In this document: in pieces, positions 1 through 64,000 of the stretch | How the letters are laid out: each line of letters opens with the position of its first letter | How positions within the stretch are numbered: the first letter of the stretch is position 1 | Virus record (IMG/VR): IMGVR_UViG_3300045391_006539 | DNA: 64,000 nt | Origin: a virus | Lineage: Duplodnaviria; Caudoviricetes | Direction: 5' to 3' (one strand) | Notes under the pieces: generated by a model | The model's input: the letters and a program-made list of their open reading frames with translations, nothing else | Told to the model about the DNA's origin: nothing | Databases searched by the model: none | Made by a program: the position numbers and the translations under genes

Positions 1-88
1 GACCTCGGCAGCGTCTCTCCAGACGACGTCATTGAGCTCTTCGAGACGGGTCTAGCGGACGGGCTCAACAAGTGGGAGAAGCGCAAGC

Positions 89-460
89 ATGACAAACGAA
101 AACGATGAGTTCGACAAGACCGGGCGAAAGTTCACGGCACTGCTCTCGCCCTGGAACGTCCGGCAAGTCCTGATGGTCATCCGTTTGTGGTGGCCTGACT
201 CCCAGTTCATCAGTGCCGATACGGGGACGACTCTCAATCCGTTGCTCTTCTCCGTTTCGGGGAAGGTCATCGTCTACAAGTCGGCGACGGTCAGGGTCCT
301 CGAAGAGATGGGGCAGCTCGACCCCAAATGTAGCCGCAACGTCTTCGATATCGAATTCTCACCCAAGAGCGTCGAGATGGAAGTCGGTGCTCCCCTGGAA
401 AACAACGAGCTGCACCAGCTCTGGTCTGAAATCACCAACTTTCTGAGATACTGCCAATGA
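89..460 (+). CDS. hypothetical phage protein
   Basis: ATG ORF in a tightly packed + strand run; stop overlaps next start (ATGA at 457). Confidence 0.6.
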   Translation: MTNENDEFDKTGRKFTALLSPWNVRQVLMVIRLWWPDSQFISADTGTTLNPLLFSVSGKVIVYKSATVRVLEEMGQLDPKCSRNVFDIEFSPKSVEMEVGAPLENNELHQLWSEITNFLRYCQ

Positions 461-768
461 CTTTTCTGGACATTCTCGACAAGGTCTTCGAGAGGGAGAA
501 CGTGCCGCCCTCTGAAGACCAGGACGGCAAGTACTACGAAACGCGAGGACTCGTCACACGGGTCCGTTTCGACGTGTTGTCTTCCGGCTTCACCATCACG
601 GCGCGGCTGACTGAGTTCGCGCACATGACCGAGGTGCGTTACTCGCATAGTCTGCCTTGCCCACGGGTCGGGTACGACGTGGTGGTGCGCCTCTATGCCA
701 TACGCCATGGGACCCAGTCGTCGTATCGTCCTCCGCCACGCATCGTTGCTTGGGAAGAAGTCGAGTGA
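457..768 (+). CDS. hypothetical phage protein
   Basis: 4-bp overlaps with both neighbours. Confidence 0.6.
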   Translation: MTFLDILDKVFERENVPPSEDQDGKYYETRGLVTRVRFDVLSSGFTITARLTEFAHMTEVRYSHSLPCPRVGYDVVVRLYAIRHGTQSSYRPPPRIVAWEEVE

Positions 769-1034
769 AGCAGCATTATCCCAAGCATCCCATTCGAGAG
801 GTCCTTCGGCTCATCGTGGGCAAGCGACCTCCCGACTTCGTTCAGGGTTACTCGCTCAAGACGCTCACCGACCAACAGTACTTCGAGCTCCAGCAGTGGT
901 GCCTCAACAACGAGCCACTCGGTTGGCTCACGGGGTCGGGCATCATTGAGGTTGCCGAGACGCTCGTCGGTGAGGCTGTGGGCAACGCCAATATTCCTAG
1001 AGAGGAGGACAATCCTCGTGCAAAGAAACGATAG
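765..1034 (+). CDS. hypothetical phage protein
   Basis: GTG start coupled to previous stop (GTGA); part of ORF 657..1034. Confidence 0.5.
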   Translation: MKQHYPKHPIREVLRLIVGKRPPDFVQGYSLKTLTDQQYFELQQWCLNNEPLGWLTGSGIIEVAETLVGEAVGNANIPREEDNPRAKKR

Positions 1035-1053
1035 ACTTCGGGCAAAAAGAAGA

Positions 1054-1353
1054 GTGAGAGGCCTGACCGTCGACGGGCTCATCGTCATCTTGGTCATTCT
1101 GACGGGTGTGGTGGCACTCGTTGCCGCGGTTGCCATTCGCAAGAAGCGGTCCAGTCTCGACGCCATGGAGGACTCGGCGCGAGACTGGGCCCGGCAGAAC
1201 GGCTATGTGCCACTCGCAGCGACGTGCTCTGGAATCTCAGAAGATTTGTTCATGCGCTGCACGGCCAGGGTGGCCAATCGAGATGAGCCCTTCGGGCTCG
1301 AATGCAGCATCATCAATGGCAACTGCGTGCTGATGCGAAATGTGAGGAACTGA
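1054..1353 (+). CDS. small membrane-anchored protein
   Basis: hydrophobic stretch LIVILVILTGVVALVAAVAI followed by a Cys-containing domain; start uncertain. Confidence 0.5.
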   Translation: MRGLTVDGLIVILVILTGVVALVAAVAIRKKRSSLDAMEDSARDWARQNGYVPLAATCSGISEDLFMRCTARVANRDEPFGLECSIINGNCVLMRNVRN

Positions 1354-1354
1354 C

Positions 1355-1666
1355 ATGGGTGAGAAAACACGCGAACGTAACTGGCAAGCCATCACGCTTC
1401 TCCAGGCAAAGTTGACGAGCGTCAAGCAAGGAGCCATAACACTCGACCGCATCAGCAAAGACCCTGACTCACTCACGTACAAGGCGGCTCAAGGAGCCAA
1501 GTTGGAATACAACGAGGCCGTCAACGAGATGCGTGACCTCATTCAGTGGCTCTTCGATGCAGACAACGTGCTCGACGAAAAGGATACGGTCTTCAATGAG
1601 ATAGAGGCGGATGCCGCCGCTGGCCGTCTCGAGAGATGGTCTCACGGTGAGGACCCTGCGAAGTAA
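1355..1666 (+). CDS. hypothetical phage protein
   Basis: ORF abutting neighbours; helical composition. Confidence 0.55.
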   Translation: MGEKTRERNWQAITLLQAKLTSVKQGAITLDRISKDPDSLTYKAAQGAKLEYNEAVNEMRDLIQWLFDADNVLDEKDTVFNEIEADAAAGRLERWSHGEDPAK

Positions 1667-1962
1667 TGGCTCGCGGCAAGTACATGCGGAATGGCGTGCT
1701 CGTTCGTTTCGAGTGCACCAAGTGCGGAGGCGGCACCTATGGCAGTCGCTGGCTGGACGCCAACGCCAGCAACAGCGAATCACTCTTCCGGCATTGCAAT
1801 ACACCGGGCTGCCAGACGGACTTCCCGTTAGCCGACGACTACAAGTACTTTTTGGTCGAGGGGAAGTTGTTGCCCTCTCGAGAGGCCTATGAGGAGGCGG
1901 TCTACACTGATAACTATGACGAGGCCTCCGTACAAGTCGCGACGGTGGTCTTCTCTACTTAA
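1666..1962 (+). CDS. putative Zn-ribbon protein
   Basis: CTKC ... CNTPGC cysteine pairs. Confidence 0.55.
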   Translation: MARGKYMRNGVLVRFECTKCGGGTYGSRWLDANASNSESLFRHCNTPGCQTDFPLADDYKYFLVEGKLLPSREAYEEAVYTDNYDEASVQVATVVFST

Positions 1963-1971
1963 AGGAAACCC

Positions 1972-2508
1972 ATGAAGCCCAAGAGCCTCCTGCACCAACA
2001 ACTGTCACATGCGGAATGGGTCATTGCCTGTGCGCTGGCTTTCGCCGTTCTCCTCGTGGGCTTCTTCATCGTTCGGGCTTGGGTGCAGAGCGTCATCCGC
2101 CGGCGCGGGTTCGAGCGCCTGAGCCGCATCCCAGACCCGCCGGAGTACGACCCTTTCGATTTGAAGCGACCGAGTCAGCTGCCGCCGCCTCCCGTCATCC
2201 CCATACCCATGCCCGAAGGGGTGCGGCGGCAAGCCATGCGGACGCTCACCGGTCTCGGGCGTGGTGGGCTCATCGAGCCGCCCACGCGAAGGACGTCTCG
2301 AATTCATGTCTCGCCAGCGACACAGGTAGGTGTCTGCTTGTCGGACTCCGACGCCTGGCGGCTCACGGGTGAGGCGCTGAACTCGCTTCGAAACGGAACA
2401 GGCGGCATGTCGACGAGCGACGACTCCAGCCACGGCGGTCGCTTCGGAGGTGCAGGCGGCTCTGATAGCTGGGACCATGACCTGGATGTGTCTGGAGGTG
2501 AGGAGTGA
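1972..2508 (+). CDS. membrane protein with Gly/Ser-rich tail
   Basis: AAGGA RBS; N-terminal TM helix; tail GGRFGGAGGSDSW. Confidence 0.55.
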   Translation: MKPKSLLHQQLSHAEWVIACALAFAVLLVGFFIVRAWVQSVIRRRGFERLSRIPDPPEYDPFDLKRPSQLPPPPVIPIPMPEGVRRQAMRTLTGLGRGGLIEPPTRRTSRIHVSPATQVGVCLSDSDAWRLTGEALNSLRNGTGGMSTSDDSSHGGRFGGAGGSDSWDHDLDVSGGEE

Positions 2509-2792
2509 CTGACCATGGTTCGGATTCGCAGAGTTTGACTCTCGAGGAGGCCAAGCAGTGTTTGGAGCGCCTGGCCTTCGAGGCGGAGAAGTATCGGGTC
2601 ACGAGTGACCGCGTGGTGACTCATCTCTCGGCGCTCGTCGCTCGGAAGGAGACGGAAGTCATCTCATTGAGGAAGCAGGTTCGGAACCTCGAGCGGCGCG
2701 TCGGGACGCTGGAGAAAGTGCTCGATGAGAAGGAAATCCCTTTGCCCGATTGGGAAGGCGGAGATGAACGAGATAAGGCTGTACCACCATGA
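2505..2792 (+). CDS. coiled-coil hypothetical protein
   Basis: GAGGA RBS, GTG start overlapping previous stop; heptad pattern. Confidence 0.55.
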   Translation: MTDHGSDSQSLTLEEAKQCLERLAFEAEKYRVTSDRVVTHLSALVARKETEVISLRKQVRNLERRVGTLEKVLDEKEIPLPDWEGGDERDKAVPP

Positions 2793-3051
2793 ACTCGAGA
2801 GCATGCCCGAGTACTCGCGCTCGGTCCCGTCAGGACCGACGCTCTTCAAGATGTGGAAGCGCTTCACGGGGTGGCATGGTGAGCCTTGGGTGGTCGGACA
2901 GTACGTGCCGCCACATCGTACGTTCAAGGAGTTGGACGTGATGATTCGTTGGTATCGGGTCGTGCTCAGACATGGCCCGATGCCTCCGACTTGGCAAGTT
3001 CCAGATTGGGGTAACTTTCAGCGCTTCGCGCGCGTGGGGTTTGGCAAATGA
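2764..3051 (+). CDS. hypothetical phage protein
   Basis: ATG at 2764 after GGAG. Confidence 0.5.
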   Translation: MNEIRLYHHELESMPEYSRSVPSGPTLFKMWKRFTGWHGEPWVVGQYVPPHRTFKELDVMIRWYRVVLRHGPMPPTWQVPDWGNFQRFARVGFGK

Positions 3052-3296
3052 GGAAAGACGTAGAGGAGAAGCTCTGGGCTTGGCTTCATGACAAGGAGTT
3101 CTACGAGTTCATGCAGCGCTATCGACATGCTCCTTCTGGAGACCAACGAGGAGTGCAGCAGAGCTTTGATGCTGTGAAGGGCCACATTGCAGAGAAGTTC
3201 ATCGAGCTCACACGAGAGGAGAGGTGACGGAGGCCGAGAGGAAGCTCATGGGCCCCGAGAAAAGACTCGAGTGTTAATCGAAAGGATGAGCGAGAA

Positions 3297-3497
3297 ATGA
3301 ACGACCTACCTTCTCGTGTGAAGGTGCGCGGCTGGGATGGTGTTGCTCTCACCGTGCTCGAGGAAAGAGACGGACAATGGCTCGTACACATGGTGGGTGA
3401 TGACAGAACCTACCTCGTGGACCCAGAGGAATGTACCCCGCTCGATGCAGATGACTTCTGCCCGAGTTGTGGGCAAACGAGGTGTGGACATCGATGA
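3297..3497 (+). CDS. small protein with C-terminal Cys cluster
   Basis: CPSCGQTRC motif. Confidence 0.5.
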   Translation: MNDLPSRVKVRGWDGVALTVLEERDGQWLVHMVGDDRTYLVDPEECTPLDADDFCPSCGQTRCGHR

Positions 3498-3844
3498 TTA
3501 ATAGACTCTGGCAAGTCGACAAGCAGTGCGACGAATGCCCCTGGAGGAGAGACGTTCCTCCCGGGGCATTTCCGCTCCATAGGTTCGAGGCTCTTCGAGG
3601 CAGCGTCGAGCAAGGCTTCGGCACCCTGTTCGCCTGTCATAAAAGCAAGGAGGAAAACAAGAAGGCGTGTGTCGGGTACGTCCTCAATCAAGTCAATAGC
3701 GTGCGAGGACCAGAGAACTTCAACTTGCGGAAGCTCCTGTCTGACGGGAGGATAGACCCCGACCGGATGACCCTGGTCGGACTCCAGTACGACAACTACG
3801 ACGAGATGGTCGAGGCGAACCGCCTCGTGGAGGAAGGACAGTAA
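3494..3844 (+). CDS. DUF6283-like Cys-rich phage protein
   Basis: CDECPWRRD...FACH...ACVGY pattern, family recognised from memory. Confidence 0.55.
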   Translation: MINRLWQVDKQCDECPWRRDVPPGAFPLHRFEALRGSVEQGFGTLFACHKSKEENKKACVGYVLNQVNSVRGPENFNLRKLLSDGRIDPDRMTLVGLQYDNYDEMVEANRLVEEGQ

Positions 3845-4084
3845 ATGGCGAACGTCACGGTGAAGGTCGCGCAGAGACCTTTGGGCCAGGAGGTGTATGA
3901 CCCTGAGCTCACCATCAACTTCTATCCGGGCCAGGAGCTCCCGGGTGTCGTGTCGGAGCTCAGCTGGGACAACTCCGCTGTTCAGGATGGACTACACCGG
4001 GCCTTCGGCAAGCGCGAAGGAGAGGTGCTCGTCGGAGTCATCATCACGGCTAAGGGCATCAAAGGCCACTTCAGGAAAAGGTGA
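3845..4084 (+). CDS. hypothetical phage protein
   Basis: AAGGA RBS; abuts neighbours. Confidence 0.5.
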   Translation: MANVTVKVAQRPLGQEVYDPELTINFYPGQELPGVVSELSWDNSAVQDGLHRAFGKREGEVLVGVIITAKGIKGHFRKR

Positions 4085-4938
4085 ACGTCATGGAAGAGCA
4101 GCAACAGGAAGTCGAGAAGACGGACGGGCGCATGTGCATCAAAGACCTCTCACTCGTCGACACCAAGGGTTTCATGCCCGTCATCGAGCGCAACGAGGCG
4201 GGTGAGGAAGTCGTCGCCATGCTGCCTTCCGTGGGCCACGACCTCATCGTCATGGCTCGAACGCCGGCGCAGCTCGACCAGAGCCGCGAGCAGGTCAAAG
4301 ACTGGTTGCAGCTGAAGCTTCGGTCTCTCCGAGCTGCAGAGCAGAATGCCCAAGAGAACTTGGATGCCGCCATTCAGGCCAAGGTCAAGACCTCGGCTTG
4401 GAAGGCGGTCATCTATAGAGAACGACGCCGCATCAAGTACTACGAAAAGCTCTACGCTGCTCTCGAGGCGGGCTACTACATCGTGCCTGATTTTCCCATC
4501 AACGTCATTGCCGTACGGACCAAGAAGACCCGCCCGACGGTTGGAGGTACCGAGTACAGATGGGCGAGCGACGTGCGGGATGAACCCCACCAGTTCTTGC
4601 CCGTCGGTGAAGGTGAGTACGTCAACCCCGACATCGCAGCTTATCCAGTCCAGCGCAACGTCCAGAACAGTGAGGGCAAGACTGAATCCGTCACACGGCA
4701 TCAGGCCGCCTTCGAGTTCGACGAAATCGACTTCCCGCTACGGGTCATTCGTCCTCAGATTCTCAAGGACTTCTCCAAGGCCGTGCAGGCCAAGATATTC
4801 GACGAGATTGGGGTCTTGCCAGACACCCGCCGACGTCAGGACCCGGTGGTCGTTGGACGCATCGAGCTCAAGGAGGGTTATACGAGGAAGAGCTGCTCCT
4901 TCATCATCAGCTGGTGGATTCCGACCTCGAGTCTCTGA
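4081..4938 (+). CDS. hypothetical phage protein (285 aa)
   Basis: long ORF with normal codon bias. Confidence 0.7.
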   Translation: MNVMEEQQQEVEKTDGRMCIKDLSLVDTKGFMPVIERNEAGEEVVAMLPSVGHDLIVMARTPAQLDQSREQVKDWLQLKLRSLRAAEQNAQENLDAAIQAKVKTSAWKAVIYRERRRIKYYEKLYAALEAGYYIVPDFPINVIAVRTKKTRPTVGGTEYRWASDVRDEPHQFLPVGEGEYVNPDIAAYPVQRNVQNSEGKTESVTRHQAAFEFDEIDFPLRVIRPQILKDFSKAVQAKIFDEIGVLPDTRRRQDPVVVGRIELKEGYTRKSCSFIISWWIPTSSL

Positions 4939-5110
4939 CCCGTATAATTGGAGGCGTGACTATCGAAGGCGCTCCCAAAGCGGCAGTGCGTCTGGTGTTC
5001 GGCGCGGCTTGGTGTTCCCTGCTGCTCGGTGGCATGGTAGCAGGGACCCTCTTCGTCAGGCTGGGGTCTGCGCTCGGCCGCGCTGAAGACTGGTGTGAAA
5101 GGAAGCTCGT

Positions 5111-5557
5111 GTGAAGAGAGTCGATTTGGCGTGTATCGATGAGGACTTCTTTGGACTCATCTTCCCGATGTCCGAGGGTGCTCTCTGGACGAGTCAAGTG
5201 GGCGGTACGGCCAATGGGCATCCCGAGGTGCCCGGCATCTTCGTGCCACTACCCATGAACCTCCCCGACCAGGGAGATGACCCGTTACGCAATCACTATG
5301 TGACGGGCCGTGGGAGCAAGGACTATCCACGCCATCTGGTCGAGGCATTTTTGAACTCGGAGGAGTGGCTCGAAGACTATTTCGAGCCACTCGATAGCTG
5401 GGATGACCTGCCCATGTGTGTACCCTGGGTCGTGGCCGAGGCCTGGGTCCCAGTCCGAGTGCGCCGCATGCCTCTCGGGGAATCTGCAGGGGCTCGAGAC
5501 CTCCTCTTGCCTTTCAGCGGGCAGGTGGTGATTCTCGTTTACACCAACAGCGACTGA
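5111..5557 (+). CDS. DUF6210-like protein
   Basis: QVGG...HPEVPGIFVPL...EAWVPV...LVYTNSD pattern, family recognised from memory. Confidence 0.5.
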   Translation: MKRVDLACIDEDFFGLIFPMSEGALWTSQVGGTANGHPEVPGIFVPLPMNLPDQGDDPLRNHYVTGRGSKDYPRHLVEAFLNSEEWLEDYFEPLDSWDDLPMCVPWVVAEAWVPVRVRRMPLGESAGARDLLLPFSGQVVILVYTNSD

Positions 5558-5558
5558 G

Positions 5559-5585
5559 CAATTTTGTTGTCTCTTCGGAGATAAC
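5559..5585 (+). promoter_or_regulatory. recurrent phage promoter-like motif
   Basis: CAATT-N13-GGAGATAAC, then GGAG RBS and ATG 5601. Confidence 0.6.
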
Positions 5586-5600
5586 CAATTCGGAGAGAGA

Positions 5601-5927
5601 ATGGACAATGTCACGACGATGCCAGAGCCCGACTCGTTCGAGTGGGCTGGACTCAAGTTCAAGCGCCGCGGCGCCGAGTATCATTGCGAGAGGGGCGCGT
5701 TCGAGTGGGAAGTCGACGCGCGACCCAGTCCTGTCGCCGACCACGCCACACCCGAGCATTTTGCTCGGGTCTACTTGAGAGGTGTGAAGCTCATCATGTC
5801 GACGGGCAAGACACGGTTCGCGGCACTCAGCGATGCGCTCGAGAAACTCAAGACGCTCGAGGCGCTCGTCAGCACGGAGATTCATGAGAGAAGGCAAGGG
5901 AAGCAGAGGCCTTCTACTCGGAGGTGA
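5601..5927 (+). CDS. hypothetical phage protein
   Basis: RBS and upstream promoter motif. Confidence 0.6.
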   Translation: MDNVTTMPEPDSFEWAGLKFKRRGAEYHCERGAFEWEVDARPSPVADHATPEHFARVYLRGVKLIMSTGKTRFAALSDALEKLKTLEALVSTEIHERRQGKQRPSTRR

Positions 5928-6080
5928 ATGACCATCAACAAAGAAAGGAATGAGGGACGATGAAACAAATACTCGTGCATGAAGGGGCGAGGAGATGCTC
6001 CTGCATGACCTAGTTGACGAACGGCTTGGGATAGATGCTGAATTTGAATTGCTCGTTTGTTCGGAATGGCAGCGAGCATG

Positions 6081-6149
6081 CAGTCCATTGCTCAGAGGGT
6101 AGCGTCCCCGATACGTCGGGTAGTTTCGGTTCGAGCCCGAGTGGACTAC
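6081..6149 (+). ncRNA. tRNA-like element with UACG tetraloop in place of the anticodon loop
   Basis: acceptor CAGTCCA/TGGACTA; D-like arm GCT..AGC; stem CCCGA-TACG-TCGGG; T arm TTCGG-TTCGAGC-CCGAG; no CCA. Confidence 0.5.
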
Positions 6150-6181
6150 GATTGTTTGGCTAGTTTGAAATCTCGTCGTCT

Positions 6182-6216
6182 GGGTGGGGCTAAAGCCCCA
6201 CCCGCAGACTAGCCCC
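6182..6216. terminator. hairpin between convergent units
   Basis: GGGTGGGGC-TAAA-GCCCCACCC followed by CTAGCCCC. Confidence 0.55.
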
Positions 6217-6453
6217 TTACTTCTTCCTGCCCCCTTTGAGGGACAACACGGGCGCGGTGGGCTTCGCCGCCGGCTTGTTCTTGGCTGGCTTCTTGCGCGT
6301 CTTGTTGTCGAACCAGGTCTCTACGAGCTGGCTTTGCTCGTTGCCCTTGGCTTGGTGCTCGACGACGAAGTCCTTGAGCGAGATGGATTCACCCCCAGCC
6401 ATGCGCTTGTGATGCAGTCTCTTGATTTGCTTACTGACGGATTGTGTATTCAT
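6217..6453 (-). CDS. small basic protein
   Basis: GAGGA RBS; Lys-rich tail. Confidence 0.55.
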   Translation of the reverse strand: MNTQSVSKQIKRLHHKRMAGGESISLKDFVVEHQAKGNEQSQLVETWFDNKTRKKPAKNKPAAKPTAPVLSLKGGRKK

Positions 6454-6626
6454 TGTCCTCGGATGCTGTCAGAAGAGCGGCGGCAACGAGAAGGGTGGGG
6501 ATGCATTCCACCTTCGAGGGCAGTTTCGGTCACCCATGAACTCTCTCGGTAGCTGAGAAGAAAGGAGCAACGCGTTGCCGCCGCACTTCCGACAGTATCT
6601 GATGGCAGTTCTCTTTCACCAAACTC

Positions 6627-6662
6627 TTTATCTCGGAATTCGTCTGGTCTTTGCGGGATAAC
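6627..6662. promoter_or_regulatory. overlapping divergent pair of promoter-like motifs
   Basis: + strand GAATT-N13-CGGGATAAC (6636-6662); - strand CAAAG-N13-CGAGATAAA (6653-6627). Confidence 0.55.
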
Positions 6663-6678
6663 CCTTTTGGAGGGAAGC

Positions 6679-6888
6679 ATGATGAGCAATCTCTATACGT
6701 GGATGGTCCGCATGGGCATCCTCGTGTACCTGTTTTGGAAGGACTTCTTCGACCCACTAGTCACGGCCGTGCCGTGTGGGTGCGGTGAGCTCTATCCAGC
6801 GGGTAACTGTGTGCGTTGTCATGGCACGGGACTCAGGCATAGACCAGCGAGAAGGGTGACGATGTGGAAGCAGAAAAATCAGAAGTAG
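6679..6888 (+). CDS. small membrane/Zn-finger protein
   Basis: GGAGG RBS; CGC and CVRCHGTG motifs. Confidence 0.45.
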   Translation: MMSNLYTWMVRMGILVYLFWKDFFDPLVTAVPCGCGELYPAGNCVRCHGTGLRHRPARRVTMWKQKNQK

Positions 6889-7358
6889 ACGATGACTGGA
6901 TGAAGGACCCTGCCGAGGCATGGGCGGGCGAGATACCGCAGCTCGTTCCTGGTGAGCCATTCAGTCCCCAGACCAAGGCACGGCTCGAGCACATGCTCGA
7001 GCAGATGCGGTTCACGGCGAATGAATTCTATTCGTCTGCCGTGCGCATCGGGCAGCACACGTTCATCGAATTCAATGGAATGCTGCTCGAGTACATCAAG
7101 GGTTGCCAGAACATGTACTTGGCAGAGGTCGACTTCACGATGAACAATCAGAGGCCGACCGAGGAAGAGCTGCATTACATTGGCGAGAAGTTCGAGTGCA
7201 TCTGGGGTCACTGCATGACGGACCCGCGTCTCCGGACGGCGTTCGTGGCTGGGGTACTGGGCGCCCAGCTCCCGGTCGTGTATGACAAGGTCATCCAGCT
7301 CGAGCTGGTGGACGAGGAGCCGCCGTCCGAGGAGGAGTGGTACTCGGCGAGCGGCTGA
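6864..7358 (+). CDS. hypothetical phage protein
   Basis: ORF followed by hairpin+CTAGCCCC; start uncertain. Confidence 0.6.
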   Translation: MEAEKSEVDDDWMKDPAEAWAGEIPQLVPGEPFSPQTKARLEHMLEQMRFTANEFYSSAVRIGQHTFIEFNGMLLEYIKGCQNMYLAEVDFTMNNQRPTEEELHYIGEKFECIWGHCMTDPRLRTAFVAGVLGAQLPVVYDKVIQLELVDEEPPSEEEWYSASG

Positions 7359-7675
7359 GCCGCTGCCAGGCGCGTGTTGGGATGGGGACGGCCACGGCCG
7401 TCCCCGGCTCCCACCCGGCGCTTCCTAGCCCCTCTTCCGGGGCGTTGTGGGGTGGTGGCCTATTGGTGGCCTGTCGCATAAGCCTCGGCGGCGCAGGTGC
7501 ACCGGTGGTGCGCGCGCACCGGGTGCGCGTTTTGGTTCGGTTGGAAACCTCAATGATTACCGATAACTATTCGACGGTTATCGTAAAGTGAGGCATGTCT
7601 ATAAGCGTCATAAGGGGCTAGGAGCAGCCTGCAGCGCGCCGGCGGCGAGCTTTGGCCCGCCGCCGTATCGGCCAC

Positions 7676-8194
7676 TCAGTCGAAGACCGGCTTCGCGTAG
7701 CACTGCTGCAGGTGCTCGCGGTTCTCGTGGGTGGTGTTGCTCGCGTTGGGGCAGCTGGTATCAACGGAGTTCTTGGCGGCTGCCCTGGCGCGCTCGAGAC
7801 GACGTGCTTCCAGCTCCTCCTTCGACCGAGGTTCTGGAATCTCGGGTATGACTACGGACTCGGCAGCAGCGAGGTTGGCGTAGGCGAGACGCTCGACGTT
7901 GGTCCGCATGAACTCTCGTCGCCACTCGTCGTAGCGTTCATGGTCGTTCTCTCGAAGCGCGTTGGCGCGGTTGGTCTGCTCGTAGGTCTTCAGTGGTCGA
8001 TTCTGGATGCGTTCGATGGCCTCGCGCAGGGCCATGAACGCCATGTAGCTGCGCTCGCTGAGGACCTCCGCTAGATAGTTGACGCGAATCTTGTAGTGCA
8101 GGTAGTCGAGCGTGCCCGACTTGAAGCGCTCACGGGCCTCTTTACGTACGGCGAAGTAGTGTTCGAGTTCCTTGCGTGCCTTTGACTTTTCCAT
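7676..8194 (-). CDS. hypothetical phage protein
   Basis: GAGG RBS before ATG 8194. Confidence 0.55.
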   Translation of the reverse strand: MEKSKARKELEHYFAVRKEARERFKSGTLDYLHYKIRVNYLAEVLSERSYMAFMALREAIERIQNRPLKTYEQTNRANALRENDHERYDEWRREFMRTNVERLAYANLAAAESVVIPEIPEPRSKEELEARRLERARAAAKNSVDTSCPNASNTTHENREHLQQCYAKPVFD

Positions 8195-8255
8195 GAGTAC
8201 CTCGAAGTAGCGGGCGACGGGGGCCCATCCTATGGCCCCCGTCACCAAAGTTCAC

Positions 8256-8564
8256 TCAGAGTTCGGCGTGAGCTGCGAGGACGTCGAGCCAGGCGTGAGC
8301 CAAGGAGCGACGCGACTTGATGTAGAGCTCGGTGAAGTACGGGCGGCAGCCGAGACTGCTGGACATGGCGAGGCACTGGACCCGGGCGTATTCGATGGCC
8401 TCGTGAGCGAGCGAATTGTTCTGCTCCAGCTTGTCGAGAGCGGGCATCTCGACCGTGCGCCGTTGTCCCGTCTCGACCGAGCCAAACTCGCGGGCACTGA
8501 ACTCGAGGTAGGCGTCGAGAGCAGCTCTGGCATCCTTCACCATGTTCATCATCTGTGTGTTCAT
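8256..8564 (-). CDS. hypothetical phage protein
   Basis: AAGGA RBS; part of minus-strand run. Confidence 0.55.
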   Translation of the reverse strand: MNTQMMNMVKDARAALDAYLEFSAREFGSVETGQRRTVEMPALDKLEQNNSLAHEAIEYARVQCLAMSSSLGCRPYFTELYIKSRRSLAHAWLDVLAAHAEL

Positions 8565-8601
8565 TCTGACTTTCCTTTCTTCTCGTGACCGCGTGAGAGA
8601 T

Positions 8602-8988
8602 TCACACGGGTACGTCTTTGGTCTTGAGACTCTTCACCCGCGCTTCCTCGACTTCGAGAAGGAACTCATAGGTCGCATAGGTGAACATGCGGGCTTTGTC
8701 ATCGATGGCATTGACGAGCGCGTGCATCCCAGGACTGAGTGGACTTCCTGGTGGTCCAGCGTGGGCTGACACTTCGCCGAGGATGCATTGAGCGACGTGT
8801 GTCAGTGCTCGATAGGCCCTCTCGTCTCGGCGTTTCAGGTCATCGTCGAGATGCTTCTTGATGTGGAGGAATTCGAGTACTGCTCGGAGACCCGCCGACG
8901 TCGTGGCGTTCGCCTCGTAGTTTCGGAGAACGGTCTCCCTCACGCCTGCCCGAGCAGCCCAGTACCAATCGAGGTCTGCTTTACTCAT
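8602..8988 (-). CDS. hypothetical protein, N-terminus shared with 8981..9328
   Basis: begins MSKADLDWYW. Confidence 0.6.
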   Translation of the reverse strand: MSKADLDWYWAARAGVRETVLRNYEANATTSAGLRAVLEFLHIKKHLDDDLKRRDERAYRALTHVAQCILGEVSAHAGPPGSPLSPGMHALVNAIDDKARMFTYATYEFLLEVEEARVKSLKTKDVPV

Positions 8989-9328
8989 CCCTCTTCCTCT
9001 TGATGTCGTTCACTCTCTCGAGGAACTCGTAGATGTGTCCTGAGACCTCTTGCATGAGAGCGATGCTGGTGAGGCCTGTGATGAGGCTTTCGTTCTCTTC
9101 TATGACCCTCGCATCTTCTGGTGTCCCTCGACATGGGTTACCACCAGAGAGTCGTGTCAGTAAGAGGCCCATGGCACCGTCCACGGCTTCTACGCCCAGT
9201 TGGTTCTCCCTACGCAGGTCTCGATACAAGTCGAGTCTCATAGTGGCAGCCTCCTTTTTACTGAGGCTCGAGTCGTAAGTGATGGCCCGGCGCTTCTCCC
9301 AATACCAATCGAGGTCTTCTTTGCTCAT
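8981..9328 (-). CDS. hypothetical protein, N-terminus shared with 8602..8988
   Basis: begins MSKEDLDWYW. Confidence 0.6.
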   Translation of the reverse strand: MSKEDLDWYWEKRRAITYDSSLSKKEAATMRLDLYRDLRRENQLGVEAVDGAMGLLLTRLSGGNPCRGTPEDARVIEENESLITGLTSIALMQEVSGHIYEFLERVNDIKRKRDE

Positions 9329-9334
9329 TTTTCT

Positions 9335-9362
9335 TTGACACCTTCCTGCCCCGGGTTATCAT
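9335..9362 (+). promoter_or_regulatory. sigma70-like promoter upstream of the tRNA-like cluster
   Basis: TTGACA-N16-TATCAT. Confidence 0.45.
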
Positions 9363-9426
9363 CTGGACATGGCTTGACAGTCAGCGCTTCGCGCAACTCC
9401 TTCGGCGACTGTTCATTGCCATCATT

Positions 9427-16540: not shown

Positions 16541-16832
16541 CCGCGTTCCAGAGCTGATGAAGAAAGCAGGTGAGGAGCCGACGGTCCGTGTCCTACATGG
16601 CAATCTCGACTATCTCTATGAACTCCGAGCAAAGTTACTCGAAGAAGTTCGCGAATATGAGACGAGCGGTTGGAAGAACGAGGAGCTCATAGATGTCATC
16701 GAAGTCGTAGATGCTCTGGAGAAACACGTCGATACGATGACTGGTGGGAGCCTCACTCGTCTGCGTGAGCAGAAACTCGCCGAGAAAGGCGGATTCGAGG
16801 AACGTCAATACCTGTTCCTCGGGGGTGGGTGA
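16521..16832 (+). CDS. MazG-like/PRA-PH-like nucleoside triphosphate pyrophosphohydrolase
   Basis: KLVRDRVPE...KLLEEVRE...ELIDVIEVV...KGGF; GTG after AAGGA. Confidence 0.75.
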   Translation: MGKLVRDRVPELMKKAGEEPTVRVLHGNLDYLYELRAKLLEEVREYETSGWKNEELIDVIEVVDALEKHVDTMTGGSLTRLREQKLAEKGGFEERQYLFLGGG

Positions 16833-16835
16833 CCA

Positions 16836-17008
16836 CTGCACGGGTGGGCACGATTGGCCATCACCGGATTCGTTTGGTAGCGTGGTGAGTCCGTGCCGCG
16901 TGGGCTGAACATGACGGTTCCGTTTTCGCACGACCTAGGGATTGGGTCGTTCGGGAGCGGACTACGCGCGTGCACGGAGCGGCGGGCCCAGACCGGGCCG
17001 TCGCTTTA
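16836..17008 (+). ncRNA. candidate structured RNA followed by a terminator-like hairpin
   Basis: TGCACG/CGTGCA closing stem; GGCACG/CGTGCC; ACCGGA-TTCG-TTTGGT; TCCGTTTTC/GGGAGCGGA; ACGACC/GGTCGT. Confidence 0.45.
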
Positions 17009-17033
17009 CTCCTACTGAGGGAAGAAGGTCACG

Positions 17034-17516
17034 ATGGACAAAGTGCGTTTGATGGAAGTGCTCAATGACTCGACGTGCCTCATCAGCAAAGGCGAGCGCA
17101 CGCAGCGCAAGTTGCCCGGCATCTCGATAATGCTCTGGGGACTACTGCTGTCAGCGTCAGACCCGCTCATCGACAAGTTCCAGCAAGTTGACTGTCACTT
17201 CATCACAGTGGGCGTCAATCCAGTACAAGCCGAAGCTCATCGCAAGGACTTCGTCGAACTGCTCGAGCAGTTTCCAGACATGAAGAGGATGGAAGATGGC
17301 CCGAGTTATAAGCACGTGGCCAGCGTCGTCGGCGACGACATGACGGCCCTGCGCATCTTCGGTCTCGGTCAGACTCTTGGGCTCTGGGACGTGCTGCTCC
17401 CTGCCCAATTCGGTGTCGACCCAGAACTCGTAGACGAGGCAGCAGACCTCGGACTCATCGTGACGACGGGCTACCAGGCGACGCTCGCTCAGCCCGTACA
17501 ATCGGCCGTCGGCTGA
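17034..17516 (+). CDS. conserved phage hypothetical protein
   Basis: VDCHF..VGV...GPSY..V...VGD..ALR.FGLG..LGLW pattern. Confidence 0.65.
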   Translation: MDKVRLMEVLNDSTCLISKGERTQRKLPGISIMLWGLLLSASDPLIDKFQQVDCHFITVGVNPVQAEAHRKDFVELLEQFPDMKRMEDGPSYKHVASVVGDDMTALRIFGLGQTLGLWDVLLPAQFGVDPELVDEAADLGLIVTTGYQATLAQPVQSAVG

Positions 17517-17567
17517 GCCGCCTACCAAATTGGTAGGATGCTGGGGGATAATCTCCAGCGAGGCAGC

Positions 17568-17804
17568 ATGCAGGTATTGGATTGTGGCTCGGTAACCTTC
17601 AGCCCGGACCAGGTGGCGGCTCTCGCCAAGGTCCTCGAGCTCGGGAGGAAGGTTGCCGAGCACCTGGGCGCCGATGCGGAGGATGCCGACGAGACGGCGC
17701 CAGAGGTGGCGTTGCTCGAGACCATCGATTTTCTCGATGATGTGCTCGGGGTCTCCTCACTGGAATTGACCGAAGAGCTGGAAAAGCGCAGGCGGCCCAT
17801 GTAG
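17568..17804 (+). CDS. small acidic protein
   Basis: promoter motif at 17526-17552; GAGG RBS. Confidence 0.5.
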   Translation: MQVLDCGSVTFSPDQVAALAKVLELGRKVAEHLGADAEDADETAPEVALLETIDFLDDVLGVSSLELTEELEKRRRPM

Positions 17805-17811
17805 AGTCTGT

Positions 17812-18038
17812 TCGGCTCACTCTCGTGAGGAGCCTCAATCTCATGGACGACAACTAGGCGGAAGGGACGCTGATTCTTCCTTCCGCAGCATGAGTGCCCA
17901 TGTCGTGGGCCTCAGCGGTTTCAGCACCGCTAGCCGGGTGTATGTCTCCCCCATACCGTCTCGCGCGGTCACTGTCACGGAGGCGGCTTTGCCAGCACTC
18001 GTAGTATGAGATTGAGGCTCCTCGTGGGAGTGAGCCGA
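17812..18038 (+). ncRNA. candidate multibranch ncRNA closed by a 33-bp stem
   Basis: IR 17812-17844/18006-18038 whose 3 non-WC positions are all G-U on +; four internal hairpins; no ORF. Confidence 0.6.
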
Positions 18039-18070
18039 CTGCCGCGAGCAGTCTTCGACGCGAGAGAGAA

Positions 18071-18526
18071 ATGGCTAGAACTCAAGAACAATGGAATGCG
18101 GTGATGAGCTCACCGCTGATGACGCGAGAAATCTACGAAGTCTTCTTCACCCTGTGGTCTTCCCCCACCAGCCTCACCAAGGCCGAGGTGGACGCAGCGT
18201 GCAAGCACTATAACTTCGTGAAGAACCAAGGAGCACCCTGGGAGAAGCAACTGCCGCTCATGCGGCAGATGGGTATCGTCAAGCAGGACAACAAGCGGCA
18301 CTGCTCAGTCAAGAACAAGCCCGAGACGACGTGGACCATCACTGATGCCACGACCCTCAAGAAGCCCAAGGTGGCCAAGCCCTCGGCGAAGAAGTTCGCA
18401 TTGGCCGTGGCTCAGCTCGACCAGCTCATCGCGTATCATGAGCGTGCACAGGACGGTGCCATCACAGCCGACTTGAAGAAGCTCGCCGATTGGGTACGCG
18501 ACAAGGTCCAGCCAGCAAAGCAGTAG
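18071..18526 (+). CDS. putative winged-helix DNA-binding protein
   Basis: basic; LT..EV...L...GIVK...R.C.V.....TTW pattern. Confidence 0.5.
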   Translation: MARTQEQWNAVMSSPLMTREIYEVFFTLWSSPTSLTKAEVDAACKHYNFVKNQGAPWEKQLPLMRQMGIVKQDNKRHCSVKNKPETTWTITDATTLKKPKVAKPSAKKFALAVAQLDQLIAYHERAQDGAITADLKKLADWVRDKVQPAKQ

Positions 18527-19083
18527 CGCCGCCGGCGTCGGGCGGAGCCACACGTCTCGAGGCCTTCCTCACCATCCTCTCGGCCATGCTCGGTGGGGTA
18601 TCGGCTGGATTTATCTATCACTACGCGACCGAGAAGCCATACACACCACTTCGATTGGAGTGTGCTCCCTGTCCAGAGCCAGCGTGTCCCGAACCCATCA
18701 CTGATGTGGTCGTCGTGGAGGACGCTGGCGTGGGCTGGGTGCCCCTCGAGAAGCTCGAGTACATGGAGGGGCCCTGGAGGACCGAGGATGGCACCGTGCT
18801 CGTCTCGGTGGGCGACAGGGGCAAGGACACCCCGCTCTGGCGGCTGACCGTGGAGTGGGTGGATGGCCACAGCGTCGTCTGCTCGATGTACGAGGCGCTC
18901 CAGTACTCGGAGCCGCCGACCGAGGTGTTGCCATGGCGCCTCGGGTACTGCCGGGGACGGGAGCTAGACCCGAGCGGACCTGCCCTCGCGACCCGTGTGA
19001 CCATCCTGCGGGCGCCGGGGCAGGCCTATCTACGCATCATCCTTGGACGTGAGCTCGACGCGGACGTCTACCAAGTTCAGTGA
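18490..19083 (+). CDS. membrane-anchored hypothetical protein
   Basis: TM helix plus CAPCPEPACP linker; start uncertain. Confidence 0.5.
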   Translation: MGTRQGPASKAVAPPASGGATRLEAFLTILSAMLGGVSAGFIYHYATEKPYTPLRLECAPCPEPACPEPITDVVVVEDAGVGWVPLEKLEYMEGPWRTEDGTVLVSVGDRGKDTPLWRLTVEWVDGHSVVCSMYEALQYSEPPTEVLPWRLGYCRGRELDPSGPALATRVTILRAPGQAYLRIILGRELDADVYQVQ

Positions 19084-19587
19084 AAGGAGAATTTGCATGG
19101 CGAAGTACGACATCATGCTGGTCGATGGCAAGCACCATCGTCTTCAGGGGGACTACAAGGTGCGAGTGAACTTGTCCGAGCTCGGACTGGGTGAGCTCGA
19201 GCGACTCCAGGCTGGTATAGAGTCGGAGCTCTACCGCCGAGAGCGGCAGGATATGGATGAACGCTGCTGGCTCGTTCCAGCGGATGCAGTGGAGGTATTC
19301 CTTGTCAGAGACAGCAAAGACCCTGAACTTGCTCGAGAGAACCTGGTGTGTTTACGAGGGAGAGCACTCGGTGGGGAGGTGGCACGCGGTGCTGGGCAAT
19401 CACGACCCGGACCATCTGACCAAGGGAGTGACCCAGAGGTTGTGTGACCAGCGCGTCATAGACTATACCTTCGTGAGGCAGAGTTCAGGCACCACACCTT
19501 TTGGCTCGGTCAAGTCGGATTGTCCCGACTGCGTTCGCATCAAGAAACTGATGCTCGAGCTCTTGCCCATCTACCCGGAGGTTGGCG

Positions 19588-20322
19588 ATGAGCGAAGAGA
19601 AGACGATACGACTCGAGGTGACGGACCATGTGGTGATGGCGGGGACGACAGTCCTGGGCAGGACGACCACGAGCTACCCGCCGTCGCTGAGTGACAAGGA
19701 GTTCTTCGGGACTCTGTGTGCCGAAGTCGGGGAGTGGTCCCAGAGGAACTTTGGTGACCAGCTGCCGCATCGGCCCCTGCTCGGCATCATCGAGGAGCTC
19801 ACCGAGCTCTCCGACGCCTACACCATGCTCGACCGCGGGCAGATACTCGACGCCGTTGGTGACGTCACCATCTACCTCGCGGACTACTACCATCGACGAG
19901 GTTGGGACCTCGTGGAGCCCTGGGAGAAATACACGAAGAGTGCGTCGGCGATGGACATCACCACCAATGGCCTCATCCGGAACTTCTCGCACAGTCATCT
20001 CAAGGGTGAGCAAGGCATTCGAGGTGGCTCCGAGGTGCACGACGCCGTCTTGAGGGAGACGACGACGCGGCTCTTCATGTTCCTGTCGCGCATCTGCAAA
20101 GCCTGCGACGTCAACTACCAGCTCATCGTGCTGCAGACCTGGATGCGTGTCTCGAAGCGCGATTGGGTCAACCTCCCAGACACGGCGCACGTGGAGGCCG
20201 AGCGCGGCGATACCCTGCGAGCAGGCTACCCGTCGCCGTTCACCGAGTCGCGAGACACCATCCCAGACATGAAGATGAAGCAAATCGACTATGAAGTGGG
20301 AGACGAAGAGCATGAGTTCTGA
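19588..20322 (+). CDS. MazG-like nucleotide pyrophosphohydrolase
   Basis: EWSQRNF...IIEELTELSDA...ILDAVGDVTIYL; GGAGG RBS. Confidence 0.65.
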   Translation: MSEEKTIRLEVTDHVVMAGTTVLGRTTTSYPPSLSDKEFFGTLCAEVGEWSQRNFGDQLPHRPLLGIIEELTELSDAYTMLDRGQILDAVGDVTIYLADYYHRRGWDLVEPWEKYTKSASAMDITTNGLIRNFSHSHLKGEQGIRGGSEVHDAVLRETTTRLFMFLSRICKACDVNYQLIVLQTWMRVSKRDWVNLPDTAHVEAERGDTLRAGYPSPFTESRDTIPDMKMKQIDYEVGDEEHEF

Positions 20323-20529
20323 GGGTGACGAACCATTTGAATACGACGAACAAGTCATCTGTGTGCATGACTCGGGCGAAGCGCTCAAGGTGACCCCGGT
20401 TCATCTCCACAAGCCCATCCCTTTCTGGGTCCCGAAGTCCGTCATCCATGACGACTCGGAGGTCTACGAGAAGGGTGGCGAGGGCAAACTGGTCGTGAAG
20501 ACTTGGTGGGCCCAGAAGGAATGGGGCTG

Positions 20530-21144
20530 ATGGCCATCCTCACCAGTCACGAGATTCGGGCTCAGGTCGATGCTGGCAACATCAAGGTCGACCCGTACGT
20601 CGAGGCCAACGTCCAGCAAAACAGCCTGGACGTGACGCTGGGTACGGAGGTCTGCGTCTACAGCGATGTCGTGATGCTGGAGGCCAGCTCGAAGCCCCGT
20701 GCAGCGCTGAGCTCCCATGAGCTCAGCAGACTCATCATCCCGTGGGTTGGTTACCTCGACGCCAAGAAGAAGAACACCACCTACGCGTTCTCGATGGACG
20801 AGTCAGGCTGGCTCGTGAAGCCAGGGTTTCTCTACCTGATGCACGTCAACGAGGTGCTCTGTGCGCCTCACTACGTCATGACGCTCGATGGGCGGAGCTC
20901 ACTCGCGCGGCTCGGGCTCATCGTGCACTTCACGGCGGGGCACGCGGAGACGGGCTTCCACGGTCAATACACGATGGAGGTGAGTGCGATGCACCCGCTC
21001 CGCATCTATCCCGGTATGCGCATCGCCCAGGTCATCTTTCAGACGGTGAGGGGTGAGGTCGAAGACTACAAGGAGCGCGGGAACTATGTGCGTGAGCTCG
21101 CGCTCGGTGCACAGCCCTCGCGTTCCTGGAGGCAGTTCGAATGA
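20530..21144 (+). CDS. dcd: dCTP deaminase
   Basis: QQNSLDVTLG; DGRSSLARLGL; AGHAETGFHGQYTME; YPGMRIAQ; Y..RGNY. Confidence 0.9.
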   Translation: MAILTSHEIRAQVDAGNIKVDPYVEANVQQNSLDVTLGTEVCVYSDVVMLEASSKPRAALSSHELSRLIIPWVGYLDAKKKNTTYAFSMDESGWLVKPGFLYLMHVNEVLCAPHYVMTLDGRSSLARLGLIVHFTAGHAETGFHGQYTMEVSAMHPLRIYPGMRIAQVIFQTVRGEVEDYKERGNYVRELALGAQPSRSWRQFE

Positions 21145-21377
21145 TTGTGAACGTCTGGCTCATCTATAAGGCAGGTGAGCCACGGGTCTATTCCTGGACG
21201 GTGGAACCCAGCCGCGAGCAAAAGACTGCGTTCTTGCAGCAGGGTTTCACCATCTTTCGCGCCAACATCGACTTGCCCATCGACCTCGAGACGCCGGTCG
21301 TGACTGGGTATGTGCATCAGATGGAGCGTTTCTATGGAGGAGAGTTTGGTGGAGTCATCGAGTCAGAATCCGGATGA
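21141..21377 (+). CDS. hypothetical phage protein
   Basis: ATGA coupling with dcd. Confidence 0.5.
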   Translation: MIVNVWLIYKAGEPRVYSWTVEPSREQKTAFLQQGFTIFRANIDLPIDLETPVVTGYVHQMERFYGGEFGGVIESESG

Positions 21378-21672
21378 CAAGCTCTGGTGGGTGGCCTTTC
21401 ACAATCGCACGGTCTTCATCGTCTGGGCGCCGACGGCCGAGCTCGCCAACGAGCGGGCGCAGGAGCAGTCCGACCAGGTCGGCATCGATGCGAATGTTTA
21501 TGACATCGAGCGCTTGGACTATGAAGATTTCGGCAAGCATGCGGGCCGTCTCATCTGGGAGTCGGAGGCACGCAGTCTCTTCGATGCAATCACCCCAGCG
21601 GAGTTCGAAATGGGCCAGCCTGCGTTAGACTTGGAGCATGACCCCGACAATCACCCAGAAGGAGCTGACTGA
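21310..21672 (+). CDS. acidic hypothetical protein
   Basis: ORF in + run; start uncertain. Confidence 0.45.
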   Translation: MCIRWSVSMEESLVESSSQNPDDKLWWVAFHNRTVFIVWAPTAELANERAQEQSDQVGIDANVYDIERLDYEDFGKHAGRLIWESEARSLFDAITPAEFEMGQPALDLEHDPDNHPEGAD

Positions 21673-21839
21673 TGTGTTTCAACTCCTTGATGAGCAGCCG
21701 TCCCCGGTGCGGAAGGCCACACGTGCCCGCCATTGCGAAGATGGTGTGACGGAATTGGTCGATTCCCAGGGTATGTCAGTCAGGCTCATGCCCACCGAGG
21801 ACTGGGAAGCGATGGTTCGTTGGCAGGAGTATCAAACCC

Positions 21840-22172
21840 ATGACGACTGAGCAGGAAAAAGCCGCCAACGACTCTGGTCAGTCCAAGAACATTCGTGAGC
21901 GCGAGGCACTCAGTAATGCCTACGCAGCGTTGCTCGGCCAGCAGACGACGCAGGCCTGGACTGCTTTCACGTTCGAGGAGGCGGTCGACGCCCAAGTCGA
22001 ATCTATCGAGGGCCCATCGACCGACAAACGACCGAATCTCCTCGAGCGTGTCGACAAAATCGAGCAAGAGTGCCTCGCCGCCATCAAGACGTTGCGAGTT
22101 ACCCCACCCGAACAGTTCCGGGAACCCGACCCGGACCAAGACGTGAACACCGAACGAGAGGCAGATGATTGA
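21840..22172 (+). CDS. hypothetical phage protein
   Basis: AGGAG RBS. Confidence 0.5.
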   Translation: MTTEQEKAANDSGQSKNIREREALSNAYAALLGQQTTQAWTAFTFEEAVDAQVESIEGPSTDKRPNLLERVDKIEQECLAAIKTLRVTPPEQFREPDPDQDVNTEREADD

Positions 22173-22557
22173 GGTAGACCCAATAGACCTGGACGCCCTC
22201 ACCAGTAACTCACTGGCATTGACCAATGGTAGAACGTATCGACAGGTGCTCGTCGATGCGCGGACGCTCATTGGCAAGCACGAGAACTGGACTCAGGGGG
22301 CTTTCGCTCGCGACCCGCGTGGCGGAGGCGTTCGACCCAAAGACCCTGGTGCGTGCTGCTGGTGCCTACTCGGCGCCGTCGCCGTATCCAGCAATCCCTT
22401 TGGACTCATCCCACCGCCACTCATGCAGTACCTCGACCACTACATGCACGAGCTCTATGGGGATAGGTTCTCGAATCTCGGAGAGATGAACGACTATATA
22501 GACCATGAGGGCACGTTGCGTTTCCTCGACGGAGCGCTCGCCCGCTTCCAGCAGTAA
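22165..22557 (+). CDS. DUF6197-like phage protein
   Basis: WTQG..ARD...CWCLLGA...ND...H pattern, family recognised from memory. Confidence 0.55.
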   Translation: MIEVDPIDLDALTSNSLALTNGRTYRQVLVDARTLIGKHENWTQGAFARDPRGGGVRPKDPGACCWCLLGAVAVSSNPFGLIPPPLMQYLDHYMHELYGDRFSNLGEMNDYIDHEGTLRFLDGALARFQQ

Positions 22558-22577
22558 CGCGTTCGTATGCTGGAGGC

Positions 22578-23189
22578 ATGGTTGCCTCCATCTCCACGTT
22601 TCAAGCAGACCCGCTTCATCTCGACCACCTCGGCAAGCGCCTGAAGGTCGACAATGTGCTCGGCCAGGTGACGAGGTGGTCGATTGACTTCGAGACTCTA
22701 TCCCTCGAGCGCCGGCTTGTCATTCGCAAGGGCCAGCAATTCATCGGGCTCGTCGAAGACCCGCCGGGGAGCAACGACGACCCCGAGGGCATCATCGATG
22801 GCTGGCTCAGGGACGCCGGCGCACGTGAGGGAGACCCGTGGTGTGCCTCTGCAGCGAGCGCCTGGCTCTCCGTCGTCAAACCGGTGCGCATCCCCGGCGC
22901 GCTGAACCTGATTCGGCACTTCCCGCAAGTCGACAGTCCCTGGGTGGGAGACGTCTGCGGCTACCCCACCAACGACAAGGGCAACGGGCACGTCTTCCTG
23001 GTGCTCGGGGTAGACTCAGTTCGCAGGGAAATCATGACGCTCGAGGGCAACTGCAACAACGAGTGCCAGGTCGTCCGCCGCCCGTGGACTGCGGGTCTGC
23101 TCTTCGGTCGGACTTTCAACGAGACCCGTGGTACTCGTCCGGGCGTCATCTCCAGCGTCCCATTACTCATCGGGGGTGGCACGAGGTAA
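22578..23189 (+). CDS. CHAP-like cell-wall hydrolase
   Basis: EDPPGSN; PWCASAASAW; GHVFLV; TLEGN (Cys/His catalytic pattern). Confidence 0.75.
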   Translation: MVASISTFQADPLHLDHLGKRLKVDNVLGQVTRWSIDFETLSLERRLVIRKGQQFIGLVEDPPGSNDDPEGIIDGWLRDAGAREGDPWCASAASAWLSVVKPVRIPGALNLIRHFPQVDSPWVGDVCGYPTNDKGNGHVFLVLGVDSVRREIMTLEGNCNNECQVVRRPWTAGLLFGRTFNETRGTRPGVISSVPLLIGGGTR

Positions 23190-23502
23190 TACATGACTAT
23201 CCCTCCCGTCCGAAGCCGCGGTGTCTACACCCTAAATGGCGAGAAGCTGCCCAATAGTACGCTCGAGCGCATTCGAACCCATGCGCAGGAGTACGAGGAA
23301 CGTCTGCGGCTTCTGCGGCTCGAGCACACGTTCAAGGTCAACACCATCGCCACCGAGATGCTCGAGGTCTACAAGGACTATGTGGGTCTACTCGAGAATC
23401 GAGTCCAGGAGCTCGAGGCTCAGCTCGCAAGGTCAGGGAGGTGGGTGCCGCCCGTTTCTGGGTCTACGAGTCCACCCGAATTGATGAGAAGGAGCCGCGC
23501 CA

Positions 23503-23931
23503 ATGAATCTGTGGCACACGAAGGAGGAGGAACCGGAGCGAATGCTGAGTCTGAACCAGGCCGTGCAGATGCTGGCGAAGCCCAAGCCGAACAAGCTCCT
23601 GCAGGAGACCGTCCAGGTTCTGAAGGAGGACCTGAGGGAGGTGGTGGCGGAGAGGGACGCACTGCGCCAGAAGGCGCTGAGTCACGATAAGCTGGTGGCG
23701 CAGCTCACACGCGAACGGCAGGCTGCCTACGCGAACAATGACGCCCTCATCGAGGCCGTGTTCCTGCTCGCGGAGTGCGTCACCAACGACAACTATGAGG
23801 GCAGGACGTGTCGAGAACGCGTCCGGAAGTTGCTCGAAGCCCAGGGCATTCCGCCGCCATCTACGCTCGGTAGTTCGAGAAATCGACCCAAGAGGGGCAA
23901 GCGACTGCCGCCAACGCCGGAATCTACTTGA
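23503..23931 (+). CDS. coiled-coil hypothetical protein
   Basis: AAGGAG RBS; followed by a terminator. Confidence 0.55.
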   Translation: MNLWHTKEEEPERMLSLNQAVQMLAKPKPNKLLQETVQVLKEDLREVVAERDALRQKALSHDKLVAQLTRERQAAYANNDALIEAVFLLAECVTNDNYEGRTCRERVRKLLEAQGIPPPSTLGSSRNRPKRGKRLPPTPEST

Positions 23932-24068
23932 CGACTAGTTCTCGGGTGACCATGGTAGTTCCCGACGCTTCCCTCAGGAGCACTCTACACGGCCCGGTCG
24001 CTCAATCCCTGAAGGCGACCGGGTCGAACGCTTTTTAGCCCTGAATTCGGGTTGCTAGACTGGGGCTC

Positions 24069-24722
24069 GTGGCCGTCGATTTTCAGACCATCTCGCCGCA
24101 GGAGCTCGTTCAGCTCAACCAGGTTCGGGTTCTGCCCGGTCCGCCGCGCTCCGTGCTGGTGCTGGGCGAGGACTTCCGCTCCGTCGACGAGGTGCTCATC
24201 AACCAGGTGCCGTCCCCGGACGTGGTCGTCCTCGACAAGAACCGGCTGATGGCGCAGGTCCCAGCCTTCGGCCAGCTCGACCGGGTGCACACGGTGCAGG
24301 TCCTGTCCAAGAAGTTGGTGCTCTCCGAGCGCAGCCAGCTCAAGGTGCGGATTGGTCGTACCCCGGGGCGGGTGACGGGCATCCTGCGCCTCATGCAGCT
24401 CTTCATCAAGCTGCTCTTCACCACTCCGGGCCGGGACATCTTCAGCCCCCGCCTCGGCGGCGGCGCGCTGAAGAACGTGGGCGCCACCTTTGGCTCGAGT
24501 CAGGGCGGTGACATCGTCAACGACTTCGTCATCGCGGTCGACAACACCAGCCGGCAAATCATCGCCATTCAGGGGCGTGACCCGTCCATCCCACGCGATG
24601 AGCGTCTGCTCGGAGCGCGCGTGCTCAAGGCCCAGTTCAACAAGGGCATGGGCGGCATCGATGCCGTCATCCAGCTCACCAGTCAGGCGGGCAAGGAAGC
24701 GACGACGACCGTGGGTTTATGA
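24069..24722 (+). CDS. putative baseplate wedge (gp25-like) protein
   Basis: Q.FIK.LFTTPG.D.F.P..GG...DERL pattern; upstream of the baseplate J-like gene. Confidence 0.55.
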   Translation: MAVDFQTISPQELVQLNQVRVLPGPPRSVLVLGEDFRSVDEVLINQVPSPDVVVLDKNRLMAQVPAFGQLDRVHTVQVLSKKLVLSERSQLKVRIGRTPGRVTGILRLMQLFIKLLFTTPGRDIFSPRLGGGALKNVGATFGSSQGGDIVNDFVIAVDNTSRQIIAIQGRDPSIPRDERLLGARVLKAQFNKGMGGIDAVIQLTSQAGKEATTTVGL

Positions 24723-24759
24723 GGGGCTAGAGAAAGACCTTTCGTGGTCTTTCCGGGAC

Positions 24760-24993
24760 TCAGTCCCGTGTGCTCGCGTTCACGGCGGCTTCGACTGCGT
24801 CCCAGCCATCGAGGATGCGTTCGATGGCCTCGTCGAGTTTCTTCTCCTCCTCGACGAAGGCGCCGAGATGTGGGGCAGCTGCTGCACGCTTGTCGTCGTT
24901 CTTGAGTCGAAGACTGTAGCGCATGCGGGCGAGCGCCACGGCGCCGCGCGCCCGCATCAGCGCGCGGATGGCTTCGTCCATCTCTTCGTTCAT
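24760..24993 (-). CDS. hypothetical protein (minus-strand cassette)
   Basis: GGAGG RBS; followed by hairpin+CTAGCCCC. Confidence 0.55.
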   Translation of the reverse strand: MNEEMDEAIRALMRARGAVALARMRYSLRLKNDDKRAAAAPHLGAFVEEEKKLDEAIERILDGWDAVEAAVNASTRD

Positions 24994-25334
24994 CGTCCCT
25001 CCTTCTTTCGTTTGATTTCTTCTTGCCAGTCCATGAACGTCTTGATGTCCAGTGCGATGCTTCGGAAGTCTTGCTTGAAGCTCGAGGTGGAGAGCTGGTC
25101 ATCACGCTCGAGGCTGTAGAGCATCAGGTTGAGCGCATCTAGCTTCTCCTTCGTCCTATCCATTGCCGCTTTCTGCTCCACAGTGTAGTCCGGGCTCAGC
25201 TTCTCGGCAGCGAGGCGAATGAAAAGCCGTGTGTTGGTGCGACGGGCGGCGAGCAGTGCCTCGTTTTCGAGCACTGGTCCGTTGTTGTCAGACACCGAAG
25301 ACTCCGAAGACGTGCAAGCCAGTAGCGACTGCAC
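24990..25334 (-). CDS. hypothetical protein, possibly a lipoprotein
   Basis: LLAC-like motif near the N-terminus; start uncertain. Confidence 0.45.
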   Translation of the reverse strand: MQSLLACTSSESSVSDNNGPVLENEALLAARRTNTRLFIRLAAEKLSPDYTVEQKAAMDRTKEKLDALNLMLYSLERDDQLSTSSFKQDFRSIALDIKTFMDWQEEIKRKKEGR

Positions 25335-25384
25335 AGAGCACGAGCGTGACGAATGCGTGGTATTTGAGGCTGTTTTTGTCCATG

Positions 25385-25705
25385 TCAGACGGCCTTTTCG
25401 AGGTGCATGGTGGAGCGCACGGCATTTACCGGTGCACCTTCCGGGAATGTGTCGAGGGTTGCCGAGACCTTGACGAGGTCGTTGATGATGAGCTCCCTCG
25501 ACGATTCGTCGTTCTGTAGGTCCTCGTCTGTCTCGAAGAGGAAGATGAGCTCGGCGGTGCCGCCGAGGAAGGTCAGGCAGTCCTCGCGAAGTTTCTTTTG
25601 CTTGTCCGTCAGGGTGAGGCGCCGAGCGCGTTGGATGCGGGTGAAGAGGCGAGCGATTTCCTCGCGAGCGGTGGTGAGTGTGATTGTCTTGTTGATGATG
25701 AGCAT
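25385..25705 (-). CDS. hypothetical protein
   Basis: own promoter motif at 25730-25756; AAGGA RBS. Confidence 0.6.
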   Translation of the reverse strand: MLIINKTITLTTAREEIARLFTRIQRARRLTLTDKQKKLREDCLTFLGGTAELIFLFETDEDLQNDESSRELIINDLVKVSATLDTFPEGAPVNAVRSTMHLEKAV

Positions 25706-25800
25706 GTAGTTGTCCTTCTTTCCATCTCTGTTATTCCCGAATCGGGCATGGAATTGAGGGACTAGAGAAGAGCACCCAGGGATGGTGCTCTTCAGGACCG

Positions 25801-26394
25801 TCAGTTCGGGAGGTTGCGGACCTCCTTGGTGTAGCGGTGCAGGGAAAGTGTCTGTCCAGCTGCAGAGGCCTGAGCTCGTAATGGTTGGGCGAGCTCTGCT
25901 TTCTCTGCCTCTAGTCGGCTGAGGCGCTCTTCCATCTTGGCGTTCTGTTCCTCGAGCTTGTCGTAGTGAATCTTGAGCGCCATGTATTCCTCACGACTGA
26001 CCATGCTCTCACGAGTCTGCTGGATGATGAATGCGAAGTAGGACTGGTTCAGGTTGATGGCTTGTTCGCTTTGCACGTGTGCTGAGAGATAGAGAAAGTC
26101 AGCATCTGTTAGCAGACGCACGTCGGACCTGGTGTATTTGAGACCTAGTGCCTCTTTGAGGTCCTTGAGGAAATTGGGGGACATTTTGTCTCTCAATTTC
26201 GTAGAGGGACAAGATGTCCCTGTTGCCCACTTCGAGAGCCCGGCGGCATGCCGAGTTACTTGTCTTCTCAACGTCTGCTCAGAGCAACCGAGTGCTCCCG
26301 CTGCTCCCTTCATCGCTATGAGCCGTGTTCCCTCGTCGAGCTTGGCCATGGGAAGGGGAATCCCACTCGGTAGTGTCCAAACGATGCGGTCCAT
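25801..26394 (-). CDS. antirepressor-like DNA-binding protein with coiled-coil tail
   Basis: HTH-like AAGALGCSEQTLRRQ; ASAAG..L tail. Confidence 0.55.
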   Translation of the reverse strand: MDRIVWTLPSGIPLPMAKLDEGTRLIAMKGAAGALGCSEQTLRRQVTRHAAGLSKWATGTSCPSTKLRDKMSPNFLKDLKEALGLKYTRSDVRLLTDADFLYLSAHVQSEQAINLNQSYFAFIIQQTRESMVSREEYMALKIHYDKLEEQNAKMEERLSRLEAEKAELAQPLRAQASAAGQTLSLHRYTKEVRNLPN

Positions 26395-26684
26395 CAGTTG
26401 ACCTTCTCTTTCTCTATCTCTGCTAGGGCAGTGAGTTCCACCTTCTGAAGTTCTGATAGCCTGGCGTTTCCTTCAATCTCATTTACGTCTCCTCCCTCGG
26501 ACCATGTACTTGTTCCTTCCATTGGCTTGCCATGTACCTTCTCGTACATGGTGCGCATGAAGTGCTTGGCTTCCTCCCTGTTCTTGAATCGAAGAACATC
26601 CTCTGGATGCTCTCGTAGTCGCTTCTTCACCTTCTCCACTTTCTTCCTGAAGCTTCTATCTATCCGCTTTGTGAGACTTCCCAT
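26394..26684 (-). CDS. basic hypothetical protein
   Basis: coupled to next gene; weaker promoter motif at 26726-26752. Confidence 0.55.
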   Translation of the reverse strand: MGSLTKRIDRSFRKKVEKVKKRLREHPEDVLRFKNREEAKHFMRTMYEKVHGKPMEGTSTWSEGGDVNEIEGNARLSELQKVELTALAEIEKEKVN

Positions 26685-26772
26685 TGCTGTTTACCTATCT
26701 CTGGGCGTGTGTTCCCATCGTGGTAGTTATCCCTGTAATCGCCCTCCTTTCGCGTCTGGGTAGAATGGGCCA

Positions 26773-29700
26773 ATGGCGCTCAGGGACCTGGAAGCATTCC
26801 TCCGACAACGTGCTGCTGTCTTCGACCCCAATCTGGACACCAATCCCGGTAGTCCCTTCGATACTTCCGTCATCCAGCCCCTGCTGCGGCGGATAGGCCC
26901 AGACCCGTTCAGCGTGGACATGACGACGTTCCTCGCCGAGCGGCTGCGTCAGGCCTATCCCGACATGGCGCTTGGGGATGGCGACGCCATCACGGACTTG
27001 CTGGTGAAGCCGGCGACGCTGCTCTGGGACCCCATCGTGCGCGAGGTGGCCCGCATCAAGCGCGGGCAGTCCTTCCGAGACCCCAACAGCCTCACCGAGG
27101 ACGATGCCGAGGCGCTCGCTGCGAACCTCTTCGCCGAGCGCGCCAAGGGGTCACTCGCTCGGGGCACGGCGCGGCTCTACTTCGCGCAGGCGCAGAACGT
27201 CTCGCTGTCTCCCGTCAACTTCGTCACCAGTCGCAGCGGCCTGCACTTCTTCCCCACGGAGACCCAGGGCATCCGCGTCGAGGAGATGCTGCAGAACGTC
27301 GACGACAACAACCTCTTCTACTTCGACGTCACCGTCGTCGCCGAGAATCCGGGCGCGGACTACAACATCGGTCCCGACGAGCTCGTCTCCATCGCCAACG
27401 TGGACTCGGCAGTCCAGGTCAAGAACATCCGCAAGTTCGACAGCGGCGACGATGCAGCGACGGCGGCCGAGTTCATCGACAAGACTCGCCAGGAACTCAC
27501 CGAGCGGAGCCTGGTCACCATTCGGGGCATCGCGGCCAAGGTGACGGCGAGCTTCCCCGAGGTCACGCGTCTCAATGTCGTCGGTTTCAACGACCCCGAG
27601 ATGCAGCGCGACGTGCTCACGGGCGGCGGCCTCGGCCCGGCGCTGGTCGCGGGTACGCAGGGCGCCACCATCAGCGACCTCGTGGGCTCGACCTTCACTC
27701 GGCGCTTCCAGGTGTCCGACACCGTGGACTTCACCGTCACCGTGGGTCCGACGGGGGTCGACCCCGAGGGTTTCGTGCTCGAGGTCTTCGGCGCTTTTGG
27801 TCCGAGCACGCCCGTGCGCGAGCTCGCCGTCACCCGGGTCGTCTCGAGCACCACGCTCGAGGTCGAGACCCAGGAGATGATTCATGGTCTGACCAACTTG
27901 CGTTGGAGCGTGCGCCGGCGTGTGTTGACGCTGAGCGGCATCCCGGGCGGCATCCTCTTTCCCGATGGCCCCCTCGGCACCGTGGACGTCGAGAGCGACC
28001 GGGTGCACATTGGTGGCTGCACCGACGTCTATGTGCGTGGGCAGAGCTTCGACGAGGCGAGCCTCGTCATCGACAATCTGACCGACGACGCCCCTGAGCT
28101 CTCGGGGCTGGCTGCCGAGTTCGACTCTGTGGACGACACGGCGGTGACGCTCGGCGAGCTGGTGCTCGGCACGGACTACGTCATTGGAGACGCGACCTAC
28201 GAGCTCTTGTCGCGCGCGGGGCGCGACGCACTCAGCCTGCAGGTGCTCGAGGGGCCCAACGCGGCGCTCTACCGCATCCTCTCGGTGGACCAGAGTGGGG
28301 CATCCCCCGTGCTCACGGTCACGCCGGTGGTGGGCACCCCGGGCGCGGCCGCGGCGCGCTGGCGGCTCTTCGACGCCATCGACGTGGCGCTCTATGACGT
28401 GAAAGAGACTCGGGTTTCCGGTGACGACCTCATCACCGCTCAGAACTCGAACGTGGTCTCGACGGCGAGCGGGGTCGACTTCGACGCGCTCGGGGTCGCT
28501 GGCGGCGACGTGGTGCGGGTGCTCGAGGGACCCGACGCCGGCGACTACCGGGTCACCGAGGCGCCGCTCGCGCCCGGCTTCACGCAGTTGCGGGTGGACG
28601 CCACCTTCAAGAGCTCCCAGAGCGCCCTGTCCTACACCGTGTTCCGGGCCAACGAGGCCGGTGACGTGGTGATGCCGCTCGTGCGCATCCGCTCGGTGGA
28701 GCTCCTCGACAGCTCGAGCCAGCCGCTCGGCACCCTCGTCCCCTACGCGCGCCCGGTGGACGTGCAGAGCCGCGCCTTCCAGAACTCGGCCCGGGGCATC
28801 AAGCACGACGTCACCGACGCCATCCTCGGCATCGTGAGCCAGGCAGCCACGACGTTTGCCGTGGGCGGCCTTCAGCTGCTCTTGCAGCATGTGGGCGGGA
28901 CCCTCACTGTCAACTTCTCGGTCGGCCCGAACCTCAGCCTGTCTACGGTCATCGCCGAAATCAACGCGGCGGCCGAAGTCATCAGCGAGGCCCAGGTGGC
29001 GCTGCAGGTGGGCTCAGACCGCTTCGGCATCCGCCCCTTCGGGCAGGGTGGGGTGGTAACGGCAACGGGCTCTGCGGCGGCGCTGGTGGCCCTGTTCGGC
29101 AACAACGACGTGCGCTCGACCCGGGACATCCGCAGCGCGACCATCGACCAATGGGCGAGCGCCGAGCCGGCCATCGACCTCGAGACCGGTCTCGACGTGG
29201 TGCAGCTGCTCGACGGCCACCAGGTCGGACCAGTCCCCGGCCCCTACGTGCTCGGCACGCCGCGCGCGCTGCGCGTCGAGGAGACCCGGGTCTTCTCACC
29301 GGAGGCGGGGGTGCACCTGCAGGTCGGCGCGCGCTCCATCGGCTCGGCCCGGGTCTTCTTCCTCGACCCCACCTCCTTCGAGGTGCGCTCGGGGGAGACC
29401 TTCTTCGAGCTCGAGACCGGGAGTGGCACCCTGCGCTTCACCCCCGACCCGACCCTTTCGAGTCAGCGCATCCCGGCGCCGCCGGGTGGCGACAAGCCCA
29501 TGGACGGCGAGAGCGCCGATGGCGGCTCGGTCTTCGAGAGCGTGAGCCAGGACTTCATCCTCTCTGCCATTCAGCCCGGCGACGAGCTCGTCATCGACTA
29601 CCACCCCATCGCGGGTGACCAGGCCCTCTCGGACCCCATGCCCAACGTGGCGGGGACGACGCTCATCTTCTCGGTCGATGGTAGTCCCGACAAGACCCTG

Positions 29701-30768
29701 ACCTTCTTGCGCGACGACGTGACGCTGGAGCCAGACGAGGTCACGCGCCAAGGCATCGTCGACCAAATCAACGCCGCTGCCGGCGTCGACATCGCGCAGA
29801 TTACGAGCAGCAACACCCTCGAGTTCGAGGCGGACGCAGCCATCGTCATTCGCGGCACGGGCACGGCCAATGCCGTCATCCTGGACGGACTCGACGGCAC
29901 GGCGCTCTCGTTCGTCGGCTTCGACCAGCGCAACACTGCGCCGCATGCGGGTACGTACGTCATCGCCAGCGTCGACCAAGACGAGCTCGGTATCGAAGGC
30001 AGCTTCTCCGTCACGGGTGGTCCCTACACGAGCCCCTACACCCGCCAGCAGTTCAAGGTCTACCGCACCGGCGTCCAGCGCATCAGCACGAGCGCCATGG
30101 CGAAGAACACGGCAGAGGCGGGTCTCTACTACTTCGACGTCGAGCTCGTGAGCGAAGGCACCGGGGACCAGTATAACATCGACGCCAGCGAGCAGCTCAC
30201 GGTGAGCGGCTATCGCTCGGACGGTTACTATCTCACGACCGAGGACGAGAACCTCACCTTCAGTGTGCTCGAACGCCCGCGCATGGTCATCAGCAAGACC
30301 GTCCTCGAAGATGGTGTGGATGACGACCCCGTCAATGCGAGGACCCTCACGGGTGAGAACATCCTCATCACCTACGACCGGAGCTCGCTGGTCGAGGACG
30401 TGCACAACTTCATCTCCAGCGAGACGGAGCGGGTGACGAACAACTCGCCGCTCGGTCGTCACCTCATTCCGCACTTCGTGCGCTTCGACTTGACCTACAC
30501 GGGCGGCTCGAAGGAGGACGTGGTCGTCCCGGACGTCGAGGACTACCTCATCAAGCTGGCGCCGGTGGAGGCCTTCGAATCGAGCGACATCCAGAAGATT
30601 GTGAGCGACCGGGGCGCCACTAGCATCGAGAATCCCATCGACCTCATCGCTTTGGTGCATGGCGTCGACCGCAGCATTCAGGTGGCTCGCTCCCAGAATC
30701 GATTGACGACGGGCAGGCTGGCTGCTTTCATCCCCGATGTGCTGAACATCAAGCGGAACATCACGTGA
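26773..30768 (+). CDS. baseplate J-like structural protein (1331 aa)
   Basis: N-terminal pattern A.G.ARLYF...VVAENPGADYNI...G.D......F...TRQEL; beta-rich virion composition. Confidence 0.7.
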   Translation: MALRDLEAFLRQRAAVFDPNLDTNPGSPFDTSVIQPLLRRIGPDPFSVDMTTFLAERLRQAYPDMALGDGDAITDLLVKPATLLWDPIVREVARIKRGQSFRDPNSLTEDDAEALAANLFAERAKGSLARGTARLYFAQAQNVSLSPVNFVTSRSGLHFFPTETQGIRVEEMLQNVDDNNLFYFDVTVVAENPGADYNIGPDELVSIANVDSAVQVKNIRKFDSGDDAATAAEFIDKTRQELTERSLVTIRGIAAKVTASFPEVTRLNVVGFNDPEMQRDVLTGGGLGPALVAGTQGATISDLVGSTFTRRFQVSDTVDFTVTVGPTGVDPEGFVLEVFGAFGPSTPVRELAVTRVVSSTTLEVETQEMIHGLTNLRWSVRRRVLTLSGIPGGILFPDGPLGTVDVESDRVHIGGCTDVYVRGQSFDEASLVIDNLTDDAPELSGLAAEFDSVDDTAVTLGELVLGTDYVIGDATYELLSRAGRDALSLQVLEGPNAALYRILSVDQSGASPVLTVTPVVGTPGAAAARWRLFDAIDVALYDVKETRVSGDDLITAQNSNVVSTASGVDFDALGVAGGDVVRVLEGPDAGDYRVTEAPLAPGFTQLRVDATFKSSQSALSYTVFRANEAGDVVMPLVRIRSVELLDSSSQPLGTLVPYARPVDVQSRAFQNSARGIKHDVTDAILGIVSQAATTFAVGGLQLLLQHVGGTLTVNFSVGPNLSLSTVIAEINAAAEVISEAQVALQVGSDRFGIRPFGQGGVVTATGSAAALVALFGNNDVRSTRDIRSATIDQWASAEPAIDLETGLDVVQLLDGHQVGPVPGPYVLGTPRALRVEETRVFSPEAGVHLQVGARSIGSARVFFLDPTSFEVRSGETFFELETGSGTLRFTPDPTLSSQRIPAPPGGDKPMDGESADGGSVFESVSQDFILSAIQPGDELVIDYHPIAGDQALSDPMPNVAGTTLIFSVDGSPDKTLTFLRDDVTLEPDEVTRQGIVDQINAAAGVDIAQITSSNTLEFEADAAIVIRGTGTANAVILDGLDGTALSFVGFDQRNTAPHAGTYVIASVDQDELGIEGSFSVTGGPYTSPYTRQQFKVYRTGVQRISTSAMAKNTAEAGLYYFDVELVSEGTGDQYNIDASEQLTVSGYRSDGYYLTTEDENLTFSVLERPRMVISKTVLEDGVDDDPVNARTLTGENILITYDRSSLVEDVHNFISSETERVTNNSPLGRHLIPHFVRFDLTYTGGSKEDVVVPDVEDYLIKLAPVEAFESSDIQKIVSDRGATSIENPIDLIALVHGVDRSIQVARSQNRLTTGRLAAFIPDVLNIKRNIT

Positions 30769-31127
30769 GTTATCGTAAAATCATCTGTGTCGACTTCGAT
30801 GGTGTTCTACACAGCTACAAGAGCGGCTGGAAGGGAGTCGACGTCGTCGCAGACCCACCGGTCGAGGGCGCGCTCGCCTGGCTGAGCCAGCTCTGCAACG
30901 ACCCCGACCTGCAGGTGATGGTCTACTCCTCGCGCTCGAAGGCAGCGAGTGGCATCTACGCCATGCAGCGCTGGCTCGAGAAGTATGGCTTTGACTCCAC
31001 CCGTGTGGAGTTCCCGACGGAGAAGCCAGTGGCCTTCCTCACCATCGACGACCGGGCTTGGCTCTTCACCGGGACGTTTCCAGCTCTCGAGGAGATTCAC
31101 TCCTTCAAGAGTTGGGTGAGTCGCTGA
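30765..31127 (+). CDS. HAD-superfamily phosphatase
   Basis: CVDFDGVLH; YSSR; KP...TIDDRA. Confidence 0.8.
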   Translation: MSYRKIICVDFDGVLHSYKSGWKGVDVVADPPVEGALAWLSQLCNDPDLQVMVYSSRSKAASGIYAMQRWLEKYGFDSTRVEFPTEKPVAFLTIDDRAWLFTGTFPALEEIHSFKSWVSR

Positions 31128-31374
31128 AGCGGCGCATCTTGTCCACGGTGGTCTTTTCGTCCTCGGGCTCGATGCGCATGGCCACGCGCAGGAACTCGTT
31201 CCAGTCGGTCGAGTCGACGCGCAGCGTTCCTTCATAACTGCCGTACTTCACGGTCAGTGTCGTTCGAGTCTCGGCATCGGGTCGGAAGAGGACGGTCTCT
31301 CCATCCTTCCTGATGCTTTGAAAACCACGACTCACTTCGACTTTGACGATGGCGAGATTGAGGATGTCGTCCAT
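31105..31374 (-). CDS. hypothetical protein
   Basis: AAGGA RBS. Confidence 0.5.
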   Translation of the reverse strand: MDDILNLAIVKVEVSRGFQSIRKDGETVLFRPDAETRTTLTVKYGSYEGTLRVDSTDWNEFLRVAMRIEPEDEKTTVDKMRRFSDSPNS

Positions 31375-31580
31375 GGCTGTCCTTTCGGTAGTTGGTGGTC
31401 ATCTTTACACATGACCTTGATTTAGTTGGCTAGTGAGAACCGCGGGGTTGCCCCCGCTCCCTTCCTAGCTTTCGCTGCGCTATCGCCCTACCCAAGTTCT
31501 CTCAACATGGTTATCCCCTAAAGTTATGGGAATTTGCAGCTAAAAGTAGAGGGGTGGTGATACTCCCCCTCTACTCATGT

Positions 31581-31805
31581 TCATGCTGCTTCTGCGTAAT
31601 CGTAGTCGTTTGCTGCCTGGCGTCGACCACCACGTCTATCACGGCTTGAGTATTCTTCCTCACGCGCTTGTGACTTCTTATCTTTGCCCGTGACCCAATC
31701 CCAAGCAGCGTCCGCGGCTGCTTTTATGAGAATGTCCCAGGCAGCCTTTGCAACTTTCTTGGCTACCGACCCGAGAAAGCCCCAAGCTGCTTTTGCCCAA
31801 CTCAT
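31581..31805 (-). CDS. small amphipathic protein with own promoter and terminator
   Basis: promoter motif at 31840-31866; GAGGAG; hairpin+TTTTAGC at 31538-31577. Confidence 0.55.
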   Translation of the reverse strand: MSWAKAAWGFLGSVAKKVAKAAWDILIKAAADAAWDWVTGKDKKSQAREEEYSSRDRRGGRRQAANDYDYAEAA

Positions 31806-31856
31806 CTTTCTTTTCTCCTCGTTTGTTTCCCTCAGGAGAGTTATCCCGGCGGAGCT

Positions 31857-32192
31857 TCAGTAATTGCCGACCATCTTCCTTCCGGGTTGGATGATGGGGC
31901 TCGACTCGACCTGCATCTTCCCAGCATTGCCGCTCTCCAGCACCATGCGGGTATGAGGTTCGACGAGGTAGCCACAGTTGCCACAACGCAAGAGACTGCG
32001 TGGGACCAACCGGTTTGGGTCTGCGAACGTGTGCCGCGGGTCTATCTCGCGGTGGAGTGGGCCGCACCCTCGCGGACAGCTGAAGGAACGATGGAATTCG
32101 TCGAGCGCCTGTGCCTCGGGACCGAGGACATCATCGTACCCCTCAATCGCCGCTAGTGCGACCGCCGGGTCCAGTTCTTTGAAGGCCGCCAT
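31857..32192 (-). CDS. Zn-ribbon protein
   Basis: CPRGCG...CGNCG; ATG 32192 divergent from 32223. Confidence 0.55.
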   Translation of the reverse strand: MAAFKELDPAVALAAIEGYDDVLGPEAQALDEFHRSFSCPRGCGPLHREIDPRHTFADPNRLVPRSLLRCGNCGYLVEPHTRMVLESGNAGKMQVESSPIIQPGRKMVGNY

Positions 32193-32222
32193 GGCCTGAA
32201 GTGTAGAATCCGAAGTCGTCCA

Positions 32223-35200
32223 ATGGCAGATGATTTCGACCTCTTTTGCTTCGAGCATTGCGATTCGATGCTCGACATCCTCGGAGACGGGCAAGTCTCG
32301 ACGACGGATGCGGGTGGACAGCTGGTACCAGACTACCCCGACCCGCCGGCGACGTCTTGTGACCTCGGGGTCTTGTCGGGAGAGGCGGGGAACGGGAGCT
32401 TCCCCGACGACACGGCCGTCGTCTCCATCGAGCCCGAGGACGGTGTCCCCAATCAGTTCACGACCGAGTGGATAGTCACCTTCGAGAGTCTGCCCGAGAA
32501 CTTTGCAGACCTCGATGGTCATCACGTCTACTTCGGCACGAGTGATGCCTCGGGACCCTGCGTGGGTCTGTTCTTCTCCGAGATAGGCATTGCCTACACG
32601 GGCAGTGTTCACGTCAATGCGGGCACGCTCGTCGTCGACTCACCCGATGACCCGACGGTCATTCCAGGGTCTGCCGACCGCATCGAGCTCGACACGCCCA
32701 CCCTGATTCGCTTGGCGGTCGATGGCGACGCTGGCGTCGCGTACCTCTACGTCACGACGGTCGCACAGGCCGAGCTCACGGGTCAGACGCTCGTCGCGGT
32801 CTTCCCTTGTGCCTACTTCGGGCAGATGGGTTTCCCGCCCATTGACCAATCGCTCGTCACCGTCAAAGGCACCGAGGACCAGCCGAGTCGCGTCGCCTTC
32901 GACAAGTGGTGTCTCGCGAGCGCGGTGCTCGTGCCCAACCTGCCGCCCATTGCCAGTGCCGGTACCGACCAAGCCGTGCGGCTCTGCTCCATCATCCAGC
33001 TCGATGGCACGGCGAGCTTCGACCCAGAAGGCGCGCCGCTCAGCTACTCCTGGCGGCTCATTGGAAGTCCCCCGTCGAGTGCGTTTACGGTCGTCGGCGA
33101 TGACGGCATCACCTACCCGCTCGTCTCGCCCACGGGCTTCACCGACCTCTTCCATTCCGACTCCCTCGGTGATGCACACGCGGTAGACCCTCTGCAGGCG
33201 GGCGACGTTTTGGTCGTGGCGGGGGTGGTCTATGACGTCGTGGCTACGGGCAGCGACGGCAATGGGTTTTACGTCCAGGTCGAGGACGAAATCATCCCCG
33301 ACGCGTTCTCCAGCGTATCCTTCCGAGTCTTCCGCATGCGGGGCTTGAGCGTCTCGACACCCGCCGACCCTGCCCAGCCGACGTTCTTGCCCGACGTACT
33401 CGGTTTTTATCGCTTCGAGCTCGTCGTCAGCGACGGTCTGCTCGATAGCCAACCCTCGGTCGTGGTCGTCAACGTCGTCGACTCACCCCTGCCTCGCGGC
33501 ATCATTCCCGACGCCAAGTTCGTCTTCGACTATCTGTCGGACTACTGGAACTTGCTCGAAGACCGGGAGCCCGTCGCGACGCTCTGGAGTGGCATGATGC
33601 AGGTCACGGCGAGTGAGCTGTATACGCTCTGGCAGCACGATTACGGAAAGAGCCTGCGCGACATCCAGCGCACGTTCGTCCGGCGCTGGTTGCACTACGA
33701 CCTCCTGCTTGCCGAGCCATTACCCGAGCTCACGACCATCAAGGCGGTCACGGGCGGCGTGCGCACGAACCGCTTCGACTCGAACGGCGCGAGTCTGAAC
33801 GGCAATTCGTTCACGCTCACGAGTCCCGAGCATGACGAGACGACCATCACCATCGCGGCGGCGGACCCAGTCACGCCCGAGGTGCTCGCTGCGGAGGTTC
33901 AGAACCGTCTGCTCGAGCTCGATGCTCGCTATACGACGGCTCTCGTCACACGCAAGGGTAGCCTTTCGAACACGGCGGCTTTGCGCATCAACGCCCCTTT
34001 CGCGTTTACCATCAGCGACGTGACCGGCTCGGTCTTCGTGGCGGGCTCGAATGGGACTTTGACGGGTACGGGCACGGCCATCGCGAGCCGAACCTATCAA
34101 ATTCAAAACGATGGCTTGAACGGGGTGGAGCTCGATGCGGGTGACTTCATCGTCATCGATGACGAGGTCTTTCGCATCCAGCAAGTCTTGCGCATCGGCA
34201 TCCCCGAAGACGTCGGGGACTACACGGACCAGAACATCATCGTCACGCGCGACTTGCCACTCGGTACTACGAGTTGGTCGCTGCCGAGCCAGGTGACGAG
34301 CGAGCTGCTCGACTTCTACGCGGGACTCGTCACGGACCATGACCGGGTCTACTTCGATGTCTCGGCCGAGGACGAGCCTCTCGAGGCGATGGTACTCGGC
34401 GCGTCTGAGGAGGACTCGAGTCGGCTCGGGTTCGGGCTCACTCCAGAGCTCCTGTCGGCCATTGCAGATTCCGAATCGAGCGTGCGACTCGCACGCGTCC
34501 TGCGTGCCCGCTACGCTCCCATCCACGCCGACGTCGTGGACATCCCGACGCTCGTCGAGCTCATCGAGATTCGGGATGACGAGGCGACGCTTCGGCGTAA
34601 CCTCGACTTCTTCATCGAGGACTTCCGGGGCCAGCATTGCCTACGCTTTGCCTATCGCCCATACACCGAGACTGCCATCGGCGAAGAGCTCATCATCGAG
34701 GAAGCCTTCGACCCTTGGGAGCTCGCAGCGCCGCCCCCGCGGCTCTGGGCCGAGTACACCTATTTCGACAACCGCTCGACCATCGAAGACAACTTCGGTC
34801 TACTCGCCGGCGTCAGCGTCGACCAGGTCGAGAGTCTGCCCGGCAACATCGATTACCTCTCGGCCGTGCGTGGGCTCTGGTACGCGTACGTCAACGGGCC
34901 CACCCTGCACAACTTGCGCGTCGGTGCGCAGATTCTCCTGGGTCTCCCCTTCGCCGAGGAGGCGGGGACCATCGAGGAGATTCGCACGGACTTCTCACCC
35001 AGTACGGGACGCATCCTCATTCGCGATGGTGAGCGGAACGAAATCGTCCGCTCCTACACCTTCCCTCGAACGCTGGCACTCGAGACCAACCCGGCGACGG
35101 GCGCTCTGTATGCCGAAGGTGACACAGTCCAGCAGTTCGCACCGCTGGTCAAAGGCGTGGAGGTCGTCGACTACGTCAGCGACCCGACGTGGTTCCAGGG

Positions 35201-36125
35201 TCTCGTCCAGCAGGGTCTGTTCTACGAGGTCGAGAAGTTCTTCAAGTTCTTGGTCCGGGTAGACGCCGCGGCGTTCGGTCTCGAGAGCATGGGGTTCGTC
35301 AGCGACTTCATGCTCAAAATCAAGCCGACGTACACCTATCCGCTATTCCTCGTGAGCCAGACCGTCGAGGACACGGAGATTTCCATCACCGACGAGCTCG
35401 ACGTCACTGCCCAGCTCGTCCTGCTCGATGTCCTGTGTGACCTCTCGCCGTTCTCGACCTCGCTCGACGATGCGAGGGCGGGAGGGGGTGGCTATTGGAA
35501 CCAGCTCGATACCGACAGCAACGACGCGACGCCACTGCCCACGTTCGACACGAGCGACACCGTCGAGTGGGCTCTCGACCGTTATGTCTTCTGTCCCATC
35601 GACTTCGTGACGAGCGGTGCGGCGCAGCTCTTCGCTGGTCCGGGCTCGGTTGCAGCGAGCAATGGACTCAACTTCGTCGACGGCGAGGACCTCTACGACC
35701 TCGCCCGCTTTCGCGAGAGTGGGCCCTTCTCCATCACCAACGGCGCGACGGGTGAGAGCATCACGGCCGAGGCGGGCGCGACCGTCCCCCTCGATGGCAC
35801 CATCGACTATCTGCGCATCCTCATCGCCGGCGGCCCGGGTGATGACCCGACGGGCTACGAGCTCGTGGTCGCGGTCGACGGGGTCGATGAAATCGTGCAG
35901 GCCTTCACGGCCACGGCCCTGCTCACTCAGGGTGTGTTCTCGGCTTCCGAGGCCGTGACGGCGGGGCAGGCCATCAGCGTGCGCATCCGACACGCCAGCG
36001 GCGTGGCGCGCACTCCCGACTGGACGCACGTGCGGGTGGAGGTCGGCGTCAATCTAGGTCCGTGGACTGACTCGGATATGCTGCCAGTCGGCAACTATTG
36101 GTTCACGCGGGAGCTCACACCTTGA
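32223..36125 (+). CDS. large baseplate/tail protein with PKD-like domain
   Basis: PPIASAGTDQ...LDGTASFDPEG..LSYSW...YRFELVVSDG; 1300 aa. Confidence 0.7.
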   Translation: MADDFDLFCFEHCDSMLDILGDGQVSTTDAGGQLVPDYPDPPATSCDLGVLSGEAGNGSFPDDTAVVSIEPEDGVPNQFTTEWIVTFESLPENFADLDGHHVYFGTSDASGPCVGLFFSEIGIAYTGSVHVNAGTLVVDSPDDPTVIPGSADRIELDTPTLIRLAVDGDAGVAYLYVTTVAQAELTGQTLVAVFPCAYFGQMGFPPIDQSLVTVKGTEDQPSRVAFDKWCLASAVLVPNLPPIASAGTDQAVRLCSIIQLDGTASFDPEGAPLSYSWRLIGSPPSSAFTVVGDDGITYPLVSPTGFTDLFHSDSLGDAHAVDPLQAGDVLVVAGVVYDVVATGSDGNGFYVQVEDEIIPDAFSSVSFRVFRMRGLSVSTPADPAQPTFLPDVLGFYRFELVVSDGLLDSQPSVVVVNVVDSPLPRGIIPDAKFVFDYLSDYWNLLEDREPVATLWSGMMQVTASELYTLWQHDYGKSLRDIQRTFVRRWLHYDLLLAEPLPELTTIKAVTGGVRTNRFDSNGASLNGNSFTLTSPEHDETTITIAAADPVTPEVLAAEVQNRLLELDARYTTALVTRKGSLSNTAALRINAPFAFTISDVTGSVFVAGSNGTLTGTGTAIASRTYQIQNDGLNGVELDAGDFIVIDDEVFRIQQVLRIGIPEDVGDYTDQNIIVTRDLPLGTTSWSLPSQVTSELLDFYAGLVTDHDRVYFDVSAEDEPLEAMVLGASEEDSSRLGFGLTPELLSAIADSESSVRLARVLRARYAPIHADVVDIPTLVELIEIRDDEATLRRNLDFFIEDFRGQHCLRFAYRPYTETAIGEELIIEEAFDPWELAAPPPRLWAEYTYFDNRSTIEDNFGLLAGVSVDQVESLPGNIDYLSAVRGLWYAYVNGPTLHNLRVGAQILLGLPFAEEAGTIEEIRTDFSPSTGRILIRDGERNEIVRSYTFPRTLALETNPATGALYAEGDTVQQFAPLVKGVEVVDYVSDPTWFQGLVQQGLFYEVEKFFKFLVRVDAAAFGLESMGFVSDFMLKIKPTYTYPLFLVSQTVEDTEISITDELDVTAQLVLLDVLCDLSPFSTSLDDARAGGGGYWNQLDTDSNDATPLPTFDTSDTVEWALDRYVFCPIDFVTSGAAQLFAGPGSVAASNGLNFVDGEDLYDLARFRESGPFSITNGATGESITAEAGATVPLDGTIDYLRILIAGGPGDDPTGYELVVAVDGVDEIVQAFTATALLTQGVFSASEAVTAGQAISVRIRHASGVARTPDWTHVRVEVGVNLGPWTDSDMLPVGNYWFTRELTP

Positions 36126-36769
36126 GGCGCAACAACGTCTTCATCACCGCGCGCCGGCGGGGCAAGCGCATCTACCAATTCGAGGGGCACAACGTCTGGA
36201 CCGACCCGGGCCGGGTCTACGTCGCGACGATGCTGGGGCTCAATTCCCTGGGACCCGACGTGCCGCTATTGCAGAACGTGCGGGTCTCGCGCATGGGCTT
36301 CGGCATCGGCGGCAATCTCCAGGGTACCATTCCGGGCGCGGCGGATACGGCTTATCCAGCGGGGGCTGACCCAAACACGACGAGCGGTAACGAGTACAAC
36401 CACCTCTACCCCGTCGAGCCACCCATCGGTACGCTCGAACGACCAGTGCGCTTCAGCGGCGGTACCAATCCCTACGGGACGGCTGCGCCCAGCGACGTGT
36501 GGCTCAGTCCCACCGACCACCCCGACTTCTTCGTCTACCAGCCGAGCACGAACGAGTACGCGCTCAAGGTCTTCATTCGAGGCATGGACGGCGCCATCAG
36601 TTACTCCACGCTCACCGAGGTGCCACTGTCCGAGGCGGGTCTCTTCCTCTCGAATGCCGATGAGAACGAGCCTTTCGAGCCGGCAGTGGCATACGTCAAC
36701 TTCGAACCGCTCACCATCACCGACGAGGTCGAGGCGGAAGTCACCTGGATTGTCGGTATCGGTTCCTGA
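36122..36769 (+). CDS. tail/baseplate-associated protein, paralog of 36778..37398
   Basis: TTG start coupled to previous stop; shares FITAR.RGK, EGHN.W.D.G, MG.GIGG, TLERPVR.SG, VPLSE. Confidence 0.6.
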   Translation: MRRNNVFITARRRGKRIYQFEGHNVWTDPGRVYVATMLGLNSLGPDVPLLQNVRVSRMGFGIGGNLQGTIPGAADTAYPAGADPNTTSGNEYNHLYPVEPPIGTLERPVRFSGGTNPYGTAAPSDVWLSPTDHPDFFVYQPSTNEYALKVFIRGMDGAISYSTLTEVPLSEAGLFLSNADENEPFEPAVAYVNFEPLTITDEVEAEVTWIVGIGS

Positions 36770-36777
36770 GGACTCCC

Positions 36778-37398
36778 ATGCGTTTCGTAGAGACCATCCC
36801 CATCAAGCAGAACCTGTTCATCACGGCTCGCGAGCGCGGCAAGATTGTGGCGCGGCGCGAGGGCCACAACATCTGGCTCGACACGGGCAAGGAGTTCATC
36901 GCCCAGCTCATTGGACTGCAGTCGCTCAATCCGGACGTCGCCATCCGTAACGACCGCATCAAGTACATGGGCGTCGGCATCGGTGGCACGGCTCAGAAGC
37001 AGCTCACGGCCGCCAACGCGGCGCCCATCAGTCCGCCGTACACGGGCAACAATGCTCAAACGGATGCCAATCCACTCGTCACGACGCTCGAGCGGCCTGT
37101 GCGCATCAGTGGGTCTACGGGTAACTACCCAGGTCTCTCTGGTGATGCATGGGTCGGCACGGTGCAGGCGCCGCCCACGGTCGTCGGCAGCCAGATTACC
37201 TTTCGGCGGGTCTTTACACAGGAGGAAGTGAGCTACGGACCTTTCCTCAGTGTGCCACTCAGCGAGGTCATGCTCTTCACGAGCAACGCCGTCGTCGACA
37301 ACTACCAAAACGTGGGCATGGCCTACGACACGTTCGATACCATCAGCAAGACGGCTGCCATCAACCTCGAAGTGGTCTGGCATATCCGCGTGGGTTGA
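36778..37398 (+). CDS. tail/baseplate-associated protein
   Basis: GAGGA RBS; paralog of the previous gene. Confidence 0.65.
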   Translation: MRFVETIPIKQNLFITARERGKIVARREGHNIWLDTGKEFIAQLIGLQSLNPDVAIRNDRIKYMGVGIGGTAQKQLTAANAAPISPPYTGNNAQTDANPLVTTLERPVRISGSTGNYPGLSGDAWVGTVQAPPTVVGSQITFRRVFTQEEVSYGPFLSVPLSEVMLFTSNAVVDNYQNVGMAYDTFDTISKTAAINLEVVWHIRVG

Positions 37399-37409
37399 GG
37401 AGAGAGTAG

Positions 37410-40001
37410 ATGTTCCACCGTTACGACCTTCCCGGCTACTTCATCGATGGCGGCGGCGACCTGCTCGCCGACTACGACCTGCTCAATGACCCGGCGCATG
37501 CCTCGGTGGGTGGGTCTGGCGTCCCGGCTCCCGTCGACGGCAAGAAGAGCGGCGGCGACAACGACGGTACGTACTTCGCGGCTTTTGGTGAGGACGGCCG
37601 TGCCTTCTTCCAGAACCGAGGCCTCGCTGCGCTCGGTGAGAACACGGACCTGCTCGACGACATCGTGCAGACCAACGTGCCCGTCGTCACCTTCCAGGAT
37701 GGTACGGCAGCAGGAGCCACACCCTCGGTCACTCTGAATTCGGGCACGGGCTGGGTCTACGTCGGCAAGAGCGGCGCCACCAACAACCAGGCGACGCGCG
37801 ACCGGCTCGTCCATGTCACCGACCAGACGGGCGCCGAGCTCGAGGTGAGCGGGACCAAGGTCACCTGCTCGCTCATCCACGACGGCGCGAGCGTCAACGT
37901 ACTCGGCACCGAGACGGATGGCTTCTATGAAGACCCGGTCGTCAACTTCTCCCCGAGCATTCCGAATGGTACGACCTATCGCATCTGGTACGGCACCCGT
38001 TCGAGCTGGGCGGAGCAAGCGCTCACGAGCAAGGGCCCGCTCGCGGAAGTCCAGATTTTCAATGCCCAGAATGTTACGGCGGAGGTGCGCAAGCTCTTCC
38101 GTCTCCTGCGCAACGATGCGGGGACGCTGGCCTGGAATGCCAACTTCGAGACGAGTCTCCGGGCGCTCGCCGGCGCCGGTCTGAACGAGCGCTATCGTCG
38201 GCAGACGACCGAGCCCGCGGGCTTCACGACGGGGCAGTACAACGTCGCCGGCGACGGGGCGACCATCTTCCGGGATGGCAAAGCGGTCACCATCCAGACC
38301 GATGACTTCACGCTCACGAGCGCGACCAACTACCGTGACCCCAACGCGGCAGCTCTCAAAGTTGTCGGTGAGGCCGCGCGTTCTTCTTCGACCAGTTCGT
38401 CGTACACGGCGGGTGGCGATTTCGGCTACTGGCACGAGACCGAGTGGCGCGTGAAAGAGACGGGTAGCGGCGACCAGCGCACCCGTCAGTTCTCGGCGGG
38501 TCCGGCGCTCATGGAGGTCGTGCCCTGGGACGTGCGCAATGACGAGTACCTCGGCGACGACGTGCTCACGTTCATCAGTCCCTCGACGGCGACGGCTACC
38601 CTCAACCCCGATTCAGGGGCGTCGGCCAACGACCGCGCCACCATCGAGTGCGCCTCGGGGCAGTTCTTCGCGCTGTCTACACCCACGCGCACCGCCATCC
38701 GTCTCGGCGTCGACATGCTGGAGGTGACACTGCAGAGCGGGGACGTCGCGACCTATGTCATCGACAACCTGCTCTCGGCGACGCGCGTCATCGTCCGGCT
38801 CATCTCGGGCGCGCAGCCCTCGTTCAGTGCTTCGGCCGTCACGGATGTAGCCCTTCGCTGGCTCCAGCCCATCGTGCGCATCGGTGGGGTGCTCGCCACG
38901 GACTCGGGTGCAGGGTTCCTCACGCCAGCGGTCAGTCTCAAGGCTCGGCCTTTGCTGGTCATTCCACCCTCGTTCAATACCATCAATCCGAGTAACGAGC
39001 TGCATGCGCAGCCGGCCTTCTTCGGGTCTCGGACGGGCAGCGTCACGGGCGCGGCGGCGGGGAGTTCGGATTCGCGTGCACTCGAGTGGGGGTCGACGGC
39101 CAGTCCCGACAGCGGTGGTACGGTCAACGGTACGCTCACGGCGCGTGGCTATCTCATGGGGGATGGCAGTTTGTTCTCGACGTTAGTGCGGGCGACGGCG
39201 CTGAACGTGGGTAACGGCAATGCGACGGTGGCGAGCAATGGCAACGCGGTCTTCAACGACGTCGTCATGGACAGCCTGAGCGCCGATGATGCCGTCATCA
39301 ACAACCTCGCCGTCAACGAGCCCGAATTCTACACGACCATCGACGAAGACTGGATTCACTTCGTCCAGGAGTTCACCCCGGACATCATCCATTCGGATGA
39401 GCTCTGGGAGTTCAACGAGATTGCCGGGACTTTCACGCTCAACAATGGCACGCCCTCGGCGAAGAATCCAGGGCAGCTCGAGGCCATTGGTGCGGGTGGG
39501 AGCTCGAGCAGGTCACTCGCGGTCTACAAGACCACGGCGCTGCCCTATGGCTTCAGTGCCCTGCAGATGGTGACGGTCGTCGCCAAGGTCGACGACAGCG
39601 TCGGCAACGTGAGTGGCGGCTTCAACGTGGGCGTGCGCGACAACGTGACGAGCAGCGTGGGGGGCAATGACTCCCTGATGCTCGCCTACTTCTGCTCGGC
39701 CAAGGAGTGGCGGCTCAATCACCGGGTGGGTGGTATCGATGGGCCGCAGCACGGCACCGTCCTCGGCGCAGCGACGGACAACGTCTTCGTCTCTTTCCGT
39801 CTGCTCAAGAACGCTGCCAATGGCATTGATGTCTATTTCAACGGTTCGCTCGCCGTCACCGTGGCGTCGGCGGACTTGCCGACTGGCAATGGCACTTTCG
39901 GACTCTACTTTTCGCAGGGCTCGAGCGACGCGGATGCAGTGACGTACGCCGTCGACTATTGCGGCCTCCGAGCATCTTGCGGTGCACGCCAGGGTGCATA
40001 G
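37410..40001 (+). CDS. putative tail fibre / receptor-binding protein
   Basis: 863 aa, G/T/S/N-rich, end of tail module, beta-sandwich-like C-terminus. Confidence 0.6.
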   Translation: MFHRYDLPGYFIDGGGDLLADYDLLNDPAHASVGGSGVPAPVDGKKSGGDNDGTYFAAFGEDGRAFFQNRGLAALGENTDLLDDIVQTNVPVVTFQDGTAAGATPSVTLNSGTGWVYVGKSGATNNQATRDRLVHVTDQTGAELEVSGTKVTCSLIHDGASVNVLGTETDGFYEDPVVNFSPSIPNGTTYRIWYGTRSSWAEQALTSKGPLAEVQIFNAQNVTAEVRKLFRLLRNDAGTLAWNANFETSLRALAGAGLNERYRRQTTEPAGFTTGQYNVAGDGATIFRDGKAVTIQTDDFTLTSATNYRDPNAAALKVVGEAARSSSTSSSYTAGGDFGYWHETEWRVKETGSGDQRTRQFSAGPALMEVVPWDVRNDEYLGDDVLTFISPSTATATLNPDSGASANDRATIECASGQFFALSTPTRTAIRLGVDMLEVTLQSGDVATYVIDNLLSATRVIVRLISGAQPSFSASAVTDVALRWLQPIVRIGGVLATDSGAGFLTPAVSLKARPLLVIPPSFNTINPSNELHAQPAFFGSRTGSVTGAAAGSSDSRALEWGSTASPDSGGTVNGTLTARGYLMGDGSLFSTLVRATALNVGNGNATVASNGNAVFNDVVMDSLSADDAVINNLAVNEPEFYTTIDEDWIHFVQEFTPDIIHSDELWEFNEIAGTFTLNNGTPSAKNPGQLEAIGAGGSSSRSLAVYKTTALPYGFSALQMVTVVAKVDDSVGNVSGGFNVGVRDNVTSSVGGNDSLMLAYFCSAKEWRLNHRVGGIDGPQHGTVLGAATDNVFVSFRLLKNAANGIDVYFNGSLAVTVASADLPTGNGTFGLYFSQGSSDADAVTYAVDYCGLRASCGARQGA

Positions 40002-40033
40002 TCCAGGCGGCAGCTCCGGGGTATCATGATGGC

Positions 40034-40420
40034 ATGGATATCCTGGAGCTGCTCACGCGGCCTGGTACATACGTTCTCGGCCTGCTCGTCTACATCGCAA
40101 CATTCTTCACCCGCAAGGTGACGGAGATGTTGGCCCCGCAGTTGAAGAAGCAGGCCGACGCGAACGCCCCTGCAATCACCTACCCGACCAACGCCAGCCG
40201 CTGGTGGAACGAGGTAGTCCTGTATGCGATTCCCGTCGCCTATGGTGGCCTGACGTCGCTCAGTTCGAGCGAGTTCTTCTTCGCTGGCATCGATGGTGGC
40301 AGCGCGCGCTTCATGTTCTCTTGTGGCGTCGGCTGGTTTTCGAGTTTCATGTACAAGACCTTGAAGAAGGTCATCAGACAGAAGCTCGATATCAAAGAGA
40401 CCATCAGCGAGGTGACGTGA
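40034..40420 (+). CDS. holin-like membrane protein
   Basis: about 3 hydrophobic segments and a basic C-terminus; follows the tail fibre. Confidence 0.5.
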   Translation: MDILELLTRPGTYVLGLLVYIATFFTRKVTEMLAPQLKKQADANAPAITYPTNASRWWNEVVLYAIPVAYGGLTSLSSSEFFFAGIDGGSARFMFSCGVGWFSSFMYKTLKKVIRQKLDIKETISEVT

Positions 40421-40788
40421 GCCAACTTCTGAGTGCCTGGGCATGGCTCAAGAAGAACTGGAAGTGGCTGCTCCTACCCATTGGAGTCGCTGCCTGGTTC
40501 CTCGGCAGAGCCTCGGCCAAGAAGACCATCGTCGTCACCAGCCCCGAACTCACTGCACACGACGAGTTCCGTGCGGGCGTCGAAGCCGAGACTCGCGAGA
40601 AGCTCGAGCAGGCCGAGAGCGAGCGCCGGCAAGCTCACGTCCGCATCGAGGTTCAAAAGGACGAGCGTTTACATGAGCTGGACGCCGAAGCCGAACGCAA
40701 GACGGCCGAGCTCCAGCAAGACCCCGAGGCCATCAACGACTTTCTCAAGAAGGTGGGCAAGAGTGTCCGTAATCGGAACCAATCCTGA
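40417..40788 (+). CDS. membrane-anchored coiled-coil protein, possibly an i-spanin
   Basis: GTG start; WKWLLLPIGVAAWFLG TM followed by coiled coil. Confidence 0.5.
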   Translation: MSQLLSAWAWLKKNWKWLLLPIGVAAWFLGRASAKKTIVVTSPELTAHDEFRAGVEAETREKLEQAESERRQAHVRIEVQKDERLHELDAEAERKTAELQQDPEAINDFLKKVGKSVRNRNQS

Positions 40789-41350
40789 CCTGGGGCAGGT
40801 CATTCTCGACAGGGTCACGGCGAGCATCCGTGAAGAATTCTCAGACTTCGCCCTCATCCCCAAGAAATCGTCGCTGCAGATGTGCATCATCGACGTGCTC
40901 TTGCGCATCATCACCTTCAATCGGATGCGGACGTTCCTGACGAGCTACGTGACCACGCGCGGTAGCAAGGTCTACGTGCCCGAGACCTGGGACCTGAAGA
41001 CTCCATTTCAGCAGGCCGTGACCCTGCGACATGAACGGGTGCACATGCAACAGCGCCGGCGCCTCGGCGGCTTCATGTTCATCCTCAGGTACCTCTGTTG
41101 GCCACTGCCATTCTTCTACGCCAAGGGCCGACGGGACCTCGAGATGGAGGCGTATGAAGAGAGCATCCGCGCGATGGCGCAGTACTACGGCTATCCGCGG
41201 ACGTGGGACGCGCGTGTGCGCGAGACCATCATCGGTGAGTTCGTGGGCCCCAGCTATCTCTGGATGTGGCCGTTTCGTAAAGACGTCGAGCGCTGGTACG
41301 ATAGCGTGGTCTACAACTTGGTAGGACCCATCGAACATGCCGAAGTTTAA
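40763..41350 (+). CDS. HExxH zincin-like metallopeptidase
   Basis: TLRHERVHMQQ...EMEAY; start uncertain. Confidence 0.65.
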   Translation: MSVIGTNPDLGQVILDRVTASIREEFSDFALIPKKSSLQMCIIDVLLRIITFNRMRTFLTSYVTTRGSKVYVPETWDLKTPFQQAVTLRHERVHMQQRRRLGGFMFILRYLCWPLPFFYAKGRRDLEMEAYEESIRAMAQYYGYPRTWDARVRETIIGEFVGPSYLWMWPFRKDVERWYDSVVYNLVGPIEHAEV

Positions 41351-41879
41351 CGCTGTCTACAAGGGCGAGCTCTGCAATGCGGACTCCGTCAAGAAGAAGG
41401 TCGTCTTCCAGGGCGTCGAGATTCATCTCGATAGACCCAAGGGCCTCGTGATGACTGGCGAGGACAAGGAGGGCAAGCCCTGGACGCGCGAATATCTCTA
41501 CGACTACGGCTTCATCCCGAAGACCCTGGGCGGCGACGGTGACGGGCTCGATGTCTTCATCGGTCCGCACAAGGACGCGACCGAGACGTACTGGGCTACG
41601 CAGAACAAGGACGATGGCTCGTTCGACGAGTATAAGGTCTTCATGGGTTTCTCCAGCCGAGCAGCGGCGGAGGCGGCTTTTCGCGAGCATATACCGCTCA
41701 AGTTCTTGGGCAGTATGGTCTCGATGCGTCTCGACATGATGAAGGCGATGCTTGGTATGAACCCGACGGGTCTCTTCAAGGGGCCAGCGGCAGATGCCGT
41801 CAAGACTGCCTCCGCTCGTGCAGCGTTGCAGGCGGTGAGTTTTACCCACCACAGAAACAGGCTACTCGGATGGTCATGA
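41337..41879 (+). CDS. inorganic pyrophosphatase-like (InPase) domain protein
   Basis: YDYGFIPKTLGGDGDGLDVFIGP...FDEYKVFMGF. Confidence 0.75.
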   Translation: MPKFNAVYKGELCNADSVKKKVVFQGVEIHLDRPKGLVMTGEDKEGKPWTREYLYDYGFIPKTLGGDGDGLDVFIGPHKDATETYWATQNKDDGSFDEYKVFMGFSSRAAAEAAFREHIPLKFLGSMVSMRLDMMKAMLGMNPTGLFKGPAADAVKTASARAALQAVSFTHHRNRLLGWS

Positions 41880-42388
41880 CTCTCTTTGCAGGTCTCGGCA
41901 TCTACCTCTTTGGCCTGACGATGCCATGCTGGAAGATGCGCCTGCACTGGTACGTCGTCACGGGCGTTTTGCTGCTCGGGCCTTGCCTCGCCTTCGGAGA
42001 GGAGCCCATCCCCGAAGACCGCATCGTGTCACTCAAGAAGGGTGCTCTCGCACCTTTCGACGGGCAGCTCTTCGACAACCCCACGGCGCTGCGCTGGGGC
42101 GTCTACCTCCAGCAGATGCAGGCTCGGCACGAGGTCGAACTCGATACCCAGAAGAAGCATTGCGAGGAGGAACTCGAGTTCAAGCGGACGGAGCTCTGGC
42201 TCGAGCGGGACAAGTCCAAGAAGATTGCCGATGACCTGGCCGAGCGTCTGCGCAAGACCGAGGCGCTGAAGCTGCAGGCCGAGCACGAGCGAGACAATCC
42301 GCCTTGGTATAAGACGCCCGTCTTCGGCTTCGTGCTCGGCGCCGTGGCCGTGGGTACGTTTGGGGTCCTGGCAGTGCAGACGTTTTAA
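41870..42388 (+). CDS. membrane coiled-coil protein, possibly spanin-like
   Basis: signal-like N-terminus, APFDG.L, coiled coil, C-terminal PWY + TM. Confidence 0.5.
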   Translation: MVMTLFAGLGIYLFGLTMPCWKMRLHWYVVTGVLLLGPCLAFGEEPIPEDRIVSLKKGALAPFDGQLFDNPTALRWGVYLQQMQARHEVELDTQKKHCEEELEFKRTELWLERDKSKKIADDLAERLRKTEALKLQAEHERDNPPWYKTPVFGFVLGAVAVGTFGVLAVQTF

Positions 42389-42427
42389 GAGGCTAAAGAA
42401 GGGCGCCTGAGTGCGCCCTTCCCCCGT

Positions 42428-42847
42428 TCACGGGACTATCAATTGCTGGACGTAGGCTTCGAGCTCTGCGGGGCTCTTGCGAGCTGCATAGCGGATGGCC
42501 ACGCCGGCGACATGGAAGAGTTGGCGCAGACGGAGTTCCCTGTTCTCCAACGGCACCGTCTTGATGAACTCATCGATGCTAGTCATCAAGTAGGCAAATG
42601 GGTCTCGGATGGGCTTGTGCCTCGTCGTGTAGCTCAGCTTGTTGCAGTAGCCGCACTTCTTACACCACCACCAGTTCGTACCCGCCTCGTAGTCTATCTC
42701 TCCCGTACATTCTCTCGAACGTTCGATGTTCCACGTGGGGTCGAGAGCATTGATGGGCTGGCCCTGCCCTCGACGCCACGGTTCTTTCTTCACTAGTTCT
42801 TCGACGTCACTCATCATGATTCCCGGTGTGACGCTCTCCTCATGCAC
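42428..42847 (-). CDS. Zn-ribbon hypothetical protein
   Basis: WWCKKCGY; last gene of the minus operon, followed by a terminator at 42389-42421. Confidence 0.55.
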   Translation of the reverse strand: MHEESVTPGIMMSDVEELVKKEPWRRGQGQPINALDPTWNIERSRECTGEIDYEAGTNWWWCKKCGYCNKLSYTTRHKPIRDPFAYLMTSIDEFIKTVPLENRELRLRQLFHVAGVAIRYAARKSPAELEAYVQQLIVP

Positions 42848-43033
42848 TCATTGCATGACGCTGTATCTGCTTGCGAAGTACCTCCTCGTTGATGGTATCG
42901 GCACCGGGAGCGATGCCGAGGGCTCGGACTACGGCGAGTAGACCGTGAGCATCCAGCTTGCTCGGGTCTACGTCGCCGAGGTCGATGTAGTCGTCGGCTC
43001 TGGGCGCGGAGCACCCTGCCCAGAGCGGGATAG

Positions 43034-44074
43034 TCATTTTCCCTGGGAGAAGAACTGCGCACGGATGGTGGCGCGTTCACCAGCGATGATGCTCGACAAC
43101 TGGTCCCGCGGGATGCCCATGCGGTCCGCGATGATGACGGATGCGATGAAGTTGCTCTCCAGCAGAGTGGTTATTCCAGCGAGCATGCCGTTTTGCGTGG
43201 CCAGGTGCTGGCTGAGCGTGGAGATGGCGTCGAGCAAGGGGCCCGCCGCACCCTGATTGCTCGGGTCACTCGGAGTCTGCGGCTGGCGTGGGGGTTGCGC
43301 GGCGGAGGGCGGACTTGCGGGCGGCTGCGCTCCCGGCGGCGTGAAGCCATAGTTGGGCGGGGTGCCCGGTGGCACGGGTGTGTTCATGGGGGGACCAGGC
43401 GGGGTCCAACCACCGGCACCCGGGGGCGGCCCTGCCGGTGGGGTGTAGCCCTGGGGCGGCCCTGCTGGCGGTCCCTGGGGCGGGGCCGCACCGGGCGGTA
43501 CATAGCCGCCTGGAGGAGCGCCGGGCGGCGTGTAGCCGCCCACTGGCGGCGGTGTCCAGCCGCCGGGTCCTTGGGGTGCGGGGGTTGCCGGGGGACCTCC
43601 TGGAGGGCCCGGGGGCGTCCATTGCGGCTGAGCCCCACCCGGCGGCTGCCAGGCGCCTGGAGGCGGCGGTGCGGCACCCGGAGGTGTGTAACCGCCGGGT
43701 CCCTGGGGCGGGCCGGCGTAGGGGAGCTGCTGTTGCTGGCCCGGGGGCGCGTAGGCACCGGGAGGGGGTCCGCCGGCGTAGTTCGATTGCGTCATGACTG
43801 GTTGTGCTCCTTGGGGTGCTGCATTGGGTGCTGCATTGGGTGGGGTGATGGCTGCGACCGCAGCCGTTTGTGGGTTGCCATCCAAGCGGATGAGCATGTC
43901 GTAGATGACTTGCGCTTTCTCTGGATGTTGGAGAGCGCAGAAGGCGTCCTCGGACTCCTCGTTGCCGCCGAAGATTTGTCCGGCGAGAGCGAGGCGGTAG
44001 AGGATGGCCGGGCTTTCCTTGTTGAGCTTCGCCAGGTCGCGGGGCGCTTGCTCCAGGCCGTAGAGTATCGACAT
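43034..44074 (-). CDS. protein with long Pro/Gly-rich linker
   Basis: repeated G(Y/W)TPPG units between two globular ends. Confidence 0.65.
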   Translation of the reverse strand: MSILYGLEQAPRDLAKLNKESPAILYRLALAGQIFGGNEESEDAFCALQHPEKAQVIYDMLIRLDGNPQTAAVAAITPPNAAPNAAPQGAQPVMTQSNYAGGPPPGAYAPPGQQQQLPYAGPPQGPGGYTPPGAAPPPPGAWQPPGGAQPQWTPPGPPGGPPATPAPQGPGGWTPPPVGGYTPPGAPPGGYVPPGAAPPQGPPAGPPQGYTPPAGPPPGAGGWTPPGPPMNTPVPPGTPPNYGFTPPGAQPPASPPSAAQPPRQPQTPSDPSNQGAAGPLLDAISTLSQHLATQNGMLAGITTLLESNFIASVIIADRMGIPRDQLSSIIAGERATIRAQFFSQGK

Positions 44075-44077
44075 CTA

Positions 44078-44443
44078 TCACTTCCTGTGGAGTTGAATGA
44101 GCTGTTCGTAGTCCCGCTGTTCCACGACGCAGGCCACGACCTGGGCATCGAGGCATGTCTTACACGCATCGATGTCCGCGCGAATGGGGCAGGTGAGTTG
44201 GGGCTGCAGAACGGCCCATCGCTCTTGAACGAATCCTTTGAGTCCTTCCCTCCAAGTGTCGACCTCGCGGCGTTCTCCAGGCACTACTTCAAAGCCCAGG
44301 AAGTACGCGACGAGGTAGGGTTTGCTCGAGTATGAAGGCGGTTTGAGACCGCTCTTCACACAGAGTTGATAGAGCTCAGTGCGATTACAGCGCTCGAGTG
44401 TAGCCTGCAATCGTTGAAAACGCTCCGAGTAGTTGCTGTCCAA
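44078..44443 (-). CDS. hypothetical protein
   Basis: GAGGAG RBS; C..C cluster. Confidence 0.55.
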   Translation of the reverse strand: MDSNYSERFQRLQATLERCNRTELYQLCVKSGLKPPSYSSKPYLVAYFLGFEVVPGERREVDTWREGLKGFVQERWAVLQPQLTCPIRADIDACKTCLDAQVVACVVEQRDYEQLIQLHRK

Positions 44444-44879
44444 TGGGCTCCTCGTCCTCGTTCCAAATCCAGATGCGGGTCTCTTCTATCCCAGACTGGT
44501 ACTTGTACTTGTAGTCGAAGCAAATCTGACTGTCGTCGATGACGGTCGCCTCGCAGATGGCATCCTGCAGGAGCTTTGGGCGGTTCGCCAGGTCTTGTTT
44601 GATGAAGCGATGCTTGGCTTCTTGTGGGTAGCCCTTCGACAGCATATTGGGGAAGCCATAAGCGGTGAGCATGCCGATACTCGCCTCCTTCTTGAGCTGT
44701 CCCGTCTGCATTGCATGGTGCTGCACGATGTGCTGGACCACGGCTTGCTTGTATGCCTTACCTGCCTTGGTGAGGCCACGACCACCACGCTGGACGCCCT
44801 TGTTGGTCTTTTTCGAGGGTAGGTTGAAGTAAGCCTGGTTGGCGGAGGGTGGCAGCCCCTCGAGGTAGACGTAAATCAT
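44385..44879 (-). CDS. RusA-like Holliday junction resolvase
   Basis: PPSAN; DLANRPKLLQDAI; IDDSQI. Confidence 0.75.
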   Translation of the reverse strand: MIYVYLEGLPPSANQAYFNLPSKKTNKGVQRGGRGLTKAGKAYKQAVVQHIVQHHAMQTGQLKKEASIGMLTAYGFPNMLSKGYPQEAKHRFIKQDLANRPKLLQDAICEATVIDDSQICFDYKYKYQSGIEETRIWIWNEDEEPIGQQLLGAFSTIAGYTRAL

Positions 44880-45457
44880 CGTGGATACATGCCTCGACCT
44901 GGCAGGTTGCTGTTGACTTGGGTCTGCTCGAACGACAGTTTCCTGAGCTCGACGTGTCGCGAGATGAGGGCCGCAGTCTTGCTGAGCCGTTCGACATGGG
45001 AATCGGCCATGATTTTCATCTGCTCGTACTTGGTCTTCTCGCGCAGGAGCTCGATGTAGCGGGGCGTGTTCTCCATGAGGGTCTTGCGGTCCTCGATACT
45101 GAAGACCTTCTTGGTGTTGGGGTTGATGACGCCGGCGTACATCACTTTGAGCTGCGCTTCCAGCTGGTCGAACTGGCGGTTGACGCCGAGGAGGTAACTC
45201 TTGACGTAGGCCAGGGTGTTTTCTGCGTAGCTATGCCATGCCGTGAAGCGCGCGTGCATCTCGCCGAAGGACTCGATGCTGGCCTCGCTCAGCGCCTTGG
45301 GGTCTAGCTCGGGGCAGGTGAAGGCGGGCTTGGGCAGTCGGTAGAAGCCGAGCTGGGCGAGGGCAGACTCGGCCTCCTGGTGGGTCCCCGTCCAGTACTG
45401 ACTGAGGTACTGAGCCCGGTCGTTGATTTGGTCCTGGGTGTAGTTCTGGTCGTCCAT
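44876..45457 (-). CDS. helical hypothetical protein, possibly a recombination mediator
   Basis: coiled-coil composition within the recombination cluster. Confidence 0.55.
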   Translation of the reverse strand: MDDQNYTQDQINDRAQYLSQYWTGTHQEAESALAQLGFYRLPKPAFTCPELDPKALSEASIESFGEMHARFTAWHSYAENTLAYVKSYLLGVNRQFDQLEAQLKVMYAGVINPNTKKVFSIEDRKTLMENTPRYIELLREKTKYEQMKIMADSHVERLSKTAALISRHVELRKLSFEQTQVNSNLPGRGMYPR

Positions 45458-46359
45458 CAGCGGCCTCCCGAGCGCATGCCACCCACGCTCATCGTTGGTG
45501 GGCTGTAATAGTTGACCTTGGCCTTGGTGAGAATGTTGGGCTGACAGGTCCAGGCGAAGGGGCAGAAGCCGCAGTTACTGCTCTCCGTGCGGTCTGGCAG
45601 GACCTTCAGCTCGGCGTGGTGATGCGCCTTGGCGAAGCGCATCTCGAGCTCGCGTTGCCAGAGGGCCTTGTCGAACTTGAAGAGCCAGGGCGAGTAAGGC
45701 GTCGTGAAGTTCGAGTTGTTCTTGTTGTAGTAGAGCACCCACATGAGTGGGAGGTCGAGGCAAGCTTGATAGAGCGTGGTCTGCTCGAGATGGTCGGGCT
45801 CGGGGGCTTTGCGGCGCTGGAACTCGCCGTCGGAGCTCGTCTTGATTTCCACCCCCACGCGCAGATACGCCTCCCACTCGCCGCCCGTCCAGCGCCAGAA
45901 GGTGAAGGCACCATCACAGGTGGAAGACAGGCTCCAGGCAACGGCTGCGTCGCGTGATTTGACACTGACCTCTGGCTCGAACGAGAGGGCGTAGCCCTGC
46001 GCCGAGTAGAGCTTCGTGTACCAGGCGGCCATGCGCCTGAAGTCGCTCTGGAGCAGAGCGTGCAGAGCCGTGCCCGTGCGAAAGCGCATCTTGAGGTTCG
46101 CGGATACCGTCCCTGCCTGGACCCGGCGCTCGGTAGCCATGATGGAGTAGACCACCATGCGCAGGCACTTGCTCATCTCCGAGGCGTGGATGCCCGGCGA
46201 GCGCTGTCGCTCGCCGTGGTCGACGACGGTGTATTCGTGATACTCGCCATCTTGCTTGACGAACTCGGTCCAGAGCTCGGCGAGGCGTTGAGCTTGGGCG
46301 ATGAGCGGCGAGTAGTTTTCCTCGGGTTGGTCTAGGTCATTTAGTGTCACCAATTTCAT
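45457..46359 (-). CDS. Cas4-like PD-(D/E)XK exonuclease
   Basis: ASEMSKCLR; GTALH; CDG; EIKT; Q..LY; CGFCPFAWTC. Confidence 0.8.
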   Translation of the reverse strand: MKLVTLNDLDQPEENYSPLIAQAQRLAELWTEFVKQDGEYHEYTVVDHGERQRSPGIHASEMSKCLRMVVYSIMATERRVQAGTVSANLKMRFRTGTALHALLQSDFRRMAAWYTKLYSAQGYALSFEPEVSVKSRDAAVAWSLSSTCDGAFTFWRWTGGEWEAYLRVGVEIKTSSDGEFQRRKAPEPDHLEQTTLYQACLDLPLMWVLYYNKNNSNFTTPYSPWLFKFDKALWQRELEMRFAKAHHHAELKVLPDRTESSNCGFCPFAWTCQPNILTKAKVNYYSPPTMSVGGMRSGGR

Positions 46360-46877
46360 GGTGTGTTCTTGTCCAGTTTGAGGAAGTCTTCGTACGGAAC
46401 GAGCACCCAGCGGTCTTCGAGGTTGCCGGTCTGGCCATTCTGAAAGTCGATGACGAAGAGGGGCTTCTCGAGTCCCTCACACTCGCCACGAATCTTGCCG
46501 AGCTCCTTGCGCTCGACCCGGTAGCTGTCCTTGCGAGTGTACTTCATTTCGACCCGCCATTTACCACGAACTCGACCGTCGCCCTTGAGGTGGCCGACTG
46601 CCCCGCTGCCCGTCTGTCGGCGGCCCCCGAGCGCCTCCATCACCTCGACTTCTTGACGGACGGAGGCGCGCTTCTGGGCCTTCTTGCTGACGGTCTTGGC
46701 CTTTGGCGGTTTTGGGTTAGGCAGGTACTCACCGATGTGTTCGTTGAGCCAGAAGTTGGCTGGTAGCGTCGTGTCGATGGGGCCAAACTTGACGAGGCCA
46801 TCTGGTGTTTTCACTATGACCCAGACTTTTGTCGGGTCAGATACTTCACAGGCTAGGCGAGCGGTCTGTATAGACAT
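46356..46877 (-). CDS. PD-(D/E)XK resolvase-like endonuclease
   Basis: QE..V...LGGRRQTGSGA...KGD......VEMK. Confidence 0.7.
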   Translation of the reverse strand: MSIQTARLACEVSDPTKVWVIVKTPDGLVKFGPIDTTLPANFWLNEHIGEYLPNPKPPKAKTVSKKAQKRASVRQEVEVMEALGGRRQTGSGAVGHLKGDGRVRGKWRVEMKYTRKDSYRVERKELGKIRGECEGLEKPLFVIDFQNGQTGNLEDRWVLVPYEDFLKLDKNTP

Positions 46878-48220
46878 TCGACTCCCAGGGCTTTGAGGAC
46901 GTAGTAGCGGAGGTGCAGCTCGTACTCGAAGTTCGTGCGCATGTACTCGTGCAGGTCGGCCAGGCGTGGCATGCCGCCGAGGTCTGTCTTGGCACGGGTG
47001 ACGGGGTTGTAGATGTCGATGCCCTGTGGCGTCTCTGCGATGACGCCCTTGGCTAGACCATGCGTGATGATGCCCCAGGCGTCGTCATAGGCCATGGGGA
47101 TGTCGTAGCGGAACTCCACCTCGCCGGTGATGTTGTCATGGCAGCCGACCTTGCCCTTCTCGGTTTTCCAGTGCAGGGTCTTGCCATAGACCACGGTCTG
47201 GCCCTGGACGGTGTGGCGCAGGACCTGTCCGTCCCAGATGGTGAGGTCGATGAGTTTGCCGTGGCGGAGGGCATAGGCGCCCGTGACGGCCCAGTCCTTG
47301 AGCATCTTCTGCATGTAGCTCGGGGCGCTCGCCTTGGCGCTGTTCGAGCGGACCTGGGCAATGCCGAGAACGGTCGTCGGGTTGAGTCCGTTGATGCCGC
47401 TCGTGTGCGGCGTGTACTTCTTGAGGAAGTCCGTGAGCAGGTTGGCGTTGCCGCTCATCTTCGGAGTCGCACCCACGTCCTTGTGCTCGTCGGCTTCGGG
47501 CAGGAGGATGGAGAAGGAGTCCACACCGATGATGTTGAAGCGGTTGTAGATGACTGCCTGGTTGACCGTGTGCAAGAACTCCTCACCCGTGCTGCCCTGG
47601 ATGATTTCGAAACCACCCACCTCGCGCTTGTACCAGCGTATCTCGTCTGGATGTAGACCCGGCATGCCGTACTGCAGACGCTCCTGGTGCCAGGCCGAGA
47701 GAATCTCGTCGGGGACTGGGACGACCAGCCCGACCTGCAGCGCACGCTTGAAGTCGAAGGCGCCTTCGGCTTGGGCGTAGGCGATGTTCGCGTATTGCCC
47801 ATAGAGGCGCTGGTGCATGGCCATCGTGCGCATCAAGAGGAAGCTCTTGCCGGCGTTGTCGGGGCCGCTGATGATGGAGAGACCGCCGGCGGGGAAGCCG
47901 CCACCGAGGTCTGCGTCCAGCTTGATGATACCCGTGGGTCTACGGAGCTCGTAGACGTTGGGTGCTTCGTTGGCCATGACGACGCGTTTGCGACCGTCTT
48001 TGTTCATGGCGGCAGCGAACTCGCGGTTCGCCGTACGGACGTCTTTGGCGATGCCCAGTTGGTCTGCAGAGATTCGGGCGCCGACTCTCTGATGTTCTTC
48101 CTCTCCGTCTTCCCCGTCCCCCGCCTCCGCCGGCTCGAAGCCGGCGGACTTGGGAGCTTTGGGTGCGCTGAGGCGCGGCTTTGCGGTCTTGGTCTTTGCT
48201 TGGGTCTTCTTCGCTGCCAT
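46853..48220 (-). CDS. recA: RecA/UvsX-like recombinase
   Basis: TGI..LD..LGGGFPAG; GPDNAGKS; AEG.FD; VDS; QVR; G..AL.H. Confidence 0.85.
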   Translation of the reverse strand: MAAKKTQAKTKTAKPRLSAPKAPKSAGFEPAEAGDGEDGEEEHQRVGARISADQLGIAKDVRTANREFAAAMNKDGRKRVVMANEAPNVYELRRPTGIIKLDADLGGGFPAGGLSIISGPDNAGKSFLLMRTMAMHQRLYGQYANIAYAQAEGAFDFKRALQVGLVVPVPDEILSAWHQERLQYGMPGLHPDEIRWYKREVGGFEIIQGSTGEEFLHTVNQAVIYNRFNIIGVDSFSILLPEADEHKDVGATPKMSGNANLLTDFLKKYTPHTSGINGLNPTTVLGIAQVRSNSAKASAPSYMQKMLKDWAVTGAYALRHGKLIDLTIWDGQVLRHTVQGQTVVYGKTLHWKTEKGKVGCHDNITGEVEFRYDIPMAYDDAWGIITHGLAKGVIAETPQGIDIYNPVTRAKTDLGGMPRLADLHEYMRTNFEYELHLRYYVLKALGVECLYRPLA

Positions 48221-48682
48221 TCACTTCTCGAAGGGTTCGGTGCCACATCTTGGGCACTCGACCACTCGGCCATGCTGCGTCACCGGCGCGCCGCACCGCG
48301 GACATCCGTGTGCGGCTGCCTTCTCGAGCACGTCTGGGTCGATGCCCTCGTCCACTGCGTACTTGGTCATGCCTTCAGAGCTCTTGTCCATGTCGATTCC
48401 TTTCTGGAGACCGTAGTTGTCGGCGATGAGCTTCTTCAGACTACGGGCTTTCGAGAAGTATAGTCGGACTCGGACAGGGTCTTCGGTTTGTTCGGGGGAG
48501 ATGCGCGTCCCCTTCTCGATGCGGACTACGAGCTTGCCGAGACCACGGACGTTGAAGCCTCCGTGATTGACGACCGCGTTGATGAGCTCGTCGACGAAGG
48601 CGTCAGTGAGGTATGCCACGTCTCGGAATGACATACCGATGGAAGACGCGACGCGTTGGTCTAACTGTTGCTTGGTCAGCAT
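48221..48682 (-). CDS. HU/IHF-like DNA-binding protein with C-terminal Zn ribbon
   Basis: LTKQQL...VA...V.GLGKL...FSKARSLK; tail CPRCG...CPRCG. Confidence 0.7.
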   Translation of the reverse strand: MLTKQQLDQRVASSIGMSFRDVAYLTDAFVDELINAVVNHGGFNVRGLGKLVVRIEKGTRISPEQTEDPVRVRLYFSKARSLKKLIADNYGLQKGIDMDKSSEGMTKYAVDEGIDPDVLEKAAAHGCPRCGAPVTQHGRVVECPRCGTEPFEK

Positions 48683-48692
48683 TCTGCCACCG

Positions 48693-51587
48693 CTACTTTG
48701 AAACGGCCCAGTTGGCCCCACGTCCACCAGCGACGGTCAGGGGAACGTCGAGGTCATGGAAGAAGGGTCTCTCCATCCACTGAACGATTTCCGCGAGTGC
48801 TTCCGCGGCAGTTTCCTTGGGGCACTCGTGAATCAACTCGTCGTGGATGTTGAGGTTTGGACGACAACCATAGCGGATGTCGAGCCGTGCTCGGTCGAGG
48901 AGGAGCTGGGCCATCTTGACTACGTCTGCCGCCGAGCCCTGAATCTCCATGTTGATGGCCTGGCGTTCTGCTCTCGCCCGCTCGTCTTTGCGGGACGAGG
49001 CAATGCCGGGGAGGTTGCGGCGGCGGCCGAGGATGCTGAAGGCGTAGCCCGTCTTCTGGGTGATGGCGACGGCTTCGGTGTAGAACTTGGTGACTGCCGG
49101 GTAGGTCTTCTTATAGAGCGCAATCTTGGCCTCGGCTTCCATGCGAGTGATGCCGAGGTCGTTGGCGAGCTTGCCGGCACCCATGCCGTAGTTCAGACCG
49201 AAGCCGATGTTCTTGGCCGCGGCACGGGAATGCAGACAGTGCAGCACGCGCTCGGTGAGGTAGGCGGCGGCGAGTGACCCCTCCTTCACCTCCTTGTCAA
49301 TCCGCTTGGCTTCCTTCAGCTCCTCATAGGGAATGCCCATCATCATGGACGCGTTGCCCATGTGGATGTCCCAGTTGCGAAGGAAGATATCAATCATGTC
49401 CTGCTCGCGGGCGGCTGCCGCGAGGAGTCGCATCTCCAGCTGGTTGTAGTCGCAGACCAGCATGTCATGGCCTGGGGGTGCGATGAAGCAGGAGCGGATG
49501 CCCCACTTGTCACGCTCCTCGTTCGGGATGTTCTGACACTGACCCGTAACGCAGATTTCTCCATTCGTCCGTACGAGGATGTAGCTCGAGGGAACCGATA
49601 CGCAGTAGACATCGCCGCCGTAAGCGCGTGTCTTCTTTCTCGCATTGGTGGTCAGGCTGTAGTCCCTGGCCGTAACGTCTATCTGGTAGTTGGGCTCTCC
49701 GTTGGCTTTCTCATAGATTCGGAAGTGGGCCCGCTTCCCACGGATGGCCAGGATGGTCTGGACCCATGTGGCATTTGCGGGCTGGTCGCTCGAGTAATGG
49801 TTCCTTCGCGCCCAGCAGCCGTCCCAGAAGAAGACCTCCTCACAGAAGATATCGAGTTCCTCTTCAGTGAGGTCGAGTAACCAGGGCCCAAAGACCTTCT
49901 CGGTTCCGATGAGCTCGAGAACTCGTTCGACGAGAGGACTTTTTGGTAATCGGAAACGTGCGCGACCGAGTGAATCTTCTGGGTTGTGTGCGTACTTGGC
50001 TTCGAGGTTATCCAGTATCGACTTGATGCGCTTGGCCTTGCGCGTCTTCGTGAATGAAAGTTCGATGGCCCCGTGCTGGTCTATATAGCCGTCTGCTTGT
50101 ACTGCAACGACGAGTCTGAGCAGGTCTTCACCAAGCTGTGTCTGACCACCCGAAAACCAACCGGCGTGGAGCTGTTGCCAGTCGGAGGGATAGTCTTTGC
50201 CCAGGAAGACTCGAAGCTCTCCCGTCTTGCGGTGACGCAGCAGGCATCGATGGTCTTCCGTCACCTTCAGGCGGATGTGTTGGTTCTCGATGTGGACGAG
50301 ACGCTCGGCCTTCTGCTTGACGTAGTCCGTGGGTTTGACGAACGAGATGACCCCGTTCTCCCACTGCGCGACGGGCGTCCCGGGTGTGTAGACATCGAAG
50401 CGGACCCACCCAGCAGGTGTCAGGACTTCTGTGTCGGGCGAGAAGCAGTTGGGGTCACTACTGGACAACCGTCCGGTACGAGCGATGTCCTGATTGAATC
50501 GGGTGTGGATGCGGTTGCGACCGTCGACCAGGTCTCCGATGCCGACGATGTACGTGCCGTAGAGCTTGGAGACGTTGCGGTGCTGCAGGGTCAGCTTGGC
50601 GACGGGGTCACCGAGCTCGTTCGCCGCGTACTCGAGGAAGTCCGCGTCTGCAGACGGCTTCCGGTTGCCACTCGCTCCACCCTTGGTCCACTTGATGGGC
50701 TCGTACTTGCGCTGTTCGAAGAAGTAGCGGGCGAGCTCGTGGGACTTCGAGGGCGTGAGCATCCAGCCGCAGTGCTGGGCAATCTTGCGTTCGATGTCTT
50801 CCATCTCGCGCTCGGCGAGAGGAGCGAAGGCGCGGAGCTTGTCGGTATCCACCATGATGCCGTTGCGCTCGTACTTCCAGAGCACCTTGGTGTAGGGCGA
50901 CTCGATTTTGTGGAAGAGGTCCCAGAGCGTCTCGATGTACGGCGGCAGCTCGCGGAAGAGGCTGTGGGTTTGAGCCTGCTCCAGTCGTGCTCTCAGGTCT
51001 CGGTAGACCCCGAGTGTGCCCCAGGCGTCGTTGGCCGCGTACTCCACGAGCAGCGGGAAGTTCTCCTCCTCGGCGCGTGCGATGAGTCTCCAGGGTGGAT
51101 TGTCCTGAGTGATTTTCCCGAAGGTGTCTTGGAAGTCGCTCCAGCGCCAGCCGAGCAGGTGCTTGGCCATGTCCTTGAGGCGGTGACTCTGCTCGTCGAA
51201 GAGCAGGGCGTGCTGGACCTGGGTGTCATAGATGCGTCCAGAGAAGGGTGGCTCGATGCCGTTGCCTTCCATGTTCGCGAACATGTGCATGTCGTACTTG
51301 CCGTTCGCGAATATCCATTTCTTCCGTCGGTCTTTGAAGATGTCACGGAAGTACGGCAACATGCTCTTGTGCAGCGTCGCGCGGCGATTACCCCATGCGA
51401 CGGACCAGTAGAGCACCAGGTCTCGCCAGACCGTGAGACCCGTGGTCTCACTGTCGATGGCAATCTCATCGGCATCTTCGAGGGCGCGGATGACCTGCCC
51501 GACGTCGCCGGAGACTACGCCGCGAGGATTGGGAGGAAGTGGACCATAATACTCACTCGTTGGGACATCGACGTTCCATCTAGCCAT
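48693..51587 (-). CDS. polA: family A DNA polymerase with intein
   Basis: exonuclease DSETTG, NGKYD, YAANDA; RTGRLSSSDPN; DYNQLEMR; R..AK..GFGLNYG; QGSAAD; IHDEL. Confidence 0.95.
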   Translation of the reverse strand: MARWNVDVPTSEYYGPLPPNPRGVVSGDVGQVIRALEDADEIAIDSETTGLTVWRDLVLYWSVAWGNRRATLHKSMLPYFRDIFKDRRKKWIFANGKYDMHMFANMEGNGIEPPFSGRIYDTQVQHALLFDEQSHRLKDMAKHLLGWRWSDFQDTFGKITQDNPPWRLIARAEEENFPLLVEYAANDAWGTLGVYRDLRARLEQAQTHSLFRELPPYIETLWDLFHKIESPYTKVLWKYERNGIMVDTDKLRAFAPLAEREMEDIERKIAQHCGWMLTPSKSHELARYFFEQRKYEPIKWTKGGASGNRKPSADADFLEYAANELGDPVAKLTLQHRNVSKLYGTYIVGIGDLVDGRNRIHTRFNQDIARTGRLSSSDPNCFSPDTEVLTPAGWVRFDVYTPGTPVAQWENGVISFVKPTDYVKQKAERLVHIENQHIRLKVTEDHRCLLRHRKTGELRVFLGKDYPSDWQQLHAGWFSGGQTQLGEDLLRLVVAVQADGYIDQHGAIELSFTKTRKAKRIKSILDNLEAKYAHNPEDSLGRARFRLPKSPLVERVLELIGTEKVFGPWLLDLTEEELDIFCEEVFFWDGCWARRNHYSSDQPANATWVQTILAIRGKRAHFRIYEKANGEPNYQIDVTARDYSLTTNARKKTRAYGGDVYCVSVPSSYILVRTNGEICVTGQCQNIPNEERDKWGIRSCFIAPPGHDMLVCDYNQLEMRLLAAAAREQDMIDIFLRNWDIHMGNASMMMGIPYEELKEAKRIDKEVKEGSLAAAYLTERVLHCLHSRAAAKNIGFGLNYGMGAGKLANDLGITRMEAEAKIALYKKTYPAVTKFYTEAVAITQKTGYAFSILGRRRNLPGIASSRKDERARAERQAINMEIQGSAADVVKMAQLLLDRARLDIRYGCRPNLNIHDELIHECPKETAAEALAEIVQWMERPFFHDLDVPLTVAGGRGANWAVSK
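49539..50447 (-). mobile_element. LAGLIDADG-type intein in PolA, ending Gly-Gln
   Basis: PN|CFSPDTEVLT...VTEDH...VQADG...FFWDG...VYCVSVP...VTGQ|CQNIP; 303 aa. Confidence 0.9.
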
Positions 51588-51627
51588 GGTTGGGCGAGGG
51601 CCCACCCATGCGGGTGGGCCCGTTCTC

Positions 51628-51819
51628 TCACTTGTGTGTGGGCTCTTTGTCTTCTTCTGTAGACCCCTCGAGGAGGTCTGCCTCGGTCAACGCGCGGTCG
51701 AGAGCGTTGATGAAGTTGGGTCGGACCTTGTATCCGCCATACTTGAGCGGCTCCAGGTGACAGAGCAGGCGATGTGCTGCACCCCGGAGCTGCTTGTAGG
51801 CGAGCTCCCGCTCGTTCAC
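51628..51819 (-). CDS. small hypothetical protein
   Basis: GTG start coupled to previous stop. Confidence 0.4.
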   Translation of the reverse strand: MNERELAYKQLRGAAHRLLCHLEPLKYGGYKVRPNFINALDRALTEADLLEGSTEEDKEPTHK

Positions 51820-53207
51820 CGAGGTGGAGTCCAGCCAGCAGGAGCCTGTCCCCAGCCCGCGGGAGGTGCCTGTACCGGCTGCTGCTGCTGCTGCTGCTGC
51901 TGGGGCGGCTGGTAGCCATAGGGCGCCGGCGGTTGGACGGGCTGTTGCTGTCCCCCATAGGGCGCCGCGTACTGGTTGGGGTCGTAGCCGTACCCTGCCG
52001 GCTGGTACTGCTGGGGCTGGTAGCCCTGCGGCGCCGGTGGCTGGTACTGCTGTGCTGCCGCCTGAGTGTTGGGGTGGCCGAAGAGCTGCACCTGGTCTTC
52101 GTAGGGCGTAGGCGCGAACTTGGTGAGCACGTTGGGCAGTTTCTCCATGACCTTGGCGTACATCGGGTCGATGGCCTTGGGTGGCGAGCTCCAGGGAATC
52201 ATCAACTGCGAAGTCTTGTTGACCTTGGTCTTGCAGAACTGGAAGTCCACGTCCCAGATGCTCGCGCTGCGGCCGTTCTGGCAGTAGCTGCAGGCCTGGA
52301 TGGCGTAGGGGTACGCCTTCTGGTTGCAGTTGCGGCAGGTGACGACCTGGTTGACGATTTCCTTGACCTTGTCTGCGGGGGTGGCGGTGTCTTGAATGGT
52401 TGGGTAGCTGCAGTGTGGGCACGCATAGGACTGCGTGTGCAGGCAGTTCTGGCCGCCGCAGTTCTTGCAATGCTTCTGTAGCATGTCGCTGTAGGCCTCG
52501 AGGGTCTTGAACATGCCGTAGTTCGCCGGCCAGGTCTGCACATGGCCCACCTTCCACTCGACTTGCTTGCCCTGGGTCTGCAAGTCTCGCGCGATGTGCT
52601 GGAACTCGGGTTCCTGCTGACCGATGTACTTGCGCCACTCCATGAAGGGCTGGCCGCCGTTCTTGCCTACGGAGACGCGGTTGTCCCTGTCGTACTGGTA
52701 GCCTTTGTAGAAGTGGCCACCCTGGCTCGGCTCACCGAGCTGCAGGATGATGAAGGCGTACTTCGTCGAGGCGCCCATGCGGTTGGGGTTCGTGGGCTTG
52801 TGCCCCGTCGCTCGCTCGATGCGCTTGCGTTCCTCGAAGTCCTCGTTCGAGATGTCGCAGCCGCGGCAGGGTTGCGCCTTGGACTTGTCTGCCCAGCGGT
52901 AGACACCGGCGGTGCAAATCATGCCCTTGCGCAGAGTGCCGTGGTAGTGCTCCACGAATTCGTACCAGCCCGTCTCTTCGACGATGACGGCTCCGGTGAC
53001 CTGGTCGATACGCTGGCTCTCGTACTTGCCGGGGATGAGTCGGACGAGGTCGGTGGAACCTTCCGGTGGCTCATAGTTGTTGGCCCAGGACGGCGAGGGT
53101 TTGCGGGGACCGTACTGGCGGCGGGCTGCGTTGCCCATGGCCTGAGAGCTCGTGGCTCCGAAGCCTCCGATGCGGGTGAGGTGACTGTCGTTTTTTCCAA
53201 AGCTCAA
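51816..53207 (-). CDS. putative ssDNA-binding protein with Zn ribbons and Gln/Pro-rich tail
   Basis: VRLIPG...EHY...C...C..C N-terminus like gp32-type SSBs; four further CxxC; located between primase and PolA. Confidence 0.5.
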   Translation of the reverse strand: MSFGKNDSHLTRIGGFGATSSQAMGNAARRQYGPRKPSPSWANNYEPPEGSTDLVRLIPGKYESQRIDQVTGAVIVEETGWYEFVEHYHGTLRKGMICTAGVYRWADKSKAQPCRGCDISNEDFEERKRIERATGHKPTNPNRMGASTKYAFIILQLGEPSQGGHFYKGYQYDRDNRVSVGKNGGQPFMEWRKYIGQQEPEFQHIARDLQTQGKQVEWKVGHVQTWPANYGMFKTLEAYSDMLQKHCKNCGGQNCLHTQSYACPHCSYPTIQDTATPADKVKEIVNQVVTCRNCNQKAYPYAIQACSYCQNGRSASIWDVDFQFCKTKVNKTSQLMIPWSSPPKAIDPMYAKVMEKLPNVLTKFAPTPYEDQVQLFGHPNTQAAAQQYQPPAPQGYQPQQYQPAGYGYDPNQYAAPYGGQQQPVQPPAPYGYQPPQQQQQQQQPVQAPPAGWGQAPAGWTPPR

Positions 53208-53716
53208 GGGGAGCCTCCAATCTGTTGTGCGGGGAAGTTGGTCTTGACGTATCCGGTATAGAGTTTGCGAACTGCTGTGTCGTAGGCTAGGGCGGCTTCG
53301 ACTTCTTCACTGAAGAGGCCGAGATAGGTGACTTTCCCTTTGGGAATCTTCACCTGCGCTTTCCACTTCCCACTCGGTTCCCACCAACTCACGCCCAGAT
53401 ACTGGCTCGATGTACCAGCTTTCTTCCGCTTGTTCTGGTTGTTGACAGATTGGTCTGCCACTCGAAGGTTACTGCGCTGGTTGTTCAGTCCATCTCCATC
53501 GATGTGGTCTACACCGCGTCCGCATCCAAGTACCTCCTGGTGCATCCATCTGAAGTAACCGTGGCCGCTGGCTTGCTCGGCGCTACTCCGCCGTCCTCTC
53601 GCGTACCAGTTGCCAGATGGTCCTTGGACTGCTTGCCAGTTGTACTGGTCCAGTCGTTCGTAGTCCTCGTCATCGACGAGAGCTACCTTTCCTCGTGTGA
53701 GGCCTATCGTTCTCAT
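53204..53716 (-). CDS. HNH-AP2 homing endonuclease
   Basis: ALVDDED; MHQEV; VDHIDGDGLNNQRSNLR; S.YLGVSW...W.A....YLGLF..E.EAALAYD. Confidence 0.9.
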   Translation of the reverse strand: MRTIGLTRGKVALVDDEDYERLDQYNWQAVQGPSGNWYARGRRSSAEQASGHGYFRWMHQEVLGCGRGVDHIDGDGLNNQRSNLRVADQSVNNQNKRKKAGTSSQYLGVSWWEPSGKWKAQVKIPKGKVTYLGLFSEEVEAALAYDTAVRKLYTGYVKTNFPAQQIGGSP

Positions 53717-53785
53717 AGTTCGTCTGTTCTCTTTTCGTCTTTGAGGTGTTCGTCTTTGAGGGGTCTCGGTCTCTTAGAAGTTCGT

Positions 53786-54802
53786 CTATTGAAGCTCACC
53801 TCTGGCGACCTTCGCGCGGAAGTCCCAAAAGTCGAGTGATTGCTCTTTGGCGCGTTGAATCTCTTCGGGAGTCAGGGAATCCGGTTGGGCCTTGTCGTCC
53901 TGCCGGAGTCTCTCAGGATACAGGATGACGCGCACGTTCATGCTCGGGCGGAGAGCTCTGCCCGCCCGCATGCAACCTTTCCATCCCGCATCGTTGTTGT
54001 CGAGAAATAGATACACCGTGGCGCCCGTGTCTTCGATAATCCATTGGTGTTGCTCGCTCATGTGGTCACCCATGAGCGCAGCGACATTGCCGATGCCGCA
54101 TTGGTGGGCCCACATGCAGGCCTTGAAGCCTTCGACGATGACTATCTCGCCGCCCTGCGTGCGGTGATAGAGGTCTGCGTAGCAGCGCCAGGCGTTGTAG
54201 AGGACGTTGGCCTTGCCCCAACTCTCACGCGGTGGCAAGTCCCAGACCTTGTACTCATCTGTGTAGATTTTGTAGCGAGGCTGTTGGTCGATGACGGTAC
54301 GGCCGCTGATGGCAACGAGCTGACCCCCGAGGTCGCGGATGGGATAGGTCACTCGCATGTGCCATCTATCGAAGCCGACGTCGAAGGTCTGCAAGGTCTG
54401 CTCCGTGAAGCCCGCTCGGAGCAGGTCATGCGGCACGTAATCGAGTAGACCCAGCAGCTTGTGGTCGATGGGGTTCTTGTCGAAGAGCTCGGCCTTGATG
54501 GGATTCTTGGCCGCTGGCAGGTGCTCCTTCGCAGCGTCGAGGAGCAACTTGTAGTTATTGAGAATCTCTTGCCTCGGCACGCCGAGGTCTTTGAAGAATG
54601 TGTAGAGGTTGCCCTTTGCACCACAGGCATGGCACAGGTAGAGGCCAGTCGAGAGGTGCATGGCGAAACTCGCACCGCGCTCCTCGCTACCATCGCTCTT
54701 TCTATGGAACGGACATCGACCAGTTGCATTCTCAGGTCCAGACCGACCTACTCCGTTGACGTAAGTCCTGAGGATGTTCTCAATCTCATACCGTACGTCC
54801 AT
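53786..54802 (-). CDS. DNA primase (CHC2 zinc finger + TOPRIM)
   Basis: CPFH...CHAC; SGR; VEG; LDNNDAG; PD. Confidence 0.9.
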   Translation of the reverse strand: MDVRYEIENILRTYVNGVGRSGPENATGRCPFHRKSDGSEERGASFAMHLSTGLYLCHACGAKGNLYTFFKDLGVPRQEILNNYKLLLDAAKEHLPAAKNPIKAELFDKNPIDHKLLGLLDYVPHDLLRAGFTEQTLQTFDVGFDRWHMRVTYPIRDLGGQLVAISGRTVIDQQPRYKIYTDEYKVWDLPPRESWGKANVLYNAWRCYADLYHRTQGGEIVIVEGFKACMWAHQCGIGNVAALMGDHMSEQHQWIIEDTGATVYLFLDNNDAGWKGCMRAGRALRPSMNVRVILYPERLRQDDKAQPDSLTPEEIQRAKEQSLDFWDFRAKVARGELQ

Positions 54803-55304
54803 CCCACTTCCTCACTGGCCTGAGTGCTTCTTCTGCTGAGCAGCCTCGATATAGTCGCACAGCGACAGTGGTGGGATTCAGCCCAAGCTCTTCTGCCCAG
54901 GCAGTCACGGTCTTACTCACCCCTTGAAATACGAGAAAGTGATTGGTGCGGCGATTGTTGGCCTGCTCCTTCTTCGTACTCCAGCAACAATTACTCGGTG
55001 TGTAGTTGCCATCATTGTCTCTCCGTTCGAGCTGTTTGCCCTTAGGCTGCTCTCCCATGTCGGCGAGGAAGTTCTCGAACTTGAGCCAGCGCTTGCAGAC
55101 CTTGATGCCGCGTCCACCGTAGTTGTGATAGGCGGCCTCAGTGGGGTTCAGGCAACGCCTTTTCATGGATGACCAGCAGAGATAGGTCTTGGACCTCCCA
55201 TTTATGGCCGTGGCATGTCCGTGCCTTCTCGGCTTTGGCACGCCTCGTTGTGCATCACCAATGCGCTTCTTTGTAATCTCCAGGTGGGGTGAGTATCTAG
55301 GCAT
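54786..55304 (-). CDS. HNH-type homing endonuclease
   Basis: W..MK.RC.N.....Y..YGGRGI.VC.RW..FENFLADMG...LER.DN.GNY...NC.W.T..EQ..N.R. Confidence 0.9.
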   Translation of the reverse strand: MPRYSPHLEITKKRIGDAQRGVPKPRRHGHATAINGRSKTYLCWSSMKRRCLNPTEAAYHNYGGRGIKVCKRWLKFENFLADMGEQPKGKQLERRDNDGNYTPSNCCWSTKKEQANNRRTNHFLVFQGVSKTVTAWAEELGLNPTTVAVRLYRGCSAEEALRPVRKWDGRTV

Positions 55305-55309
55305 TGTCT

Positions 55310-56770
55310 CTACCTGTTGTGGCCGTGTTGTAGTGGAAAGACCGAGTTGACGTGGCTGATGGCTCCCGCCATGCCGTTGATGTAGCCATCCATCTTCTGG
55401 TTGGCTTCTTTGAGTTCCCGCGCCGGCGTCATGCCATTGCTGGGCTTCTTGGCGTGTGCCTTCTCGTCGTCCTTGTCTCCGGAGTCCTTGTCCTTCGCTT
55501 TCTCGATGTCTTTGGCCGTGAGGAGAGAGTCCTCGTCATTGATGCCGTACTGCTCGAAATTCTGGGCAGGTACGGCATTGATGCGGAAGCCGTTGAGTTT
55601 GAACTCGCGCGCGCCGCCCATGACGACCATGGCCGAAGGCGAGTCCTTCTCGTTGATGACGCGAGAGACCATGGTGGCGTCTTGTCCAATGGCGTCCGAG
55701 AAGGCGAGCTCGTCGAGGTTCGCCTCCTGATGCTTGGCTGCTTGGCGGTTGGCCTGGAGTGTCGCGATGATGGGCACCTTAGTCTCCAGGTTCATCTGCC
55801 GCAGCTCGTTCGAGATGCTGGCGACCTTGTTGTGCTTGTCCTTGTTCTTGTTGACGTCGCTCATCAGATAGAGCCCGTCGACGAAGACCGCGTGTGGCTG
55901 GTACGTCTTCACCTTGCTCATGAGCCAGGGCACGGTGTCTCCACCGCGCGAGGCGTCTTTCCCAGACAAGGTGATGATGTTCTCGTCCCCACCCGTCCGG
56001 GAGATGATTTTGCGGGTCTGGTAGACCCGGACTTCCTCATCGTAGGTGAGTGCGCCCTCGCGGAAGCGGCCGTAGTCGACCTGGGCGATGCAGCAGATGA
56101 TGCGGTTGAAGACGTTCTCGGGCGTCATCTCCTTCGTGTAGATGACGATGCGCCGGCCTTGCATGAACAGACAGGCGGCGATGTAGAAGAGAATCCAAGA
56201 TTTGTAGCTCTTGGGCCGTCCGTAGAAGACGATGTAGTCATCGGGTTGGATGCCACCCGTGGCTCGCTGCAGGATGTTCCAGGGCCAATCGGCGACGGCG
56301 AAGGAGATGCCGTTCTTTCGCAGCTGGTAGTGATGCAGAGCTTGGTCGAAGGCGGTGCCGAACTTGACGTCGGTAATCTTGCCGCTGCCGAGCTGTACCA
56401 TCTCGGTTCCGAGCTGGACCATCTGCGCGGAGGCTTGGATGGGGTCGGTGTCTAGCAGCTCGCGAATCTTGTCGAGCTTCTCGGCGGCTTCCAGAGAGAT
56501 GCGAGACAGGCGGACTTCGGAGCAGAGCGCCTCCGTCGTCATGTGGGGGTCGTCACAGAGGACGAAGTTCGGAAAGACCTGCGTGCTCGCCGCTGGTCCA
56601 ATCACACTGCCGCGGGTCTGCGGCATCGAGTAATACGCCAGGAGATAGCCGTACATTTGGTGGGCGAGACCAGTTCGGAAGTCATCTTGCTGGATGCCCC
56701 ACTCAATACATCTATGTAGCTCTCCTCGGTTGATGATGCGGGAGATGAGTTGAAGCTCCCTACTTGACAT
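55310..56770 (-). CDS. DnaB-like (SF4) replicative helicase
   Basis: GRPKSYKS; KEM; FVDGLYLM; QANR; SDAIGQDA. Confidence 0.85.
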   Translation of the reverse strand: MSSRELQLISRIINRGELHRCIEWGIQQDDFRTGLAHQMYGYLLAYYSMPQTRGSVIGPAASTQVFPNFVLCDDPHMTTEALCSEVRLSRISLEAAEKLDKIRELLDTDPIQASAQMVQLGTEMVQLGSGKITDVKFGTAFDQALHHYQLRKNGISFAVADWPWNILQRATGGIQPDDYIVFYGRPKSYKSWILFYIAACLFMQGRRIVIYTKEMTPENVFNRIICCIAQVDYGRFREGALTYDEEVRVYQTRKIISRTGGDENIITLSGKDASRGGDTVPWLMSKVKTYQPHAVFVDGLYLMSDVNKNKDKHNKVASISNELRQMNLETKVPIIATLQANRQAAKHQEANLDELAFSDAIGQDATMVSRVINEKDSPSAMVVMGGAREFKLNGFRINAVPAQNFEQYGINDEDSLLTAKDIEKAKDKDSGDKDDEKAHAKKPSNGMTPARELKEANQKMDGYINGMAGAISHVNSVFPLQHGHNR

Positions 56771-56788
56771 CGGATACGCCCTTCAATT

Positions 56789-56951
56789 CAACCTCTGGGT
56801 GTACGGGTGCAGGCGGCCTTATCCCGCCGGTGCCTCCCGGTTTGCGGCAACCGGGGCTGACCATCCTGCTCGTACGAACAGGACCTGTCAAACGTCGAAG
56901 GCGGCTACCCAACCTCTTGGGGTAGCCGCCTCCTGTAACCACTAGGGGTTG
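56789..56951 (+). ncRNA. candidate multibranch structured RNA antisense to the replication operon
   Basis: closing stem CAACCTCTGG/CTAGGGGTTG and TACGGG/CCTGTA with G-U on +; four internal hairpins. Confidence 0.5.
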
Positions 56952-56958
56952 TGTATGG

Positions 56959-57279
56959 CTACACCTGGTCAGCGTCCTGACCGAGGTGCTCACCGAGCCC
57001 GCCGAGCTCGAGCGGCCTCGACCCGTCACTCGCGACCGACTGCCCTTCGAAGTGCAGTCGTGCGAGGTCTTTCTCCATCTGAGCGCGTAGCTCGAGCAGC
57101 GCCTCGATGGTCTCTTTCGACCAGACGCTCCCCTCGGCCTTGGTCCAGCCGTGCGTGGCGTTGTTCGATGGGTTGACGAACGCTGCCTTGCCCGAGAGCG
57201 CGATGCTGGTGCCGGAGATTTCGGCGGACATCTCCTTCAGGTCGAGCGCGGAGAACTTGGGCGTGCCGCTGATGGCCAT
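56959..57279 (-). CDS. hypothetical protein
   Basis: TGATG coupling with the VWA gene. Confidence 0.55.
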   Translation of the reverse strand: MAISGTPKFSALDLKEMSAEISGTSIALSGKAAFVNPSNNATHGWTKAEGSVWSKETIEALLELRAQMEKDLARLHFEGQSVASDGSRPLELGGLGEHLGQDADQV

Positions 57280-57896
57280 CAGTCGTGCAGGGCCTTGGTC
57301 GCAATCTGGATGAGGTCTTCGGCCTCCTCCAGCGCCGTCACGTCGACGACGTCGGCCTCAGTACCATCAGCGAACTTGGCGTTCAGCGTGTCGTCGAGTT
57401 CCACGAGGAAGCTCTTCAGGCTCGGATTCTTGCTGAGGTCGCCGACTGACAAGATACCGAGAGCCCACTCGTGTGGGTCTTTCAGCTTCTGGGTGATGCC
57501 ACGGATGGTATTCTTCACTGCGTCACGGTCGCTCGGCTCGCCGTCGGTGACGAGGAAGCAGAACGTCTGCTTGTTGCCGTTGTTGACGTGTGAGGCATAC
57601 GAGAGCTCGATGGCCTTGTGCGTATCGGTCTGCCCATCCGTCGCCTTGAGCGGCCCGATGACATCGCCCGCATTCTCCGCCGTGGCCTTGCCAATCCAAC
57701 GAGCGCCCTTGCCGAAGACGCCAATCTCGACGCCGTCCGGGTCGTATTTGACGGCCTGGTTGGCGAGTGCGATGGCCTTCTCCTTGGAATACTCCAGACG
57801 GGTAGCTCCAGAAGGAGTGTCCTTCTCGTTCATCGAGAGCGAGATGTCGAAGATGAACTGGAGGTTGTCGTCTTTGTTGAGTTCTTGCTGGCTCAT
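57279..57896 (-). CDS. von Willebrand factor A domain protein
   Basis: MIDAS DISLSM, T.T, VTDGEP; AGGAG RBS. Confidence 0.85.
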   Translation of the reverse strand: MSQQELNKDDNLQFIFDISLSMNEKDTPSGATRLEYSKEKAIALANQAVKYDPDGVEIGVFGKGARWIGKATAENAGDVIGPLKATDGQTDTHKAIELSYASHVNNGNKQTFCFLVTDGEPSDRDAVKNTIRGITQKLKDPHEWALGILSVGDLSKNPSLKSFLVELDDTLNAKFADGTEADVVDVTALEEAEDLIQIATKALHD

Positions 57897-58114
57897 GATT
57901 TTTGTTTCTCCTGTTTGTCCGTCGTAAACAGCCCGTAGAGTTGGGCCAAAGAGAAGTCTTCCTTGAAGTGCGCGCGTCCTAGCCAGAATGCGATGGTGAT
58001 GCCGGCATAGACCAACGTGCCGAGGAAGTTGCCTCGAATCACCTCGAAGAGGATGACGAACAGCAGCACTTCGATGGAACCGAGCTTGCGCTCGGTGATG
58101 GGACTGAACTTCAT
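57893..58114 (-). CDS. small two-TM membrane protein
   Basis: two hydrophobic helices; coupled to the VWA gene. Confidence 0.55.
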   Translation of the reverse strand: MKFSPITERKLGSIEVLLFVILFEVIRGNFLGTLVYAGITIAFWLGRAHFKEDFSLAQLYGLFTTDKQEKQKS

Positions 58115-58168
58115 GGGAGAACTCCAAATGTGGGGCTAAAAGAGAGCCTTGGGCTCTCCCCACCTAGT

Positions 58169-58504
58169 CTATCTAGGTACATTCAGTGTGGGCAGCCCAG
58201 GCGCGAGCCAAGACATGCCGTTGTTGACGTACTGGGTGGCAATCGTGAAGCAAGCCGACGAGGCGGCATCCAGGGCAGCTTGGTTCTGCGGACACGAGAC
58301 AGCGACCGTGAACGAGCACTTGAGCTCACCGTACTGGAGTGAGCGTTGTACCGTTGCCGAGACTCTCGCTAGTTGCCCTCCGTTGTTCTGCACGTGCGCC
58401 GCGCAGGCCTTGTCCAGTAACTCGAATGCGTCTGTGCTCATATATCCCTCTTCGTCGTAGATGACTACTCCTTCTTTCTCGACCACCCAGTGCCAGTGCA
58501 TCAC
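58169..58504 (-). CDS. hypothetical protein
   Basis: ORF in operon, followed by hairpin+TTTTAGCCCC. Confidence 0.55.
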   Translation of the reverse strand: MMHWHWVVEKEGVVIYDEEGYMSTDAFELLDKACAAHVQNNGGQLARVSATVQRSLQYGELKCSFTVAVSCPQNQAALDAASSACFTIATQYVNNGMSWLAPGLPTLNVPR

Positions 58505-58980
58505 TTGGGTTTGGGTGCGTGATAGGCGGATGTCGTCTTCTTGAAATCCTCACTCTCGGCGATGAGTTTCTTGGCGAGAGCGAGCTCGATTTTCTCGCTG
58601 TCGATGTCGTGAACCTTCACGGTGCTCTCCACGCCACCGATTTCCAGGAATTTGGCGCGACCGATGAGGGCATAGAGTCCCTCTGGGTCATACTTGATGC
58701 GCTCGGAGCGCTTCCATTCTCCATAGCCGATGTCTGCGGCACGAATGATTTTGTCGGCATTCTGTAGCTTCGTGTTGTGTTCCTCGATGAGCGCGAAATA
58801 CTCGCGCATCACTGGCTCGTTCGTCGCGAGGAACAGATTGAGGACTTTCTCTGCGTCTTTGAACTCCTGGTGGGCTTTGATGACGTCCTGCTCGATGGGT
58901 TTGAGCTTCGGGTCTGCGGCATCGAGTTGAACGGTGGCGGGCTTCTTGGGGGTCTTGGTGACTTTTTTCTTGGCTGCCAT
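58501..58980 (-). CDS. hypothetical phage protein
   Basis: coupled ORF; Lys-rich N-terminus. Confidence 0.6.
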   Translation of the reverse strand: MAAKKKVTKTPKKPATVQLDAADPKLKPIEQDVIKAHQEFKDAEKVLNLFLATNEPVMREYFALIEEHNTKLQNADKIIRAADIGYGEWKRSERIKYDPEGLYALIGRAKFLEIGGVESTVKVHDIDSEKIELALAKKLIAESEDFKKTTSAYHAPKPK

Positions 58981-59819
58981 CAGCCTTCCTCACTGGGTAG
59001 TAGGTCTTGTGGTGTGAGTCGTCCTGGCCTCGCGCCCGTCTCTCCGTAGACCACGCCGAGGTAGCGGTGGTAGATGTCCGCCACCATATGCATGTCTTCG
59101 ATGAAGACTTGCAAGGGATTCCCGTGACTCTGGTCGGCTTGCTTGTAGAGAATGTGCGCAGGGTGAAGTGTGATGAACATCATGTAGTTCACATAGTTCT
59201 GCTCCGTTGGAAAGTGGCTCTGGCCACGACTGCGTCTTTCCCAGTTGCCACTCGACGTCCGGTGGGGCACGCTCCAGACGCCCGGGACGTCCACCTGGGT
59301 CATCGTGCCGCGCTTCTCCGTGACTTTCACGGGACGGCGTAGGATTGCCTTTGCCGCTTCACCGCCGAGAGCGACGATGAACATGGGGTCGACGATGTAG
59401 ATTTCCTCATACAGTCGGGCGAGGCATGCATTGACGGCCGTGGTGGGCGGCGCTTCGTCTTGGATGACGGGGAGCATGACTCCCGAGCGTCGGTCCTTGC
59501 GGAACATCTCCTTGCCCTGATTGTCGAGTTTGATGCCGAAGGAACGACACGCGACGACGTTGCTGATGTAGCTATGCTCGGAGAGACCGAGCTTCATGAT
59601 GGCCGCACGCAGGACTTCTCCAGAACGGCCAATGAAGGGACGCCCGACCTCCGCCTCTGTCGCACCCGGCCCCTCTCCGATGAAGAAGATTCTCCCGAGC
59701 GCTCCCTCTCCAACCACCAACTTGCCGTAACTGCTCTCGCGCTTCTGTCCTAGTGGGCATCGTAGGCACCCCTTCCACTCGTCGTAGAGCTGAGCGAGGG
59801 CCTTCCTCGAATCAAGCAT
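58980..59819 (-). CDS. uracil-DNA glycosylase family 4
   Basis: CLRCPL; GEGPG..E...G.PF.GRSG; NVVACR; ALG..A; TLHPA; start uncertain. Confidence 0.9.
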   Translation of the reverse strand: MLDSRKALAQLYDEWKGCLRCPLGQKRESSYGKLVVGEGALGRIFFIGEGPGATEAEVGRPFIGRSGEVLRAAIMKLGLSEHSYISNVVACRSFGIKLDNQGKEMFRKDRRSGVMLPVIQDEAPPTTAVNACLARLYEEIYIVDPMFIVALGGEAAKAILRRPVKVTEKRGTMTQVDVPGVWSVPHRTSSGNWERRSRGQSHFPTEQNYVNYMMFITLHPAHILYKQADQSHGNPLQVFIEDMHMVADIYHRYLGVVYGETGARPGRLTPQDLLPSEEG

Positions 59820-60261
59820 GTCCCGTGTGCATCTCCTTTCCGGTGACGAGACCCATGGCTTGGGCTCTTCCATCCATCGCAATTCTTATTCCGTTTCTGA
59901 TGAGTTCTTCATGCCAGTGTCGGTCGGAGGGAGCCATGTCCTCGAAGAACGCGTAGTCACAAGGTGTGAGAATGAGGCTTCCCTGCTCGATATTGAGGAT
60001 GTGGCTCACCGATTGAGCTTGAACCAATCGCTCGAGCACGGGAATCGGACCCCTTTCCGTCATCGTCGTCTTCTGGAGGACCGTGCAAAAGAACTCGAGT
60101 GGATAGCGCATGCGGATGGGGTTGCCGATGTGCTCGATGAAGTAGCGCCTATCCGTAAATGGGATTCCATGCTCGCAGCCCCAGAGTTGTCCAATGTACT
60201 TACCAGCAGGCGTGAAAGCGATGGCCCAGACGCCGGTGCGGAGTGCTTCGTCTATGTCCAT
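59812..60261 (-). CDS. hypothetical protein
   Basis: GAGGA RBS; in operon. Confidence 0.55.
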   Translation of the reverse strand: MDIDEALRTGVWAIAFTPAGKYIGQLWGCEHGIPFTDRRYFIEHIGNPIRMRYPLEFFCTVLQKTTMTERGPIPVLERLVQAQSVSHILNIEQGSLILTPCDYAFFEDMAPSDRHWHEELIRNGIRIAMDGRAQAMGLVTGKEMHTGHA

Positions 60262-63200
60262 AGGTCCTCGAAGATGGGTCGATGGCCGTGTCCAACGGCT
60301 CTCGGGTGGTCATGCAGCTCGTATTCGAAGGGGCCGTTCTCTTCGAGCGGCCACTGATTGAGGTGTCGTCTGAGTTTCTTGCACATCCCGATGAGCGTGC
60401 CAATGTCGTCCTCGTAGATGAGGATGAGGGGCGACTTCTTACCCGCTTTCTGTCGGGTCGGTCTACCCATGACCTGCTGCAGCATGTTTCTGCTGGAGAA
60501 AGGCATGCTCATGAGCACGGTATCGAGGGACTCGTCATCGAGTCCTTCCTTGCCATACTTCGTGATGGCGAAGACGACTTTCTTGGTCTTGATGTATTCC
60601 ATCCTGGACTTCGCGTCCACGGCGTGAATCATGAGGCCAGCCGTCGTCAGGTTCTCGGTGAGCCACTTTCGATATGCCTTCTGGCGTGAGCGAAACATGC
60701 TCGAGACGAGCTGGTGAACGTCGTCCTGCTGGAACTGCAGGTTCAGGTCGGCCACACGTGCTCGTGCCTGCATCCCTTCTTCGCTGTCCGGGTCTATCCG
60801 CTCGAGCCGCTTCGTGATTTTCTCGAGTGTCGTGACCAGGAATGCACGCTGTTCCGTGGAGAGCTCGACGGGTGGCAGATGCTTGCCAACTTCGGCGGGC
60901 GTCGGAATGGGGATGTCGGTATAGAGAGAACCAGGTATCGGGCTAGACCAATTGCGCATCGTCCAGAGCGCACATAGATTGACGGCCTCGTCGATGGCAT
61001 TGCAGAGTACGAGGACCTTGCGCCCGGCCTGCACGGCTGTATCTACGTCGTTCAGAATCAGGTTCAGCCGTCGCGGCCAGCGCCCGAAGAACGAGGAGAC
61101 CTTGGACATGTGGACCTCTCCGTTGCGGTCGTAGACGTCACTCGTCGCATCCACCGAGAGCCCAGTCCACTTGAAGACGATGCGCGGCTTGATGGTGTGG
61201 GTGATGTCCTTGTAGATGGTCGGGCCCACGTGGTTGTCGTAGATGACGTTCAGGCCATCGTCTCGGACGGCCGTGGCTGTCAGTGCCAGGCGTACGCCTG
61301 GGAAGACCTCTGCTGCTGGCGCGAACGTAGACGCCGAGATGTGATGACAGTTGTGGACGAGTACGCCGTTGGCGAAGTAGTTGTGATTGCCTTCTACTTC
61401 GAGGTTATAGACCGCACTTTCTCTAGGCACTCCATCAGATTGCTCTCCACCTCCATGTTCGAGAATCTCAACATGGTCCACCCGGAGCGTTTCAAGAACT
61501 TCTCCTTCTTCACATCCCTCTGCTTTGCCTGGAGTGTCCCGTGCGACTTTCCGTCGACCTCGATGCCAATCTTCAAGGCAGGGTTGGCAATGTCTATCTT
61601 GTAGTGTGTTGGAAGGCCCTGATTGCGACTGAGTGGGCCAGTCCCCACCGAGAACTCCGCTGTCCAGCCCAGTGCCCTCAGGAGCATCTCCTGTGGCGTC
61701 GGGAGCGGCTTGCCATTTCCGCCCTGCATCTTGGGCTTGTGCCCTTTCTTCTTCAGTGTCTTTGAGACCTTCTCTCGGACACTCTTCTTTCGCATTGGGT
61801 TGCGAGTTTTCATCCGCTCGGATGCATACATCCGGTTCGTCTTTGCCATGGTCTCGGAGGACCGCATGCTCCTGAAAGCGCTGCCATGTTCTCGCGAGCA
61901 GTAGACTCGACCGAACTTTCTGTACTGGTCCTTCTGCCACTTCTTTGGAATTACTGGTGCGCTGCACCAGGAGCAAGTCAGCGTAAGCATGGTGTCTGAC
62001 TCTAACTAGGTCATCATGTTTACGCAAGGAGATTGCCGGGACATACCCACGGGATGTCCAGAATGGGTGGCCTGCAGTGCAGACCTGGCTCGTCCCATCT
62101 TCGAAGTGGACGTGGACGAGCCGTCGTGTGAATCCCGAGTGTGCCCGGAGAACTCGACGCCGCTCTATCGCGCCCGTCTCTAGGTTTGCCGAGAGGACAA
62201 TATCCCCTTCACATATGCTCTCAATGGGACGACCATCAACGAGAGTCCCAGCTGGGAAGCATTCATCAAAGACCACGCACTGAAACCAGTTCCTCACCTC
62301 ATTGGGTAGGTCATGTGCTAGGGCGCCGAGTGTGTGGTAGGTCGCCATTACTAGACCCTTCTTCCAGTCGAAGGTCCCAGCTTGAATACGCCCCACACCT
62401 CCGGGCACCTCCAGCACTTCGTCGATGGCTTGTAGCCATTGCTGAAGGAGATTAGTGTTGTCGACGACGACGAGCGCTGGTCCTCCCTTCCTCGCAATGA
62501 AGTCGAGGGCTATGACTGTTTTTCCCTTCCCACAATTGTGGATGACCATGCCGTTGGCCACGAAGTTGTTGTAGGGCGCCGGGCAGGCAATGTCGTAGAC
62601 CTCCTCTTCCCGCTTTTCAGTCATGGAGATGACCTTCACGGGAGTGGGATAGCCATCACCGATGGCAGCTGCTCCTGGCTGATGCTCGGCAAGGTGGTCT
62701 TCGATGGTTCGGACTTCGAGGTTGTCTGGGTGATTGTTCTTGTGGTTCCCGTCTTTGTGGTGAACGTGGAAGCGTGTTGGGTCGATGAATGCGAGGTCTG
62801 TCGTGAAGGACCCACCCCAGCGGCACCGGTTCCTGAACTCGTTGAGCGTCAGCTTGTTCAGCGTGGCCTCAGCGACTGCTCGGTGTTCCTCTAGGACTAT
62901 GCGCTGCTCGCCGCCCCGGGTCCCGTTCTTGTGGGCGAACGGATGTGAGTTGTACCAGGCCAAGCGCTTGTAGACAGGCTTGGACTTGCGACGCGGTGGT
63001 GCCTTACCGTCGACGATGACTTGGTCTCCGACCTTCAAACCGCTGAGCCGGCTCTTGTAGCCCCTCGTTGTCAGTACTTCATGGTCGGAGGTGAGCCACA
63101 GCCGTTTGCCATTCTCGAGCAGCAGCTCGTAGGTGTGCATCTTGTGTGGCTTCTTGATGATGCCAAGGATGGGCTGGAGACCAACTCGCCCGTCGAGGAG

Positions 63201-63728
63201 AGAGCGAATCTGCGTCGGGATGCTGGGGTCCCAGCTGTACCTGCCTTTCTCGTTGAGGCGCTGCCAGGCCTCGCGCACGGTGCACTTGAAGCCTTTGCCG
63301 GCGCGGTTGAGGTTGATGACCGTGTCGCCAGAGACGCAGCCGAGTTGCAAGATGCCGCTGTCGCTTCGGAGCAGTGCCTCGAGTGCCTTCCTCTGGACGG
63401 TCTCGCCCGTTGGCACGAGCTTGCCATTCACTCGGCGATGGTCGAGCTGGATGCGGCTCGTGATGCCTGTGGGCGTGTACTCGCGAGGTCTGCAGTCTAC
63501 GACCCTGAAAGGCATGCCTGAAGGACGCCAGAGATGCCTCGGCACGAGCAGGTGGTGCTCGGTCTCATCGAAGAGGTAGACGTACCGAATCTTCTCTTCC
63601 GAATACGAGTCTACGAAACGCATCGACAGCGCCTTCTTCACGGCGTCGACATCGACGGCGTGCTTCGGCACCCAGAACCAGTTGTCGATGTACCCCGTCA
63701 TTGGGTCTCTCTTTAGCGCTCTCATCAC
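60252..63728 (-). CDS. superfamily 2 (DExH) helicase with two inteins
   Basis: spliced Walker A LGCGKGKT, Walker B FDECHH, LTAT, EGLD, Q..GR..R. Confidence 0.9.
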   Translation of the reverse strand: MMRALKRDPMTGYIDNWFWVPKHAVDVDAVKKALSMRFVDSYSEEKIRYVYLFDETEHHLLVPRHLWRPSGMPFRVVDCRPREYTPTGITSRIQLDHRRVNGKLVPTGETVQRKALEALLRSDSGILQLGCVSGDTVINLNRAGKGFKCTVREAWQRLNEKGRYSWDPSIPTQIRSLLDGRVGLQPILGIIKKPHKMHTYELLLENGKRLWLTSDHEVLTTRGYKSRLSGLKVGDQVIVDGKAPPRRKSKPVYKRLAWYNSHPFAHKNGTRGGEQRIVLEEHRAVAEATLNKLTLNEFRNRCRWGGSFTTDLAFIDPTRFHVHHKDGNHKNNHPDNLEVRTIEDHLAEHQPGAAAIGDGYPTPVKVISMTEKREEEVYDIACPAPYNNFVANGMVIHNCGKGKTVIALDFIARKGGPALVVVDNTNLLQQWLQAIDEVLEVPGGVGRIQAGTFDWKKGLVMATYHTLGALAHDLPNEVRNWFQCVVFDECFPAGTLVDGRPIESICEGDIVLSANLETGAIERRRVLRAHSGFTRRLVHVHFEDGTSQVCTAGHPFWTSRGYVPAISLRKHDDLVRVRHHAYADLLLVQRTSNSKEVAEGPVQKVRSSLLLARTWQRFQEHAVLRDHGKDEPDVCIRADENSQPNAKEECPREGLKDTEEERAQAQDAGRKWQAAPDATGDAPEGTGLDSGVLGGDWPTQSQSGPSNTLQDRHCQPCLEDWHRGRRKVARDTPGKAEGCEEGEVLETLRVDHVEILEHGGGEQSDGVPRESAVYNLEVEGNHNYFANGVLVHNCHHISASTFAPAAEVFPGVRLALTATAVRDDGLNVIYDNHVGPTIYKDITHTIKPRIVFKWTGLSVDATSDVYDRNGEVHMSKVSSFFGRWPRRLNLILNDVDTAVQAGRKVLVLCNAIDEAVNLCALWTMRNWSSPIPGSLYTDIPIPTPAEVGKHLPPVELSTEQRAFLVTTLEKITKRLERIDPDSEEGMQARARVADLNLQFQQDDVHQLVSSMFRSRQKAYRKWLTENLTTAGLMIHAVDAKSRMEYIKTKKVVFAITKYGKEGLDDESLDTVLMSMPFSSRNMLQQVMGRPTRQKAGKKSPLILIYEDDIGTLIGMCKKLRRHLNQWPLEENGPFEYELHDHPRAVGHGHRPIFEDLWT
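61350..62261 (-). mobile_element. intein in helicase Walker B with an overprinted endonuclease gene
   Basis: FDE|CFPAGT...CTAGHPF...VYNLEVEGNHNYFANGVLVHN|CHH; 304 aa. Confidence 0.9.
61394..61990 (-). CDS. Vsr/DUF559-like endonuclease in an alternate frame inside the intein
   Basis: CSWC...YCSREH; YKIDIA; IEVDGKSH; RD..K..FL...GW..LRFSN. Confidence 0.8.
   Translation of the reverse strand: MLTLTCSWCSAPVIPKKWQKDQYRKFGRVYCSREHGSAFRSMRSSETMAKTNRMYASERMKTRNPMRKKSVREKVSKTLKKKGHKPKMQGGNGKPLPTPQEMLLRALGWTAEFSVGTGPLSRNQGLPTHYKIDIANPALKIGIEVDGKSHGTLQAKQRDVKKEKFLKRSGWTMLRFSNMEVESNLMECLEKVRSITSK
62535..63338 (-). mobile_element. HNH-containing intein in helicase Walker A
   Basis: LG|CVSGDT...LTSDH...HVHHKDGNHKNNHPDNL...VYDI...NFVANGMVIHN|CGKGKT; 268 aa. 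Confidence 0.9.
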
Positions 63729-64000
63729 ACCTCGTTGGAGCGGGGCGCCCGTAGGCGCCCCGTATTCTCACTTGTCGTATCTGCGGAAGGGGTTGAAGTC
63801 GAAGAAGGAAGCTGCCGTGTGGGCCATGCCCTTCAGGGCAGAGCGTGCCAGCTCGTGGGCGAGTCGATGCGACCAGGGCACGTCATCTCGCACGGGTTCT
63901 GGGACCGTCAGATAGTAGGGCATTGGCGACCCTGGGACTTGGTATGGAGGAGAAACGAACTGAGGTCCATACTGAGCGACTACCGGCGGAACGAGAATTG

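What the first reader, a model, noticed from the sequence alone, without database searches (positions are those of the whole stretch)
17812..18038. 227-nt candidate ncRNA closed by a 33-bp stem with only G-U deviations
Seen: TCGGCTCACTCTCGTGAGGAGCCTCAATCTCAT pairs with ATGAGATTGAGGCTCCTCGTGGGAGTGAGCCGA. The three non-Watson-Crick positions are all G-U on the + strand, which argues for an RNA helix rather than a DNA inverted repeat. The interior has hairpins GCGGAAGG/CCTTCCGC, GCCCAT/GTGGGC, AGCGGT/ACCGCT and GTATG/CATAC. No ORF is present. Inference: an undescribed structured RNA, possibly excised by RNase III.
Basis: partly seen in the sequence, partly recalled or inferred. Interest (0 to 1): 0.7.

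Follow-up and report, generated by a model that had tools for sequence, protein, structure and literature searches.

The report
New structured RNA in uncultured phages
The 227-nt stretch is a real, previously undescribed folded RNA with its own promoter, conserved in at least 11 lineages of an uncultured phage group; its function is unknown, and my best guess is that it controls transcription of the genes that follow it.

Summary
Window 17812-18038 has a 33-bp closing stem (3 G-U, z = -8) and occurs once in the 150-kb viral contig.

- **Conservation:** It is not a MITE or a DNA repeat. The same element lies at the same syntenic position in 11 distinct metagenomic phage lineages whose flanking proteins are only 34-80% identical.
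- **Structure:** A covariance model aligns all 11. 93% of cells are paired (about 40% in slid controls), and 61 of 78 pairs show double compensatory changes.
- **Architecture:** A roughly 30-bp P1 closes a five-way junction (P2-P5).
- **Tertiary contacts:** A J1/2-L3 pseudoknot and an L2-L4 kissing loop both covary. They rank 1st and 2nd of 323 possible pairings in an unbiased scan.
- **Strand:** G-U outnumbers A-C 78 to 17 on the + strand.
- **Gene model:** A conserved -35 (T[GA]G)/17-nt spacer/-10 (TANNNT) pair puts the transcription start at the base of P1. In 4 of 11 lineages a terminator-like hairpin follows. Otherwise the SD/ATG of a winged-helix regulator gene follows within 16-28 nt.
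- **Known families:** No Rfam family matches. The contig has no RT, Ro60, RtcB or RNase III gene.

Function is inferred. I favour a promoter-proximal cis-acting leader, put/EAR/conAn2-like antitermination (about 0.35), over a released trans-acting RNA (about 0.3). No expression data could be obtained. The scan noted this same stretch once before (e1-5634721), on the same genome and not on other DNA.

The parts
17779..17784 (+). -35-like hexamer TGGAAA (family consensus T[GA]G[ATC]NN)
   Evidence: Lies exactly 17 nt upstream of the -10 box in 11/11 lineages. T1 and G3 are invariant and the spacer is not conserved. In the window it lies inside the upstream small ORF, so conservation there is partly confounded by coding. 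In L019, L020, L035 and L036 the stretch from this box to P1 is non-coding.
17802..17807 (+). -10-like hexamer TAGAGT (family consensus TANNNT); its TAG is also the stop codon of the upstream ORF
Evidence: T1, A2 and T6 are kept while the middle bases vary. It is present in L019, which has no upstream small ORF. The E. coli-consensus scanner does not flag it (8/12 matches, below its 9/12 threshold).
17812..17844 (+). P1, 5' arm of the closing helix
   Evidence: In the family 29 model pairs are 95.6% paired, and 24 of them show double changes.
17848..17852 (+). J1/2 strand CGACA of the pseudoknot
   Evidence: Pairs with the L3 loop UGUCG. Family variants are CGACG/CGUCG (L033), UGACG/CGUCA (L037) and CGGUA/UACCG (L019). 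It is 98% paired, 4 of 5 pairs covary, and it ranks 2nd of 323 in the unbiased scan.
17857..17888 (+). P2 hairpin (11-12 bp) with a 9-nt loop; loop bases 17869-17873 (GCUGA) are the 5' strand of the kissing loop
   Evidence: 11 of 12 pairs show double changes. Kissing-loop states are GCUGA/UCAGC, GCUAA/UUAGC and GCGAA/UUCGC, 100% paired, rank 1 of 323.
17894..17912 (+). P3 hairpin (6 bp); loop bases 17901-17905 (UGUCG) are the 3' strand of the pseudoknot
   Evidence: 6 of 6 pairs show double changes. Pseudoknot as above.
17914..17931 (+). P4 hairpin (6 bp); loop bases 17921-17925 (UCAGC) are the 3' strand of the kissing loop
   Evidence: 6 of 6 pairs show double changes. Kissing loop as above.
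17935..18001 (+). P5 domain: conserved closing helix (GGUGU / AGCAC side) around a variable interior (P5a, P6) of lineage-specific length
   Evidence: The P5 closing helix has 7 pairs, 97% paired, 5 with double changes. The inner helices are 75-78% paired, and the region has large indels between lineages.
18006..18038 (+). P1, 3' arm of the closing helix
18037..18053 (+). Small hairpin GACUGC-CGCGA-GCAGUC directly after P1, without a U tract (possible weak terminator)
   Evidence: Fold at -9.4 kcal/mol. L033 has a similar hairpin. L010 and L015 have true terminator-like sites with U tracts at this position. Seven lineages have none. The scanner does not flag it in the window.
18071..18526 (+). 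Downstream gene, 151 aa, winged-helix regulator-like; always the next gene after the RNA (11/11)
   Evidence: Synteny. The model has pLDDT 84. Best fold matches are PadR, PerR and MarR-type wHTH regulators, with Foldseek probability 0.97-1.0 but E about 4e-3 and TM about 0.4.
17034..17516 (+). Upstream conserved gene, 160 aa, unknown function; present upstream of the RNA in all lineages with enough sequence
   Evidence: 44 clusters at 53-80% identity. Confident model (pLDDT 87) with no significant structural match. No Pfam family.

Best explanation
SHOWN: this is a gene for a folded RNA read from the + strand. A helix of about 30 bp (P1) joins its two ends. Inside P1, four helices (P2-P5) meet P1 at a five-way junction. 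Two long-range contacts lock the fold. The strand just after P1 (CGACA) pairs with the loop of P3 (UGUCG), and the loop of P2 (GCUGA) pairs with the loop of P4 (UCAGC). The family is confined to one clade of uncultured, rather GC-rich large phages.

INFERRED FROM CONSERVED SEQUENCE GEOMETRY: a sigma-70-type promoter (-35 T[GA]G, 17-nt spacer, -10 TANNNT) starts transcription at the first base of P1. In most lineages the transcript runs on into the next gene, a winged-helix regulator, and the co-directional genes behind it. The RNA would then be the 5' leader of that transcription unit.

INFERRED, MY BEST GUESS (about 0.35): P1 is too stable to switch, and in some lineages a strong terminator sits between the RNA and the first gene with no room for another promoter. 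I therefore think the folded module acts in cis on the RNA polymerase that has just made it, alone or with a phage protein, and lets that polymerase read through terminators. This is how HK022 put, Bacillus EAR and plasmid conAn2 RNAs work. P1 would serve to nucleate and insulate the fold and to protect the 5' end. The confidence given (0.35) is for this whole statement including the mechanism. For the structured + strand RNA alone it is about 0.95.
For: Structure:
- 11 distinct lineages, 93.2% of 827 cells paired against 37-43% when partners are slid, 61/78 pairs with double changes, 0/500 shuffles as good.
- Members outside the model seed score 80-138 bits on the + strand and 44 bits or less on the - strand.
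- The pseudoknot and kissing loop were not in the model, yet rank 2nd and 1st of 323 candidate pairings (0.98 and 1.00 paired; mean 0.37, sd 0.14).
- Strand: G-U 78 against A-C 17.

Promoter:
- The -35/17-nt/-10 arrangement is present in 11/11 (last T of the -10 in 10/11) with an unconserved spacer. The -10 ends 3-8 nt before P1.

Leader position:
- The RNA is always directly upstream of, and in the same sense as, the same gene family (11/11). Only 16-51 nt separate P1 from the ATG.
- 7/11 lineages have no terminator in between.
- L015 and L010 have scanner-positive terminators 4-7 nt after the RNA, then only about 20 nt to the ATG.

Analogue:
- pLS20 conAn2 is an intergenic RNA with a 238-bp centre flanked by 20-bp inverted repeats. 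It lies after a 172-aa protein gene at the head of a long operon and acts in cis as an antiterminator (PMC8191782, section 22). It folds with a closing stem of about 25 bp around a branched interior.
Against:
- The promoter is inferred from conservation only. The consensus scanner does not flag it, and in 7 lineages the boxes overlap the small upstream ORF.
- Antitermination is argued by analogy only. Neither the RNA (<=4 bits) nor the 160-aa protein (hhalign probability 0.15%) is related to conAn. put and EAR are much smaller, and Rfam shows no match.
- Only 2 of 11 lineages have a canonical terminator right after the RNA.
- The downstream gene exists without the RNA in L014 and in the distant P0009 clade, so it does not strictly need this leader.
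- A sealed-ends, tertiary-locked RNA of 220 nt is equally typical of stand-alone stable RNAs.
Confidence: 0.35

Rival explanations
1. Stand-alone, trans-acting stable RNA. The RNA is released, by the terminator where there is one and otherwise by cleavage at or beyond P1. It then works as a particle that binds a phage or host protein as scaffold, decoy or inhibitor. It might instead assemble with copies of itself through the L2-L4 loops, as phi29 pRNA and the ROOL/GOLLD RNAs do.
For: - Both ends are sealed in a 30-bp helix, with a compact tertiary-locked core.
- It has its own promoter.
- Terminator-like hairpins lie directly after P1 in 4/11 lineages.
- The RNA and the downstream gene are separable: L014 has the gene without the RNA, and the mosaic junction lies 4 nt after P1.
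- The two loops have unequal stem lengths (12 bp against 6 bp), so an intermolecular kiss is not excluded.
Against: - 7/11 lineages have no terminator, and the SD/ATG follows P1 by 16-28 nt, so release would need an unproven cleavage.
- The RNA is never found away from the winged-helix gene (11/11), which is the usual signature of a cis element.
- No partner was identified. The contig has no Ro60, RtcB or RT, and the 160-aa neighbour has no recognisable RNA-binding fold.
Confidence: 0.3
2. RNase III processing and mRNA-stability module. P1 is a double-stranded RNase III site, as at T7 intercistronic sites, the lambda N leader or rRNA processing stalks. Cleavage there would separate upstream and downstream messages and set the stability or translation of the winged-helix gene. 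The interior would be secondary.
For: - P1 is 29-33 bp of nearly perfect duplex in all lineages, which is long enough for bacterial RNase III.
- It lies between two same-sense genes, 16-51 nt from the next start codon.
Against: - A processing stem needs no conserved five-way junction, pseudoknot or kissing loop, yet these are the most constrained parts.
- The conserved promoter puts the 5' end at P1 without any cleavage.
- The phage contig encodes no RNase III, so the enzyme would have to be the unknown host's.
- In pLS20 conAn2 the terminal repeats were dispensable for function (PMC8191782), which shows that such stems can be accessory.
Confidence: 0.12
3. Ligand-sensing riboswitch or self-cleaving ribozyme of a new class. 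The tertiary-locked core would bind a small molecule and gate the downstream operon, which includes MazG-like and dCTP deaminase genes. Alternatively it would cut itself.
For: - The complexity is typical of riboswitch aptamers and ribozymes: a multi-way junction, a pseudoknot, a loop-loop contact, and a few invariant unpaired bases (A44, G78, G128, C129, A247 in A10 columns).
- It is upstream of and in the same sense as genes that include nucleotide-metabolism enzymes.
- A terminator follows in some lineages.
Against: - A 30-bp P1 cannot plausibly be displaced by an expression platform, and no alternative pairing with the terminator or SD is visible.
- The immediate downstream gene is a regulator-like protein, not an enzyme or transporter.
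- No riboswitch or ribozyme family in Rfam matches at E <= 10 in five members.
- There are very few invariant unpaired nucleotides for a catalytic core.
Confidence: 0.1
4. DNA-level element. This would be a MITE or other mobile inverted-repeat element, a protein-bound inverted repeat, or a single-strand DNA origin structure, with no role for RNA.
For: - 33-bp terminal inverted repeats around about 160 bp with no ORF is the textbook look of a MITE.
- Inverted repeats bound by one protein can also change in step on both arms.
Against: - It is single-copy in the 150-kb contig by BLAST and by covariance model.
- There is no flanking direct repeat.
- The syntenic position is the same in 11 lineages that differ by 20-66% in flanking proteins.
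- There are no copies in 50,697 phage records, IMG/VR or 185,579 species genomes. The IMG/VR 18-mer hits are chance matches in an unrelated gene.
- Internal hairpins, a pseudoknot and a kissing loop all covary, and the G-U bias is strand-specific. A duplex DNA site would show none of these.
Confidence: 0.03

Closest known systems
conAn2 RNA of the bipartite conAn processive antitermination system (pLS20 and other Gram-positive conjugative plasmids; PMC8191782, PMC10325885)
   Same: Both are intergenic, non-coding and in the same sense as a long operon, near its head. Both are a few hundred nt with terminal inverted repeats (20 bp in pLS20) that fold into a long closing stem around a branched interior. 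Both are preceded by a gene for a protein of about 160-170 aa of unknown fold, with terminators downstream.
   Different: There is no sequence or profile relationship for the RNA (<=4 bits) or the protein (hhalign probability 0.15%). conAn2 has no reported pseudoknot or kissing loop. Its host elements are low-GC Firmicute plasmids, not phages. Here the RNA has its own promoter directly upstream, and function is untested.
HK022 put RNAs and Bacillus EAR (RNA-only processive antiterminators)
   Same: They are promoter-proximal or intra-operon structured RNAs that act in cis on the transcribing polymerase. put occurs in a phage, just after early promoters and before terminators.
   Different: They are much smaller (my recollection: put about 70 nt with two stem-loops, EAR about 120 nt) and have no long closing helix. 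No such family reached E <= 10 in the Rfam scans of the element.
phi29-family packaging RNA (pRNA)
   Same: It is phage-encoded. The 5' and 3' ends pair in a long helix, and two loops carry complementary sequences that covary between phages.
   Different: In pRNA the loop pairing is intermolecular and builds a ring on the portal. pRNA has a three-way junction and occurs in small protein-primed Bacillus phages. Rfam shows no match, and here the loops could pair within one molecule. These pRNA features come from my own knowledge and were not tested here.
RNase III processing stems (T7 intercistronic sites, lambda N leader, rRNA precursor stalks)
   Same: A long, nearly perfect duplex lies between same-sense genes. 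In rRNA precursors the stalk encloses a functional folded RNA.
   Different: Phage RNase III sites are simple hairpins without a conserved tertiary-structured interior. Cleavage here is untested, and the conserved promoter makes it unnecessary for the 5' end.
Large orphan structured RNAs of phages and bacteria (GOLLD, ROOL, raiA, OLE) and multi-way-junction riboswitches (for example lysine, with a five-way junction and a loop-loop contact)
   Same: They share an elaborate covariation-supported fold with long-range loop contacts. Several are phage-associated and of unknown function.
   Different: None of these Rfam models matches. The size (215-240 nt), the 30-bp P1 and the specific J1/2-L3 plus L2-L4 topology are different.
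Retron msr-msd RNA
   Same: Terminal inverted repeats (a1/a2) close an RNA of about 200 nt with several hairpins and one long variable hairpin.
   Different: A retron needs an adjacent reverse transcriptase. None is present anywhere in the 150-kb contig, and the neighbours are small non-RT proteins.

Membership tests
Any Rfam 15 family (4,227 models, including riboswitches, ribozymes, 6S, Y RNA, pRNA, group I/II introns, GOLLD/ROOL/raiA) | Covariance-model score at or near the family's gathering threshold | tested here: not met
   No hit overlaps the element at E <= 10 in the window except a 42-nt snoRNA-model fragment on the opposite strand (12 bits against 45 needed). In L015, L017, L019 and L020 the only overlap is a plant miRNA-precursor model at 20.6 bits against 268 needed. 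Nothing recurs between members.
MITE / IS-derived mobile inverted-repeat element | Multiple dispersed copies in the genome or related genomes | tested here: not met
   There is one copy in the 150-kb contig by BLAST and by covariance model. There are no copies in INPHARED phages. The IMG/VR 18-mer hits are a chance match in an unrelated coding gene.
MITE / IS-derived mobile inverted-repeat element | Target-site duplication and presence/absence polymorphism at otherwise identical sites | tested here: not met
   The flanks GTCTGT| and |CTGCCG share no direct repeat. The element occupies the same syntenic slot in 11 diverged lineages. The one locus without it (L014) differs in the whole upstream module and is not a precise empty site.
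Retron | Reverse transcriptase gene next to the msr-msd RNA | tested here: not met
   PF00078 has no match in the contig at E <= 0.01, while the control genomes do match. The neighbours have no Pfam family.
Bacterial Y RNA (YrlA) / Ro60 RNP | Ro60 (TROVE) protein encoded nearby; Y RNA model match | tested here: not met
   PF05731 and RtcB PF01139 are absent from the contig, and there is no Rfam Y RNA hit. A host-encoded Ro60 cannot be excluded because the host is unknown.
conAn bipartite antitermination system | ConAn1-family protein gene directly upstream of the RNA | tested here: not met
   An hhalign comparison of the 18-sequence profile of the 160-aa protein against pLS20 ConAn1 gives probability 0.15%, E 0.39.
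conAn bipartite antitermination system | conAn2 RNA: cis-acting read-through of downstream terminators | not testable with these tools
   This needs a reporter assay. Only the anatomy is comparable, namely a closing stem around a branched interior and a position at the operon head. The RNA model gives <=4 bits on conAn2.
RNase III substrate | At least about 20 bp of uninterrupted dsRNA, with cleavage by RNase III | tested here: inconclusive
   The duplex length is met in all 11 members (29 model pairs, 95.6% paired). Cleavage is not testable here, and the phage encodes no RNase III.
Independent sigma-70-type transcription unit | -35 and -10 hexamers at 16-18 nt spacing, and a mapped start site | tested here: inconclusive
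   A conserved T[GA]G.../17 nt/TANNNT arrangement is present in 11/11 (10/11 for the last T), with an unconserved spacer. The match to the E. coli consensus is only 8/12, so the scanner does not call it. No start-site data exist.
TIGR-Tas accessory RNA or target | Consistent linkage to a Tas gene or array, or spacer complementarity | tested here: not met
   L035, L036 and L037 carry the RNA but have no large Tas-like gene upstream. No spacer pair of the window's array maps within 150 nt of the element.

The most novel reading that the evidence does not exclude
This is the founding member of a new class of large, tertiary-structured phage RNA that acts directly on a machine rather than by base-pairing to a target. 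One possibility is a third type of RNA-only (or RNA plus small protein) processive antiterminator that reprogrammes the host RNA polymerase at the head of a phage operon. The other is a self-assembling RNA particle built through its covarying L2-L4 loops.
Probability: 0.3. Interest if true: 0.85.

Novelty: categorically new. Interest (0 to 1): 0.72.

Why it matters
Few RNA folds of this size and complexity are known from phages, and most that are known (pRNA, GOLLD, ROOL, put) turned out to do unusual things.

This one comes with a complete, testable gene model: promoter, start, fold, two tertiary contacts with natural compensatory variants, and an optional terminator. It also comes with 11 natural sequence variants that can serve as ready-made mutants.

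If it is an antiterminator, it would be a new way for a phage to take over host transcription with RNA. If it is a free particle, it would be a new RNA-protein or RNA-only assembly.

At the least it is a well-supported new family for Rfam and a marker for an uncultured phage clade that also carries TIGR-Tas loci. 'Categorically new' here means new as an RNA family and architecture. The broad type, a structured non-coding phage RNA, is familiar.

Tried and rejected
- **IMG/VR scan with the inner 18-mer of the arm:** six hits, all a chance match inside one unrelated, conserved coding gene.
- **INPHARED blastn of the element and tblastn of both flanking proteins:** nothing.
- **The search for related loci with single flanking proteins, and with alignments, in IMG/VR and genome contigs:** no relatives, so the host could not be named. 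The DNA polymerase is at most 30% identical to any cultured phage.
- **Contig look-ups:** three gave gene maps only, with no DNA because the sample files were too large. These maps show the same 266-268 nt gap.
- **TIGR-Tas link (lead from earlier notes):** spacers do not map to the element, and three RNA-bearing loci lack Tas. Rejected.
- **Partner searches in the contig:** RT, TROVE, RtcB and RNase III are all absent.
- **Protein Atlas and Foldseek PDB on the 160-aa protein:** no usable match, only weak winged-helix-like rows.
- **ConAn1 and conAn2 homology:** none.
- **Conserved ORF inside the element:** none.
- **MAFFT alignment alone:** it mis-registered P1 in divergent members and was replaced by covariance-model alignments.
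- **First kissing-loop column assignment:** off by one, corrected before counting.

Full report
**1. The observation.** The window is part of a 150-kb IMG/VR viral contig, estimated 80% complete. At 17812-17844 and 18006-18038 lie two 33-nt arms that are 91% complementary. All three mismatches are G-U on the + strand. The 227-nt stretch folds at -125 kcal/mol (shuffles -85 +/- 5, z = -8.0). It lies in a 266-nt gap between two + strand ORFs, 17538-17804 and 18071-18526. It is the longest well-paired inverted repeat within 600 nt in the window and occurs once in the contig.

**2. It is conserved, not mobile.** The downstream 151-aa protein has relatives at 34-54% identity on metagenomic contigs, and the upstream 160-aa protein has 44 clusters at 53-80% identity. 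Every relative locus for which DNA could be fetched keeps a 240-335 nt gap at the same position. That gap aligns with the element.
- A covariance model built from five members finds the six others at 80-138 bits on the + strand. The reverse strand gives at most 44 bits.
- Eleven distinct lineages carry it: window, L010, L011, L015, L017, L019, L020, L033, L035, L036 and L037.
- Three look-ups returned gene maps without DNA, and these show the same 266-268 nt gap.
- A distant clade of the downstream protein has a 9-nt spacer and no element.
- L014 has the same terminator, RBS and gene as L015 but a different upstream module, and sequence identity begins 4 nt after the end of P1.
- There is no flanking direct repeat and no second copy anywhere searched.

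A MITE is therefore excluded.

**3. The fold.** On the 11-lineage model alignment (A10), 78 pairs are 93.2% paired, against 37-43% when the 3' partners are slid by 1-3 columns. 61 pairs show changes on both sides, and no shuffle out of 500 reaches any of the five measures.

| Helix | Pairs | With double changes |
|---|---|---|
| P1 | 29 | 24 |
| P2 | 12 | 11 |
| P3 | 6 | 6 |
| P4 | 6 | 6 |
| P5 closing helix | 7 | 5 |

The interior of the P5 domain varies in sequence and length.

Two further contacts were seen by eye and then tested without bias.
- **Pseudoknot:** J1/2 CGACA pairs with the P3 loop UGUCG. Natural compensatory variants are CGACG/CGUCG, UGACG/CGUCA and CGGUA/UACCG.
- **Kissing loop:** P2 loop GCNNA pairs with P4 loop UNNGC, in three states.

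Neither contact was part of the model. Among all 323 possible 5-column antiparallel pairings of unpaired columns they rank first (1.00 paired) and second (0.98), against a mean of 0.37 and sd of 0.14. The alignment is fitted to the nested helices, which inflates their pairing somewhat. The independent single-sequence folds agree on the architecture.

**4. Which strand, and RNA or DNA.** Over all pairs and lineages, G-U occurs 78 times and A-C 17 times on the + strand (35 against 12 pair columns). On the other strand the numbers would be reversed. Together with the pseudoknot and kissing loop, this points to a folded + strand transcript in the sense of the surrounding genes. No frame is open through the element in all lineages.

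**5. Gene model.** When the upstream flanks are anchored on a TANNNT hexamer that ends 3-8 nt before P1, a T[GA]G[ATC]NN hexamer lies exactly 17 nt further upstream in 11/11 lineages. T and G are invariant and the spacer is unconserved.
- In the window these boxes are TGGAAA (17779-17784) and TAGAGT (17802-17807).
- In seven lineages the boxes overlap the end of a small ORF. Its TAG stop lies in the -10 box in one subclade and in the -35 box in another.
- L019 lacks that ORF and still has both boxes.
- This is the geometry of a sigma-70-type promoter with its start at the base of P1. The match to the E. coli consensus is weak, and the scanner does not call it.

On the 3' side:
- L010 and L015 have scanner-positive intrinsic terminators 4-7 nt after P1.
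- The window and L033 have a hairpin without a U tract.
- Seven lineages have nothing, and the SD/ATG follows P1 by 16-28 nt.

**6. Context.** The next gene always encodes a 151-aa protein whose model resembles PadR/PerR/MarR-type winged-helix regulators at fold level only. Behind it come a MazG-like gene and a dCTP deaminase. The conserved 160-aa upstream protein has a confident model but no significant structural match. The contig has no RT, TROVE, RtcB or RNase III. A TIGR-Tas-like locus 2 kb upstream, flagged by earlier notes, is not linked. Three RNA-bearing loci lack it, and no spacer pair maps to the element. The phage has no close cultured relative, and the clade is absent from IMG/VR (apart from this record) and from 185,579 species genomes.

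**7. What it does.** This part is inference. P1 is too stable to take part in switching, so a classical riboswitch is unlikely. The core is far more elaborate than a nuclease site needs. Two readings remain.
- **Cis-acting leader (about 0.35).** The RNA has its own promoter, is always directly upstream of the same gene, and in most lineages is physically the 5' leader of that message. Where a terminator intervenes there is no room for another promoter. This is the layout of RNA-based processive antiterminators: HK022 put, EAR and conAn2. The pLS20 conAn2 RNA is a striking anatomical analogue. It has a 238-bp centre flanked by 20-bp inverted repeats, lies after a 172-aa protein gene at the head of a long operon (PMC8191782), and folds with a closing stem of about 25 bp. 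It is not a relative.
- **Released stable RNA (about 0.30).** Sealed ends, a locked core, terminators in some lineages, and separability from the downstream gene fit a released RNA that binds a protein or itself.

I put RNase III/mRNA-stability control alone at about 0.12, a new riboswitch or ribozyme at about 0.10, and a DNA-level element at about 0.03.

**8. Novelty.** No Rfam 15 family matches any of five members tested at E <= 10. A 2023 catalogue of IMG/VR structured-RNA candidates required at least three distinct IMG/VR regions per motif (PMC10690425). This family has only one IMG/VR record in my scans, so it is probably not in that catalogue, though I could not check its files. I rate it a new RNA family with a new architecture. 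Its broad type, a structured phage non-coding RNA, is familiar.

Noticed in passing
window 12332-12418: A second long hairpin (24-nt arms, 92% complementary). It folds better on the minus strand (-64 against -54 kcal/mol, z = -10), so it is probably a minus-strand RNA element or terminator.
   Followed up: partly
window 6454-6607: An inverted repeat with 35-nt arms, 83% complementary, 84 nt apart. Not examined.
   Followed up: no
window 14009-14660 (minus strand) and window 43412-43445: The TIGR-like array has 18 GCGNGCC anchors at a 34-37 nt period. The two spacers of its third unit (ACCGGCAC and CACCCCACCG) both occur at 43412-43445 on opposite strands. This could be a self-target, with a chance expectation of roughly 0.01-0.06.
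   Followed up: partly
L014 1-260 against L015 2940-3003: L014 has the same terminator, RBS and winged-helix gene as L015 but no RNA and a different upstream ORF. Identity starts 4 nt after the 3' end of P1, so a mosaic recombination junction coincides with the RNA boundary.
   Followed up: partly
L021 500-1765 and L022 504-1766: In the distant clade without the RNA, a minus-strand mCpol-domain gene (PF18182) lies where this clade has its Tas-like gene.
   Followed up: no
window 60252-63728 (minus strand): A 1158-aa helicase-like ORF (ResIII) is interrupted by intein splicing, HINT and HNH domains.
   Followed up: no
L019 1000-1040: Where the small upstream ORF is missing, a 13-bp hairpin (GTACGCTGTCGGA...TCCGACAGCGTAC) follows the 160-aa gene and lies just before the RNA's promoter boxes.
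   Followed up: no
L040 3083-3465 (pLS20 conAn2): The published conAn2 antiterminator region folds with a closing stem of about 25 bp around a multi-branched interior (z = -4.6). This overall layout resembles the element studied here.
   Followed up: yes

Follow-up and report, generated by a model that had tools for sequence, protein, structure and literature searches.

How can the same bases encode both the middle of an intein and, in another reading frame of the same strand, a complete endonuclease? The question is raised by a helicase gene in the window, the 64,000-nt stretch of the Caudoviricetes virus record IMGVR_UViG_3300045391_006539 that was analysed here. The helicase precursor, encoded on the minus strand, matches Pfam ResIII (E=1.1e-11) and phrog_16 DNA helicase (E=1.3e-24) and carries two inteins, without which its computed length is 586 aa. 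The element outside the overlap serves as context and contrast; its HNH_3 match is marginally below the cut-off (22.5 bits), and it also matches a phrog HNH endonuclease (E=1e-7). The features are listed below.

60252..63728, minus strand: SF2 (ResIII/DExH) phage helicase precursor, a 1158-aa ORF and the host gene
62535..63338, minus strand: element in the helicase ORF with Pfam Intein_splicing and HNH_3
61350..62261, minus strand: intein 2 (304 aa), with class-1 features, within helicase motif II (DE/CH)
61992..62261, minus strand: N-terminal splicing domain of intein 2 (residues 1-90), single-coding
61394..61990, minus strand: endonuclease gene, 198 aa plus stop, +1 frame, ATG to TAG
61500..61991, minus strand: intein-frame filler (residues 91-254), the endonuclease gene read through in the helicase frame
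61395..61499, minus strand: dual-function overlap, endonuclease C-terminus and intein C-terminal strands in the same bases
61350..61393, minus strand: end of intein 2 (block G NYFANGVLVHN), single-coding, with the +1 Cys of CHH next

As stated in the initial annotation, the frame of intein 2 runs without a stop over 304 codons; it begins with CFPAG, ends with VLVHN and is followed by CHH. The N-terminus includes Cys1 (in CFPAG) and the block B motif TAGH at residues 62-65, with C1, T62 and H65 invariant in five relatives. The C-terminus, GVLVHN, is followed by the +1 extein Cys (HN/CHH), and 133 of the top 150 relatives share HN/C. Matches were obtained to PF14890 (Intein_splicing; 38.5 bits, cut-off 35.8), at both ends only, and to PF07591 (PT-HINT; 38.9 bits, cut-off 27.7). 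The N-terminal splicing domain is modelled as beta-strands (pLDDT 56-79), and mismatch by helicase-frame codon position in this segment is.46/.38/.72, the third position being the most variable. Excision of intein 2 rebuilds the DExH motif II at the junction VVFDE/CHHISAS; intein-less relatives have SDEHHH or IDEAHR at this site. These features identify 62261..61350 as a class-1 HINT-fold intein with predicted splicing.

The second ORF lies wholly within intein 2 on the same strand and starts 271 nt downstream of the first base of the intein; hence it is in the +1 frame. It had been described initially as encoding a zinc finger and a Vsr/DUF559-like endonuclease with its own ATG and stop, and this description was borne out. 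The product consists of a CxxC...CxxxH zinc finger, a helical linker and a Vsr-like/EDxHD nuclease domain (residues 94-198). In an HMM search of both frames, DUF559 (PF04480) was found in the +1 ORF (E=1.2e-10, 41.7 bits, cut-off 20.6) and Intein_splicing in the intein frame. A profile of 32 relatives matched 3HRL (1.2e-8) and 3R3P (0.017), and the N-terminal region showed a weak match to a MYM/TRASH-like zinc finger followed by helices. The AF2 model of the endonuclease has a pLDDT of 91.6, and its residues 94-198 align with 3HRL (Z 12.8, rmsd 1.1, 83 aligned), 3R3P (I-Bth0305I; Z 11.1) and 1CW0 (Vsr; Z 9.9). These structural matches were obtained by VIA re-alignment; Foldseek alone with the same model gave nothing at E<=0.001. 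According to the model, the nuclease domain has the Vsr-type restriction-endonuclease-like fold. Sixteen residues, including D133, E144, D146, H150 and D159, are invariant in the 32 relatives. The acidic and His residues among them are candidates for the E, D, H, D catalytic set, and the IEVDG and D-K-x-K motifs align with I-Bth0305I. Judged by its residues, model and fold, the endonuclease looks intact. No second nuclease copy was found in the 150-kb virus record.

Across the endonuclease ORF, the helicase frame contains 0 stops, whereas 5000 synonymous-codon shuffles of this ORF gave 4.9 on average (P=0.0014); the frame is open beyond chance. Dual coding over ~600 nt of one strand, as proposed in the initial annotation, is supported. 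The third frame contains 13 stops. In ten nested loci tested there were likewise 0 helicase-frame stops versus 4.6-11.6 by shuffling (all P<=0.002), and in free-standing controls the observed and shuffled numbers were 23 versus 22.6 and 17 versus 18.5. The +1 phase is the workable one: for a helicase-frame stop to form, a nuclease codon ending in T has to stand before a codon starting with AA, AG or GA, and by the genetic code all such stops can be removed by silent T-to-C changes in the nuclease. In the window, a T-ending codon precedes such codons in 0 of 60 cases and other codons in 20 of 137.

The layout was compared in 91 loci, a sample chosen by nuclease similarity, for which the best 80 of 266 IMG/VR matches were read. 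The +1 nested layout was present at the same helicase site in 86 of them, each with 0 helicase-frame stops and 1-34 stops in the third frame. None of the 91 loci was split, nor is the host gene fractured in the window, where one 1158-codon ORF runs through the element. The motif-II element occurs at one helicase site in phages of Vibrio, Pseudomonas and Corynebacterium and in uncultured sources, a distribution that is only indirect evidence of homing. Among the nested relatives are finished isolate genomes (CP-T1, MR14, phi673 and Vibrio phages) with 37-57% protein identity. The nuclease family comprises 103 clusters at 50% identity (E<=1e-30) and at least 266 IMG/VR matches. Hence, the initial view of the design as rare rather than unprecedented holds for the literature and not for the sequence data; the two-frame layout is confirmed as real and common in phages. 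A pattern scan of IMG/VR with the single sequence P0002 gave no match, the scan being productive with a 32-sequence alignment. When the phage collection was searched with the region by blastn, 67 nt of an unrelated terminase intein were all that matched.

The same comparison refutes the possibility, raised in the initial annotation, that two compensating frameshifts of assembly or sequencing origin hide an in-frame endonuclease. The layout is not such an artefact because 86 independent loci, finished isolate genomes included, share the +1 phase together with the upstream and terminal stops. The avoidance of T-ending codons in the window is also contrary to an artefact, the probability of which is negligible.

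About 200 central residues of the intein frame had been regarded initially as filler. This is correct for ~165 residues (~90-254) and incorrect for the last ~35 codons, which encode conserved C-terminal strands. The filler has no Pfam match and is modelled with a pLDDT of 29-39, a low confidence that is partly an effect of depth, since the intein-frame model was built on 5 sequences only. It is rich in E, A, G, D and R and depleted in hydrophobic residues, with one Y, one F, one I and no M. Its amino-acid identity is 24-26% as compared with 45% in the nuclease frame of the same bases, and for the central 165 aa the ranges are 0.10-0.30 in the intein frame versus 0.17-0.68 in the nuclease frame. 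The following ~35 codons (~105 nt) encode GWTMLRFSN...RSITSK on the endonuclease side and LRVDHVEILEHGG...AVYNLEV on the intein side, the latter including strands at residues 256-267 and 284-289 in the model. Here, conservation in the two frames converges (.67/.40,.34/.28 and.49/.49). The endonuclease stop is located 11-47 nt ahead of the intein end in the eight loci measured.

The position of greatest variability shifts from the third codon position of the helicase frame in the N-terminal splicing domain to the third position of the nuclease frame in the overlap, where the most variable position is the first of the helicase frame. Isolated changes silent only in the nuclease frame numbered 384 versus 51 silent only in the helicase frame, as counted in 13 closer, phylogenetically non-independent pairs with equal opportunity for the two classes (.215 and.226). 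Purifying selection follows the endonuclease frame and not the overlapped helicase frame. If the in-frame middle were functional as a protein, for example as a splicing-regulating linker, with both frames selected throughout, this would agree with the frame being open in every case, the depletion of hydrophobic residues and the conservation shared over the last ~35 codons. However, the low identity of the central 165 aa, the variability of the first helicase-frame position, the ~7.5-fold rarity of changes silent only in that frame, the absent Pfam match and the low model confidence make such a function very improbable. The ~600 nt are rather read as dual-coding, the filler frame being apparently limited only to stop avoidance except for the short doubly functional end.

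Selection also bears on whether the element is a decaying relic at a late stage of the homing cycle, with the intein fixed and the nuclease of the window inactive or unexpressed. Decay does occur, as seen in the truncated locus L096 and in L095, a nuclease-free mini-intein of 136 aa at the same site. The ribosome-binding site of the window is weak (tagag), and the fourth zinc ligand is His, which is Cys in ~90% of the relatives; both would fit a relic. Nevertheless, a relic is unlikely, as the ORF retains its full length and all invariant residues and gives a confident fold, its own frame has 198 open codons versus the 13 stops of the third frame, and purifying selection extends across the whole family.

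As the ORF is in +1 on the same mRNA, programmed ribosomal frameshifting out of the helicase/intein frame might yield the nuclease as a fusion protein, and a promoter scan showed no convincing internal promoter, only one weak sigma-70-like site (62224..62197) no better than shuffles. Yet the nuclease frame has a TAG 5 codons upstream of the ATG in the window, and in nine nested loci examined an in-frame stop lies 3-37 codons ahead of the first zinc-finger cysteine, so that a frameshift would need to occur within a very short, non-conserved stretch. Moreover, the ATG is conserved, 2-11 codons ahead of this cysteine, and follows GAGG or GGAGG in most of the nine loci. Frameshifting is hence scarcely credible, and initiation at the internal ATG is preferred. 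A conserved RNA hairpin masking the start of the nuclease gene, of the kind described for fractured genes, was considered separately and rejected as a general feature: the window gave z=-2.3 for a 121-nt fold and z=-0.1 for an 81-nt fold, and nothing was found in 8 of 9 relatives.

Taken together, the element is probably a mobile motif-II intein whose homing endonuclease, instead of being an in-frame domain, is a separate 198-aa protein translated in +1 from an internal ATG. Ribosomes making the helicase would read through the endonuclease gene in frame 0, so that a stop-free, probably disordered linker of ~165 aa joins the two parts of the splicing domain; protein splicing would then remove all 304 aa of the insert. 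Ribosomes starting at the internal ATG would produce the zinc-finger and Vsr-like/EDxHD nuclease. By analogy with its family, the nuclease presumably acts near motif II, cutting the intein-less helicase alleles of co-infecting phages, and break repair would copy intein and nuclease together.

In the remaining five of the 91 loci the homologue is free-standing, and in four of these it lies immediately upstream of a helicase gene without interruption. The initial annotation had suggested that a free endonuclease invaded a mini-intein. Since mini-inteins at the same site and helicase-adjacent free-standing homologues exist, the parts for an invasion are available, and this origin is plausible. 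Its direction is not supported by the stops or by the tree: the required frame is interrupted by 17-29 stops in the four free-standing homologues counted, and in a tree without support values or outgroup the free-standing copies are scattered among the nested ones. Hence, escape of these copies from inteins is at least as likely as invasion.

A broader proposal, that the +1 Vsr-like endonuclease and the motif-II intein form a co-adapted, inseparable module that is the normal state of a very large phage family, is tentative and at present rather doubtful. If true, the same ~100 nt, encoding the GWxxLRFxN end and the splicing strands, would lock both parts and their phase, and no in-frame, +2, antisense or split version of the nuclease would be expected among the 91 loci, where none was seen. 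The family would then be the best natural system for a selfish gene colonising an essential ORF by silent recoding.

Gene callers and GenBank records, including those for the Vibrio, Pseudomonas and Corynebacterium phage loci, give the helicase only; thus, a nuclease gene that appears intact and is probably active has been missed in dozens of isolate and hundreds of metagenomic phage genomes. The family offers a natural case, both clean and replicated, of dual coding over ~600 nt, and its layout shows why one particular phase is favoured. The motif-II inteins are, in effect, natural mini-inteins with a long disposable linker and may interest intein engineers.

An out-of-frame intein endonuclease is a design already published, and is credited to Gorbalenya 1998 in a preprint (bioRxiv 10.64898/2026.09.14.751524). 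The cyanobacterial DnaX intein has a +2 ORF for a LAGLIDADG endonuclease (same preprint), and an actinobacteriophage intein has an endonuclease-VII-like ORF in frame 3 (bioRxiv 10.1101/2025.01.02.630785). Both resemble the present element in the contiguous intein with a disordered in-frame middle, the overlapping endonuclease ORF on the same strand, and purifying selection on the endonuclease frame. Here, however, the endonuclease is Vsr-like/DUF559 in +1 at SF2 helicase motif II, and not LAGLIDADG or EndoVII. The actinophage survey found non-canonical endonucleases only in DNA polymerase, minor capsid, terminase and thymidylate synthase (bioRxiv 10.1101/2025.01.02.630785), and whereas the 2025 and 2026 preprints call the design rare, the helicase motif-II family is very large.

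Fractured genes, in which split inteins surround a free-standing Vsr-like endonuclease gene (Dassa et al. 2009, PMC2677866), share with intein 2 a Vsr-like endonuclease between intein halves in phage replication genes. The endonuclease 3' end extends over the C-terminal intein part by 6-69 bp there and by ~105 nt of functional overlap here. In fractured genes the host gene consists of two ORFs and requires trans-splicing, whereas here the host frame is open through the whole endonuclease gene, and intein 2 is therefore contiguous with predicted cis-splicing. The coexistence of a free-standing endonuclease gene and an intein in an unsplit host gene bears on the route proposed by Dassa et al. 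(2009). Vsr-like endonucleases have otherwise been reported only with split inteins, according to the actinophage survey, which itself describes antisense Vsr-like ORFs in actinobacteriophage inteins (bioRxiv 10.1101/2025.01.02.630785). The latter are likewise Vsr-like/EDxHD-type endonucleases inside a contiguous intein and outside its frame, but are on the opposite strand, whereas the present one is on the same strand in +1. No report of a same-strand Vsr-like endonuclease in a contiguous helicase intein was found in the literature.

I-Bth0305I (3R3P; PMC3239194) and NGO0050 (3HRL, DUF559) have the same catalytic fold with the IE(V/A)DG...D(K/R)xK pattern and share the modular build in which a DNA-binding region at the N-terminus precedes the nuclease at the C-terminus. 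I-Bth0305I, however, belongs to a group I intron of recA and not to an intein, and its sequence identity is only 17%. Finally, the ShiLan-type out-of-frame HNH insertions in phage methylases (PMC11855218) also combine an overprinted homing endonuclease with a stop-free host frame; they lack a splicing domain and are kept in the host protein, whereas here a complete intein surrounds the ORF.

An SF2 phage helicase ORF of the window is interrupted by two inteins, the second of which contains a further ORF on the same strand (a slash in motifs marks the insertion site):

63728..60252, minus strand: SF2 phage helicase, a single ORF of 1158 codons with two inteins
63338..62535, minus strand: intein 1, 268 aa, in the Walker A motif (LQLG/CGKGKT), with a conventional in-frame HNH endonuclease
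62261..61350, minus strand: intein 2, 304 aa, in helicase motif II
61990 (ATG)..61394 (TAG), minus strand: nuclease ORF, 198 aa, wholly within intein 2

The helicase was identified by Pfam ResIII (E=1.1e-11) and PHROG 16 'DNA helicase' (E=1.3e-24). Intein 2 begins with Cys (CFPAGTLVDG), has TAGH at residues 62–65 and ends with VLVHN, followed by Cys; without it, VVFDE is joined to CHHISAS, giving helicase motif II (DExH). Pfam matches in intein 2 are confined to both ends (Intein_splicing, 38.5 bits; PT-HINT, 38.9 bits). If both inteins are spliced out, the predicted mature helicase has 586 of the 1158 aa. Since intein 1 carries an in-frame HNH endonuclease and intein 2 an overprinted ORF, the canonical design and the overprinted one occur together in this one gene.

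The nuclease ATG lies 271 nt after the first base of intein 2, and the nuclease frame is therefore +1 relative to the helicase/intein frame; a stop in this frame precedes the ATG by 5 codons. The ORF matches Pfam DUF559 (E=1.2e-10, 41.7 bits, cut-off 20.6) and also REase_MTES_1575. Thus, the coordinates, ORFs and Pfam matches of both frames bear out the initial annotation, which described an intein with its endonuclease overprinted in a different frame. In the predicted fold, modelled with 32 relatives (mean pLDDT 91.6), residues 94–198 match 3HRL, a DUF559 protein, at Z 12.8 (rmsd 1.1, 83 residues); the Z scores for the I-Bth0305I homing endonuclease (catalytic domain, 3R3P) and for Vsr of E. 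coli (1CW0) are 11.1 and 9.9, respectively. A profile search with the nuclease family also retrieved 3HRL (1.2e-8) and 3R3P (0.017). Sixteen residues are invariant among the 32 relatives, including D133, E144, D146, H150 and D159, a combination of the sort by which the EDxHD family is defined. The zinc finger of the N-terminal half, CxxC...CxxxC with CxxxH replacing CxxxC in the window, weakly resembles MYM-type fingers (E=0.023) and is followed by long helices. Endonucleases of the I-Bth0305I (EDxHD) type are modular (PMC3239194), and the nuclease is built likewise.

A tblastn search with the 198-aa protein gave matches in 40 phage records (42–46% identity). In all five inspected (Vibrio phages CP-T1, 1.088.O and 104E43.1, Pseudomonas phage MR14 and Corynebacterium phage phi673), the match falls within a gene whose annotation reads just helicase or hypothetical protein, and it is +1 relative to the annotated CDS. 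At loci L001–L005 (NC_019457, MT104474, NC_042354, MG592463 and MW824411), both the intein and the nested endonuclease ORF are unannotated, the only CDS being helicase or hypothetical. The sample was extended to 91 loci, comprising phage records, contigs with called homologues and the best 80 of 266 IMG/VR matches. At 86 of these the nuclease is nested at +1 with no helicase-frame stop, and at five (L006, L010, L032, L075 and L061) it is free-standing. Nested helicase ORFs have ~490–1270 codons (fewer where a contig end truncates them), and in complete, parsable loci the helicase has DE/C before the intein and HN/C after it. Among 1.84 billion cluster representatives searched with the intein-frame protein, 103 matched at E<=1e-30, most over all 304 residues including the filler; the DE/C...HN/C pattern was found in 133 of the top 150 matches, with inteins of 273–387 aa. 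Compensating frameshift errors hiding an in-frame nuclease, the artefact against which the initial annotation had cautioned, are excluded by this recurrence of the +1 layout.

Several variants were observed. Nested locus L026:3001-3591, on a 314-kb IMG/VR contig, has a stop near the 5' end of the endonuclease frame; the first CxxC is gone and 188 codons are open. The related helicases P0216, P0223 and P0232 (1136–1272 aa) have LAGLIDADG domains besides the DE/CH intein, which seem to belong to an additional intein at another position. Protein P0221, named a Rad3-related helicase at source (Pfam PF13307), has a mini-intein of 146 aa that shares its end sequences with the DE/CH-type intein; this suggests that the latter occurs in a different helicase family too.

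A helicase-frame stop requires a T-ending nuclease codon directly before a codon that starts with AA, AG or GA. T-ending codons precede 0 of 60 AA/AG/GA-starting codons in the window versus 20 of 137 others, and the helicase frame has no stops against a mean of 4.9 expected from 5000 synonymous-codon shuffles (P=0.0014); 13 stops fall in the strand's third frame. All ten nested loci tested gave P<=0.002. The free-standing copies are natural controls: the corresponding frame has 23 stops in L006 (shuffle mean 22.6), 17 in L010 (18.5), and 29 and 26 in L032 and L075, respectively. The +1 preference follows from the genetic code, since at +1 any helicase-frame stop disappears when the third base of the nuclease codon goes from T to C, a silent change. 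Stops in the other phase would hinge on the Leu, Ile, Val and Met codons NTA and NTG, whose avoidance is costly.

Codon positions were compared at eight divergent loci. Read in the helicase frame, the N-terminal splicing domain has the mismatch distribution usual for coding sequence (.46/.38/.72 at positions 1/2/3). Across the overlap, it is the nuclease frame that has this distribution (.43/.38/.62), whereas the helicase frame gives.62/.43/.38 for these bases; amino-acid identity is 45% in the nuclease frame and 24–26% in the helicase frame. Isolated single-base differences were classed in 13 closer pairs (62–85% identity; pairs not independent). There, 384 changes are silent in the nuclease frame and alter the helicase frame versus 51 of the reverse kind, at equal mutational opportunity (.215 and.226), while 78 alter both and 34 neither; the bias has the same direction in 13/13 pairs. 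Selection in the overlap thus tracks the nuclease.

In a sliding comparison of 78 unique loci, the nuclease frame is better conserved throughout, save in the last 11–33 codons, where the frames converge (.67/.40,.34/.28 and.49/.49). The nuclease stop lies 11–47 nt upstream of the intein end (eight loci measured), and nuclease GWTMLRFSN...RSITSK and intein LRVDHVEILEHGG...AVYNLEV come from the same bases. Therefore, ~490 nt encode nuclease plus stop-free filler, and ~105 nt are fully dual-function. The ~600 nt of dual coding proposed in the initial annotation hold, but its central filler of ~200 aa shrinks to ~165 aa, the ~105 nt at the end serving both proteins. The intein-frame model, weakened by a shallow alignment of five relatives, has pLDDT 56–79 at the ends and 29–39 at residues 90–254, a segment rich in E/A/G/D/R that lacks Met and has a single residue each of Tyr, Phe and Ile.

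At 9/9 nested loci examined, an ATG lies 2–11 codons upstream of the first zinc-finger cysteine, which is itself 3–37 codons downstream of the nearest nuclease-frame stop. GAGG or GGAGG occurs 5–13 nt upstream of the ATG in most of them, in several within the conserved intein DEVL; the window's own ribosome-binding site is weak (tagag). From this placement of ATG, stop and GAGG/GGAGG, the nuclease is likely expressed by independent initiation on the helicase mRNA. Synthesis as a frameshift fusion with the helicase/intein frame is unlikely, because the shift would be confined to a very short, unconserved stretch. No convincing internal promoter was found for the nuclease, nor a conserved hairpin at its start in the loci folded. 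At L003:2446-2480 (phi673), the ATG of the nested endonuclease and its likely ribosome-binding site are covered by a perfect 14-bp hairpin (-35.3 kcal/mol for the 81-nt fold, z=-4.5, 0/200 shuffles as good); none comparable was found in the other nine loci folded.

Parts of the element also exist separately. L095:1379-1786 encodes a nuclease-free mini-intein of 136 aa at the DE/CH site, its ends being almost the same, and L096:1385-2080 a 232-aa intein at that site whose +1 ORF keeps the nuclease domain without the zinc-finger half; these may be decay stages or precursors. Free-standing homologues at L006:3501-4127, L010:275-946, L032:3001-3642 and L075:1513-2148 lie immediately 5' of uninterrupted helicase genes and overlap them slightly, an arrangement that looks like intron-less homing beside the target gene. 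Motif II is DEHH and DEAH in two of the four adjoining helicases, without Cys at +1; no DExH match was found in the other two. The homologue at L061:2956-3597 precedes a 299-aa ORF of unknown type, not a helicase. The mini-intein, the partial form and the free copies beside helicase genes fit the proposal of the initial annotation that a free endonuclease gene invaded a mini-intein; however, a free copy with 17–29 stops in the critical frame would break the helicase on entering. Loss of the nuclease and its escape from inteins fit equally well, as a nested copy can leave and then gather stops. A tree scatters free-standing copies among nested ones but is unsupported.

The present data show the anatomy, the conserved layout, the frame-specific selection and the fold. 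By analogy with known inteins and EDxHD/Vsr-like homing endonucleases, the helicase precursor would splice, the 198-aa protein would cut, close to motif II, those helicase alleles of co-infecting phages that lack the intein, and repair would copy the intein and nuclease as one element into the cut allele.

Out-of-frame intein endonucleases have already been published (bioRxiv 10.64898/2026.09.14.751524; bioRxiv 10.1101/2025.01.02.630785). Thus, 'rare rather than unprecedented', as first proposed, is right as to the literature, but in sequence data the +1-overprinted helicase intein is far more common than 'rare' (103 clusters at E<=1e-30; at least 266 IMG/VR matches). The DnaX intein has a +2 LAGLIDADG ORF, for which Gorbalenya 1998 is credited (bioRxiv 10.64898/2026.09.14.751524). 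Actinobacteriophage inteins include antisense LAGLIDADG, antisense Vsr-like and same-strand frame-3 endonuclease-VII-like ORFs, and the survey names no helicase as host gene of a non-canonical endonuclease (bioRxiv 10.1101/2025.01.02.630785). According to the same survey, Vsr-like endonucleases are otherwise known only with split inteins (bioRxiv 10.1101/2025.01.02.630785; Dassa 2009, PMC2677866). No description of a same-strand Vsr-like/DUF559/EDxHD nuclease in a helicase intein was found in the literature, an early mention in Gorbalenya 1998 being possible. The overprinted design is therefore already known, and the novelty lies in nuclease family, phase and host site: intein 2 differs from the DnaX intein in having a Vsr-like/DUF559 nuclease at +1 in SF2 helicase motif II, and from the antisense Vsr-like ORFs of actinobacteriophages in encoding it on the same strand.
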